This document shows positions 1 through 64,000 of a DNA stretch of 64,000 nucleotides, piece after piece. Both the position numbers and the translations under genes were made by a program. The stretch covers positions 13,888,001-13,952,000 of the forward strand of contig NC_042998.1 in assembly GCF_006345805.1 (NCBI RefSeq), written 5' to 3'. The notes beneath the pieces are model-generated. The model had not been told where the DNA came from. It searched no databases and saw only the letters and a list, made by a program, of their open reading frames with translations. The first letter of the stretch is position 1. The number at the start of each line of letters is the position of its first letter. Origin of the DNA: Octopus sinensis (lineage: Eukaryota).

Positions 1-711
1 TAATAAGCAACAAAAGGAACACGCAGTAAGCAGCTGGAATTGTTTCAATGGAAACAGGCACCTGTATGTCTGTGAGTTTTGATTGGCTAAAATTGCAAAT
101 TTTAAAAGCTATTAACTCTCGTTTTCTTTTTTTCTTCTTTCTTTTTTCTTTTAGGGCGAAAACGAGTTTCGTGTCAATGATTTCTTTACAAAATTAGACC
201 AATACACCAAATATGAAATCAATCGGAACAAAAATTGAAGAAATTGAAAACTGGCAGTCAAAGAGAAAAGGTTCCTTGTTGAAAGTATGGTTGACTCTTC
301 TCACTCAGAATTCCAAGCTTGAATGTGAGCTAAATATTTCTTCTTATAAATTTGGGTTACAAAAACCTCTGCTAGTGACGTACACGTAATTACGAACACT
401 ATAAGACTCAAAAGGTGAGAATACACGTATGGAAATAACGGCTTAAATGTTAAGCAAAGCATTTAGTGCAGTTTTCTTCCCTTGAGAGTTATTTTTAGCA
501 TTTGCATGTGAATTTCTGCTTATACATTTGTTGTATATGGTCTTTGTTATCATCGTATCCACCACCTAAAAGGGCAACAACAAAATTCAGTGATATTATT
601 CTGCCATCATACAATAGGATAATTTGTTAGGTATTCGACATGGATAATTAATTAATCGAGCGTTCATGAATATTAAATTCGCACAAGACATTAAGCTGAG
701 TAAATAGCTAT

Positions 712-725
712 AACACACAAACACA

Positions 726-775
<50 letters not shown>

Positions 776-928
776 AACAAACACAGGCATTTGATGTGTA
801 AATATACATCCTAGTATGCACAAAAATACATTAAAAAGTACACGTATGTACTTATACACACATACATACACACATATGTACATGCATATGTATATATATA
901 TATAAATATACATAGGTGAATGTATGTT

Positions 929-994
<66 letters not shown>

Positions 995-1232
995 TATGTA
1001 TATGCATGCATATATATATGGATATATATATACATATACATATATATATATATATGCATATATATCTTCGTGCTTATATGCGTATAATCATACATACATG
1101 GTTATATATACATATACGCACACATTTATATATGCATTAGATATATATATATATGCAATATATATATATGTATATGCATTTATCCTTACATGTCTGTGTA
1201 TGTGTGTTTTTATATGTATGTATATCTATATA
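712..1232. repeat. (CA)n followed by (TA)n/(TACA)n compound microsatellite
   Basis: Direct read; explains ORFs 596-1235. Confidence 0.95.
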
Positions 1233-3400
1233 TAGTAGCAGTACTCGCAACGATAAGTTTTTGCTTTATTAGGTCGTATGACTTAGTAAATATCGATACG
1301 TAGATTATTTCAATATTATATGGATTACTTTCGACAGTAAAATAGTTAAATGGATATAACAGCATACAAGGTATCACCGACTCTTTTATCTTTCCAAACA
1401 CTGAGCATGACGAAAACGAATCCTTTCCTTCAAGTATGCTACTCCATATAAAAAGAAAGAAAATCAAAGAGAGAAATCCGTCAATATTCTATTGAAACTT
1501 AATGTAAATTTTACGTAACCTGGACATGCTCAATGGTTCAGAAAGAATCCGATCAAATGACTGCGTTTTAGCTAAACACGATGATTTTCTTTTTATTTGT
1601 TCTTCCTGTGCATTTTATGCTTTTGTTCTTGTGTTTTTACTTGTAAGAAATTGATCCTTTGTATTTTAATTGCATTGCACCTCGTTGTTTGAAATAAAAT
1701 TAATGCTGAATGTTATTTTTGCTCTTCAAAAATTTAGGTTCAAACCAGTATTGTCTTCATTAATATTACAGAATTGTAATTCATTAGATCGCTAGTGGTA
1801 GCAATCTCTCTTATACGATGTGGAGGAAAGGGAGTATAACAATCAAGCCTGCACTCTCTTTACCTCTTCTACATTCCATATATTAATTTACTTCATCTCA
1901 TGCACCTTCTAGAATAGAACAATTTAAGAATTTTTAAAATTTAGCGAGATATTACAGCGATGGTGAGAGTACTTGGTTAAATATAAATTTCAAATCTCTT
2001 TAAGGAAAAAGAAGTTGGCAATGAAATCAGTTTAATTATCATATCAATTGATGCATGACATGTGTCATTCTCATACACGTAATTTTACAAAGGACATTTG
2101 TGTGTAACATAACGCTACTATCACAGCCATTGTCAATTCAAAATTTATAATAAAGATTCATATTTTCAGTACCTTCTTCCTTTAGTAAATGTTCCGATAA
2201 ACACATTAACTGCCAGAGTGTTGTAAATTCTATTACCAAGTCTACATCATAGAAAATCGTGATATTCATTTAAAAAATCATACTGAATAATTATGTTCTT
2301 ATATTTGTCTCTATTTAAAAATTTTTTTCTGCTTCACAGGACAGTTTTAAATCAATGAACAACTGATTTTAGATTTGCAATGTTGAATAAAATTCACAAT
2401 CACGTCACAGTCTCTTTTCATTTATATTCAGCTCTTCTTAGACTTGTTTTCAGCAAGGAAAGGACTGGATTTTATTATTTTTATAAATTGAGTTCCTAGG
2501 AAATATGAAGATTTTATTTGTTTTCTTGAGATTTTTACATTGTTCGAGAATATTACGACCACTTTAAAGCAGGGTGGGGTCTTTTTTAGATATTCAGTTT
2601 TATATTTTAACTTTCCAAGCATGAAATTCTGTGTTGGCATAGCGTATGTACATTGTACACAAACATGTCTTCAGAAATAAAAGAAAACATTCGGCTTTCA
2701 GGAACTCTCAAAATTCAATAATCATGCCACCGCCATTTTCTTTATGCATATATATGTACATACCATATTTATTTTCTACGATATGTTTGGGTACAAACAC
2801 ACACACACACGCACACACATACACACACACATAGAAGGGTGTGAGAGAGAGTGGAGAAAGAAGGGTGATAGTGAGAGAGAGAAGGGTGATAGGGAGAGTG
2901 GAGAAAGAAAAGAAAAACAAGGGACTCAACACATTTACTAGCAGCTAAATGTATCCTTATTAGCAATTGCTTGATTCGTATACATGCTATTTAAAGCTTC
3001 ATGGGTTTCTAACAATTCATCAGAACCTAAGCCAGGACGAAAAGTCAGTAAAATTTTAAGACACACCAAGGGCCGAATGAAAGTGTTTTATATAATATTA
3101 ATAATAATAATAGTAACAATAATATTATATATCTGTGTATGTTAAATAACAAACAGTATCGTTTGTAGTTCTATAATTAAGAGATGAGGAATTATTTATA
3201 TTATTTACATTATTTACATTTGACAGATATTTGTCCTCATCTTGTTTGTTGTTAACACAACGTTTCGGCTGATATATCCTCCAGCTATTATCAGGTGCCA
3301 TAGGGAAATTTCGAAACTGTCCACAGACATATGACGTAGTGGTTAAGAGCGCGTGCTACTAATCCCAAGATTTAAGTTCGATTCCAAGCAGTGACCCGAA

Positions 3401-3446
3401 CATCAACAACAACAATAACAATACTACTACTACTACTACTACTAAA

Positions 3447-3512
<66 letters not shown>

Positions 3513-3560
3513 TATAATAATAATAATAATAATTATAATAATAAGAATAACAACAACATC
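3401..3560. repeat. (AAC)/(TAC)/(AAT)n microsatellite inside the palindromic element
   Basis: Direct read; source of poly-Ile ORFs. Confidence 0.95.
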
Positions 3561-3605
3561 GAAAACTACCTTAGGAATGAGAACCCAGGTTCGAAATTTC
3601 CCCAA

Positions 3606-3650
3606 GACACCTGATTAAGGCTGGAGGGTATATCAGCCGAAACGTGTTAA
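3606..3650 (+). ncRNA. Type I hammerhead ribozyme, mutated copy (CUGAUUA core)
   Basis: gacac-CTGATTA-a-ggctg-loop-cagcc-GAAACGT-gtt; the intact version is at 49026-49070. Confidence 0.65.
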
Positions 3651-3802
3651 CAACAAAGATGAGGACAAATATCCGTTAAATGTAAATAATGTAAATAGCA
3701 TATGGTTTATACTTCGTAGCTTGCGGGTGAAGCACGTTCACTTTCATTTTGTTCGTTGTCTATTTTGGTTAATGAGAGTGATGGAAAATGGAAGATTCGA
3801 AA

Positions 3803-3870
3803 GATTTTATTAATCGCTACAACTGTAGTATCGACCCATCACGGGTTTGTGACGAAAGATTTCCAGGCTG
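3803..3870 (-). ncRNA. Degenerate hammerhead-like motif followed by AATAAA (possible pseudo-LTR of the PLE fossil)
   Basis: Minus strand: gc-CTGGAAA...accc-gtgat-gggtc-GATAC-tacagtt-GTA-gc-gattAATAAA. Confidence 0.35.
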
Positions 3871-4499
3871 TAGACATAAAATGAGTTATACAGTATATTT
3901 GATTTAAGCGTGTCCATATTTCCGACGCACGTTTCTATTGCATAGGCAAAAAGCAATTGCATTAGTAACTAGTTATTTTCAACGCGCTATTAATGTATGC
4001 AACTTAATTCAATGCGTTCACTGATGTAGTCTGAAGCTAACTAGGTGCATGTGAGTTTAGCTATATTTTTGTGTCCAATGAATGTGAGAAAAACATTTGA
4101 AATCCTGATACAGCTGCAAAAACTGCTGTGAAGTTGACTCTATCCTGACCCTAAGTTTGAAGTTTCAATTGAGGATACTAGACTTTTAATTACGTCAATG
4201 TATACTTTTTAAAACACTAGCCCTAGGTGGACTACTGATCTTAAGATTTTGAGTACAACTACAGGTTATTTATTTAGAAATAATTAGATATATGAGATAT
4301 GTAGAATTTACTTGTGTGGCCAATTCAAAACTATCTATTTGTATAAATCAAGTTTTAAATTACATGCAGTTTCCTCGTGCAATATGTGTTGCAATGCTGA
4401 TTGCTACTTGATATAGGAAAACTAGATATTAAACTACCATTTACCACATAAACTCAGGCGACTTCTATTTACATGTCACTTATATAATTACGAATCCCT

Positions 4500-5330
4500 C
4501 CAATGGAAGCATCTAAATACCCTTCTGTGTCGGTGCGAACATCTTAGTGTCTTTTAGTGCCTTTTAGCAACAGGTATAAGGCTGTAAAAATATGGAATAT
4601 TTCTTCTATGCATAAAATGCATAATTTTACCCAGAGTATGCAAGATTCAGCTACGGCTATTATTTTCCATTCAATATTAAATTTGGTGCTCCTTTCACTA
4701 AGGGACCGGACAAGTTTGTGCTATTCATTTTCTCTCTATCCCTAAATGAATGTAAATGATTCACATTCTCGCCTTGAAATTTGTCGAGCATGCACCATTA
4801 TAAGAGTGCGAATATCCTCCTGGCGTCACCATACACCTGTATACAATATTTTCACCGTTCATGGGACAGATTTCACTTTTTACAAAAATATGAGTATTTT
4901 TGCCTCTCGAAAATGTGGCTATGTCAGTGAAACCAGAATTAGATACCCCCTCTGTTTCTCTACCAACGGAACTACCAGTGTTTGCATTTCTCCTGTCGTC
5001 TCAAATTACCGAGTTATTTGTCTAGCGTTTACTGTGTCAAATTCAGCTTCTTAATGAATTATAACGGTTGTCTCCCTTCTCCGGCTTGCCTCGGTTTTAT
5101 TGTTTCTAACCCTATCATTATATGTATGATCTGTATTTTCACAAAAGTATTCAAGATATTGCTAGGTTGACTATCTAACGTTTTAGTTGGATGTGTGCTA
5201 TTATTGTTTTCCTTACCTACTTTACTGCTGTATATCTTTTTTTTTATGAAATATAGATAATCTCCAAATGTTTTATTTATACTTGGTCGAACGTCTTATT
5301 TCTATACCTCCGATCCTGAGATTCAGAAAA
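4500..5330 (-). pseudogene. Penelope-like element ORF fossil, C-terminal GIY-YIG endonuclease region
   Basis: Minus-strand translation across frameshifts: CPMNGENIVYRCMVT..SYNGACSTNFKAR / NHLHSFRDREKMNSTNLS / KFNIEWKIIAVAESC..LCILCIEEIFHI..RCSHRH, matching the PLE endonuclease pattern CPLxG..VVY..YIG..FKxR..NH..W.I..CxLC.EE..CRH. Confidence 0.8.
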
Positions 5331-5934
5331 TGCAAAACACAAATCATTTAAACAAACAGTTACACAAAACCTACAGAGTGTACAATCGTAAAAATGCCAC
5401 AACATTTTGATGTATTCAGTATTGTAATATTTCATTACTCAAGTCTTTAATCTTATATTAATTGTCGTTTGATGAATTCTGAACTGAAGAAATCTGAAAG
5501 GTTCTCAAAACCATCATACGTAATTTAAGATTTGAAATTCTTTCAATTGATTCTCTGTTAATTTTTCTCCAGATTTTTATTTTATTTAAGATTATATGTG
5601 TTATGATAATGGTTGTAATTATTCTCGATATTGTTCTTATTTTAGTACTACAATTATCCCTTTATATCAAAGCTTATCTCCTTCATCAGAATCTCTCGAT
5701 TTCAGACGATGTCTCTTCAATTTCTTTTCAATTCAATTTATTATAATTGATTATTTCATGTGAATTTATTTATTCATTTGATTTACATTTGATAAATTGC
5801 TTCTTTGCATTTTGTTTGCTTTTCACTTCCACTTTTGTGAAAATTGGCAATTATCATTAAATTGATTTGTTTTAAAATATATTTCTGTATTACGCATACT
5901 GTTTTATGTTTTATTTTTGTTCCTTCATGCGAAT

Positions 5935-5936
5935 AC

Positions 5937-5974
<38 letters not shown>

Positions 5975-6043
5975 GTGTGTGTACAGAAATATACATATAT
6001 GTACATATATATATATATACATATATATACATACTCAAACATT

Positions 6044-6077
<34 letters not shown>

Positions 6078-6099
6078 TATATATACATACTCAAACATT

Positions 6100-6168
<69 letters not shown>

Positions 6169-6240
6169 GTATATATGTTTGTATATATATTACATATATA
6201 TATATATATATATATATACATACTTACATATATTTATATA
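5935..6240. repeat. (TA)n/(TG)n compound microsatellite with duplicated CATACTCAAACATTT unit
   Basis: Direct read. Confidence 0.95.
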
Positions 6241-6556
6241 TCTTTATTGTTTAATCTCGGTTAGTTTATTTCTATTTGAGATTCCATTATCTATAAATAA
6301 ATTAACAATCCTGTCTATAAAAAAATTAAACTCCAGAATTTTATATGATTATATTGGCTTGCAAAGCAGATTTATATCTATTTTATTTATTCTACTGGTT
6401 TAAATATCTTAATGTGACACTTCAAATTGCATTTAGTACTCTTCTCATAGCAACATAGAATACCTCTAATTGCTGACACACATGTATGCTGCGTAATTGC
6501 TTAATCAGATGTATGACGTACACAGACCGAAAGAATTAAATGTATATTTATTGCTG

Positions 6557-6885
6557 GAAGTCCGTCGTTTACCACGACGTGTATACCAATATTCAAACGG
6601 TCAACAGAAAAACGTGATCGTAAAATTAACGTACGACTGGCTGAGTACTTCCCAGACACGTCTCCCCTTTGACGTAGTTCTCAGGGAGATTCAGCGTGAC
6701 AGAGAATGTGAAACAGCTGTTCATTTGAATTACAAGTATAACTAATTTTTGCCAGCTGACTGCACTACGGGAGCAACATGTGATAGTGTGCCTTGCTCAT
6801 GAACACAATACACCGCTAGGAATCGAACTGATGACCTTACATTCGTAAGACGAATACCCTAAACAGTAAACCACGTTGTTTCCGG
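6557..6885 (-). mobile_element. tRNA/CORE-type SINE, head D, degenerate; tail shared with 43976 and 58821 copies
   Basis: CORE-like segment and tail 'gttctcagggagattcagcgtgacagag' match other copies. Confidence 0.7.
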
Positions 6886-6944
6886 TACACACACACACAT
6901 ATACACGTGCCTCCGCACAACACTCACACATATATGTCTGCATT

Positions 6945-7210
<266 letters not shown>

Positions 7211-7316
7211 AAGAAAGGAGAGAGAAAAAAAATATGTATATATATATATATATACACACTCACACACACACAGATATATATGTATATATATATATATATT
7301 TATATACCTATATATA

Positions 7317-7575
7317 TGTGACAAACAGGTTATCGGATGTTATAACGACTGGTCACAATGCCTATCCCATAGCTGCTAGGTGGGGAGTCAAAAACTAACC
7401 AAACACTAATATATAAACACTAAATGTCAGTCCATCGCCGAACCACCCATTTACAACACAGTGGACTGGAGTAACGTGAAATGATATGATTTGCACAAGA
7501 ACACAATGTATATCCTGTCTGTGAATCGAAATACTGATCGTGCAAGCTTCAGTAAGACACGCTAAATTCTATACG
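7317..7575 (-). mobile_element. SINE head D, degenerate; tail related to 9490 copy
   Basis: 'cagtggactggagtaacgtgaaatga..caagaacacaatg' core; 'ctggtcacaatgc' tail. Confidence 0.6.
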
Positions 7576-7696
7576 CATTTACTCATGTGGATGCGTCTGC
7601 GTGTGTTTGGGTTTGTGTACTCCCAGATTAAACCTGCTCCGCCCACCTGCCAGTTAACTTGTTTTATGAGTTCAACTACATTCATGGAAACGCATG

Positions 7697-7730
<34 letters not shown>

Positions 7731-7756
7731 ACACACATATATATATTATATATATA

Positions 7757-7901
7757 GGCGCAGGAGTGGCTGTGTGGTAAGTAGCTTGCTTACCAACCAC
7801 ATGGTTCCGGGTTCAGTCCCACTGCGTGGCATCTCGGGCCGACCAATGCCTTGTGAGTGGATTTGGTAGACGGAAACTGAAAGACGCCTATCGTATATAT
7901 G

Positions 7902-7934
<33 letters not shown>

Positions 7935-8134
7935 GTGTCTGTGTTCGTCCCCCTAGCACTGCTTGACAACCGATGCTGCTGTGTTTAGGTTCCCTTCACT
8001 TAGCGGTTCGGCAAAAGAGAACGATATAATAAGTACTGGGCTTACAAAGAATAAGTCCCGGGGTCGATTTTCTCGACTAAAGGCGCTGCTGCAGCATGGC
8101 CGCAGCCAAATGACTGAAACAAGTAAAAGAGTAA
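7757..8134 (+). mobile_element. tRNA-derived SINE, head A, with internal (TA)/(TG) tract
   Basis: GGCGCAGGAGTGGCTGTGTGGTAAG (A box), GGTTCAGTCCC (B box), AAGTAAAAGAG tail; near-identical to 50980 copy. Confidence 0.9.
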
Positions 8135-9489
8135 TATATAGATCCACATATTTATGTCTTCAAATACGCCAAACAAACAATGACCGTTACCATTGCTCTA
8201 CGGCATAAACTGTTTAACTTCATACAGTTAATGCTTGCTTTCAAAACGAATGTATATTTTGGATCTAGAATGTTAGTCATAGAATATACATAAAGCTGGG
8301 AAGCGCTGGATGTTTCTTATACGCGTTAAGGCTGTATTCGGATATCAGACCTCGTCAATAAACAACTTATGCTGAATGCGGATGGACGATTTCTACCAGC
8401 TCGATATCAGAGTAAATTTGAGAACCGGTTTGCAGTGTTTCTGTTCTGGCTTAAGTCATTTACATCTTAAGAAGTAGACAGAAAATTATATTATTCTACA
8501 TACTCTGAAGAAAGTTCTAGCTGTGTAGCAATTTGATGGTGTTTTATGAATATTTAAATATGAGAACTCGTCCGAACAGATGAACTACGATTGAGAAACA
8601 CGCTATGTGAAGTGTGTGTGTATGTGAGCGTCTATGCGTGTGTGTGTATACATATATACATACACACGCATATTCAGATAGTTAGAAATCCTATAAAGAA
8701 ATGAATTGCTGTTACGCTATGCAAGTATTAAAAGCGATTTGTTATTTTTTTATATTTTCTATAAATGGTGAACACAATCAATTCTGTGGTAAAACCTCGA
8801 CACTTCGATTGCAACGAACTAAGTTAATTTTGTTGCTCATGAAAAATATAGCTTTTTGTGGGAGATGGATGAGGAAAGATTAAAAGTGATAAAAAAAAAA
8901 ACATAAAAGATGTCCAGCTGTACTTGATGAAACATCAATAATGCAGGTTTTATGAGGTCCAGAAAATATGTTAAGGATAATAAAGTTGATTAAAATCAGA
9001 TAATCCAGTACTGTCGTTTGAAATCATGCAATCTAGTTTCCTCTGAAATATTGATCATTTCTTTGATTGTTCTCTTTTATGTATGTGCCACAGGAGGATT
9101 AATGAATTTGGAGAGGAATTGGTTATTTTATGGCATTTTCCACAAAATTCTTTCTTTTGACTTTTGTTTGAAATTTTCGTTTCATCATTTCTCAGTATTT
9201 CAAATACACAATTTATTTAAATATTTGAATTTCATAAATTCAGCATCAATTGATGAAGTTTGCTATGTAACCATTAGCAGGAGAATTACTGTTACTACTT
9301 CTAATGATAATACTAACACGTACAACAACAACAGTAATAACAAAAAGTATCTAATTCAGGCAAGAGTCCAGGATCTTTGAACAGTAGGCGGTTAGTCGAA
9401 GTCATTGATTGCTATTTTATTGAAGTAAAGTTTAGCTGACTGGTATATGAGACCGTACAGTATTTTTTCGACGCTCTAATTCTCCTTAT

Positions 9490-9797
9490 CACCATCACCG
9501 TGACCGACCAGGCTATCAGATGTTACTACACATCGCTGGTCACAATGCGCTTTGCATTGTTTTAGCCTTCAAACGACGCCGCCCCGCTGGCTAAGCGGGC
9601 AGGCCGACAGAAGAAAGAGTGAGATAAAGTTGTGGTGAAAGAGTACAGCAGGGTCCACCACCACTCCCTGCCGGAGGCTCGTGGAGCTTTAGGTGTTTTC
9701 GCTCAATAAACACTCACAACGCCCGGTCTGGGAATCGAAACCACGATCCTACGACTACAAGTCTGCTGCCCTAACCACTGGGCCATTGCGCCTCCAC
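9490..9797 (-). mobile_element. tRNA-derived SINE, head C
   Basis: Head GTGGAGGCGCAATGGCCCAGTGGTTAGGGCAGC; TSD AATTCTCCTTAT at 9478-9489 and 9798-9809. Confidence 0.9.
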
Positions 9798-9879
9798 AAT
9801 TCTCCTTATATACTCACCTAATCATAGAAATAACGCTATTGTTAATTATAATGGCTCTTTCCAATTTTGGTTTCAAATA

Positions 9880-10062
9880 TTGGCACAAAGCCAGAATATC
9901 CAAGAAATAGGATAGGTCGATTATATCGACCACAGTCTTCAATTGGTACTTATTTTATCGACCCCCCAAAAATGACAGGTATTGTCGACTTCGGTGGTAT
10001 TTTAACTCAGAACGTAAAGACAGCGAAATGCCGCTAAGCATTTTGTCCGGCATGATAACGTT
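9880..10062 (-). mobile_element. SINE B, degenerate
   Basis: gtcgattatatcgacc..ggtacttattttatcgacccc..aactcagaacgtaa..gctaagcatttt. Confidence 0.75.
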
Positions 10063-11084
10063 AGGTTCTTTCTAATTCTATCGCAGAGGCACATCTTGTT
10101 CTTAGAAGTAGGAGATAAAATCCACCATGTCTGCGTTACACTAAACGTCATAAATGTTTAAACCAAGTTCCACTGAAAAGCCGCACCCACCTGTTTCTAT
10201 TTGAGCGACAATAGCTGTTTCAGGCATACATTTTAAACTCACGCAGCGGTATAAAACCGGCGTTTGGACAGGTGCAGCGAGAAGATCTTTCTCCTCTCAG
10301 TTTTCATAATAAAAGAGCGGGAGTGTTGAAATTTCGCTCCTTTAATTCCGGCAACAACTGTGCAGAATTCCCTTACGGACAAATACACCAGCGTAAGAAG
10401 CCTTCATGTTGCAGTTGATGATGTTACTAGAGGTGGTACTGTTCCCTGTTACTTTTCCCTGCTGCTGCTGTCCCTGCTCCGGCTCCGCTGCTGCTGATAA
10501 TGCCGCAGCTGTTCCTTTTATTGCTACTCTCATTTGCCATCACTGCAATGGTTCAGTAGTTTTGAATTTTGAACTGTCCAATACCATCTTGATTCTTCTC
10601 TTGTATTTATTAAAGTTGTTTTTGTTGTTGCTCTTCTTTTAGCTGCCACTGATATTTGATGCTGTGGAAGTAATGCATTTATTTAGACTTTCAACTATCA
10701 AGAGTTGAAATTCGTTCTCCCCTCATTCCAAGTACCCTTGTCTTTCGTTTGACTCAATCTCGAAGGTGGAAGCAATTTTGTAAAATCTATTGTTGTTTTA
10801 CTATTTTTGTCTTCAAAACGTATTTGGAAAAAACTTCTAATAAATTTGAAATTCAAGGAAGAGAGTATCAAAAAGGTTGACTAATCTTATGATTTTAGCT
10901 TAACTATCTAAAATGCTATATAACAAAATTGCGACGATTTACAACTGTTGGGTATATAAAAGAGTGAACATTTTATGCCAGCTGCTTCACTTACCTTATC
11001 GCTCTCACCACGACAACGACGACCACAACAAAATTATTAACAATAAAAGCACAAATAGTAGTAATAAAGATGTCTTTTTGCAGT

Positions 11085-11440
11085 CATAGGAATAAGGTCT
11101 AAAATCTGTGAGGGTGGGGATTGATTACAACAACGTAAGTACATGACTGATACTTATTTTATTGAACCCGATGGTAAACGGCAGCGAAATTTGAACTCAG
11201 AGCGTAATGACGGACGAAGTGCCACTAGGGTTTTGTCCAGTGTGCTAACAGTCCTGCCGGTTCGCCGCCTTTATGGAAATAATAATGTTAATAATAACAG
11301 CGACGAGGAGACGACAACGACGATGATGATGGTAATGATGATGATGATGATGATGATAAGGAGTCGGTCGATTAAATCGACCCCAGAGCTCAATTGGTGG
11401 TTGTTTCATCGACCCCGAAAAGATGAAAGTCAAAGTCGAA
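11085..11440 (-). mobile_element. Two degenerate SINE B pieces separated by (AAT)/(GAT)n
   Basis: 'atttgaactcagagcgtaa..ttcgccgcct' and 'atcgaccccgaaaagatgaaagtcaaagtcga'. Confidence 0.7.
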
Positions 11441-12401
11441 CGCAAGAATCATTTGGACAACACAAATCCAAAGAAATATTCTCTTACATAAACAACAGAA
11501 GACCTGAAGAAAATAAATGTACGACTGTAACGATTATATATTATAAATAACAATATATTCACAAAGAGGAAAATATTACACATTGCCCGATAGACTATAA
11601 AACAACATGTGGCATTGTATTGCGTTCATCGATCCTTGAGGAACTGGGGATGTATATTTTATCATTATTGATTATAGAATTCATGGAATGTAACATGGCA
11701 GAATGGAAAACTAATATGATAATAAATCACATGTTAGGTGAACTGCAATCTGGTTCGATTGATATAATATCGCTAATTTTCAAGTAGACACGTTTTCATA
11801 ATATTTATTTTCTCAAGTTCCTTCACCATGTAGACAAATTTACAATTGTACAGACAGTGGCTTCATGGTTGGAGAGCCTTTCTTTAGGCATTTCCTGTAC
11901 GTTATGACATCGTGTTAAATACCAACTATATGAAACAGGCTTCAGCTGTTAAAATTAGTACGTATTAAATTGAACTCAAGTTTATAATAATGGACATAGG
12001 AATTAATATGTTTTTAAAATATTTGGAATTCACAGAAGGTGAACATACTTGACGCACTAGAGAGAAAGAACTAATACAGACTAATACAGAGTTTATTCGT
12101 CCTCCTGCAATGCGTAAACAAATGCAAAATCCATTGCCGCAGAAGACGATATAATCAGGTCGCGGAAACAGTAGTGTAATATGAGTGCAGCGCGATTCCC
12201 TTGCATGTGTTATTACAAGTAGATAACGGGGTGGAGAGTAATGCACACTAATTGATGTAGTGTTTTAAAGGACTATTACAGCAGGAGAAAAAGTCTACTG
12301 ATATTAATATAAGTAATATAATTAATGAAAATGAGTCTCACACATACTTACTGCCGTAGGCATTTTATCACTTCTTAAAGAATTATCGGTATAATCATAT
12401 C

Positions 12402-12530
12402 AAGCGCGCGAATTGATAAAATCGTTAGCGGATCGGGTAAAAAATGCGTAGCAGTATTTGTTCCGGTTCTATTTACTCTGAATTAAAATGCAGCCGGATT
12501 TTACTTTTCCTTTCATCTCTTCAGGATCGT
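12402..12530 (+). mobile_element. SINE B head, highly degenerate
   Basis: aatcgttagc..aaatgcgtagcagtattt..cctttcatctcttcaggatcg. Confidence 0.55.
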
Positions 12531-12852
12531 TACCTTGAACACTGCAACGGACCGGCGACGTGTTCAGGGTTTATGGTAAAATTTCTGTCATCTATACCTA
12601 TAAGAAATGGTTAATCATAAGCTGAGATGTGTTATCTTTTTCTAATGTAATCGGATTATGCTGTAAGGAATGATAACTGAATGAGTATATAAGATGTTAG
12701 CATACATATATACGATGTGACAAAAATGTCCGGGTTTGACTTTATTATAAAGTGCTGAAGATCGAAATCTAATACAATAGTTACCGAAATTGACTGAATA
12801 GCCAAGAAAAAGTGCTCGTTCAACTCGAATTATAAAGATTAGTTTAATAGTT

Positions 12853-13249
12853 TACTCTTATACTCTTTTTATTTGTTTCAGTCATTTGACTGCAGCCATG
12901 CTGGAGCACCGCTTTTAGTCGAACAAATCGACCCCATGATTTATTATTTGTAAGTCTGGTACTCAATTCTATCGGCCTCCTTTACCGAACCACTAGTTTA
13001 CGGGGACGTAAACACACCAGAATCGGTTGTCAAGCGATTGTGGGGTGGGGGAGCACAGACACACAAACATATATATATATAGACGACAGGCTTCTTTCAG
13101 TTTCTGTCAAACAAATCCACTCACAAGGCTTTGCTCGGTCCGAGGCTCTAGTAGAAGACACTTGCCCAATGTGCCACGTAGTGAGACTGAAACCGGAACC
13201 ATGTGGTTTCAGTAAGGAAGCTACTTATCACACGGCCACTCCTACGCCT
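12853..13249 (-). mobile_element. SINE A
   Basis: Reverse complement of 7757 family; ends ccactcctacgcct. Confidence 0.9.
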
Positions 13250-13506
13250 ATGGAACAATTAAGCCAATTATAGTCCCAGTTAAGAAGTAGTAAGGATTGT
13301 GAGGAAAGTTGCAGGTAAAATCAAAAACTGACGAGGAATATAACATTTAGCGAAAGTAACCATTGTCTGATAAGAACATTTTAAAGGAATATGATAAAGC
13401 AAGTTATAAAATGGAATCTTCTGTACTTAAGGAGTTGAAAATTTTCAATAGTGTAATAGGATAATTTTTAACAATAGAAATTTAAAAACACAAAGTCACA
13501 AGTTTT

Positions 13507-13842
13507 GTGAAGGCACATGACTCAGTGGTTACATCCTCTGTCTCACGATCACGAGTTAATGAGTTCGATTCCCGGGCCGGGTTACATGTTGTTTTTTTGA
13601 GCAAGACACTTTATTTCACGTTGCTCCAGTTTACTCAGCTGTAAAAATAAATTCCGACGTCACTGAGCCATGCTATATCGGCCTTTGCCTTTCCTTTCGA
13701 TAACAAGGATAACACGGAGAGGGGAGGCTGGCATGAATGGACGACTGCTGGTTTTCTGTAAAAAAAGTTTACCGGACTTGTGCATCGGAGGGTAAGTTTC
13801 TACATGTAATGCCATGGTCATTTATGACCGAAAGGGCTCTTT
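13507..13842 (+). mobile_element. SINE head D (CORE-type) with tail shared with 49698 copy
   Basis: A box TGACTCAGTGG, B box GTTCGATTCCC, CORE-like TTGAGCAAGACACTTTATTTCACGTTGCTCCAG; terminal hairpin ggtcat-tt-atgacc. Confidence 0.85.
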
Positions 13843-14282
13843 TCTTTGTGAAAGGATTGTAAACGATTTAATCGGACGAGGAAAGAGATGGATGACGAGT
13901 GAAATTGTCCTTACGGACTGAAACGTATTTTGTGGCATGTCCAGATGCTCTATCAATCCGTTGATCGCTTGATAAGGAGAATAAACAAACCTATACAAAT
14001 AATTTGCAGTCGAGATAAGCAATTCAACGGAAGACAGAAACAATATTCCCACTCCAGCGAGGATATAACAGCAATCACTACATTGATATGTACAGGAGAT
14101 TCTAAAAGAGTAAGAAACAATAAAAGTGAAGTGATCACACATATAATCTATAGGCATTTGAATACATTGAAGTTTCCCACAAAATATCCGAAAAATAAAA
14201 TAAAATCGCATTATAGTAAAACAAAAAAGGAATACTGAAGCAATATTCTCAAAATGAAGATATAAAATGAAAAATAAGTGTA

Positions 14283-14357
14283 AGCAGCATCAGCAAGCAG
14301 TAGCAGTAGTAGCAGCAGTAGTAGTAATAGTGGTAGTAGTAGTATTAGTAGTAGTAT

Positions 14358-14411
<54 letters not shown>
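14283..14411. repeat. (AGC)/(TAG)n microsatellite
   Basis: Direct read. Confidence 0.95.
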
Positions 14412-15274
14412 GGGGAGTAGAAGGAGGAGGGAACGGAAGATGATGGGGAAACACGAGTAACATAAGTGTTTGACAATGTTGGTATAAATGGAGGAAAACG
14501 CACGCTTAGTCCTGCATAGCTGTACGCAGAGAACGAACTCCACGAAGCATAATTTTTGTATAGGTTAAAATTTATGATAATATACCTGTAGATAAAGTTA
14601 AGCATATAAAAATTTTAGCGATTGAGTATCAACAAAAAATGGATAATGATTCTCAAATATTCCCAAATCAAACTTGTCACAAACAAGCCTGGCAATACAT
14701 GGATTCGTGTGAATCTGGCTAAAATCTTTGGCAGAATGATGTCCTTCTAAACATTGAAATTAGTTTTTCTGTTTTCATATGGTTTGGATGGAAGGAATAT
14801 TACCATGCTTATACAATCCCTACGAAACGTTAGACATCTTTAGCGTTAAAATATCTCTTGGCCAGTTCCTGCGCCACAGTTTAGAGACAGTAGGGAGAAG
14901 CATGTTTAAGGGAATAACCAAAGGTCTGAGTAGAAAGAGCCGGGTGTTTTTCTTAGGTTAAGACTTTTGGAAGACAAAATATACTTGACGATAGAAGACG
15001 AGTAAGTTGTGACTGTTGGCTGGAGGTGGCACGTGGTAATTCTGTTCAGCCAGTTCTATTATTGTTAAAAAGCTAAATTAATGAAATAACATGCCTGCAG
15101 AATACACTGGGAATAATCTTTGTATATCAAAATATCAAGCTTTTGAGAGGCTTTTCCTTGTATACATTCTAAGATGTATTTTTATTGTAGCAGTAGCATC
15201 GACTCAGAATGAGGAGCATTTTTCTCTTTTGTAGAGAGCTTTTAGTTATACACGTTCACAGTGTATCCGTACTA

Positions 15275-15325
<51 letters not shown>

Positions 15326-16729
15326 ATTGTTATACATGCATATGAATAGTCCATTGATTTGTTTGCTTATTATATTCTTTGTATCAAACAATATATAAGA
15401 TTTCACCAAGAGACGAAATACGCTGCTTTTCAAACCTTTTTATGCAGTAGGTGAATTACATCAAGCCACCTTCGTCAGAACTTCCGACACCGACCTTTCT
15501 TCTGCATCTACAGTTTTGCATAGCCTATTATCTCTGATATTTCAATTATTATTTTCAAACTGGTAGCCACCCTCCTTTCTCAAATAATGATATTATTTAG
15601 CATCAATCCCCGATATATTTTTATAAATGCATATGCATTAAAAACGAACAGCGTAAATATTATTCCGTAATATCCTTTCAAGTTGTATATATATATCTTC
15701 ATCAATCATTTCATATGGCATATGCTTCTGGGTAATAAAAGTATATGCATGCCATGTTACATAAAGCATTGTACATCAGAATAACTAACCTAATTAACAC
15801 ATGAATGTTACTAGATCTATGAATCTTTCGGTTCACTTCCAAAACTTCCTACTCGGTAAACTACTGACTTCTAATTGTATTTGCGGAAATTGTGTGACGA
15901 ATAATTAATAGGATATTCTTAATTTGAATAGGATATTTAGATACTATCATTACAAGATAATTCACATAAACCAAGGGATAATTTATAAATCAATGCAATT
16001 TGCGTTAAATATACTTCTTAAGAATATGACTTTCGTATGTAGCATCAGCAACAATCTACATTAATAGTAAAATTTCTTCCCTTGTCAGTTTGAAGAAATT
16101 TTGCAGTAGAATGGTGTAAGTGTCCTTATAAGCCATAAGTAACGAGAATATGAAATGTCAAGACAGATAAACTAATGTAAATTCTCTTCTAAACTACGGA
16201 CAATAGCGTATACTCATGATCTCCGAAACAATAGAGCAGAGCTACCATCATATGTACGAAGTAGGTGACAAAAATCGATAGCATCATTTCTCTTTTTCAC
16301 TCTTCTTGAATAAAAACGTGAACAGGCTGAAATCGTTTCACTGATGGACAATTATTTACCGGTCATCATAGAAAATGTTCAAATATCCTGCTTTAGTTTT
16401 ACATAATCTGCCAGTTGTGACATTCAATAACACTCGCCAACAATTACTAAACAATTACTCATTAGGTTTCATATTGATTTATATCATTGATGCACGAAAA
16501 TATAAGCGTAGATTATAGCCGATTAAACTAACCTGAGTATTTGGATAGCCTGTTATTTTGTTGGCACAAGAAGGATGAAAGGCAGATTTGATTTTGGAGG
16601 GATTTAGATACTAACATAAAACAGATACGTGCATTAACACAGATATACAGACATTTATATGTGTGTGTTAGAACTTGAATTAACTGAAATCACCCCATTG
16701 TTTTTAGAGAAGCATAACTTCAAGACAGA

Positions 16730-16772
16730 AAGATAGATAGATGGATGGATAGAGAGATAGATAGAGAGGGAG

Positions 16773-16826
<54 letters not shown>

Positions 16827-16857
16827 TTAGTTAGATAGCTAGATAGATATATAGATA
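16730..16857. repeat. (AGAT)n microsatellite
   Basis: Direct read. Confidence 0.95.
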
Positions 16858-17568
16858 GGGATAATTGACTTATAATATTTATCGTAGATATTCATTGCTT
16901 TATATTTAACGCAAGTGGTGAAGTCACAAAGTTTAATATCCTTAGCTACAACTTGTTCAACGGCAGTAATTTTACGTGCGCGCAAATAAACCAGTAAACC
17001 TGCTTTTTCTCTTTCGTGCATATTACTAAATAATAGCCTCGATGACATGCAATGAAACAAGTATATCTTTTCCTCATTAATCATAACACTAACCAACGCT
17101 ATCAGTTCTGTTTAGCTGTATGTTACGTTCCATACTAGGTCCATTATGCATTTAAATTTTGATGTGCTTCCATTACATTTAATATTGTTTTAAACCACTG
17201 CGTTCAAAACTGTTCAAAACACACAAACATATAAATGCATATAAACGTAAGTACAGGTATGTATACATTTAACACCAGTCCTGCTATGGGAAAAATATAT
17301 TTATTTCGATGTTGTAAATTTGTTTTCCTTTTCTACTTATTTTTCACTTCTCTATCTTATACAAAAAGGATCCTTAAATTCACTTTTGTTACAACTGTCA
17401 GTGTATTTATTTTCCTTTTACTATTCGTCCATTATTGCTTTCTCGTTTATTAGGTTATGAATAGCTTTCCTCATTCCTTGTATTAATATTTTTCGTCACC
17501 TTAGGCCCCTTAAAATCACTTGTTTGCTTGGTGCTATTTATTTCTGCCTCTTTCCGTGTGTGTGTATA

Positions 17569-17624
<56 letters not shown>

Positions 17625-17651
17625 AAAAAACAAGTCAAAAATAGAAAATGC

Positions 17652-17692
<41 letters not shown>

Positions 17693-17701
17693 ATGTATAT
17701 A

Positions 17702-17735
<34 letters not shown>

Positions 17736-17737
17736 AT

Positions 17738-18061
17738 TAGTGAATGGAAGAAATGGAGCTGAACGAAGATTCTACAGAATTCCTTTTATTACATTCTACA
17801 CATGTTTCAAAGGCCACAAATTTCCAAATTCTGATTGAATAAGGATACCATATTGCAGCTTTCTCTTCAGGAAAATCCAGGAATTACGATGTCCAAACAA
17901 AACAAAGGCGCAGCAAGCAACTCGAACAAGAACGCTCCCTAGGAGCCCATGAAGTGGGGTAAACTCCAACCGTGTTTTTTCTGCTGTGATTTTTGCTACC
18001 CAGGTATCGGTTAAACTTTTGAATAATCCGTAACAAGATAATTCATCTTCCACTTCAACAA
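17738..18061 (-). mobile_element. PLE-type pseudo-LTR fragment with hammerhead, between (TA)n tracts
   Basis: HHR at 17794-17875 followed by AATAAA; (TA)n on both sides. Confidence 0.65.
17794..17875 (-). ncRNA. Type I hammerhead ribozyme with extended stem II
   Basis: ttc-CTGAAGA-g-aaagctgca...tgtggccttt-GAAACA-tg-TGT-A-gaa. Confidence 0.7.
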
Positions 18062-18117
<56 letters not shown>

Positions 18118-18167
18118 GAATATATATATACATATATATAATGTTTATATATGTATGTATGTATGTA

Positions 18168-18235
<68 letters not shown>

Positions 18236-18274
18236 TATGTATATATATATATATGTAATATATATATATAATAT

Positions 18275-18355
<81 letters not shown>

Positions 18356-18405
18356 ATATTATATATATATTATATATATATATATATATAATATATATAT
18401 ATATA
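18062..18405. repeat. Long interrupted (TA)n microsatellite
   Basis: Direct read. Confidence 0.95.
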
Positions 18406-18801
18406 CTTTGATAGGTTTCATAGATAGAGATCATCACCTGGCGAAGTCATTCAGATCAGGTATCTGACAACATAGCCCACACGAGTAGAGAGTTATTGTT
18501 TCTAGCCTAAGGTTCATTCGGGATTTCTTGAAGGAATTTGTCCAAAGACTTCTTAAACTTTATGGGGTCTGTTTCTGCTTTAATGTGTTCTGGTGTAATG
18601 TTAATGAAAGCCGAGCCAATTCAGGGGAAATAATTGTGCCGTATATATATATACAGAGGCGATGCGAGTATGATTTATGTCGCGGCCGGCTAGCACGGGG
18701 CCCAAGACTTGGGTGTATCTTAAGATGATGCTAACATCATTTGAGCAATGCTGATAGGATATTTTCTACATCATACAAATGATGTAGTGCTCACGCCAGC
18801 G
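18406..18801 (-). pseudogene. CR1-clade LINE ORF2 C-terminus / 3' end fragment
   Basis: RWREHYIICMM*KISYQHCSNDVSIILKIHPSLGPRA...RHNYFP*IGSAFINITPEHIKAETDPIKFKKSLDKFLQEIPNEP*ARNNNSLLVWA (FKxxLDKFLxxIPDxP..NSL motif). Confidence 0.8.
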
Positions 18802-18951
18802 TGTATATATATATATATTTAATCAGCCGAAATTACTACGATGATCCGGTTCTTGACTGAAGACTGAGGGGTTCGAATGTCCTGTCCATGTTTATTGTAT
18901 CGTCTTCTATGAGTTATACGTTCTTGTCCATGTTGTATTTTTCTACATACC

Positions 18952-18995
<44 letters not shown>

Positions 18996-19404
18996 ATACA
19001 TATACAGAGAAAGCCAGAAAAATGGACAAAAGTACAGACATGCACACACAGACACACACGCTCAAACATACACATGCATGCACACAAACAAACATTATAT
19101 ATATACATACATACAAACATACATACATACATACATAACTACCTGCCTCTTTCTGTCTGGCAGCCTCAATTTTTTTAACATTCTCATTTCGCACACTTTC
19201 CATACAATATATACGCATACATATATGTATATATATATGCACATGTATGTATATATGGGTATATATTGTATGCAAAGTGTGACAGAAGTGAATAAGAAAA
19301 AAGTGAGTTTGTTTGCAAGATAGAAAGTGGAAGGGATTACGAAAATTAAGGAAGAGAAAGGAAAAGAAGATAAAGCCCGAAACCGGCAGTATTATACTCT
19401 CTAT

Positions 19405-20188
19405 CTTTCTCTCTTTTACTTGTTTCAGTCATTTGACTGCGGCTATGCTGGAGCATCGCCTTTAGTCGAGCAAATCGACCCCGGGACTTATTATTTTGTA
19501 AGCCCAATACTTATTCTATCGGTCTCTTTTGCCGAACTGCTAAGTTTACTTTTTTAATTGTTTCAGTCATTTCACTGCGGCCATGCTGGAGCACCGCCTT
19601 TAGTCTATCAAATCGACCCCGTGACTTATTCTTTTGTAAGCCCAGCACTTATTCTATCGGTCTCTTTTTGCCGAACACCGCTAAGTGACGGGGAAGTAAA
19701 CACACCAGCATTGGTTGTCAAGCAATGCTAGGCGGACAAACACAGACACACAAACATATACACACACACTTATATATATATACATATATACTCTTTTATT
19801 ATTTTACTTGTTTCAGTCATTTGACTGCGGCCATGCTGGAGCACCGCCTTTAATCGAGCAACTCGTCCCCGGAACTTATTCTTTTGTAAGCCCAGTACTT
19901 ATTCTATCGGTCTCTTTTGCCGAACCGCTAAGTAACGGGGACATAAACACTAGGGGACAAACACAGACACACGAACACACACACGCATGTATATATATAT
20001 ATTTATATATATATATACATATATACGACAGGCTTCTTTCAGTTTCCGTCTACCAAATCCACTCACAAGGCATTGGTCGGCCCGGAGCTAGAACAGGAGA
20101 CACTTGCCCAAGATGCCACGCACTGGGACTGAACCCGCAACCATGTGGTTGGTTAACAAGCTACTTACCACACAGCTACTCCTGCGCC
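19405..20188 (-). mobile_element. SINE A with triplicated 3' segment
   Basis: Full copy ~19790-20188 plus two extra 3' modules (19405-19545, 19546-19790). Confidence 0.85.
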
Positions 20189-20946
20189 TGAATATATTCA
20201 CAATTTTCATATAAATGTAAACATAACAGTGATTCTATAAAATTACAGCTCAAACAAAATGTGGGTTAAACATTCAAATATGTTTTAGCGTTTACCTGAA
20301 CACAAAAGTCACCGCATAACTAAATTACCGTTTTGTCGGACATATTTCGATAACTGTTAGCACAATCAATGAATAAAATTATTGAAACAACTATAAAAAA
20401 AGCAAAAACGATGTGTAAATTAGTCTGAATATTTAAATTGACATGATGGAGATGAAACTATTTCAATACATCAGACTTAAATAGCTAGGCCGTTAAGAAT
20501 GTACAGTATATGTGTATACAATGTATATTTACGTGTCTGTATAAGTTAACAACCTGTCGGTTGGTAAGAGGAAAGGAAATTAGAGAACAGATTTCTGATG
20601 TTATATAATACAAAATATATACTTAGATTACATAGTATCAGAGATTATACACATATTTCAAATATTTAATTTTGTTATCATGAGAGATGAAAATGAAAGC
20701 TTTTACTCTCATCAAGATACTAAGAATTAACATGTTTCCAATGAATAAATCTAATCGTAGAGGAGGGATTATTAACAAACTTGGTTAGAGTGAGAAGGAT
20801 AAGGATTTAAGATAATACTTTTGTCTCATCTATCTCGCTTTGTTTCTCGTGAAAATGGAGTTATCATCTGATATGTTACCAGGCTATTCGCCCTGTTGCA
20901 AATATGAGCAATCATATGCACGTATTGCAGCCTATATTTTTAACAG

Positions 20947-21545
20947 GAGGCGGCGAACTGGCAGAATCGTTAGCACGCCGGTCGAAATGCTTAGTAGTAT
21001 TTCGTCTGTCGTTACGTTCTGAGTTCAAATTCCGTGAGGTCGACTTTGCCTTTCATCCTTTCGGGGTCGATAAATAGAGTACCAGTCTCGCACTGGGGTC
21101 GATGTAATCGACTTAATCCCTTTGTCTGTCTTTGTTTGTCCCCTCTATGTTTAGCCCCTTGTGGGTAGTAAAGAAATCGGTATTTCGTCTGCCGTTACGT
21201 TCTGAGTTCAAATTCCGCCGAGGTCAACTTTGCATTTCATCCTTTCGGGGTCGATAAATAGAGTACCAGTTTTGCACTGGGGTCGATGTAATCGACTTAA
21301 TTCCTTTGTCTGTCTTTGTTTGTCCCCTCTATGTTTAGCCCCTTGTGGGTAGTACAGAAATAGGTATTTCGTCTGCCGTTACGTTCTGAGTTCAAATTCC
21401 GCCGAGGTCAACTTTGCCTTTCATCCTTTCGGGGTCGATAAATTAAGTACCAGTAACGCACTGGGGTCGATGTAATCGACTTATCCCTTTGTCTGTCCTT
21501 GTTTGTCCCCTCTATGTTTAGCCCCTTGTGGGCAATAAAGAAATA
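20947..21545 (+). mobile_element. SINE B: one head + three tandem ~183-bp body units
   Basis: Units start at ~20997, 21180, 21364 (GTATTTCGTCTG); TSD TATATTTTTAACAG at 20933-20946 and 21546-21559. Confidence 0.92.
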
Positions 21546-24149
21546 TATATTTTTAACAGATTGCTTCCATATAAGATATAGGGGCCATAGTTGTAGCTAG
21601 GATCATTTTAATTAAGCTCATGCTTCGATTGTGGTAGATTACAGTAGATTAACGACATGGAAAAATCATGAAAATATATTTTTTTAAATGTACAATAGAA
21701 ATACCTAAGTTGCAATTAAGAAAACCAAATTTCATCGTGCTGTAAAATGTTCCGTAGATTTAAATGCAAAATTAATAAATATTAAGAGGTTTCATTCTTG
21801 CATGTTACATACTTCGCATCACTTTTTCTACTGCTGTACAAAACGTTGTTGTTCAGCAACTGATAATAAGATATATCTTAATAGATATAAAAGTGCGTAT
21901 ATTTCTTTAGTTGTTAAAATAAAAAGAGATTTTATCGCATATGGAACCTATGAAGTATTAACATTAACCAAAAAAATACCTCCATTTTGTGCGAAAGTGC
22001 ATTTCTCGAATACATGCACATCGTTGTATATCAAAGTATGTGTTTAGACTTTGGCTAAATTTTGAATACACGAGATATTTCTCATGTGGCAAAATCATCT
22101 AGATACAGATTCTGTCTCTCAAACATCATGAGAAACATTCTTCTCATTCTTATGGTTTGCCGTATGAACTTCTTTTTCACCTGTTTATGATTCTATTGGT
22201 AACATATAAGACCAGTACTACATGTATTGTGGATATAACTGGTGTACGAGTGTACTGAAGTCTTGTGGTTTGTATGCCTGTATGTAAAATAACTGGTAGA
22301 CAACATTTATTATTTCCACGCTGCTAGATGCTACTGTTTGCGATTTACTTATATTAGCACCATTAACGATGTTGTTGATTTTGTGTGGTTTTTGAAATAC
22401 TTTGTTTTCTGTTTTTATGTGTTTTTTACTGTTTCGGCATTATGTTTATTATACGCAGCGTAAAATATCTTGTACGTGTTCGCTTGGAATTTTGTCTTTT
22501 CAGACTTTCGACTTTGTTGTATATAGATAGAATTGTTGATTGCCTCGTTAATGTAGTGTTGTATGTCAAAACAGGTTTTGTGGTTAAAGATCGATTGTAG
22601 CCGTTTGAAGTAATGCAATCGATACATCTTATATGAATCTTTTAGTAATATACGAATGACTTTTTAATCAATTAGTCTAATGGCAAGAAATCACATCATT
22701 AGGTCAGATATAACTTATTCAGATCTATATATAGAAGAAATTCAATAATAATTGTTTTGCGTAGAAGCTTGTGTCATAGTCACTAAGTATAATTCTTTTT
22801 CCTCTCAACACAGCTACTAATTTTAGAAATTATTTTAACTGGTTCTGCAGGATAAGAGCTGTTTTTTTATTTCTTTCTTGTCTTTTGTTTGTATATTTAT
22901 TTTTTCATAGGTCTCACATTTTCTTCTATCTATTTAGAAAACGGATGTATTATTTTGATTCCTTTTGTCACCACCGAATTCAAAACTTGATTTTCCAGGT
23001 TTGAGCTATAAACAATTATTTGTGGCGTTTATGTCAATTCATAAAGATATAAGAAAAACGCCAATCCTGTTGTGAATTTATTTCCGGAAGCGGATACAAC
23101 ACACACATGGAGGTTTTTCTTTCTGAGTTAGTCATTTTTCAAATCTATAGGAACCTTCTCATCAATGGATATACATATCTAACAAATTGTAACTTTCGAT
23201 GAATAAAAAAAAATTTTATTGACTCAAAGCCCTCTCAGAAAAGGGGTCTAAAGAAATACTGTTATTATGAGATTTATGCATAACTAATGCATAAACCTGA
23301 AAATAGTAGAATTTCTTTCCTAGCTCCTTCATAATAATGGTGAAATTGGAGTAGAGAGCATGTGTTGAATAATATTTGAATACATGAATACGTTGAACAT
23401 GTAAACATATTAATTTCGCTTTTGTTCCTTTTTCTTTTATGTAAGTGTATAACATCTCTCTCCCCCTCTATCTCTCTCCATTTCTCTTTTTGTACACGGA
23501 GTTTTATATTTCAGACCACTACATAGACATACGTACATATATTTGTGTGTGTGTAGACAGTTTCACACACACACACATACATAAAACCACAAACATACAC
23601 ACACACACATACATAAAACTACAAACACACACATACATGGACAAGAGTATATGGAGAATGATAAGTGGAAGAAGGAGTATGCTTTATAGTTTGACTTTAT
23701 ATAATGGACGGCAATATTATTATATTAAGGTTGTTCCACGATTTTAATACCGGAGGAATATATTTGTCTCAGAATATATTCTTCGAATCAATATGCATTG
23801 CACTCGTTTATAGCTTTCATAAACGCAGTCGATTCCAGTGCGAATTATACATGAAAGTACTTCATAGCGCGTCTGAAACTAAGCCAGGATATACCACACA
23901 ACAATAAATTTAAAAACGAGAACTTGCAGCTAGAGCCAATTCAATCAGATGACACTTTTCGGATATAAAGTATCAGTATTCTTTCATTAATATAATTTTA
24001 TGATTCATTTTTTAAGCAACACTGCAAAAATTTCTGTCGCATTCTAGAGTGCAGTTATGAATACATACGTACACACACACACACGTCCGTGCCCACGCAT
24101 ACACTCATACCGACATATATTCATGTTCATATATGTAAATACATATAGG

Positions 24150-24209
<60 letters not shown>

Positions 24210-24219
24210 AATATGTAAT

Positions 24220-24473
24220 ATTTCCTTCTTGAGTCTTGCAAGGCTCACGAGGGACGGTTTACAGGATTCAATGGTGTGCATTTTCTCCAATTGGATGGGA
24301 CGTCGGTCTGTCGCAGGATTACTCATTTTTGCTAGCTGAGTGGACTGGAGCGACGTTAAAATGAAGTGCTTTGCTCAAGAACACAACGCGTTGCCCGGTC
24401 CAGAAATCGAAATCACTTTCTCATGTCATGGTCCTGAGTCCAACACCCTAACCACTAAACCACGCACTTCCAC
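24220..24473 (-). mobile_element. SINE head D; tail related to 61091/62388 copies
   Basis: gctgagtggactggagc..gctcaagaacacaacgcgttgcccggtcc..ccctaaccactaa. Confidence 0.8.
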
Positions 24474-24579
24474 ACACACACACACAAACATAAACACACA
24501 TATATATACACGCACACACAGATGAATATACACACACTCACAAGCACATATACAAATATATATATATATATTTATGTAT

Positions 24580-24830
24580 ACTTTATTTAAAGCAGCAGAA
24601 AATTCAACAAAACCTGTTGCTCTGAGTTTCCCGTTGCCACATCTGTCGGTGCTTATCTCTACAGAGAAATATATATTTTCCCGTCAAACTGTCCGATGAA
24701 CGGCAACGGGATACTCAGAGTAACAGGTTTTGTTGAATTTTCTGCTGCTTTGAATAAAGCATATTACTCTACCACTGGTATTTGAGTACTCTTTTCTCCA
24801 CCTTGTTTCACATTATGTGTTTACTCCAGG
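24580..24830 (+). mobile_element. Palindromic PLE-type insert with variant hammerhead in (TA)n
   Basis: Arms 24580-24638 / 24702-24759, 3' extension to 24830; HHR-like 24686-24730. Confidence 0.7.
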
Positions 24831-24835
24831 ATATT

Positions 24836-24910
<75 letters not shown>

Positions 24911-25488
24911 ATAGTAGTGATATAGGTTGCAAAAACGTGAGATGTACAATAAAATTGTAGAAAGAACGACGGAAAGAAAATGAGAGTGAATGGGAATAAT
25001 CGCTATAGAAATCATTAAAATAAGACTTTAGAAGGAAGAATATATCCAAGAAGAGAAGTAAGTGTGAAGATGGACGATTGAAAGATTAAAAAGAGCAGCT
25101 TCCAGAAACTACGAGCTGTATATAGAGATATCTAGAAGTGAACGTGAGAGAGAGAAGAAAAGAGAGAGAAGGAATGTGCGTGTTTGTGTGGTATGACAGA
25201 GGAAGAGAGAGAAGTAGTGGTTGTAAAGAAAAAAAATAAAACATATATGTAGAAGGCAATGGAAGATCAGCTGAAAATTGAATATATTTTGAAGGTGAAA
25301 TAGCTAGCCAGATAATATAGGAGATACTTGATGGATTCGATGTAGTGACAGGTAAACAACTCGATGCATATATTCCTGTGCTCGTATAAGGCAGGGTATT
25401 TGTGCGCCCATGAATACAACCGCACGTCCTATCATGAATATATTCGTTTTGTTTAAAGATATATACATTCATAGAGAGATGCATACAC

Positions 25489-25524
<36 letters not shown>

Positions 25525-25923
25525 GCATATATAAACATACATAAATATGTATAATATCATGTATGTGTGTATGTGTGTGTATACACACGAAATGAAAGGG
25601 AGATCAAAAGGCATGCACATAAATGGATAGATACATTATAAATATATAGATTTATTGACATATAAACACGTAGCCAGAAATATATATTTCTCTGTAGAGA
25701 TAAGCACCGACAGATGCACATACATATATATATATGTGTGTGTTGGGTGTGTGTGGAAGTGTGTGTGTGTGTGGAAGGCGTATATGTGTGTAAAGAGAGA
25801 GGAATATGGGAGACTGAAAGGAGAGGAATGGGAGACAACGAGTTCTGCAAAGAGGGGTACAAAGCTAGATCCATAAAGGAAAATAAATCAAAGAACTTAG
25901 AAAACGCAACGGTAGAGTGGTAA

Positions 25924-25977
<54 letters not shown>

Positions 25978-26384
25978 ACGCATATAGATATATATATACG
26001 CACACATTTCTTGGATAGTGATGTGTGTTGCAGGTTTGGCAACATGAATGTTTGAACGGTTGGTTGAACATAGAAATAGATTTTATGTGAAGGGTTATTG
26101 GTTGGATGATTATAAGAATATAAGGCTGGAAATATATATATGTATATATTATCGGATAAAAGAACAACGATGTAAGTTATAAAGATAACTGAATAGGTGG
26201 TCAAATTTCAAGTTGTATTTCTTGTTTGCTCTTTCCAAATATCCGCCTGTCTTAACAGCCAGCAAAAAAAGAGAAAAGTTACCATAATTATACGATAAGT
26301 CATTATGTCAAATAATACAAGATAAGGGTTTATATCTTAAATAATTATACATATTGGTTTCCTGTTGGGCATGTGTTTGTATGT

Positions 26385-26398
26385 GTATATATATATAA

Positions 26399-26447
<49 letters not shown>

Positions 26448-26517
26448 TGTATATATGCTGGTATGCACCTATGTAAATATTATATATATATATATATATA
26501 CATACATACATACATAC

Positions 26518-26563
<46 letters not shown>

Positions 26564-26600
26564 CATACATACATATATATATATAATATATATAATATAT

Positions 26601-26640
<40 letters not shown>

Positions 26641-26658
26641 CGTAAATATATATATATA
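26385..26658. repeat. (TA)n/(TACA)n microsatellite
   Basis: Direct read. Confidence 0.95.
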
Positions 26659-27502
26659 CAAGTGGATGAATAGTAGGATGTCAACGACATATTTTAGTAT
26701 AATATTCTCTTGCGTCTAAAGAGAAAATTTTGAGTTGTAAAGTAACACTATTTCAAACAGTAAACATTAACTTAGAATTAAGAGGAATGATATTAAATCT
26801 AAAAATCTCAAATTATTTAGCAACAAATATACGAAAGACGACTGCTGTAGTAATCTCACGAAAGACTTTTATTATAGATTCCGAATCTAGAACTTGACCG
26901 CTCCATATCGAGCCAATCCTAACTTGTCCTTAAGTTATTTTAAATATGTTCAGATCTACATTATTTCTTAAAATATGATGGGATGATGTTTTGTTGAACG
27001 CTTTGCGTTAACATGCGGTAAATAATATTTACTACTGGTGCGTATTATATCGATACTGGTAAAATATCAATGTTGATGCCTTGTATCAGCGTTCTCCGGG
27101 CTATTATTAAAAAGTAAAGATTTACAATTTTCACAAACCGTTAAATGCGTAGAGATTTCATGTTTCCATTGATTTCTACGCATATTTTGTGACTTGCATT
27201 TATGCCATCAAAGGAAAATGAGAAATATCAAACTCTATCATCTCAGTCGTGTGGCATCTTGACATCCAGAAACCTCTTTTCTCTATATAGAAGTGAAATC
27301 CAGTTGTATCGTAAAGAAGAAATATACATAATTCTGTTAGGTTCTTCAAGTTTAATTCATACATTCGCGCATGAGCACACACACACATGTGCGTGTGTGC
27401 GTGTGTATGAGTGTTTACTGTTGTGGGCATATATAAACATCGATTTGCATTGATGGCGATTACTAACGCTTATAGATACGTACATATATATATTTATTAT
27501 AT

Positions 27503-27572
<70 letters not shown>

Positions 27573-27746
27573 AACATATATACATAAATATATATGTATA
27601 GGGAGAGAGATAGATGGGGTGAGTGAAAGAGTGTGAAAGTTATTAATGTTTTTGTTGAGTTTATACATATAATTACTTTAATATGAGATTGAGAGAATAT
27701 TTTTAGTACCTATAGTTTATTTTTCTACAGTACATTTGAGAATTGC

Positions 27747-27906
27747 AGACGTGACTGGCTGATCAGGAGTTGGAATCCCAACCACATGATTCCGGTCTCA
27801 GTCCCTCTTCATGGTACCTTGAGCAAGTGTCTTCTTTTGAAGCATGGGACCGACCAAAATCTTGTGAATTTATTGTGAATGGAATGAAACAGAAACTGAA
27901 AGATGT

Positions 27907-27957
<51 letters not shown>

Positions 27958-28115
27958 ATGTGTGTGTGTGTGTGTGTGTGTGTATCTGTTTCTCCTCTCT
28001 CCACCAGATGACCACCGATGTTGTTCTGTTTGCTGGGGGTGTTTGTTCGAATAAAATTCTCCAACGCAGAGACCCTGAATGGCTGCAGTCTTATTACTGA
28101 AACAGGTAAAGGAAA
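27747..28115 (+). mobile_element. SINE A, degenerate
   Basis: accacatgattccgg..accttgagcaagtgtcttct..aaactgaaaga..(TA)(TG)n..actgaaacaggtaaa. Confidence 0.7.
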
Positions 28116-28217
28116 TGATAAACGAAAACTGACCTTTGAACTTTACATTATCAGCCTACGTGAGACCGATCAATATTGCTTGGTACACCAAAGCTTAGCT
28201 TCTTCTTGTTTTCTTGT

Positions 28218-28250
<33 letters not shown>

Positions 28251-28918
28251 CAGTTTTTGAATGGAGAATGATAAATGGGACAGGTTTTAAATGGTAGATC
28301 CTGTTCTTAATATGCTAAATTCGAAACGCTTGACAAATTTAACTTGGTAAACTGCCATCGTCGGTTTACGTGTTATGCAAACTACAACGCTTGTGAAGAC
28401 AGAAGCTTTACAAACGAAAGCTAACGTGGTTATTTTAGGGTTTTCCACAAAAGCTGAATGTTACAGTGCACAGTAGTTATAATGGCTAAATAACGAGTCT
28501 TAAACCGACTTTAAATCAATAAACTGGTGAATGAAAGAAATGCTAACTGACAATGAAACATAATCAGCCGTTTCCAGTTTCATTCGGCAAACAAAGGTAT
28601 AAAGCTTTTCTATCGACTTGCAATAGGTCGTTAACGTGATATACAATCGACCAACCTCATTCGTTCTTCGGATATACATTCCTGTCGCGCCAATTCTGTT
28701 CGTGACCTTCATCAATTTATCTCATAGGCGTTTTGTACAGTAACCATGTGGAAATATTGCACTGCCCAAAAGCAGAGAACACACCGGCTACTAGACATTC
28801 CACCACCTTTTATTATTTTTTTAAAAATTTTGTTTTGAGTTGTTTCTGCAAAAATAGCCTCGGGTTTATCTTCGTCATTGTCAGCTTGTATTTTCACATC
28901 CATAATCTGAACGGTGCA

Positions 28919-29084
28919 ATACCTATTTCTTTATTTCCCACAAGGTGCTAAACATAGAGGAGACAAACATGGACAGACATAGGTATTAAGTTGATTATAT
29001 CGACCCCAGTGCTTAACTGGTACTTAATTTATCGACCCCGAAAGGATGAAAGGCAAAGTCGACCTCGGCGGAATTTGAACTCAG
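28919..29084 (-). mobile_element. SINE B body, 5'-truncated
   Basis: atacctatttctttatt..atcgaccccgaaaggatgaaaggcaaagtcgacctcggcggaatttgaactcag. Confidence 0.85.
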
Positions 29085-30950
29085 TCAGCTCAACTGACGA
29101 AAGCATAGCCTTGCCTAAGCCGAATGAACTTAAAAACCTTGTGAAATGTTTTTTCCCTTGATCTGAAGAAAGCAAAACAGAAAGACGTAAAGTCCTTATT
29201 GCGACTATATCAATTATTCAACAGTTTTATAAGAACATTTATAAGTTATTTCACAATACATCTGATTTAATCACCTCTCAGTATCGACAATATCAACGTA
29301 CCGTTTCATTTTCTTGGGGTGATAAATTAATCACCAATCAATTATTGGTACCAATATAGTTAACCGTGCTCCTCCGCTATATTTCAGATCGTGAGCCAAC
29401 ATTACTTATAGATATTTCTTGTCTCTTTCTCAAATTATTGTCAACTACAAAAACCTAGGTTGATCTCTCAAATAGAATCACAATAGCAACTTATAAGTGA
29501 ATATAACTAAAAATAGTTGATCAAAAATATTTTGCAGCAAGATATTCTTAATAGAGAATACGACCATCCAAATTCGAATTATCGTTGTGATTTAAACTTT
29601 CTATAGAACTAAAGAAATTCATTGGCATTTAGTCTTCCATGTTTAATTTCCGGTTGAAACAACAAAACTACTATGTACAGAGACATATATCTAGCAAGAA
29701 TAGAAACGCTGCAATCTTTAATTTATACTCAGCTCTAAAAAAATGGCTTCTAAAGCTAATATTTATTAAATGGCGGTGAAAAGTAATTTTATCACATATC
29801 TTAGTCTATAGAGGGGAAACGCTTGAGTGGATTATGTATAATACAACCACTTCATTGATCATATATTCTACATCATTGCTTGAGTTTCGTTATGTTTTTG
29901 ATTAGACCAGGTGATTTTACTCGCCTCAGTTCTCTTAGATGTTGGCAGAAGTGCTGACCATCCACTAATAGATGCATCCGTTCATAAAATATCACGCAAT
30001 TGAATATATTTATTACATTAAGCCCCCAGCGTATAAAAGTGTTTGTTGTTTTAGTATATAAACTAACTTGCTTCCTTATTCGGTACGAACACGTCTTCTT
30101 CTAAAATATTCATTATAAAAATTCTTAAATCATTTTGAGGACAAAACTAATTTACTTTAAATTAAGAAAATCCAAATTCGACAAAATTTATTCCTTATTA
30201 TTATTGGTAATTTCTCTCTCGTAGAAAAGTGATTAAATATTAAATAGACGTCTAGGACATCGATATCGTATACGAATCTATACAATTTTCACAAACACAA
30301 CACCCACGATAAGAAAATCTTATATTTAATGATATTTTAATTTAATGTTGATCGACACATTAAAAATAGTTGTTACTGCTATTGTTGTCAGTTATCCACA
30401 AAATAACATTGATGAATAATTATCCAAGCCTCTAATGAAGAGCCATTACGCTTTAAATATTCCGTCACCTTCATTACACGAATCAAGTAATATATTAATA
30501 AATTAATCAATTTGTTTTGTCGAGGTTGCTAGCAGTTTCATTTCAGTGCAATATCTATGAGGCTATTAGACTTCGTACAAAATCCTCATTTCAGCAATCT
30601 CGAATGCCAGTTTATTTCCACTCGCCAGATATTGGTGACCGACAAAGTTTTGATTATATACATAAACCATATCTTGATTAGAACGCAAATGATTAACAAT
30701 GTGATGGAATCTTCATTCATGTTTGCAGAAATTAAAACATTTGTCATCTAATATATCAATTGTAATTGAAATGAATATATCGTGAGAAACATCAGGATAA
30801 CATATATATCACTTATTATTTTGTGAAATAGAAATTTATGTTCTATATTGGACGATAAGCAATAGAAAACTGAGATACGATGTATTGGCGAAAATATGAC
30901 ATATCTTGATTAACACTTTAGCTGATCAATTACTGACAAAGCGTTGACAT

Positions 30951-31395
30951 CTCCTAATCAGGACTCACACCATTAGCCACAAAGAATAATCTCTAATTCG
31001 AGCTTGCTCTTAGCTACTAAGAATGCGTGTGGCAACTTGTAGATCCACCCACCACACGCGATAGACTAGCGGTCGCACGGGCGCGAAAGCTACGTTGTTA
31101 TCCTCATTCCGTAAACGATGGCTGAAACATCCTGGGGTACTGAGGATTTGCAATCTAGACTAGGGTCTGAAAGTCTTACCATGGTTACACCATGGTTCTT
31201 CTGCTTTGTGGCTGAAGTAGAGAGAAAGCTGTGCTGAAAGAATACAGCGGGGTTCACCACTACCCACCGCTGGATCTTCGTGGAGCTTAGGAGTTTTTGC
31301 TCAATAAACACTCACAATGCCCGGTCTGGGAATCGAAAACGCGTTCTTACGAACGCGAGTCCGCTGCCCTAACCACTGGGCCATTGCGCTCTCAC
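30951..31395 (-). mobile_element. SINE head C with unique long tail
   Basis: Head as 9490; TSD AAGCGTTGACAT at 30939-30950 and 31396-31407. Confidence 0.85.
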
Positions 31396-32008
31396 AAGCG
31401 TTGACATTATTATGTCAAGTCTCATAGACAGGTGGCCGTCCCACAATTTTCCACGTGGCTAAGGGTCTAGATTGTGCACTATATCATTCTGTTTCAAAAA
31501 TAATGTGGTACGATATGAGAGAGAATCTGCTGCTATTTCTATTCATTCGAACAGTCTGCGTAAAGGCTTCTACGTTGAGGGATTATGTGCAAGTGTCATT
31601 GGTTATCGTTTCTTTTAACCATCACATAAATAGGTTTAACTGAGTAAATAATCAATACCGCATTATATTTCATCAACGATTTGTTTCTGAATTGAGAGCA
31701 ATAATTAATTCGTTGTCACACAGTGAATAATTGCCTCATATAATATACTCATCACTATGCGATATTGATAGAAAATACATTATACAAGGCTCACACGTAT
31801 ATTCAAATTCCATCTACACTGTCTCCCTCTCTCTCACATGTATATATGTATGGATATATATGTGTGTGTGTATGTATGAATGTATATATGTATATATATT
31901 ATATATAATATATATATATATATATATACTATGTATACACATATGTATATATATATTACATTTATATATATATACTCGTACATATGCATGTGTGTATGTA
32001 TGTGTATG

Positions 32009-32064
<56 letters not shown>

Positions 32065-32399
32065 TGTATGTATGCATATACAGTTATATATGTATTAATA
32101 TTTTTCTAGAAGGGATGGCTGGTCTTTAAGAGAAATACAAGAGCTCCATCGTCGGAATCCGGATAATAAAGCAAGTATGCCACTTACAGATGCTTTTGCA
32201 AGAAATCTGTTATCTGTTCTGTTTCTTTGTTTCTCTAACCTATCTTTTCAACATTTTAGTTTGTACGTTTTATAACATAACGTAGTGAACTAATAGTAAT
32301 TGAATGTAAATTTATCACCGGTGCAACTTTTATGATTGTACAAGACTGAACTTTTATGGATGTACAAGGTAACATTTCAGGGCCCAATAAATATGTGAG

Positions 32400-33005
32400 C
32401 TCTTGAATTTGAACCTAGTAGAATTGTTGATAGGAATGTTCCGTGAATATTTTTGAACGACTATGTGTGTACGTATTCCATAGGATACGTGTATATGTTT
32501 CATACAACCCAGGGTAGTGCTTTCTACAGATTATACTACATATTGTTTAAGCAAGATTATTTCTCAGTCGAAGTCAATATCTCGATGACATGTTTGAACA
32601 GCTACTGAATACAAGTGTAATGTTCTATACAGAACAGTGACTTAATTGACACTTGCCTGTTACATCTTCGGCTTTAAGGTTTTGCCGTTCCGTTTGTCAT
32701 GTGGTATTCTGAAGCTATTTCCTGCTTTTGGATTCCAGAAGCATAGCCTTCGAAGTGTGAAGTGATGTAGCAATCACAAATCCAAGAAAGGCTACATTTC
32801 ATTCTAAAATTGTTATACATTTCGTGTTTGTGGAAAATATCAGCGTTCATAAATTTCTTGTAAACGAAAAGTTCATCGTTCAGAGAATTTTGAAGATATG
32901 TAAGAACTACGTTTCTAGGTTCTTATGAAAGATTATCGGGAAATGAATGTATCTTGAAAAGTCTACAGCCGACCCTCAGGACATGGTCTACTCCATTTGC
33001 TGTTT
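32400..33005 (-). pseudogene. R4/Dong-like (RLE) non-LTR retrotransposon C-terminal zinc-knuckle region
   Basis: SHFEGYASGIQKQEIASEYH...GKCQLSHCSV*NITLVFSSCSNMSSRY*LRLRNNLA, resembling the EGxxxAIQEQ..CRLC..HIxSxC..YxxRHD pattern. Confidence 0.7.
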
Positions 33006-33035
33006 TTCGTTGGAATATGTATCTTTTATTGATAT

Positions 33036-33188
33036 GCTAGAAATGGCAGCCAAAGCGTGACTCCGAAACCGTATCAAGTTTTATTATAGAACAAGAGGAG
33101 AAGACATATAGACACATAAACTAGTAAATATGCTAGTTTATGAATACTTGGTGTGTTTCGGAGTCAGGCTTTGGCTGTCATTTCTAGC
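33036..33188. mobile_element. MITE-like foldback element
   Basis: Imperfect ~34-bp TIR GCTAGAAATGGCAGCCAAAGCGTGACTCCGAAAC / GTTTCGGAGTCAGGCTTTGGCTGTCATTTCTAGC. Confidence 0.6.
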
Positions 33189-33307
33189 TTGATGGGTTTC
33201 TAAGATACCCTCAAATATAATTTTAATAATATTTACTACCTATATTTTTTTCTTCCCAAGTTGACCACCTTATATGATCGTTATTTTAAATAATGGTCTT
33301 AACCTTA

Positions 33308-33363
<56 letters not shown>

Positions 33364-33365
33364 AT

Positions 33366-33713
33366 ATCAACAATCAAGGAACGGCCATAATAGGCCATTC
33401 ACCCACTAGAAATAACAGCCAAAGCTTCAACCGCAAATAAAGATTAATTCCGTAAACAGGAGAAAATTTTAAAAACATTTACCCTGTAATTACAGGTAAA
33501 TGTTTTTTAAATTTTCTCCTGTTTACGGAATTAATCTTTATTTGCGGTTGAAGCTTTGGCTGTTATTTCTAGTGGGTGAATGGCCTATTATGGCCGTTCC
33601 TTGATTGTTGATGTTGAACTTTAAAATGGTCTATGACTATTTAATTTTTTCCCACTAGGCCGCTGGTGGCAAAAAGAATTCTACAAAATTTTTTTTGCCA
33701 CCCTATATTGATT

Positions 33714-33715
<2 letters not shown>
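33366..33715. repeat. Near-perfect spacerless 247-bp palindrome (33366-33612) with one-sided tail, in (TA)n
   Basis: Centre CCTGTAA|TTACAGG at 33489/33490; about 2 differences between arms. Confidence 0.9.
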
Positions 33716-33775
<60 letters not shown>

Positions 33776-33798
33776 CAAAGTATATGACAAAGTAATAT

Positions 33799-33843
<45 letters not shown>

Positions 33844-34618
33844 TAGTGATAGGGTGAACACAAACAGGAAGGGAACGAAAGACCTATGATGATTGACATA
33901 TGAAATAAAATAGAGATTCAACATAAAAGCAAGCAAAAATAGACCAAATATAAAATATTAAAGATAAAGTCTTGCATTCGACGGAACAATTTGAAAAAGT
34001 AAACACAACGGAAATTAATCTGTGTGAAAGCCATCAAAACAGTAGAGCCATCCATCACATCATGATTAAATTGTATCAATTGTTCTTTGATGAGAAGCTT
34101 CTGGCAAGCATTAGAGATATTGTTATTTCTTAAATTGCCTTTAATTCAACTGTGTTAATCTCCTATGATCCCATACCAATGACGTGACAGAATTTTATTC
34201 ATGTCAATAACTACCTTTCAGAATTCCCAAGTTACTAGTTTGAAGCATTTATAAGGTTATTACTGTGTATACATACATTTTTTGATATGTCTGAATGTGT
34301 GTATGTTTGATTGTATGTATGTTTGTATGTTTTTATTTTTCTCAGTTTGTGTGTGTGAGAGCGAGTGTATGTATAAATGCGTGCTTTCTGTTACAATTTG
34401 GTGTATTGACCATTCAGCTCCTCAGGGGATTTCGTTTCTGTCTTTTTTTTTTCAAAAAATATAAATGATCTAAACATCATATATTTAATCGTTCACCCTT
34501 TTAAATTTCAGAAGCTCTTACCAGATATTTTCCTAGATATGGCAATCAATGTGTGCGTATAAATTAAGGAGCTACATTAATTGTACAACGATCCGCGTCC
34601 AACAAAATTTTGATCATC

Positions 34619-34850
34619 TGTTTCTTTATTACCCACAAGGGGATACACATAGAGTGGACAAACAAGGATAGACAAACGGATTATGTCGATTACATCGACT
34701 CCAGTGCGTAACTGGTACTTAATTTATCTACCCCGAAAGGATAAAAGGCAAAGTCGATCTCGGCGGAATTTGAACTCAGAACGTAACGGCTGACGAAATA
34801 CGGCTACGCTTTTCGCCCGGCGTGCTAACGGTTCTAACAGCTCGCCGCCT
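34619..34850 (-). mobile_element. SINE B, full length
   Basis: Imperfect 22-bp TSD GTCCAACAAAATTTTGATCATC (34597-34618) / GTCCAACCATATTTTGATCATC (34851-34872). Confidence 0.9.
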
Positions 34851-34988
34851 GTCCAACCATATTTTGATCATCGACGACGTACGTTTTTGAAATCGCTAAT
34901 TACTCAGCCTGTGGGTGAGAGACATGTATCGGACAGGTACCATTCGGTCCTATGTGTCATAGCAATTCTATTTTATTTCAGGTGAAGC

Positions 34989-35326
34989 ATGGTACTGTGG
35001 ACGATAGAGTATTGCGTGTTTTCCAACAACAGCTACCTGAGTTTCGGCGCCACTTCAATATTCACAAAAACCAGGCTGTTCTCACCCGTAGCTCAATATT
35101 ACGTTGGTTGAATACAATTCGTACAAGAGGTACACTAATGGAAATGAGACTGGTGGGGGCGCCACGAACGGTACGGACCTCGGAAAATGTGGAACGCGTC
35201 AGACAAGTTTTGATACTGAGTCCGAATCGCTCTGCTTGGAGGAATTTCACTGCACTTGGCATTGGTAATTGATCAGTAAGACATATTTTGCATCAAGACC
35301 TGCATTTCCAGCCGCACAATTTTGTC
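34989..35326 (+). pseudogene. Tc1/mariner-superfamily transposase N-terminal HTH fragment (DUF4817 / rosa-DD41D-like)
   Basis: FRRHFNIHKNQAVLTRSSILRWLNTIRTRG..GAPRTVRTSENVERVRQVLILSPNRSA..LGI..SVRHILHQDLHFQPH. Confidence 0.8.
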
Positions 35327-35604
35327 ATGCTAACGTTTCTGCCAACTCACCGCCTTTCTATACATTTGTATAACAAGATAAAGTAACCTGGCTTTTCTCT
35401 GAGATCCGTGTGTATATTTTAGGTTCCTGCAGCCAAATTCTCTTTATCAAATTATTTTACCTTGTATAATCGATAATACTACCAGTGTTCTCTCAATGCT
35501 TTTTATTTTATCTTTATTGCAGGTTCCGTGTGACAATAGCTTATTCATAAGTTTCTAAACTATTGACAAAGTAACAACTCTATGCAAATCAGATTATGAA
35601 AGCG

Positions 35605-35678
35605 TCAATATATATTACATATATATGTGTGTGTGTGTGCATGTGTGTGTATAATGTTCATATGTATATATATATTAT

Positions 35679-35720
<42 letters not shown>

Positions 35721-35755
35721 CATATGTGCATATATATATACATATATATATATAC

Positions 35756-35786
<31 letters not shown>

Positions 35787-36088
35787 TAATACATATATAT
35801 ATATATATACATGTATATATATATATTATATATATATATACATATTATATATATGTTATATATATATATTATATATAATACATATATATATATATCATAT
35901 ATATATATATATATATAGATATATATATACATATATATATATATAAAGAAGGAGAGAGAGAGATACGTATGTATGTATATATATATATATTATATATATG
36001 TATGTATATATATATATAAGCACATACACATATACACATACATATTATAGAGACACACATACATGCATACATACATGCATATTTATAT
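35605..36088. repeat. (TA)n-dominated compound microsatellite
   Basis: Direct read. Confidence 0.95.
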
Positions 36089-37793
36089 GACTGCTTGTTT
36101 TCGCTTTCTCTGGGTTTATTAATATAGTTTCTAGTAACTATATTACTGGATTTTTGATTTTTGAATTATTTTTAGCATCTCACATTCAGAACTGTTATTG
36201 TGGCAGTATATTAACTGAAAGGGAGTATACAAACATATGTATATATCAATGAATGAATGAATCAACCAATCAATCAATATATGTATCTATCCATGTCTCT
36301 CTCTCACTTTCTTTCACTGTTTTTCTGTATGAGTGTGTGTGTGTGTGTGTGTGTATGTGTGTGTGTGAGTGAGTGAGTGTGTGCATATCTACATAGCGTA
36401 GCTTCTTTAGTATGCCGATCCCCACACAATTTTTTTTCGAAAGTATTAATTATAACGCTTACCTATGTCAAAAATGAAGCGTCTAATTTCTTTTGCACAT
36501 CATGCAGAGGTCAGAGCAATGGCAATTTTTTTTTCGCGTTGCATAACCGCAACTGTTTTTCTTTCTTCCAGTAAGATGTTCAGAGAACGATATAACAAGA
36601 TACATTTATGCTAATACAGCGAAGCCGTGTCGTATTGACATACGATATTTAGGTGTGAAAACTCTGTATGTAATAAAGATAAGGTACTTCTATTTTCGAT
36701 AATATGAACACTAACCAATGTTACTTAGCTCTAATCTAAGAGCCTTACTATACAAATAAGAAATAGATACATAAAATTACTGATTATATTTGATAGTATG
36801 CTGTCGGTATAGTCAGATATATAAAGAATATATGTTTATTGGCGCTGAGGCTGTTCATTTAACGATGTTTGATATACTGAAACAAATTCCACCCACCAGT
36901 TGATTAACATTTCAACAAAGATTGCTTCGGATGTGAAGATTCAGTAATTACTAATGTTATCCCAATAAGACCACGCAACACAGAATAAGCTTTACTAAAA
37001 TTTATAAAATGCATTTACCACTTCACTCATCGCAGCTGAAGACAGCTTAACTCTGATAATTTTCTTTTAATCCATTCAAACAAGATTACTGCTTTGCCTG
37101 ATCCGTTTAAAGTCTCTACCATGTTCATCTACATTTTCATATTTTGCTTTTCCTGGTGATATATTTTTTTTGAGCAGTTAGTCAAAGATGAGTAAGCAGA
37201 TATATGATCAGAGGCCTTAATCAGATGTAACAATCTTAGCATGGTATATATCATAGGACTATAAAGACTATTGTGGCCTTCATTTTTCAAACGATTTAGG
37301 AAATAAATAATCCATTTAGTTAAATCTCTCTTACATGGTTCTGCTCGTTCTTCTAGCAATAAATGTTATAAATGCACAGATAGTATAAGCAAACGCGTGT
37401 TACTATAGTTCTTCTCCCTTTTCTGGCTTCTCAGATTTCTCTTGTTATGATAAGCATAAATAACATTAAAAAATTACTGTCAATGTATTTCGTAAACACT
37501 CACATATTCAATGGTTTGGTTGGCTACGTTTAAGTAACAAAGGAACTTGTTTTACGCATTCGATTTTCAGTCGAATCTGCATCATCTGCTCTGCTTGCAG
37601 TGGCAGACGTACTGCTGAACAGGTTCCTTAGAAAATTTCCTACCATAGTTTTCCACAAATTTTATTTAGCAGTTCATCAGAAATACCGAGAGCAAGATAG
37701 TGATCAAACTTGTTACTATCGTAATTCCATATGTAGAACGAGTTTACTCTCGAAACCGAGTTGACAAACACCACCGCCAACACCAGTATCACA

Positions 37794-37794
<1 letters not shown>

Positions 37795-37829
<35 letters not shown>

Positions 37830-37890
37830 GTCTATCTGTCTGTCTGTCTGTCTGTCTATCTGTCTGTCTGTCCATCACTCTCTCTCTCTC
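37795..37890. repeat. (TCTA)n/(TCTG)n microsatellite
   Basis: Direct read. Confidence 0.95.
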
Positions 37891-37948
37891 AATCTCACAT
37901 ACTTTCTATATATAGGGGTTAGCCATATTGAAATGGCAAAAATACGTC

Positions 37949-37989
<41 letters not shown>

Positions 37990-38328
37990 CGTTTATGGAT
38001 TTGGTTTGCAAGATTCTTGATGTGAGTTCGTGTGTTGAAGCATATTCTGTCGTGTCTGGGGAAAGTCATTTTCCTTTGTGCCTTATAATGTAACACACTC
38101 ACCGGTAAAATTTCCACATATTTCTTATTTTTATTTTCTTAAAATTTTTGTTGCGTCTTGCAACATTTTCAATAGTTTTGATTCTATCCCTGTCTTTAAC
38201 GATATATTTTACCTGAGTCGTTTAGTTCTTTATAAATATTTTCGTGTGATATTCACATATGTTTTCTAAAACCTCGTTAGGTCGATCCATTCAGTAATAT
38301 TTCGAGTATTTCCATTATAATAGAAACC

Positions 38329-38700
38329 TTGTTACGAAAATGCAATTGGAAATGTCTTGGAGTAAATGATGTGAAGCATTTTCGGAATGAATATCTGAAA
38401 ATATCATATATCCAACCTACGGCGAGATGCTTTAATAAAACAAAAAGTGCATCCTCAAAGCTTCAAGATTGTAAAGAAAAGATGAATGAGCCTCAAGACT
38501 ATAGGTCCATTACACTAATCTGAAATGACTAACGAACACTGATTTGGACACTAAATAAAAATTTATAGCAACAAACTCGGCTGAAAACATTTGAGGAAAC
38601 ATGTAACAGGATGAGTTGTAGTACGGTTGCTATAGAATATGATACATGAAAAGAGTACTGCAAGCATTAAGACAATTGCCGAAACCACTGAAGATGTTTC
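38329..38700 (+). pseudogene. R4/Dong-like reverse transcriptase N-terminal fragment, degenerate
   Basis: NWKCLGVNDVKHF..ARCFN..PQDYRSITLI resembles NWKxPGxDxxxNFW..FN..PxNYRPIT. Confidence 0.55.
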
Positions 38701-38979
38701 AAAACAATTTTACTTTTTTCTACGAAGCGACATTACAGCTTGGATGAGAAAACTGTTATAACTTAGTTGTAAGAAACTAAATACTCAATGAATGTCGTAT
38801 TTTAGACTATTAATTTCAACTTTAAAGAAGAGTCTTTTTTTCTGTCTTATTGACACTTAGACTATATTTCGATCATTTTGTTCTCCGATTTCATCGATTT
38901 CTTATTCCTGGATATCTACACGCTTCTATCTTTAAAAATGAGGTTAATAGTCCAAAAATTATAATATTATTGATTTATA

Positions 38980-39170
38980 ACATAGGCGCAACGCCAAAAA
39001 CTTTGGGTAAGGAGTACAGTCGATTGCATTGAACTTAGTACTTCACTGCTACATATTTTATCGACTTCTGACTGATGAAAGGCAAAATTAATCTAGGCGG
39101 GATTTGAAAAGGAAGTATAATAAATATTCATTTAAGCATTTACTTTAAAAGCATTTCGTGCGATGCATTT
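38980..39170 (-). mobile_element. SINE B, degenerate
   Basis: gtcgattgcattga..tttatcgac..gatgaaaggcaaa..ggcgggatttgaa. Confidence 0.6.
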
Positions 39171-39266
39171 TTTATTTAGTTTTTTTTATTTTTACTAGAA
39201 GTATATTCACCACCAAGCGGTGCATGTAACATAAATATTACAGGGAGAGACGGAAAAAGAAAGATG

Positions 39267-39298
<32 letters not shown>

Positions 39299-40434
39299 TA
39301 GATAGATAGATAGACAGACACATAGATAGACAGATACATAGATAGGTAGATACATAGATAAATAGATAAAGGGAGGGAAGGAGGGAGAGAGAGTGTGAGA
39401 ATAATAAATCTGTTGAAAGAAGAAAGCAATTAATTTCACATCCGTTGCTATATATCTTTGGAGACACATGATCGACATATGTGTTGAATGCACTTATTAG
39501 ACGATATTAATATTATTTGAACTGCCAGCCATAATTTAAACGCTAGTAAAATTTATATTCGTATTACAAAGTCGGACTGTATACGAAACTATCCAGTAGT
39601 TTAAATGTTTCTATCAAAGAAATAGATGCAAAAGGCAAATATGTATCGCAGAGAAGCCTTGTATATGATTTACGTTAGAGGTCAGTAGAATTTGTTCCGA
39701 ATATCTTGACTGTTTTTATTCAACATATATAATGAGCAATTGAATGATATATATGTATATATATGTATGTATATATATATATTAGATAGCAAAAGTAGGG
39801 AAAATATCATGAAAAATCACAGCAGAGTTGAATCCATAATATAAACAGTATTGTATTAATAAATAGATATATAAAGTATAATTATGACCATTTAAGTATA
39901 GGTCTGAGGGATCTTACGATTGTTTCATGAATATACTACCTTACGAAATGATATCCAAAGTTGATAACCATTATTAAGAAGTATATGCACTCGTCAGAGA
40001 AAAGGATGAATTTCAGTGTAGAACATCGACTGATAGGGACGCTATTTAAAATCGTATGATAAAGGTGTTTTATTTTACATTTATGGATTACATACTGAAG
40101 AGAAAAGAATTATGGGATTTCTATCTACACACAGCCATTACGGATTCTTTAGCCCAAATTTATACCAATATAGATCTATACCACTACAATTTTAAACAGC
40201 ACCTTTATCGTACGAATTTCAATGACATCACTATCATTCGATTTATTACACTGAAATTCATCCTCTTCTCTGAGGAATTGATATACTTCCTAATGATAGT
40301 TAACAACTTTGGATTTCATTTCGAAAGATCATGAAACGATCGTAAGATTTCTCCAAACTCATTTTGATTATCATAGTTATATATATTTTATATTTTATAT
40401 ATTTTATATTTTATTTATTAATACAATATTCTTT

Positions 40435-40636
40435 TCTACAGGGTCCGAAATGTTTTGGGGAGTGGGGCAGTCGATTATATCGACCTCAGAATGCAACTGG
40501 TACTTGATTTATCAAGCCCGAATGGATGAAAGGCAAAGTCTACCTCGGCGGTATTTGAACTCAGAACGTAAAGACCGACGAAATACCGTTAAGCATTTCG
40601 CCCTGCGCGCTAACGTTTCTGCCAGGTCGCCGCCTT
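40435..40636 (-). mobile_element. SINE B
   Basis: ends gctaacgtttctgccaggtcgccgcctt. Confidence 0.85.
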
Positions 40637-40821
40637 AATAATGTTTATATTATGGACTCATCTCTACTTTGATTTTTATGATATAATTTTTCCTGCTTTT
40701 ACTATCTAATATATAATCGCTCTAATTGAATATCTAAATACATTTAAGGTTTTAGACATTTGTCATATCAAGAGCAGTTATATGTAATCCAGTGCACTTT
40801 TTTAAAGAACACATTGGATTA

Positions 40822-40864
<43 letters not shown>

Positions 40865-41399
40865 ATCTCTGTACATATATATATAACAAAGTAAGAAAAT
40901 TATGCAGATCTGGAGATCTAGCATATAGTAAGAATTTATTATCTGCAAAAATGAAGCATAATCCCTTACAGTGTATGTGTACATATATAAACACATACGC
41001 TGCATTCTTGTAAAGAGCACACTTACACATAATATTACGAGTTACAACGAGGGAGTGAAACAATCGTTACATTGAGATGATGATGGTGCAAAGAGGTGGC
41101 AGATATAAAAAAATAAAGTTAATATAAATTATTAGTGCAACATATATGCATAAATGTTTCTGGAAAGTCAGTGTAGGCAGTCTTGTTGACCCTTATTTTA
41201 AAACCGTATTTAAACCTTCTTTACACTTTTGCTCTTGAAAACTATACACATGGTTGTCCTCCATAGACAGATCCACTAGAAAGAACAAAGGAATTTTTAA
41301 TTAAGGATTAATTACGTGATTTCTCGAACGTCATTTGAAAACTCATTGGAACCGTATGTCGTGGATGTTGGAAACGCATAGCCATATAGTCAAAATAAT

Positions 41400-41915
41400 G
41401 TCAAATGGCATCGGCATGTTTTCTGTGATGCATCTCTCCTTGCTTCAGTTATATGTTTGTGTCAATGGGCATCGCGATATATTCTTCCCTTTTAAATCAA
41501 ATAAAGTCAAGTATTCTAAGATATTCTATTAACGTCGTAGCTGCTATAGCTTCAGCTTCATACAATTCCGGAAATGTTATTTTCCATCGTAGCTGTTAGT
41601 GCTGTTAAAGGTGATAGCTCTCTTACCATGTACGTCAATAACTAATCTTTTTCATAAGCTAAGACACTTTGGGACATAATATGTGAGCACACAATAACAA
41701 CCAATGAAATCAATTTTGGTATGACTCTTTGCCCTTAATCTATTGATCTGTGATAAAATTTTGCTATTACATCCTACTGTTTTGTTCGAAAACAATGGAG
41801 TGATTTTATTCAATTCGGCAACGGTCATTGATGATATACACCTGTGAAAACCTTGCTGGTAATCTAAACATTTACACTGAACAATACAATCACCTACAAT
41901 CATAATTCTCAAACA
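41400..41915 (-). pseudogene. Possible LINE AP-endonuclease remnant
   Basis: IMIVGDC (cf. IVGDFN) and TKIDFI (cf. xIDYI) motifs at plausible spacing; heavily decayed. Confidence 0.3.
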
Positions 41916-42788
41916 GTCGCTAATTCATCTCTACACTCGCGTGTGTTTAAAGAAGGATCCTGTCTAGATGTTCACAAAGATATTGTACTTTCGTAAATAG
42001 AGTATTTGTTGTGAATATGAAAAAAATAACGAGTTGTAAGAATACGTATCGCAAATGCTAACCTAGAAAATTCGTTGTATGCAAATGTCAAAACACCCAT
42101 CTAATGCTGTAGGTACACCAAACATGGTTAATTCAAACGTAACAAAAGGTACTCTAGATTGCCAGATTAAACGTAAGTTGCAATGATAATCAATAATTTC
42201 AAGATATGATTTGTGCCTTCGCTAAATTCATATTAACGTCCTGTGATGTTGCTTGGATTAGTTTGAAGAAATTATAAGCTATTTCGATTCGAATTCAATA
42301 ATAATATAATTCCTTTTATCATAGCTACAGCATGCGATGGAGATGAAAGAGTATCATAAAGATAAGAAAGGTAGATCAGATATGAGGATTTGAAGTAGGA
42401 AATAAAAGGACATGGTTGTAGAAAGTTGGGGCTATATTTGTTGCCGTTGGAAAAATTGGACAATATAAAGTAAGAAGTTGAAAAAGTGAACTGAAATGAT
42501 TGGACTAACTGAGAGAATAGAATGTCAATGAAAGACAATGTCGCTTGGTACTGCACGAAACTTCCGCAGAAGACTCAAAATAGGAATAAAAATATTACTT
42601 ATGTTAGCTGGTCGCAAACACTTGAGAAAGTGTTAAATTCTCAATTGAAATTGTTATATTATAGAACACCAGCAACATCATTATTATTATCATCATCAAC
42701 ATCAACAGCAACATCATCATCAGCATCAACAACAAGAATAAAATAAAAAGGTAAAAATCTTTAAAGTAGGAAAGAAGTAGCAAAACAA

Positions 42789-42821
<33 letters not shown>

Positions 42822-43542
42822 GTTGTAAAAATTATTCGATTTCGAATCTTCAGCACGTAACACTTCATCTAAAACTTTTCCGGGATGATTACGTCTCAAA
42901 ACATTGTTGAGGGCGAAGGCGAAAGCATTGCAGCCATATCCAAATAATACGCATATGCAAATAATACACATGCGTATATATATTTGAATATTTAGAGGCA
43001 TACATACATAAATACATGTCTGTCTATCTATCTACCTATGTATATATACTTAGAACACTTGGAATACTTAAAAGAGTTTCTATCAGAATGGTACAAGCTA
43101 TTGCTAATTTAATAGCACCATCTGGAAATGCACATTTTAATGATATTTCAAATTATAGTCATTGTTTTGGCACCATAGCCTATTTGAGTATGGAGCTTTT
43201 CTTTGCAGATGCGAGTCTGGGCGTCGGCGGTTTATCTGTAATTTTCTAGAGATCTTCGTTATTCCTGTTCTGTTTCTTGACATGATGTTAAAGGGATTAG
43301 GACAAATTGTGTATTAATATTGTATTGTGATGGGAGCATAATTTTGCAGAGGACGGATAACCAGAGGACCAAAATCTAGGTGAATTTTAAAGTAGTTGCG
43401 ACCAGCATCTGGGCAATACGGTTGGAATATTTTATAGCTTCTGGCGGCGTTGGAGTGAATAAAGTTTGATTTTCTCGAGACGATCTCAATAATCCCGGCT
43501 GTTACGACGTTTATTGCTCTTGTCGTCGATATCCGGAGAACT

Positions 43543-43790
43543 ATATAGGAGAAATATAAAGGGGCGAGCTGGCAGAAACGTTAGCACACCGGGCGAAATG
43601 CTTAGCGGTATTGAGTCTGTCGTTGCGTTCTGAGTTCAAATTCCGCCGAGGTCGACTTTGCCGTTCATCCTTTCGGGGTCGATAAATTAAGTACCAGTTA
43701 CGCACTGGGGTCGATGTAATCGACTTAATCTGTTTGTCTGTCCTTGTTTGTCCTCTCTGTGTTTAGCCCCTTGTGGGCAATAAAGAAACA
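43543..43790 (+). mobile_element. SINE B, full length
   Basis: TSD GATATCCGGAGAACT at 43528-43542 and 43791-43805. Confidence 0.92.
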
Positions 43791-43975
43791 GATATCCGGA
43801 GAACTTCAAATTTTATTCTTTTCGTACTGGGAAAGTAGAGTAGACAGTAATATTCAAGGTGGAGACAGGTGAAGGCGAAGAAGAGAAAATTAACGGTTGG
43901 AGCTTATCTAGATCGAAAAGTTCTAAGGATCTAGCGGTACACACAGTGGGCCATGTCGACCTTGTTGTTAATGTG

Positions 43976-44360
43976 TGGAAGCACTCCGTCGGTTACGACG
44001 ATGAGGGTTCCGGTTTATCCGAATCAACGGAACAGCCTGCTCGTGAAATTAACGTGTAAGTGGCTGCACACTCCACAGACATGTGCACATTTAACGTAGT
44101 TCTAGGAAATATTCAGCGTGACACAGAGTGACAAGGCCGGCCCCTTGAAATACAGGTACAACAGAAACAGGAAGTAAGACTGAAAGAAAGTTGTGGTGAA
44201 AGAGTACAGCAAGAATCCCCACCATCCCCTGCCGGAGCCTCGTGGAGCTTTTAGGTGTTTTCGCTCAATAAACACTCACAACGCCCGGTTTGGGAATCGA
44301 AACCGCGATCCTATGACCGCGAGTCCGCTGTCCTAACCACTGGGCCATTGCACCTCCTAA
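43976..44360 (-). mobile_element. SINE head C
   Basis: TSD TGTTGTTAATGTG at 43963-43975 and 44361-44373. Confidence 0.92.
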
Positions 44361-45454
44361 TGTTGTTAATGTGGGCGCCCCTTCAAGGCGCTAGCTAAGA
44401 AACTGTCAGGGACTGCAGCTGAATTGCTTGTAATTTTCATAATAACTGCTAAGATATCCGGGACGCCAAAGGATATGAGGAATAACCATATTGTGATTGA
44501 TGGAAGTAGAGCAGTATTGTTTCTGCAGAATCTCAACCTAGTATACTGTGTCATCACGCAGTATGTCATCTTCATCTGTGTGTGTGTGTGTGTGGTGTGT
44601 GTGCGTGTGTTTGCGTGTATTGACAAAAGTTAGTGTTTGCAAATAAGGGGAATAACACAATAGACGGTGTAGACATTTTAATTCATCAGGAGCGTATTAT
44701 TTTCGAATACTAAATCTGTTACACGGTTCCAATTGATAAAACGATACTTGTGGCAATAGGTCAAACGTTACACGTTCGATCAATTAATCAATATATATAT
44801 ATGTGGTTGTGTGTATGTGTGAGTGTATGTGTGTATGTGTGTGTGAAGTTGTCTGGTGTACACATAACTTATGCATAATACGATCATGTAAATCCTAGAA
44901 GGCACGTTTGAAATTGTACACGTGTAAAACGAGAATTAATTCGATGAAATACTTTTGATTTGTCTATGTAGAACGGGAGGTTAGAAGTATTGAAGTGTTT
45001 AGTATTGATGTATAGCTATCAGAAGCGTTAATGATAGCGAGAAGAAGAAGAAGAAGAAGCGAAAATGAAGTATTTTTCACCACTTTCACTTTTCTTTCCT
45101 TTCAATCATTATTTCTCCTATTTGTTTTTTTTGGGGGGGGGGATTTTTGTAATACTGTTTTTATATTATTTCGGTTCATGTATTAATTTTTTATTATTTC
45201 GCCTCCTTTTTTTTTTTGCGTATTTCTCCTCTTTTTTGTGTGTGTATGTGTGTGTGTGTGTATGTGTGTTTCATCTGAAGTCATAGCGGAATACATCATA
45301 GCTTAAAAAGAATATTTTCACCGTATAATCCATCGGAAAAAGCCACAAAGATTCGCAGTTCAAAAGTTATATTGAACACTGAACAGAGAAAAAAAATGAA
45401 GCAAAATATACGTATGTACAAGAGCACACATATATACGCATATAGACACACACA

Positions 45455-45483
45455 CATTTATTATTATTATTATTATTATTATT

Positions 45484-45566
<83 letters not shown>

Positions 45567-45792
45567 GAATGTATGAATTAAATATAAAACAAAATTCGTG
45601 TAAAAAGAAAGTTAGCGTCTCAAAAACCCACAAAATCCAATAAAAGAACAAACAACTTGAAAGTGAAGCAAACAAACAAATCAACAAACATAAGGATTTC
45701 ACACGAAATACGTCACCATACAAAGAAATATTTCAGTGCGTTAATATATGTTGTGTGTTTCTCTGTGTATATGTGTGTATGTCTATAAATAC

Positions 45793-45866
<74 letters not shown>

Positions 45867-45996
45867 CGTGTGTGTATATATGTATATATATGTATATATA
45901 TATATATATGTAGTTATATATATATATGTATATATATCTATATATATATATTTATATACATATATATATATATAAATACATATGTATTTATGTATG

Positions 45997-46045
<49 letters not shown>

Positions 46046-46171
46046 GCATATATATATGTGTATATATATATGTATATATATATGTATATATATGTATATA
46101 TATATAATGTGTGTGTGTGTATATATATATATGCATATATATACAAGGTAAAAATACACTCATCTATTTAA

Positions 46172-46214
<43 letters not shown>

Positions 46215-46225
46215 CATATATACAT
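45455..46225. repeat. (TTA)n, (TA)n and (TATG)n microsatellite cluster
   Basis: Direct read. Confidence 0.9.
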
Positions 46226-46490
46226 ACATGCAACACACGCAATACGACACATATATATGAGAATATGTGGATGTATAGAAGTATCCATGATATGATATTG
46301 CGTTTGTTCACTTTTCCTTCTTTTGCAATTCTATATTAATCAAATGCTTCTCGCAGATTTTTTGATGTATCTCTCATCGCACGAGGTTTCTCTCGTTTTT
46401 CATGTATGTCCTACTGTTTTGTTTAATGCCATTATGTTTCACTTGAACTCGTCTATTATTTCTTTCATTTACTTGGTCATTAAATAGATC

Positions 46491-46521
<31 letters not shown>

Positions 46522-46594
46522 CTATCCATCTATCTATATATTTATTTATCTATATATATCTATCTATCTATCTGTCTACATGTATGTATATATA

Positions 46595-46639
<45 letters not shown>

Positions 46640-47304
46640 TATATATATGCGTATTTGTCTGTATGAGTGTGTTGCTGTGTGTCTGTATGCACAGACATAT
46701 ATATAATCAAACACCGTCACAGATATATTTCTCTAGATATGTATAAGCATGTATATATATATATATATATATAATATATATATATATGCAAACACATAAA
46801 CTGGGGAAGTAAGAAGAGATAGATTAAAATTATGATATATAAAATTACACATACATATGTACATCCATACATACATAAATATATATATATATCCTACGAA
46901 CACGCGCACGCAGGAATATATATGTGTGTGTGTGTGTATGCATGTATATATATAACTGTGTAATATTCTGTGCATATGTTTGTATGTCGATTTATGATAA
47001 ACATACCAATATGTCTTTTCCTACGCGTAATTATCATAAAAGATGAACAAAAGCGTTACGGTAAACAAAAACACACACAAACGCAAACACACTTACATAC
47101 ACACACACACACACAACATGTACAATAAAAGTTTGTTGGAAGCATGACTTAAAACCATAAAGAAAGTAATAGCAAGAATATGCAGTCATATCCTATTTAT
47201 AAGATATATGAAAATAGCAGGAGAAAAAAAAACGCATAAATGAGTTCCTTATCAAGGTTTGAAGCATGAATAGCGACACCCACCCACACACATATCTGTG
47301 TGAT

Positions 47305-47333
47305 CGTATACACATACATACATACATACATAT

Positions 47334-47383
<50 letters not shown>

Positions 47384-47438
47384 CATATATGGCTGAAACA
47401 AGTAAAAGAGTAAAAGAGTATATATTTACATATATATA

Positions 47439-47530
<92 letters not shown>

Positions 47531-47532
47531 TA

Positions 47533-47570
<38 letters not shown>

Positions 47571-47673
47571 CATATATATATAATATATATACATATATAT
47601 ATATATACATACATATATACATACATATATATATATATATACATATATACATACATATACATATATATATACA

Positions 47674-47711
<38 letters not shown>

Positions 47712-47725
47712 ATGTATATATATAA
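47305..47725. repeat. (TA)n/(TACA)n microsatellite containing a SINE A terminal fragment (47388-47420)
   Basis: Direct read; tggctgaaacaagtaaaagagtaaaagagt. Confidence 0.9.
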
Positions 47726-47894
47726 CTCACGCATGCACGTTTCTATGCATTCTTTGTAAGTGCATGTTGTGTAAGACACTAAAAACGTGGCGTGCATTCT
47801 CAAAGCGATCCCTACATATACACACGTATATAATTATACATACATATATTCAGTTACATTACTACACACACGTGCACACATATATATATACACA

Positions 47895-47932
<38 letters not shown>

Positions 47933-48748
47933 TATGTATTGTAGCATTTTTTCTTTCTCAGGAAGAGCATAAAATGGTTTCATAACGTTACATCAGTAGT
48001 GAATTGTGTTTGGATGTTTGGATGTGCATATGTGCGTGATACCTGGGATTACATATACATGAATCAGATTTTCATGGAACCGTTTTTAAACGCTAAGTAC
48101 AAAGGTGATCAAATATGGCTGATCACCTCGGTTTTGTCATCAAATTCCGTGGTTAGTGCCGTACGAATTATTTGAATTCTGTTAAAAAATGTTTACGGGA
48201 AATGATTAATATATATGTTCTTGAACTTTGCTGTGTGAAGCCTAGCCCATTATTTCATGCGTGTCGTTTATGTGAAGTGCCATATGGTCAAATACATGAT
48301 TTTTAACAACCTCTTTTTGCATTTTGCTGCCTACGGACCTATATATATCGAAAGTAGAGGTAGCAAAGTCGAATTTTGTAGTCAACATTTCTAAAACCAG
48401 GACAGCCTATGCTATATTTATGCACTGGCCTTTACAATGTCCTATCTAAATACGATTAAGATGTTCCGATAGGGTTTGTGTCGATGGTCTTTGCCATGCA
48501 GTCAAACAAGTTTCAGCAATATTGTGAGGCTTTTTCATGTACCCTTTTTCAGTTAATATGCAGGCAATCTAGCTGTGGATCCAACTTATTGTTCTAGTCT
48601 TGTATGAGCACTAAATGAAGAGCCAATCCGAAGAAACCTCCAGACGTGTAGAGACCAACATTTCAGGACCAAGATGCTGCCTACTGGTTACAAAAGGCAA
48701 TTCCATATGATGAGATCCAGACCCTTCCAAATCAACACATTCGCTCAG

Positions 48749-49127
48749 TTCTATATTTAAGAAATGAGGAATTATATACATTATTTACATTATTTACATT
48801 CGACGGATATTTGTCCTTATCTTGTTTGTAGTTAACACAATTTTTCCGCTGATATACCCTCCAGCCTTCTTCAGGTCTCATGGGGGAATTTCGAATCTGG
48901 GTTCTCATTCCTAAGGTGTTGTTGTTGTGAAAGGCGGTTAGCTGGCAGACTCTTTTGCACGCTGGGCAAAATGCCTAGCGGTATTTTATCTTAGGAAAGA
49001 GAACCCAGGTTCGAAATTTCCCTAAGACACCTGATGAAGGCTGGAGGATATATCAGCCGAAACGTTGTGATAACAAAAAGCAAGATGAGGACAAATATCC
49101 GTCAAATGTAAATAATATAAATAATGT
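48749..49127. mobile_element. Second palindromic hammerhead element of the 3169 family
   Basis: Inverted arms; TSD ACATTCGCTCAG at 48737-48748 and 49128-49139; SINE B head fragment 48931-48989 between arms. Confidence 0.88.
49026..49070 (+). ncRNA. Minimal type I hammerhead ribozyme, intact core
   Basis: cac-CTGATGA-a-GGCTG-gaggatatat-CAGCC-GAAAC-GTT-gtg; palindromic ACGU stem III; predicted cleavage after 49066. Confidence 0.8.
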
Positions 49128-49697
49128 ACATTCGCTCAGGTTTATGACCCGTATTGCCTTGGATATAAGCAGATCTAGTATCCACCAGAAACTGACGACA
49201 ATCTATGATTTTGCTGACGGAGACTACTTCTCCTCCTAGTGATCTGATGTCCTTGAACAGGTGGCCCCTATCAGATGTAACTCTAGTTCACGTGCAAAGA
49301 CACTGTTTGTTTTGAGTAATGTCATGGTAACTGAATGACAAAACCGTTGAACAAACACCTTATTTCTAAGTAGGAACAGTTCTTTCCTGCCTCTGGGTAG
49401 TTCTTGGATTTTGCACAAGAAGTTCTTTACATATTTTTTTTGTTTGTTTTTTGCATTTCTCCTGAGGTTTCGTAATGTCGCGGAGGCACAAAGGGTATCT
49501 GATGCATGACATCCAGTGCGTTGTTTATATAACCTGACTTGTCTTCGGTGTCATTTTCCTTGTGTCGTTCTCTTTTTTTTGGGGGGAGGGTCTTTCACAT
49601 GCTGTTGATTCAGATAGCGTCGTACTTTAGAGTGCAGTGTTTCTTTTGTTGCTTGCATTGTAAGTGTTTTAAATTCTGCTGTTCTTGCTATTGTCTA

Positions 49698-50033
49698 TGT
49701 TGTTAGAGCGTCAAGCTTATGATCGTGAGGTTGTGAGTTCGATTTCCGGGCCGAGCTGCGCGTTGTGTTCTTGAGCAAGACACTTTATTTCACGTTTCTT
49801 GAGTTCACTCAGCTGTAGAAATGAGTTTGCGACGTCACAGATACCAATCTGTATCGGCCTCTTTGCCTTTCCTTTGGGTAACATCGGTGACGTGGATGGT
49901 TATGGTTAGGTTTAAGAAGGCCGGTATGCATGGGCTGCTGCTTGTCTTCCATAAAAATCCTTGCCCAGATTGTGCCTGGGAGGGTAACTTTCTAGGTGCA
50001 ATCCCATGGTCGGTCATGACCGAAAGGGGTCTC
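49698..50033 (+). mobile_element. SINE head D, tail as 13507 copy
   Basis: gagttcgatttcc..ttgagcaagacactttatttcacg..ccatggtcggtcatgaccgaaagggg. Confidence 0.85.
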
Positions 50034-50349
50034 AGCTCAGCAGCTGCTTCTCACATTGTACCTTTTACTGCAATCGTTGTGACTGCATTGGCATGCTGTT
50101 GTTAAAATCGCATCTGTGTTTGTGTTGTAGCAGACTTCTGCTGTTGCCGATGGTAAAGTTGGGGCGATGTCAGCAGTGAAGGTCTTCTTTCAGCTTTCAC
50201 TTTCGATGTTGTTGTTGTTGGAAGGAGAAAGTCTCGAAAGAGATTATGGTTTCAATGGTTTTATTATCGAAGCCGTCTATCTTCCACTAACCACCTAGAG
50301 CGGTTATTAGATCTATCTTTGATAGAGGATGTTTTGATACTAGTATATA

Positions 50350-50508
50350 GGCGTAGGAGTGGCTGTGTGGTAAGTAGCTTGCTTATGAATTACATTGTTC
50401 TGGGTTCAGTCTCACTGCGTGGCACCTTGCGCAAGTGTTTTCTACTATAGCCTCGGGTCAATCAATGTGAGTGGTTTTGGTAGACGTGTGTGTTGTGTGT
50501 GTGTGTGT

Positions 50509-50566
<58 letters not shown>

Positions 50567-50745
50567 TGTTTGTCCCCACAACATCGCTTCACAACCGATA
50601 CTGGTGTGTTTACGTCTCCGTAACTTAGCGGTTCGGCAAAAGAGACCGATAGAATAAGTACTAAGCTCACAGAGAATACGTCCTGGGGTCGATGTGCTCG
50701 ACTAAAAGCAGTACTTCAGCGTGGCCACAGTCAATGATTGAAAAT
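50350..50745 (+). mobile_element. SINE A with (TG)n
   Basis: GGCGTAGGAGTGGCTGTGTGGTAAG head; CORE-like ACCTTGCGCAAGTG. Confidence 0.88.
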
Positions 50746-50979
50746 GTATTTCCTGTTCTACTGGAATCAAAATCTCTGCTGCCATATCAACCCAATTTTC
50801 TCTGTTGTATTATTTTAGTTCTATCTTTTTTCACCACTTACCAGAAACTCAGTTCTGGTGGTATGTTTTAGAGAAATCTCCACTTTACTGCCGACAATGT
50901 GCTTTCGGACTAGTAATCCCGAAATTATGATCATGTCATGCAAAACCAATGTCTGGCTATGTTTCTTAAACAAACTTCA

Positions 50980-51141
50980 GGCGCAGGAGTGGCTGTGTGG
51001 TAAGTCGCTTGCTAACCAACCACATGGTTCCGGGTTCAGTCCCACTGCGTGGCATCTTGGGTAAGTGTCTTCTGCTATAGCCCCGGGCCGACCAATGCCT
51101 TGTGAGTGGATTTGGTAGACGGAAACTGAAAGAAGCCCGTC

Positions 51142-51214
<73 letters not shown>

Positions 51215-51439
51215 GTATGTGTGTGTTTGTGTGTCTGTGTTTGTCCCCCTAGCATTGCTTGACAACCGATGCTAGTGTGTTTACGTCTCCATCACTTAGC
51301 GATTCGGCAAAAGAGACCGATAGAATAAGTATTGGGCTTACAAAAGAATAAGTCCCGGGGTCGATTTGCTCGACTAAAGGCGGTGGTCCAGCATGGCCGC
51401 AGTCATATGACTGAAACAAGTAAAAGAGAGTAAATGAGT
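50980..51439 (+). mobile_element. SINE A, full length
   Basis: Complete head, core, microsatellite and tail. Confidence 0.92.
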
Positions 51440-51858
51440 ATAATCTCTAATTTTGATCTTTCCGTCGATAAGTATCAACACCGAATTGTTTCCTCTTCTG
51501 TTTGGTTTTAGAAGAGCTGCGTTATACTCGAGCGTAGCATTTATCCGTTTTAGTCAGTTGATGTATTACTCCGCCTCTTTTTAATGTTCGTGATTATTGT
51601 CTGGTGACAATAAATCGAACACATTTGTGATCATAGCTAAAATATTATTTTCGCTCTGCTTCCACTGCTGCGGTCTTTGTCAGTACCAATGTCATTGTTG
51701 TTTTTGCTGGTTGTTCTCATGCGAATAATATTGCTGCCGGTTATTTTGGGAACATTTTTGATTGTCGTGACATTGTTCTTGCTGCTGTTACTATTTTTAC
51801 TTACTATTGCGTCTGTTTTACTGTGTGGTAGGAAGCGAATTAAAAAAGATGGTTTCAC

Positions 51859-51970
51859 CTTGAAAAATCTCCCTCCACATTTCTCACTTTGTGACCAGAT
51901 GACAGGGACGGCGCTATTTTTAAACGTATTTGCGTGGTTAGAAAAATATTTCGGCTTTTCATATTCCATT
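51859..51970 (-). other. Candidate host-gene exon (112 nt)
   Basis: Polypyrimidine tract + TAG acceptor, AAG|GTGAAA donor, two open frames; no recognised protein. Confidence 0.25.
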
Positions 51971-52193
51971 CTACAGCACGAGAAACAAACAAAAGAAAAT
52001 GTTAAGTTCATTATGCTTCTGGTCAAATAAGCTACAGAATACAAAATTATAATGAACAAAAATACGTTTCCATAACGAACGATACGACATGAACATTAAC
52101 GGTGCCTCCAGAACGCGTTTTCGTCATTAAAATCAAAGAACAGTAACAGCAGCAGCGGTAGAGGGAGCAGCAAAACCACTACCAACAATAATC

Positions 52194-52812
52194 ATTTCTA
52201 TTATAAGCACAAGGACCGAAATTTTTTGTGGGGAAGAGGGGATCAGTCGATTAGATCGACCCTAGTACACAACTGGTACTTAATTTATCGGCCCCGAAAA
52301 CAGGAAAGGCTAAGTCGACCTGGGCGGTATTTGAACTCAGAACGTTAGCGCCATACAAAATACCTATTTCTTTACTACCCACAAGGGGCTAACCACAGAG
52401 GGAACAAACAAGGACAGACAAATAGATTAAGTCGATTATATCGACCCCAGTGCGTGACTGGTACTTAATTTATCGGCCCCTAAAGGATGAATTGCTAAGT
52501 CGACCTCGGTGGATTTGAACTCAGAACGTAGCGGTAGACAAAATACTGCTAAGCATTTCGCCCGGCGTGCTAACGTTTCTGCCAGCTCGCCGCCTTTCAC
52601 AACAACAATAATAACGAAATAATGATGATAATAATAATCATTTCTATTCTAGGCACAAGGCCTGAAATTTTGAGTAGGTGACAAGTCGATGACATCAAAC
52701 CCCAGTATTACACTGGTACTTAATTTATCGACACCGAAAGGATCAAAGGCAAAGTCAGATGAAATGCCGCTAAGTATTTTGCGCGGCGTGCTATCGACTC
52801 TGCCAGCTTACC
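52194..52812 (-). mobile_element. SINE B head with two tandem bodies (52194-52597) plus a further degenerate copy (52640-52812)
   Basis: Repeated gtcgatta..atcgacc..ggtacttaatttatcg..gtcgacct..tttgaactcagaacgt blocks. Confidence 0.85.
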
Positions 52813-52925
52813 AAATAATAAAGATGATGATGATGCTGATGATTATTGTGGTGATAACAATAGCAATATCTTCATCAGCTACAAGCCACATTAATTATAT
52901 TTCCTGTGTCTTGTATTTTGCGTGA

Positions 52926-52962
<37 letters not shown>

Positions 52963-53203
52963 TGTGTGTATCTCTGCTTACAGCACTACAAGAACAAAAT
53001 TATTTTTATCCTGTCAGACGCTCCTTTCCATTTTTACTACCACAATCAGGAAAAAATAAATAAAATAAAATAAAACACAATTTGATTAGCTCGTTGCATG
53101 TCTATTACCTACGGCAATATTCTTACTAATTTGCGATGTAATATAAGAAAGAAAGAAATACGTCATCCTTATTCACAGAAACATGCTGTAGACATCCATG
53201 AAA

Positions 53204-53925
53204 GCAGATACGGATGTGTGTTTAAGAAGCTCGGTTCGCATTCAGATAATTCGAGTTCAATTTTACTTCACATCACCTACAAAAATTGTCTTACTCTATA
53301 GCTGCGTGTTAACTAAAGATTGTGAGTGAATTTGGAGGATGGAAACTGCATGGAAGCATGTCGTGTACATATATATATATGTTATACGTTTTATTTATTA
53401 CTTTGCACATTACTTAGTCATCGTTATATGCTGTATCTTATGTTTAATCTTTCTATAATAAGTAATTTTTCTAAATGGTACAATTTAATTTTTCATTATT
53501 GAATTGATAAAAGGTGTTTTTTTTTCTAATTTATATATATTGTGAAATTTGATTTAGTATTTCTCAATTGAATTTTTCCCTGTAAGTTTGGAATAGTATT
53601 CCCTCATATTATTACTATTATTATTAATATTATGTGTATATATATGTTTGTGTGTGTATAAAAGCGTGTATGTGTGTGTATAAAAGTGTGTATGTGTGCG
53701 TGCGCGTGTGTATGTACCTGTGCCTGTGTCTCTATTCGATCACTCCCACTTCTGGACAACCGGTATTGGTTTGATTTCATCCACGTTTATAGTGGTTCGC
53801 TCAAAGAGACCAAAAGAATGAATAACAGGTTGAAATGTATGTTTTGCGGGGGGGGGTCCATAATCTATGGCGGTGACCTAATGTGGCCACAATCCAATGA
53901 CTGAACCAAGTAAAAGATCAAAGAT
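53204..53925 (+). mobile_element. Degenerate SINE A with a PLE-type 3' end (53380-53615) inserted in its (TA)n
   Basis: SINE halves on both sides; insert end matches 63270-63316. Confidence 0.6.
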
Positions 53926-54239
53926 AACTAAAACAAGTGGATATATTTTTGACAGCATGTATGTCTATATTCTATACCTTTTCTATGATAGTTTCACATA
54001 TTCACCATCGGGTGAAACCTTTATAACAGTTGTAATGTTTCTTTAATGTTATCACTAACGGTAATTGCAAACCTGAGAGATGCTCTTCCGGTTGTTTAGC
54101 CTTAGGTCAACTTGTCTCAACTAGGCCTTTGAACAATAACGTTCTAGCCAAAGCCATTACAAACTTTGTATACGAAGAATTAATTTACCCCATAGCCCTC
54201 ACATTATTCAGAATACTAAGATGAGGGGAAAAGATCCGT

Positions 54240-54820
54240 ATTCACACCAACTGTATGGAAAATTGCACAGGTGTCTTCCACTATAGATCCGGTCGACCAA
54301 AGTCTTGTCAGTGGGTTTTATACAAAGAAGCTGAAAGGAGCCCACCATACACAGACGAACACACACTCACCCACGTATGTATATATTATATATATTTTTA
54401 TATACACAGATACAATTGCCTCTATGTGTGTGTTCCTCTGTGTGTGTGTGTGTTTGTGTGTATGTTATGTCGCACGTTCGGATGCCTCTACTACTCTGTT
54501 CTCTCCACTCTAGTCTGCTGTGCACAAATCGTCTTCTATTCTCTCGACGTCTAGGCTTCTCCCTCTCTATCTACGAATTGGGCTAGCCTACTTCATCGTC
54601 TGGGGGCGTCCACACAACAGTACATTTGTTTGTTCTTACCACCTCTTTACAACTAGTGCTCGATATTTTATCTCCCTGTGACTTAGCGGTTCGACAAACA
54701 GAGATAAGTTACATAATTATAATTAGCAGCATAGGAGAAGCAGATAAGAACAAGTGCTGATTTATTCGACTAAATATTTCAAAGCTGTGTCCCAGCATGA
54801 CGGAAACACATTTAAGAGAA
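54240..54820 (+). mobile_element. Highly degenerate SINE A
   Basis: gtgtcttccactataga..cgaccaaagtcttgt..gtgacttagcggttcgac..attcgactaaa. Confidence 0.5.
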
Positions 54821-55039
54821 TGGATGAAACGATAAGATTTATATCGCAATAGTTACAACAACATCACTTTGCCTTGTGATATTTTGTTTTGGATCATTAG
54901 ACTTTAAATTGATATCACACCGAGGTTAAGTCTGCTTTTCATACTATCGCGGTCATTAAAATAAAGTATAATTCCAGGTGAGAGGATTAACCATTAAACA
55001 TATTCGTTGAACATTTGAGAAAATATTTGGATATATTTA

Positions 55040-56275
55040 TCAGGTCATCCCATAAGTTCTGTCCGGATTTTGAATCAAGAAATTAAGTGATCAAATGTTA
55101 TATTTAATTGAAATTTAATCATCAATGTACTTTCCTTGATTATCTATGACTTCCTTCCATTTTTTACAAGCTTTTTAATCCCATCAATGTAAAAACTCTT
55201 TTGGTTTCAAAGCGAAGAACTCTGAAATGTCAGTTTCGACCTCCTCCTGGTTTGCAAAAGTTGTGTCCCCCAAACGAGTCTGTAAACTACGAAATAAATG
55301 GTAGTCTGAAGGAGTAAAGTCGGGAGAATAAGGTGGATGAGGAATTTTTTCCCAGCCAAGCTTTTCGATCTTCTGTGATGTGATCTTTGCAGTGTGGGGA
55401 TCACGCATTCTCCTGATAAAATATCACTCCCTTTCGATTCACTGAAGCAGGTCCTTAACGCTCTACTTGCTGACAGTAGACTTTAGGATTGATTGCTGCA
55501 TTAGGTTGTAACAATTCAAAGTGAATTACTCCTTTGTAATCCTACCAGATAGAGATAAGAACCTTTTTTTTTCCATGAAGTTCTCATCTCGGTTGTGTTT
55601 GAGCTTTTTTCCCTTTGACCAAACCACTGTTTACGACGTTTAACATTTCGATAGAAGATCAATTTTTCGTCACCAGTCACAAGTCTATCTAAAACGGGTG
55701 AAATGAGTTCGCGAGAATGGAGAGAATAGCAGATGTCAACTCGGGATTTGCGGTTGCTTTCGGCCAATTCAGGATGCACCCATTTTCCAAGTTTAGAAAC
55801 CTTTTCAAGATGTTGACGATGAACAGTTGCCAATTCTTCAACGGATAATGCAGGATTTTGTTCCTGTAATACCTCAAGGAGCTTATCATGAAACTCAACG
55901 TCCTTTTTGATCTTCATCTTCATGGCTGAAATCTCCAGTTCTGAATTATGCAAACCAGCTTCTGCAAGTTCTTTCATTCAAGCATTCTTTCCAATAAACT
56001 GAGTGTATGTTTCGAGTCGCTTCGGCTGCAGAGTTTCCTTTTTGGTACTCATAAAGCATTATGTGCTTCGAATGCTCTTTGGATCCTTCCATGTTAGAAA
56101 GGGTGTTAATCAAAGAAATTTTAAATCTTTTATTCTGCAAAATAATATTTAATTAGTTTAAATGTACACAAATGCCTAAATATAATTTTTCATTCCATTC
56201 GTCATTATAAAATACTATTAAATTTCATTCAATTTTAAAAAAGTAAAATCGAAGAGAACTTATGGGATGACCTGA
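55040..56275 (-). mobile_element. Full-length mariner DNA transposon (1236 bp)
   Basis: TIR TCAGGTCATCCCATAAGTTCT / AGAACTTATGGGATGACCTGA; TA TSD at 55038-55039 and 56276-56277. Confidence 0.95.
55115..56092 (-). pseudogene. mariner transposase, frameshifted
   Basis: MEGSKEHSKHIMLYEYQKG.., WVHPEL (WVPHEL), VTGDEK, HPPYSPDFTPSDYHLF, WKEVIDNQGKYIDD*. Confidence 0.93.
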
Positions 56276-57088
56276 TATATGTGCCGCATGCTCAGGTATG
56301 TATTTTGAACATCTAAATGGCAATTCATGTATTGCACAAAAGGCATTCGATTAAAGGTACTAATCATCCACTTCCATGAAAATTGATTTGATGGCAAACA
56401 TGCAAGTATATTCTAGAAAATTGCCAAGGGTCTTTCGCCAACTCCATAACTCTGAAATGAATTGAATTATGTAAGACGAGAGAATCTAGTTTTGCTTTCC
56501 TAAGAGATCTACTATTACACAGAAGTGCCGTCCTTATTTCTTTAATGAAAACGGAGCGGGTTAGTATGCGGAGAGGATTACGGCATCGCTCTCATCAGCA
56601 TAAATTATGTGAATATGATAAACGAACCTCATATATACTTCCTCTTTCCTATTGATTAAAAATAAATGCATTTTCTATTGAATTTGATAAATGAGACATG
56701 ATTTGCGGGTTAAATTAAACTGCAATATGTGATCATATTCCACGTTGTAACGTCTTCCCTTTAGTTGTATTGTGAAAAATATCAATGAATATCTTTATTT
56801 TCCTTTCAACACTTCTGAGATCCTTTGTAAAGAGTTTCTAATTCAATATTGGTGTATTTCATACGACATATTATATTAGCTACAATTTTGTCGGCCTTAC
56901 CAAATTTAATTTGCGTCTGACTAGACAAAGAAAACATTTCTTTGTGTATTCATACGATCACTTTATATTACTGGTATATAAATTAATGTGTACTTCGTAG
57001 ATATGAAATAAGACATAAAATCCGGTTTTTCTATATCTATCTATCTCTCTCGGTATCTATCAATCTATCTCTCTATCTATCTCCTTTG

Positions 57089-57121
<33 letters not shown>

Positions 57122-58261
57122 ATATATATATTATATATATATATGTATGTATTTATATGTGTGTATTTATATGTGTGTATTTATATGTGTGTCTGTGTGA
57201 GTGTGTGTGTATACATCTATACATTTATAAATATGTGTATACAATTGTTTGTATATATGTATAAGTACTAAAATAAATATAATGGAAAATAGCAATCAAT
57301 TGGGCGCACAAATCATTCTATTTGCCCTCAGCATTAGTTTGTATGTAAACAGTGATACACAATATTCTTTCTTAATAAGTCAAATCAGTTCAATGAAGAC
57401 ACACAATTCACAAGCACTGCATCACTTGTCACATCTTATTAGCTACGCATAAGATTTGATTTTCAGATTAGCAGCGTAAGCATACTTACTTTTTCTTCTA
57501 TAAAAGTAGAAATCTAATTGACCCAAATGTCTTTTATAATTCCGTCTGAGATATGTGTTTGTTAAAACAATCTCTATTCCATTACTCTGTTTATTTGGTC
57601 TTATTTGATGAAGAGCATCCATGATTTGACTCACTTTTATCAGAAACGTAATTGTAGAAAATCACTAGCTAGGTTAGGATTAACTAATGGATTTATTTTT
57701 ACTTATTACGTATGCTGAACGATGCAGTTTTATTTCTTTGCTTTCTCTGTTCACGAGCACCGTCTTTCGTAAAAGATTCTATTGGAAACGCGACTGGATT
57801 GCTGGTTGTAGTTATTTTCTACAGTTGAATTTAACGATGATTTACGGGAATAAAAGATATCTAAATATTCACTCAATCCACAAGCTGCTATCTTTATCGG
57901 TATGGCATTTATTCATAATTATATAGTAGCAACTATTGTTATCATCAAACAAACAAGCGTTCCTTCGCTTATTTCTCAAGCTCTCCAAAATATTTCTGTT
58001 TATGTTTCATGTATATATATATATATATAATTTATATAAATAAGTATAAGATCGTTATTTAATTGCCTATCTTATCTGGTCAGCATGGGAATAAAAACCT
58101 TCAAAGGACATAATTATTTTTAAAATTATCATTTAGGGTATCTAAGAGATACCACTACGCTGCAAATAGCAGCCGAAACTTGACTTTAAAATCACGTTAA
58201 ATGTTTATAAAGCACCGGGAGAGAAGACAAAGCGACAAAATTAACTAGCAAAAAAATTGCT

Positions 58262-58315
<54 letters not shown>

Positions 58316-58450
58316 ATATATTCAACATACGATTACTTACATATACGAACGTATACATGCATATATATATGTACGGATGCATACAACCAGTATATTCCAC
58401 TGATAAAGGCAAAGCATTTCTTGTGCAGAACCAGAAATTCGGGATCTGGA

Positions 58451-58514
<64 letters not shown>

Positions 58515-58652
58515 ATATATTCAACATACGATATACTTACATATACGAACGTATACATGCATATATATATGTACGGATGCATACAACCAGTATATTCCAC
58601 TGATAAAGGCAAAGCATTTCTTGTGCAGAACCAGAAATTCGGGATCTGGAAT

Positions 58653-58710
<58 letters not shown>
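58262..58710. repeat. Tandem duplication of a ~200-bp unit bounded by (TA)n
   Basis: 58321-58452 nearly identical to 58520-58652. Confidence 0.9.
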
Positions 58711-58715
<5 letters not shown>

Positions 58716-58820
58716 GCACATACATGCATTAATGCACTCGTTTATATATCTACATTTTCATGAAGTCAAAATACGTCTATAACACAACTAAAGTGTTTCA
58801 CTGTTCATCATCAACTCAGT

Positions 58821-59094
58821 GACTTAGCAGTTAGTTTTTTCGGCTCCCAATCATAGGGTCATAAGTTCAATTCCTGGCAACGCGTTGTATCTTTGAACAA
58901 AATATTTCATTTCAAGTTGCTCCAGTCCACCCAGCTGGCTATCATGTGTACTATCTGTATTTCAAAAGCCCCTAAGGGCTATAGTAAGGGTACACGTGTC
59001 TGTGGAGTGCTCGGCCACTTGTACTTTAATTTCACCAGCAGGCTGTTTCCGTTGATTGGATAAGCTGGAACACTTGTCGTAATCGACGGAGTGC
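58821..59094 (+). mobile_element. SINE head D, tail shared with 43976 copy
   Basis: TSD CATCAACTCAGT at 58809-58820 and 59095-59106. Confidence 0.85.
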
Positions 59095-61090
59095 CATCAA
59101 CTCAGTTTTAACACCACTTTAAAATAAATGCCTTCTGCAAAAGAAAAAAGGAAAAGACAGAAATGAACAAACCGAAAATAATATTAGCGCCAATATTCTC
59201 TTTCCTCTAATATCGTGAAAAAGCAAAAGGATATTTAGAATGTTTTTATTAATGTAAATGAATATTTCCTTATTTTTGAAATTAAAATCTTTTTATGGCA
59301 GTAAGCTGGAAGCGATCCTTTCATCCAAACCAAGCGGATACTCAAACCACTCCAGCTTGGATATATACTCCTTATGCTTTGCGATAAAGGGGTTAAATAC
59401 ACTATTAGTAACAGGAGTGATTCGTGGATTCAATCCTAATAAAATACAATTAAAACAATTGCACTCGAAGACGATATGAGAACACGACTATCGAAGCATA
59501 GTGTAAATACGCACAATGCTTTAATCAATAGATTGATCACAGTTACCATCATGTAGTGCAATGACTTTATCGTATCAACTAAGTCATCGAAGCATTATAC
59601 TGTTCTGAAAAGAGCTGTACATCGTTATACCAGATACCTCTCGGTTTGCAAATAGTACAAAACTCACAAATAGTAAATGAATGTATGCACAAGATTGTAA
59701 GAACGGCTATATAATATTATTGAGCAACATGCTTACATTTCTGACGTAACCTCTAGTGATTTCCATCTTTCTTCATATTGGAAGTCTCTGTAATTGGATG
59801 TAACGACAATGAAGAGAAGGACATAGTTTATCATTGATTAGTTTCGTGATGTGGACAGTATATGCTATACCGAGTGTCTTGAGAAAAACCAATATTGAAT
59901 TGGTAAATATATGTTGACAGAAGAGAGAATTACAGAAGAAATCTCTATTCATGAACTCAAAACCATTATTTTATCGCTTTCTAGGTTTACATTTTAACGG
60001 CGAATACGAGAGGCTACTGTAGCTTTAAAAGAAAGAAAATCAAGAAGACAGAAGTGAATAACTGACTTTATCGAATTGACAGGAATAAAATAAAAAAAAA
60101 AATAGAACCTGCAGAAGTGGAATTTGAGCTCAGGAACATGATGCAACTTAACTGCATTTCTGCCTTTTTCACTTCTTAAACATACTACACAAGACGACTT
60201 TTTTTTTTCTTTCGCTTTCTGAAATCGATCTGAAGAAAATGGTTCTAATTCAAAAAAGAAATATCTTAAATTATGGTTATGTCGCATTAAATCATGCTTC
60301 ATAAAAGTGAGAAGGTCGAGGCAATGTGTATTAAATTACGGTCCTGTATGTTATGAGTTCGAAAATATAGCTGGTGTTTCACTGTCTCTGCGCAATAAAT
60401 GTCGTTTGAAAGCGCATTTTTTTTTTTGTTTTTACTAGATATATTTCAAATCATCTTCTAAATGCCCACGTAGCCGGATCCGCTTATAGCATGTCACTTT
60501 TGACCGCTATATTTGATCATGTCCAGAATCCAGTAATACTATCATTTATTTCGTAAGTATATTTGATTACAGACCTGATATTCTGGTAAGCGTGCGGTAG
60601 TTTATTTTACATTTCTACCATGAAGTGAATAAATCCGATACTATATAGACATTGTTCCTGGAGCAATTGCCCCCATTGTGGGCTGTAAATCTGCCTTATC
60701 TTTGACCTTCAATTTGATTCCATTCAAATTGACTTCGTATATGTTTCATTGACGAAACGCACTAGAAGATGCATGGAAATCGTTACTATCATTTTTCCTT
60801 GCTTAAACTAAAATTAAGCTACTCTTATCTCAACGCTAGCTACTGATTGAACATTCACTTTGTTACTCAATCTATATTTATGAGATATGGTTCCTTTACA
60901 TAGCGGTAAATATCTTCTAATAATGTCCTCTCATCGGTTTTGACTGAGAATATATTGACCATTATATATGGGAAAACTCCAGGTATGTCGTAGCTAGAAT
61001 ACCTTTGATTGTACCTTAGTTAAGTGAGAGTCAACGTTGTACTAAATATCACAATATTTGTGTTCTTTTTGTATGTTAAGGATATGTAGA

Positions 61091-61409
61091 GTGGAGGCGC
61101 AATGGCCCAGAGGTTAGGGCAGCGGACTTGCGGTCGGAGGATCACAGTTTCGATTCCCAGACCAGCATTGTGTTTTTTTGAGCGAAAACACATTTAGCTC
61201 GACGAGGCTCCGGCAGGGGGTGGTGGCGACCCCTTTGTACTCTTTCGCCCCAACTTTCTCTCACACTTTCTTCCTCTGTCTTGAGTAACGCTGCGATGGA
61301 CTGGCATCCCATCCAGCTGGGGAGAACCCATACGCCACAGAAACCGGGAAACCGGGCCCATGAGCCTGGCTAGGCTTGAAAAGGGCGCCTAAATAAATAA
61401 ATAATAAGT
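61091..61409 (+). mobile_element. SINE head C with (AAAT)n end
   Basis: GTGGAGGCGCAATGGCCCAG head; TSD ATATGTAGAG on both sides. Confidence 0.9.
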
Positions 61410-61883
61410 ATATGTAGAGGGGTTCCCTTTACGAGATTTCGTGGAGTTAAAAGTATGAGATATATTTCTTCTGAATAGTATACATTTTTTTTTATGGTAG
61501 GAAGGACCTAAAATGTTTCGCAAGCCCTAAAGAAACGCATTAACTTTTACAGCCTTCGTGTTGCCCACCGGTGCATTATTCATCTATACGACCGACGAGT
61601 GAATGAATGAGCTTCTGCTATTTTACTTGAGCTGCTAGAATTAGTTGCCAAATCTTCGTCAGGTTACGAACTTCATCTTCAAAATGAAAGGATACGTTAA
61701 CTAATGTAATCCTTCGTTCATTGAAAACACACGTGAGACCAATATAAGTTGTCCATAAATAATATTTTTCATCGATTAGTATTGCTATATACCTACACAA
61801 CGAATTTGGTGAATCAACGTGGAGGTCATCCCTCTATATATTCGATCAATCTGCAGCCATGTATTTCTAGCTTAATGTGATAC

Positions 61884-62113
61884 CTATTTCTTTATTACAC
61901 ACAAGGGGCTAAACATAGAAGGGACAAAGACAGACATAGGTATTAAGTCGATTACATCGACCCAGTGCGTAACTGGTACTTAACTTATCGACTCCGAAAG
62001 GATGAAAGGCAAAGTCGACCTCGGCGGAATTGGAACTCACAACGTAACGGCAGACGAATTACGGCTACGCATTTCGCCCGGCGTGCTAACGTTTCTGCCA
62101 GCTCGCCGCCTTC
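61884..62113 (-). mobile_element. SINE B, full length
   Basis: Matches 34619/43543 copies; imperfect TSD atgt(g/c)atacc. Confidence 0.9.
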
Positions 62114-62387
62114 ATGTCATACCATACAATCAAACCGGTATTACTAAATTTTTTTCTACCATTACAAGTTTCATCCCTGGTGGTAGAGCAGGTTTGATTT
62201 CAAAGCAGTTTTGATAATCCTAATTTATTGCAGATTTCTTAGTCACTAAATTTAATATGGGAAGGACTAGTGCAATGATTCGAAGTTTATTGAATTCAAA
62301 ATACCAAAATGAAACTTTGATTGTGGAAGTTTAATGGCTTTTACCGAGACTGAAGCAATGACATGGTCATGATATAATTGAATACTA

Positions 62388-62622
62388 AAAAAAGGAAATA
62401 AATGCGCCTTTTTAAAGCCTAGCTAGGCTCATAGGCCCGGTTTCCCGGGCTCCATGTCGTATGTGTTCCCCAGATGGACTCATTTTTGCCAGCTGAGTGG
62501 AGTGGTGCAACGTGAAATGAAGTGTTTTGCTCAAGAACACAACGCGTTGCCCGATCCAAGAATCAAAACCACAATATTACGATTGATGCTGACACCTTAA
62601 CCACTAAGTCACGAGCCTCCAC
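62388..62622 (-). mobile_element. SINE head D with the tail of the 61091 head-C copy
   Basis: TSD AATTGAATACTA at 62376-62387 and 62623-62634. Confidence 0.9.
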
Positions 62623-62905
62623 AATTGAATACTATAGTTTCTTTATTCATTTTTTAATTTAAAAGTCTCCAAACAAAAACGTATCTTAATAAGACTGAAG
62701 AGTATTCCCCTCTTCTGCTTTCATTTTAGGGATTTCCATTCCCTTAGTTTCCCAACTTTTTGAATCAGATGAACATCCATATTTTCATCGATTTTCCTCA
62801 GAAATATCTTTATAAAATCTTTAGCAAAATTACGTTTAGCTAATGGATTTCCTTTCACAAATTACATGTGTCTATAGATACAGATTTTAATCTGTGGCTT
62901 GTGGC

Positions 62906-62941
<36 letters not shown>

Positions 62942-62957
62942 ACCCAAACCCACAAAC

Positions 62958-62980
<23 letters not shown>

Positions 62981-62990
<10 letters not shown>

Positions 62991-63311
62991 TATTCGAGAC
63001 AAAACCACTATTTTGCAAAACAAACAAGGAAAGACTTAATCAATACATAAATTTTAATAAATAGTCAAAAAATTTGACACTGAATTATTGGAAGTCCACC
63101 TGAAGATTGTCGATCAAGACAAGAAACGATTGTAGTGGCGGTTTTTTTTACTATTTATTAAAATTTATGTATTGATTAAGTCTTTCCTTGTTTGTTTTGC
63201 AAAATAGTGGTTTTGTCTCGAATAATATTTTATAATATTTTACTATAAAATCGATTTAATCCTAAATCTGATTTTTTCCCTGTAAATTTGGATTTATTCC
63301 CTAATATTTAT

Positions 63312-63316
<5 letters not shown>
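62981..63316 (+). mobile_element. Palindromic PLE-type insert with hammerhead in the spacer
   Basis: Arms ~62981-63072 / 63142-63234; 3' extension to 63316; (TA)n-CCCAAACCACAAAC-(TA)n repeated on both sides. Confidence 0.85.
63096..63138 (+). ncRNA. Type I hammerhead ribozyme, complete fold
   Basis: CCAC-CTGAAGA-TTGTC-gatcaa-GACAA-GAAAC-gatt-GT-A-GTGG; predicted cleavage after 63134. Confidence 0.85.
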
Positions 63317-63356
<40 letters not shown>

Positions 63357-63357
<1 letters not shown>

Positions 63358-63807
63358 CCCAAACCACAAACTATATATATATATATATATATATGTATAT
63401 GTATATATATCTATATTTATCCATATATATGTGTATCTTTAGGATTAAATAAAATGACAACAAACACAAAAATTACATATATGTACTTTGAAAAAAACGA
63501 CTAGAAAATAATTAGTTGCCACACGTTTTCTTTTTCATTACATATATAGGTAGCTTATATTTTCCCTTTATGGTCTTTGTATTTAATCCGGAATATATTT
63601 ACATAAGGCACACACTCACTATATTTTTTACCTATGCATATATATATTCACATATATATGTGTGTGTGTGTGGTGTGTGTAATAGATATATTTATGCGTA
63701 TGTCTATATATATATGTCTCTATATACTTTACTGAAGAGCAGTAAAATATCACAAAGTCTGTTACTAAACTGTGTGTTTGTGTGTACTATATGTGTGTGT
63801 GTATATA

Positions 63808-63863
<56 letters not shown>

Positions 63864-64000
63864 CAAACCACAAACATATATATATATATATATATATGTA
63901 TATGTATATATATCTATATTTATCCATATATATGTGTATCTTTAGGATTAAATAAAATGACAACAAACACAAAAATTACATATATGTACTTTGAAAAAAA
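63357..64000. repeat. ~504-bp tandem duplication running off the window
   Basis: 63357-63498 is repeated at 63861-64000. Confidence 0.85.

Follow-up and report, generated by a model that had tools for sequence, protein, structure and literature searches.

Penelope-like elements (PLEs) show, in the accessible text of the studies describing them, an inverted 5'-truncated copy and a 30-40-bp tail at one end (PMC8557442), together with 8-10-bp target site duplications (TSDs) and unrelated host DNA captured between the pLTRs (PMC3846280). Work with a purified PLE protein showed cutting and extension of both strands, with two RNA start sites that bound the tail (PMC11167929, accessible part). How PLE integration is completed and how the inverted structures originate is treated as an open question in the available portions of PMC8557442 and PMC11167929. 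The minimal metazoan PLE hammerheads described in 2014 have an extra base between positions 9 and 10.1, a G10.1-C11.1 pair and a palindromic 15.2-16.2; the available sections predict that they work only as dimers, report weak activity in vitro, and note pairs on opposite strands 100-700 bp apart (PMC4209133). Animal retrozymes are argued, in part of a preprint, to be non-autonomous PLE derivatives (bioRxiv 10.64898/2026.07.22.740005). Excerpts of further papers show that hammerhead SINEs are known in schistosomes (PMC6765202, PMC2770079), that the exchange of SINE modules is usually explained by template switching (PMC4758252), and that L1 offers precedents in nine two-RNA insertions and three with locally templated filler (PMC11702581). 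No description of the octopus family analysed here, or of a tRNA-headed PLE-driven SINE, was found in a literature search that covered the main text of open papers. The accessible text of PMC10886601, PMC6962438 and PMC4824008 likewise holds nothing on the octopus family, and repeat libraries in supplements or Repbase/Dfam may already name it.

The stretch of DNA analysed (hereafter the window) comprises 64,000 nt of Octopus sinensis contig NC_042998.1. At 48737-49139 it carries a palindrome of about 400 bases that likely represents, judging by its sequence, insertion by a PLE enzyme of a non-coding hammerhead-bearing repeat pair. Its centre holds the head of a SINE; the name SINE-B is the label of the initial annotation. 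The features are as follows.

48737..48748, left TSD copy: exact 12-mer, 9-12 bp with element-end overlap.
48749..48777, minus strand, PLE-type tail of 28-29 nt, on the inverted arm only: the 3169 copy has a counterpart, again on its inverted arm, and the P0004 translation reads through it.
48778..48917, minus strand, inverted (left) arm: hammerhead broken.
48918..48930, plus strand, junction (GTT)3-GTGA: 48919-48930 equals the SINE flank at 52597-52608 (minus strand).
48931..48987, plus strand, SINE-B 5' head: degraded A box at 48943-48953, T4 runs at 48953-56 and 48984-87.
48988..49127, plus strand, direct (right) arm: B-box-like motif at about 49008-49018.
49026..49071, plus strand, minimal type I hammerhead in the right arm: core intact by motif parse, features as in the available sections of PMC4209133.
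49128..49139, right TSD copy: exact 12-mer.
52540..52608, minus strand, candidate donor: nearest SINE-B head with upstream flank, T4 and B box.
3169..3700, plus strand, second family copy: inverted arm with tail at 3169-3319, A/B-box head at about 3325-3398, (AAY)n, direct arm.

The initial annotation had described a clean 12-bp TSD and a single insertion of both arms, and the analysis supports both descriptions. The 12-mer at 48737-48748 recurs exactly at 49128-49139 and at no other position of the window, on either strand; its edges overlap the element ends by 1 base at the start and 2 at the end, so the real duplication is 9-12 bp. A single insertion of the two arms is supported by this TSD and by the same architecture at 3169. 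The inverted arms (48774-48915 and 48990-49131) are 142 nt long and 87% complementary, with a spacer of 74 nt, and the insertion as a whole is only about 380 nt. The sequences flanking the palindrome have no repeat copies elsewhere in the window. The 48737-48748 TSD bears a loose resemblance to the beginning of the element's tail; the TSD candidate at 3169 bears none.

Within the window, BLAST finds the repeat only in this palindrome and in the inverted pair at 3169-3700. Both hammerheads of the 3169 copy are broken, and its TSD candidate (3157-3168 and 3701-3712) is a degenerate 12 bp, placed in the same register, with 3 mismatches, which about 1% of random pairs equal. In both window copies the inverted arm is 28-29 nt longer than the direct arm, in the same register. 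The annotation had placed a different Pol III head at the same point of the 3169 copy and called it tRNA-like. The position is indeed similar and A- and B-box motifs are present; the structure differs, since the 3169 head lacks T4 and some 170 nt of (AAY)n lie between it and the core, and the tRNA label finds no backing from ARAGORN (0 tRNA genes) or from Rfam, which gave no tRNA match on the head. This head may represent the native 5' end and promoter of the family and not a captured piece. An antisense-frame protein search for a second head-plus-core copy of this type found none. The 5-nt filler at the junction of the 3169 copy was also checked for a nearby source; this gave only scattered matches of 9-11 nt, which we take, without a control, to be chance. 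An 83-codon open frame at 3363-3614 (plus strand) comprises the 3' half of the head, (AAY)n read as poly-Asn and the core, and ends at the hammerhead TGA; it recalls the Asn-rich inserts in rotifer Penelope ORFs described in part of PMC3846280, a resemblance that is probably incidental.

Copies of the repeat are also visible in protein databases. The arm repeat is translated in two named Octopus bimaculoides proteins, and the named O. bimaculoides protein P0004 reads through the tail. A profile of three arm translations hit 77 database proteins, which a crude split divides into 40 of this family and 37 of a sister family; these are spurious ORFs over repeat copies of the two families. A miRNA or protein-coding role is rejected, the database "proteins" being spurious translations of repeat copies. 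An antisense arm runs into a sense arm in 10 of the 77 (3 of them in the nearer group), and an eleventh case was recognised by eye. None of these 10 inverted junctions has a SINE-B head or a 3169-type head between the arms, in a sample that is biased because stop codons interrupt one to three reading frames of the heads. A single translation (P0043) has a weak SINE-body match, outside any inverted pair. The sister hammerhead family (P0012, P0017, P0018, P0036, P0070 and others) is built of head-to-tail units of about 42 codons, in arrays that resemble retrozymes, and forms inverted pairs as well; the window showed no copy of it. P0008 is an inverted pair of the palindrome's own family, with the tail apparently on both arms. 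An exact scan for a 22-nt motif in prokaryotic genome contigs gave 0 matches.

Mobilisation by a PLE enzyme is likely, as judged from structure, and no autonomous partner was found. Pfam matches to RT or GIY-YIG domains number 0 among all 169 window ORFs of at least 65 aa that passed the low-complexity filter, and the element is therefore taken as non-autonomous; a protein search for a longer PLE ORF starting with the arm translation also found none, which is weak evidence. The locus has a minimal type I hammerhead in the terminal repeat (by motif parse; unscored by Rfam), an inverted 5'-truncated copy (in 2 of 2 window copies and 10 of 77 translations), a one-end tail whose 28-29 nt fall slightly short of 30-40, and a short TSD (the exact 12-mer here, the degenerate candidate at 3169). 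The arms lie head-to-head on opposite strands and not as the head-to-tail tandem units of a non-LTR retrozyme. A MITE or other DNA transposon was rejected, given the unequal ends (the tail), arms that are both 3' ends of one repeat, and varying truncation points.

Only one of the four arms in the window retains an intact hammerhead core, the right arm of this palindrome. It can be parsed in order as stem I, CUGAUGA (49031-37), an extra base that is the bulged A49038, a 5-bp stem II (49039-43 with 49054-58), and GAAA, CG and UU (49059-66), with a predicted cut site after U49066. Stem III is a loopless ACGU palindrome, so a dimer would be needed. The "intact ribozyme" of the initial annotation is thus correct for the core and overstated for the whole: besides the loopless stem III, A49070 replaces the T of the other three arms and leaves a stem I mismatch, with only 3 contiguous pairs. 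The cleavage triplet GUU is weaker than GUC. Computed energies are -5.8 kcal/mol for the monomer forced into the active fold vs -10.7 kcal/mol for the minimum free energy fold, with a stem I probability of 0.38, and -3.5 kcal/mol for the intermolecular stem III. In a computed read-through RNA the arms pair with each other and the pairing probability of stem II is 0.0. On the opposite strand, the left-arm hammerhead has lost the closing pair of stem II, and its stem III CG has become AA. Rfam detected no hammerhead family at the locus at E up to 10, and over the whole window returned microsatellite noise.

The SINE-B head that the initial annotation saw at the centre is confirmed by nhmmer (E 7e-11, with a profile built on 6 window copies), and the centre also contains upstream flank that had been missed. 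The head has the same sense as the right arm and an intact 5' end, and the captured piece terminates in a T4 run, where Pol III might stop; through microhomology the head may reach 48991. The right arm starts at the left arm's core start or at most 2 nt away. If the right junction is placed after the T4 run, the two starts coincide with 1 mismatch; placed otherwise, the junction has 2-nt microhomology. The same core start is seen in six database copies, several of them directly preceded by microsatellite-like residues. A TSD belonging to the centre itself, which would have spoken against its arrival with the arms, was sought; only a 5-mer and 6-mers with one mismatch were found, none of them credible, and a CTWAGG pair was discounted because it derives from the arms' own self-complementary start.

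The candidate donor is the copy with its head at 52596, the nearest of 11 SINE-B copies to the centre (3665 nt). Its head and the centre have 12 exact upstream flank bases in common, as against at most 3 for the rest of the 11 other heads; a 12-nt flank match occurs in 1 of 66 SINE-B head pairs, the next best being 5 nt, and the 12-mer is present in the window only at these two places. The head alignment used 8 heads other than the centre, 3 partial heads being left out. Among the 8, the 52596 head alone has a T4 run in columns 54-57, the point at which the captured piece ends, and only it has a B box ending in the canonical C. It also differs least from the centre (11 differences; 13-19 for the other copies). 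The flank and T4 matches are features noticed after the fact, and the T shared by the centre and the 52596 copy is a CpG change. The GTT run makes up 9 of the 12 flank bases and may be the left arm's own microsatellite; because the left arm may supply it, only GTGA counts as independent flank evidence. A preference of SINE-B heads for positions after such runs (4 of 10, background 7%) also weakens the flank match. T4 can stop metazoan Pol III, which starts 10-20 nt before the A box.

Divergence complicates the choice of donor. The body of the 52596 copy is 11% diverged (11/98) vs 1/58 for its head (p 0.03), and on the strength of the body the copy is likely old enough to have been the donor. 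Private changes number 9-10 in the centre, whereas the 52596 head has a single one (binomial p 0.02 or 0.01), an asymmetry that the clean head softens without removing. Five of the 11 departures of the centre from the majority recur among the copies at 11271, 20947 and 52817 and are absent in 52596; 4 of these 5 are CpG-type or subfamily states. Three centre changes (columns 33, 38 and 45) perfect a 9-bp hairpin at 48956-48981 and are common to the 11271 copy, which would reflect either an older subfamily state or quasi-palindrome correction.

SINE-B copies in the window fall into two subtypes with different 3' halves. The region 52100-52820 (minus strand) is a composite locus in which a short-type copy (head near 52817) has an ATT/GTT tail that adjoins the 52596 copy; inside the latter lies a second unit, near 52365, and its end resembles that of the short type. 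Within the copy at 20947-21410 (plus strand) there are tandem units, each about 185 nt long and restarting at head position 47-49. Other repeats nearby are a broken mariner transposase at 55187-56152 (minus strand; Pfam HTH_48, E 6e-16, at 55949-56152), a Tc1-like fragment at 34919-35269 recognised by eye and with no Pfam match, and, also by eye, other tRNA-like-headed SINE families at 49706-50040 and 50350-51430, the latter broken by (GT)n and (AT)n.

The best explanation, which we consider somewhat probable, is that the centre was copied from the neighbouring SINE at 52540-52608 during a one-step insertion of PLE type. A PLE protein acting in trans would cut both strands about 9-12 bp apart, and each 3' end would prime reverse transcription of element RNA, an outer start site giving the tailed arm and an inner one the arm without tail. 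The right-arm cDNA would then stop at the core start and jump to a template from the neighbouring SINE, and the cDNA ends would be joined through the GTT/AAC microsatellite. The template was possibly a short Pol III transcript starting a few bases into the flank and ending at the 52596 T4, a tentative choice, with the same stretch as DNA close behind and slightly more doubtful; the apparent donor being the neighbouring genomic copy together with its flank, DNA is almost as likely a template as RNA. The initial annotation had proposed template switching to Pol III RNAs at the inversion point as a recurring event and a route to new ribozyme-SINE chimeras. Such a switch is compatible with the 48737 copy. 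A general exchange of Pol III heads is not borne out: there are two cases with unlike structures, and 0 of 10 other junctions in a biased sample. The locus does not demonstrate a route to new ribozyme-SINEs either: its A box is degraded, T4 runs occur twice ahead of the ribozyme, and a dimer partner is lacking. The distance from the SINE A box to the B-box-like core motif is 66 nt in the chimera vs 64 nt in SINE-B; the degraded A box and the T4 at 48953 and 48984 leave it short of a functional Pol III SINE. The copy is predicted to be inactive because T4 stops would precede the ribozyme, no dimer partner exists and the arms pair over the ribozyme.

The extra divergence of the centre can be accounted for in other ways. 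A reverse transcriptase switch or ligation to the Pol III RNA of a SINE-B copy located anywhere in the genome, with a coincidental match to the neighbour, would suit the sense polarity, the intact 5' end, the 3' end at a T4 run, the 2-nt or imperfect 5-nt microhomology at the junction, and a centre diverged beyond the 52596 head with states in common with older copies. Switching to small RNAs is an accepted route of SINE module exchange (PMC4758252, in part), and RNA ligation is cited for U6-L1 chimeras in the available text of PMC11702581. This origin is nonetheless unlikely: it needs a chance match of both flank and T4 to the nearest copy, a SINE head lies at 0 of 10 other inverted junctions (in the biased translation sample), and the hammerhead cut lies about 76 nt downstream of the junction, which ribozyme ends therefore did not make. 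Ligation at ribozyme-made ends was rejected on the same distance. Had the SINE head instead been fused to the core already in a source copy elsewhere and been carried along as a 5' transduction, the additional divergence would be explained, and the box spacing is near native; the chimeric source would perhaps be a small subfamily driven by the SINE A box and the core B-box-like motif, and PLEs do carry host DNA between pLTRs (PMC3846280, in part). No second such junction appears in the window or the 77 translations, apart from the weak P0043 match, and the T4 runs would halt Pol III before the core. Such a source is considered distinctly improbable.

A later SINE-B insertion into the GTT run of the left arm, followed by a deletion that took its 3' part, the element head and the microsatellite, seems distinctly improbable. 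SINE-B heads do often follow ATT/GTT-type runs (4 of 10 by a loose pattern, against a background of 7%), the right junction has microhomology, and the 3169 copy displays what the deletion would have removed. The spacers of long inverted repeats are moreover deletion-prone. Two events would nonetheless be required, with a deletion ending at most 2 nt from the core start; the centre is diverged more than the arms, not less (11/59 vs 6% and 11%); and the flank match would be left unexplained, with no TSD of the SINE's own. An assembly or sequencing artefact in the form of a fold-back chimera would draw on the difficulty of assembling inverted repeats (PMC8557442, accessible text). It is highly improbable, given an exact TSD and an architecture that recurs at 3169 and in database translations. 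The two arms are unlike at 19 of 140 positions, and the insertion is therefore old and not a fold-back artefact.

The palindrome architecture is already described for PLEs, and the locus is a tidy instance, probably a dead one, of a known type of event; a single copy of this kind has no evident function. If the local donor is real, the fillers at junctions preserve a record of what a PLE reverse transcriptase is able to pick up before end joining, and a family with very many copies would let the genome alone distinguish RNA from DNA capture. A bolder reading, and a rather unlikely one, is that an octopus tRNA-headed SINE is moved by a PLE enzyme that jumps to T4-ended Pol III transcripts of SINEs a few kb away. 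The palindrome would then be a snapshot of ribozyme-SINEs gaining heads from chromosomal neighbours, a foreign A box now standing ahead of a hammerhead, at a distance of 66 nt from a B-box-like motif. With a tRNA-headed SINE driven by a PLE, the range of known SINE partners would grow.

Among described systems, the Penelope/Poseidon PLEs (Pen2a and Pen3a of Adineta vaga, PAc of Anolis) are comparable in their inverted 5'-truncated repeat, one-end tail and short TSD, as well as in the hammerhead in the terminal repeat and the foreign sequence between repeats described in parts of PMC3846280, PMC11167929 and PMC8557442. Unlike them, the octopus palindrome has no RT/GIY-YIG ORF, and its tail is 28-29 nt vs 30-40. 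With the minimal PLE hammerheads and animal non-LTR retrozymes, as far as the available text describes them, it has in common a type I core with an extra base 9/10.1, G10.1-C11.1 and a palindromic 15.2-16.2, opposite-strand pairs 100-700 bp apart, and the character of non-autonomous pLTR derivatives. It differs from them in having no head-to-tail array, and so no cis dimer, in its GUU triplet and in its damaged stem I. The 3169 copy, with a Pol III-type promoter upstream of a hammerhead, resembles the Schistosoma Sm-alpha and Sj-alpha SINEs (parts of PMC6765202 and PMC2770079); those are tandem repeats with a working ribozyme, whereas in octopus the copies are scattered as inverted pairs that have PLE tails. 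L1 5'-inverted insertions and U6-L1 chimeras (PMC11702581, in part) similarly have filler between two cDNA ends, taken from a second RNA or nearby DNA. Unlike in the L1 cases, the two octopus arms are copies of one 3' end, and a PLE is presumed to supply the enzyme. Octopus tRNA-derived SINEs were reportedly described by Ohshima and Okada in 1994, and SINE-B is like them in having a tRNA-type A box, a B box and many copies.

Follow-up and report, generated by a model that had tools for sequence, protein, structure and literature searches.

Here, we report that a hammerhead-bearing hairpin in a 64,000-nt stretch of the Octopus sinensis genome (the whole stretch is called the window below) is a by-product, in effect ordinary debris, of a known clade of Penelope-like elements (PLEs). 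We consider it likely that this copy is a PLE insertion made by reverse transcription of a spliced 5' leader mRNA, and that the hairpin consists of two cDNAs lying head to head. The most informative part of the copy is its spliced junction, which would fix the template as sense and spliced for the octopus PLE family. The relevant features of the window are listed here, those of the ribozyme and the flanks being read from the sequence itself and the others by reference to the family and to a long parent copy, L079.

62943 to 62957, plus strand: host flank motif between two (TA)n tracts, left copy of a possible target site duplication (TSD); not a family feature
62958 to 62984, no strand: left (TA)n target tract
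62981 to 63072, minus strand: second copy of the terminal segment, inverted and without the tail, mirroring 63143 to 63234, with a family-fixed outer end and a variable inner end
63071 to 63086, plus strand: remnant (nt 8-23) of the parent's 23-nt exon 1; L079 has the same exon, then GTAAGT
63086/63087, plus strand: spliced exon 1/exon 2 junction; the parent has a GT-AG intron at this point
63096 to 63099, plus strand: 5' strand of stem I, CCAC
63100 to 63106, plus strand: core, CUGAAGA
63107 to 63111 and 63118 to 63122, plus strand: stem II, UUGUC/GACAA
63123 to 63127, plus strand: GAAAC; the loop after the stem III strand is GAUU
63132 to 63134, plus strand: GUA site, predicted cut at 63134/63135
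63135 to 63138, plus strand: 3' strand of stem I, GUGG
63139 to 63234, plus strand: remainder of the PLE terminal segment; its end, where tail-less arms stop, is the presumed second start of reverse transcription
63235 to 63314, plus strand: PLE "tail" of about 80 nt; in full-length copies the ORF start codon lies about 55 nt further on
63314 to 63357, no strand: right (TA)n target tract
63358 to 63371, plus strand: flank motif, right copy, with which a tandem duplication of about 503 bp begins; a third copy lies at 63862 to 63875

The type I hammerhead spans 63096-63138 on the plus strand and has a CUGANGA/GAAA core, an NUH site and three stems with stem I open; no other stretch of the window, on either strand, matches the type I descriptor. 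All of its parts were found where a preliminary description of this DNA had placed them, and the near-perfect inverted repeat of that description is equally real, its arms (62981-63072 and 63143-63234) pairing over 92 nt with one mismatch (fold z = -24.8). The ribozyme does lie between these arms as described, but it does not fill their spacer exactly, which also holds a 23-nt leader 5' of the hammerhead. Stem III has 2 bp and a self-complementary loop, ACGAUUGU, the 10.1-11.1 pair is U-A, and Rfam at gathering scores returned no match to the hammerhead. The insertion measures 330 bp, and a MITE was rejected as its identity because the length of the arms is not constant and about 80 nt of the element lie outside the right arm, up to about 63314.

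The 43-nt hammerhead has 1,607 exact matches in the genome (none for the reversed control) and a relaxed pattern has 4,528, while a DNA search of the 2.72-Gb assembly gave 1,575 candidates, 40 of which were scored. Fixed outer ends bordering on (TA)n are common to the 30 top loci, whose centre is variable and whose flanks differ in every case. A unit of about 5.7 kb was recovered from the long loci L079, L077, L149 and L150, which were picked from widely spaced hammerhead pairs. Full-length copies have the order exon 1, intron, hammerhead exon, tail, reverse transcriptase (RT)/GIY-YIG ORF, 3' region and, once more, exon 1, intron, hammerhead exon and tail. The ORF, known from frameshifted pieces, contains RIKWK, SDKT, YRDD, CTCRDKSNC, VYKC..VYIG and CYLC..E..N..CRH; YRDD and VYKC..VYIG mark the RT and the C-terminal GIY-YIG domain of EN+ PLEs. 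A partial tandem, an inverted 5' copy, a tail at one end and a hammerhead in the repeat are further EN+ traits of the element. Its identity to homologues is 32-38%, and one of these (P0002) passes the Pfam GIY-YIG cut-off; two pieces of the parent ORF gave no real Pfam match, and no intact ORF was present among the long loci translated. Locus L073 (1070-2863) has an asparagine-rich insert between RT and endonuclease, as do rotifer Penelope ORFs in the available part of PMC3846280.

The element resembles the Hydra clade, as characterized in the accessible portions of PMC8557442, in having RT followed by GIY-YIG, DKT, a CxCx5C linker, CxxC and CxH around E and N in place of CCHH, a hammerhead, (TA)n targets, an inverted 5'-truncated copy and a tail. 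It differs in unit length (about 5.7 kb against "generally <3 kb"), in the tail (about 80 nt against 30-40) and in the RWK motif, which reads IKWK (RIKWKA) in the octopus. Judged by motif comparison alone, against the description and alignment rows in that part of PMC8557442, the window hammerhead is part of the terminal segment of a Hydra-clade PLE that measures 5.7 kb and inserts in (TA)n. The accessible portion of the supplement of PMC8557442 did not contain the hammerhead and ORF start of the octopus family, and the text at hand makes no mention of an intron or of spliced short copies in Hydra.

In long copies the hammerhead exon is directly preceded by a pyrimidine-rich tract and TTTTTAG, a position taken in the window by AATTTGACACTGAATT instead. 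In L079, AATTTGACACTGAATT is found 1.3 kb upstream as the end of the 23-nt exon, followed by GTAAGT. The window junction joins this GTAAGT-donor exon exactly to the TTTTTAG-acceptor exon, and the GT-AG intron is gone, as it is from many hundreds of other copies; the template of the window copy was therefore likely the spliced 5' part of RNA from the element itself. The intron is 1,298-1,829 nt long in the long loci, with one of 2,835 nt, and none of these 11 loci has the spliced form (seven of them came from the unspliced list). Genome-wide, the spliced junction has 1,395 matches versus 709 for the unspliced acceptor, with none for the controls, and exon 1 with its donor has 587; these are counts of matches and not of sites, many of which have two. 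All three donor exon-1 variants recur in short copies, and sister subfamilies with different hammerheads have spliced and unspliced forms at the same position (20 loci). Such precise splicing excludes an antisense template for the spliced short copies, and the junctions imply that their template was a sense, spliced RNA. Extending the junction 7 nt upstream of +1, the presumed transcription start, left 21 matches, and 8 of the 12 inspected run well upstream; these rare intronless copies (L124 and L182-L185) suggest that the internal copy of the intron is sometimes spliced as well.

Sequencing runs point in the same direction, although they are contigs only guessed to be RNA, in which neither the start site nor cleavage is visible. 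In one of four such runs (X12) a contig skips 1,309 nt with CT..AC ends, which DNA copies could also supply. Depth at the acceptor falls from 413 to 43, from 1,008 to 165 and from 458 to 35 in three of the runs, with varied loose ends, and shows no comparable fall in a DNA run (527k to 365k). Separately, a contig in X11 and X12 departs from the element exactly at the predicted cut site (L079:843) into foreign sequence; since GT comes directly after that site, the contig can be explained equally well by a cryptic splice donor.

The 99 listed chromosome-1 matches to the spliced junction correspond to 65 sites, all of which were examined. Head-to-head pairs of one tailed and one tail-less arm make up 48 of them, the others being tail-less singles (8), tailed singles (4) and complex arrangements (5). 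The ORF is entered at none. All but one of the 65 (L124) stop inside exon 1 with no match upstream of +1, and 24 reach exactly +1; selection for the junction builds in 5' ends at +16 or earlier but does not force a stop at +1. At the other extremity, 57 arms end at the tail end. Of the 48 pairs, 27 have arms of equal length, 12 a longer tail-less arm and 9 a longer tailed arm; the hammerhead lies in both arms in 40 pairs, in the loop in 7, and is cut in 1. The hairpin stems from a second copy, inverted, tail-less and variable in length. There is no support for the reading that the hammerhead sits in a loop on purpose, so as to free a dsRNA stem; both arms derive from the same end of a retroelement.

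The same spliced template could also yield such structures if a single tail-primed cDNA folded back and primed its own second strand, later central deletions then shortening the arms. Near-equal arms in 27 of the 48 pairs and perfect palindromes centred on +1 (for example L064) agree with this, and antisense self-priming has been proposed, and left open, for PLE inverted repeats (PMC3846280, in the part available). The antisense version cannot yield precisely spliced copies, however, and neither the 8 tail-less singles nor the 12 pairs with a longer tail-less arm, which together favour two cDNAs, are readily explained by folding back. In the chimeric locus L074, considered below, host exon extends about 800 nt further in the tail-less arm than in the tailed one. 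Since palindrome centres are unstable, unequal arms could reflect later deletion or assembly error. On balance, we regard fold-back as unlikely.

It is less probable still that the short copies form a non-autonomous family of SINE or retrozyme type that propagates itself, descended from a few spliced masters and moved in trans. Their high copy number is compatible with such a family, as are the few loci (L005/L009, L080, L244) at which the short unit occurs as a tandem dimer, and non-LTR retrozymes have been proposed as PLE derivatives in the accessible part of bioRxiv 10.64898/2026.07.22.740005. Against it, the central junction differs widely among copies, the variants in short copies are the same as in the long subfamilies, and the arrangement is mostly one of head-to-head pairs or singles and not of head-to-tail arrays. 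The metazoan retrozymes, as far as described in the same preprint and in PMC7229834, are likewise short, non-coding and PLE-end derived with a type I hammerhead, but form head-to-tail arrays, whereas the octopus copies are dispersed. A non-LTR retrozyme was rejected as the identity of the window copy itself, which has one hammerhead, 60 of the 65 sites being single or head-to-head.

Under the preferred reading of two cDNAs, transcription would begin in exon 1 (+1) and the cap-proximal intron would then be spliced out. Splicing of first introns is assisted by the cap. By analogy with what the available part of PMC11167929 describes for PAc/Poseidon in vitro, the RT-endonuclease would nick both strands of a (TA)n tract, and target-primed reverse transcription would begin at two internal RNA positions bracketing the tail, one per DNA strand. 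In the copies, one arm is seen with the tail and the other without it, and neither passes +1 or enters the ORF. The two cDNA ends would anneal through short stretches of homology and so form a palindrome whose centre varies; in the window, one cDNA would have stopped short of the hammerhead and left the ribozyme in the loop. Long copies would arise when reverse transcription begins in the 3' repeat; the intron copy located there, far from the cap, would rarely be spliced, so that long copies keep the intron. The hammerhead would be a passenger in the short insertions.

Two primers at one target are familiar from LINE-1 twin priming, in which a 5' inversion is joined at microhomology. The twin-primed LINE-1 arms copy different parts of one RNA, whereas both arms of the octopus PLE come from the same part. 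The closer counterpart is PAc/Poseidon, where, in the available account, both strands are cut and extended in AT-rich DNA from two internal starts bracketing the tail (PMC11167929); the two fixed 3' ends and the common 5' limit of the octopus copies fit this scheme. The head-to-head spliced copies may be viewed as the genomic counterpart of these starts, and from them the likely start site and the two priming sites can be placed with a precision of a few bases, which makes the mechanism directly testable. PAc/Poseidon belongs to a different clade, and spliced templates and the origin of inverted arms are not addressed in that part of the paper. Its hammerhead is dispensable for insertion and protein-assisted, according to the same part of PMC11167929.

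Activity of the hammerhead at the window locus is unlikely, as judged from secondary-structure models. The predicted probability of its fold is 0.017 for the hammerhead by itself, 4e-4 once the leader is added and 2.5e-6 in the context of the whole element, the leader pairing in the predicted fold with the cleavage-site strand and disrupting stems I and III. This pairing was entertained as a switch and dropped, other exon-1 variants lacking it on inspection. A 2-bp stem III with a palindromic loop, as found here, characterizes the dimer-dependent hammerheads of metazoan PLEs, whose monomers were inactive in vitro in the accessible data of PMC4209133; PLE hammerhead cleavage was seen only with PLE protein in those of PMC11167929. 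The ACGAUUGU self-duplex is predicted at -5.8 kcal/mol, and with such a stem III the window hammerhead should, by prediction, cut solely as a dimer or when assisted by protein, one or the other being likely needed. Fourteen sister variants, in which the core was fixed by the search pattern, keep stem II as UGUC/GAC with very different loop lengths. The stem III octamer is fully self-complementary in 12 of the 14, across ACAAUUGU, ACGAUUGU and ACGAUCGU, which suggests that the parent RNA has been selected for a ribozyme acting as a dimer.

A model built on the preliminary description would have the locus transcribed and a monomeric hammerhead opening the loop to leave a functional 92-bp dsRNA. 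In its favour, the core and GUA site are intact, and at this locus one arm only carries the hammerhead. We nevertheless give it very little credence: its geometry occurs in just 7 of the 48 pairs, the fold is improbable in context, stem III is short, the 10.1-11.1 pair is unpaired in 12 of the 14 sister variants (paired in 2), and depth shows no step at the predicted cut site, in contigs that cannot show ends. In the 40 sampled pairs with a whole hammerhead in both arms, the ribozyme would be fully base-paired.

The acceptor of the element has also joined host exons. In L074 (G000:C1:96557579-96559792) both arms carry two host exons from C1 at 88.52 and 88.59 Mb; a 69-kb GT-AG host intron is removed and the GTAAGT donor of the last exon is joined exactly to the PLE acceptor. 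This insert is an inverted-repeat retrocopy of the 5' end of a host mRNA after splicing; it matches its source (L094/L095) at 98-100% identity and has a 53-codon frame whose 53-aa product has no match in Pfam. In L195/L196 (G000:C3:162.24 Mb) three mapped C4 exons (L232, L233, L256) with GT/AG ends are joined at the PLE acceptor. Both arms of L196 have the spliced host sequence at the acceptor, host introns of 38 kb and 6 kb having been removed, and one 31-nt piece between the mapped exons has no mapped source. The centre of L196 holds an inverted piece of another repeat with a periodicity of about 404 bp.

A pattern for AG-ending exons at the acceptor gave 30 matches at 22 sites, 20 with foreign upstream DNA and 2 PLE-derived. 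Good candidates for chimeras are only the 7 of the 22 sites whose two arms share their foreign DNA; the single-arm cases may be plain truncations. Three of the 22 sites were traced. Four chimeras were traced altogether, two mapping fully, L210 partly (a partial 91% match only) and L191, which has a rhodanese-like stretch (Pfam E 1.6e-4), not at all, no source locus being found. Further foreign sequence at the acceptor, mostly in both arms, was observed in L191, L192/193, L197/198, L199/200, L202/203, L205/206, L209/210 and L236. Within 200 kb downstream of either host gene no acceptor-bearing PLE was present, just short acceptor-less copies. In Adineta vaga, too, host sequence has been moved in trans with PLE ends, but the host gene kept all its introns in the available account (PMC3846280), whereas in the octopus 69 kb, 38 kb and 6 kb were removed and a host donor joined to a PLE acceptor. 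The chimeras illustrate a route to processed, inverted retrocopies.

Genomic PLE copies are unusual in keeping introns after retrotransposition, the reason being unknown according to the accessible part of PMC8557442. The Drosophila virilis element Penelope, as covered by the available parts of PMC2377424 and PMC4209133, resembles the octopus PLE in its internal start site, short first exon and 5' UTR intron ending just 5' of hammerhead helix I. Most of its transcripts are spliced, and its 75-nt intron is retained in genomic copies, whereas in the octopus intronless leader copies outnumber intron-bearing ones. These observations can be brought together in a tentative joint reading, to which we assign slightly less than an even chance. 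Two internal starts on a capped, spliced sense RNA would give palindromic, intronless stubs by the hundreds, long copies would inherit an unspliced second intron, and the acceptor would trap host exons that the RT scatters in inverted form. That the exons were trapped in cis from since-lost copies, or else by trans-splicing, is a part of this reading that we hold just as provisionally. If true, it would solve the paradox of intron retention in PLEs with no need for an antisense template, and near-perfect inverted host mRNA 5' ends would be ready-made hairpin-RNA genes against the source gene. In the literature searched, which covered few subscription papers and neither the 2003, 2005 and 2006 PLE papers nor Repbase, no description turned up of PLE copies in spliced form or of retrocopies trapped by the acceptor.

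Identity of 93.5-99.6% to 50 sampled copies (median 97.4%) bears out the earlier suggestion of a young insertion into (TA)n, which borders both ends in 55 of 61 sites. The flank motif CCCAAAC(C)ACAAAC, then likened to a TSD, is indeed present on both sides (62943-62957 and 63358-63371), but it is not a family trait, exact flank duplications of at least 9 nt occurring in 2 of the 61 sites, and its third copy (63862-63875) heads a tandem duplication. The exact-duplication test missed the window locus because its flank copies have a 1-nt indel, and the motif is a possible TSD of this insertion. The duplication of about 503 bp (97% identical), which begins at the flank motif, covers window positions 63373-64000 and L039:305-1369 and may be real or an assembly artefact. 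Host flank is duplicated and inverted on the far side of the insertion in L019, L038 and L067.

Other repeats were noted elsewhere in the window. An old fragment (79%) of a related PLE tail lies beside a TA tract at 53569-53645. Inverted repeats of 68 nt (84%) at 61321-61388 and 62404-62471, about 1.1 kb apart, are arranged like a non-autonomous DNA transposon. A 153-aa frame with VTGDEK on the minus strand (55516-55977) resembles what we take to be a mariner transposase remnant.
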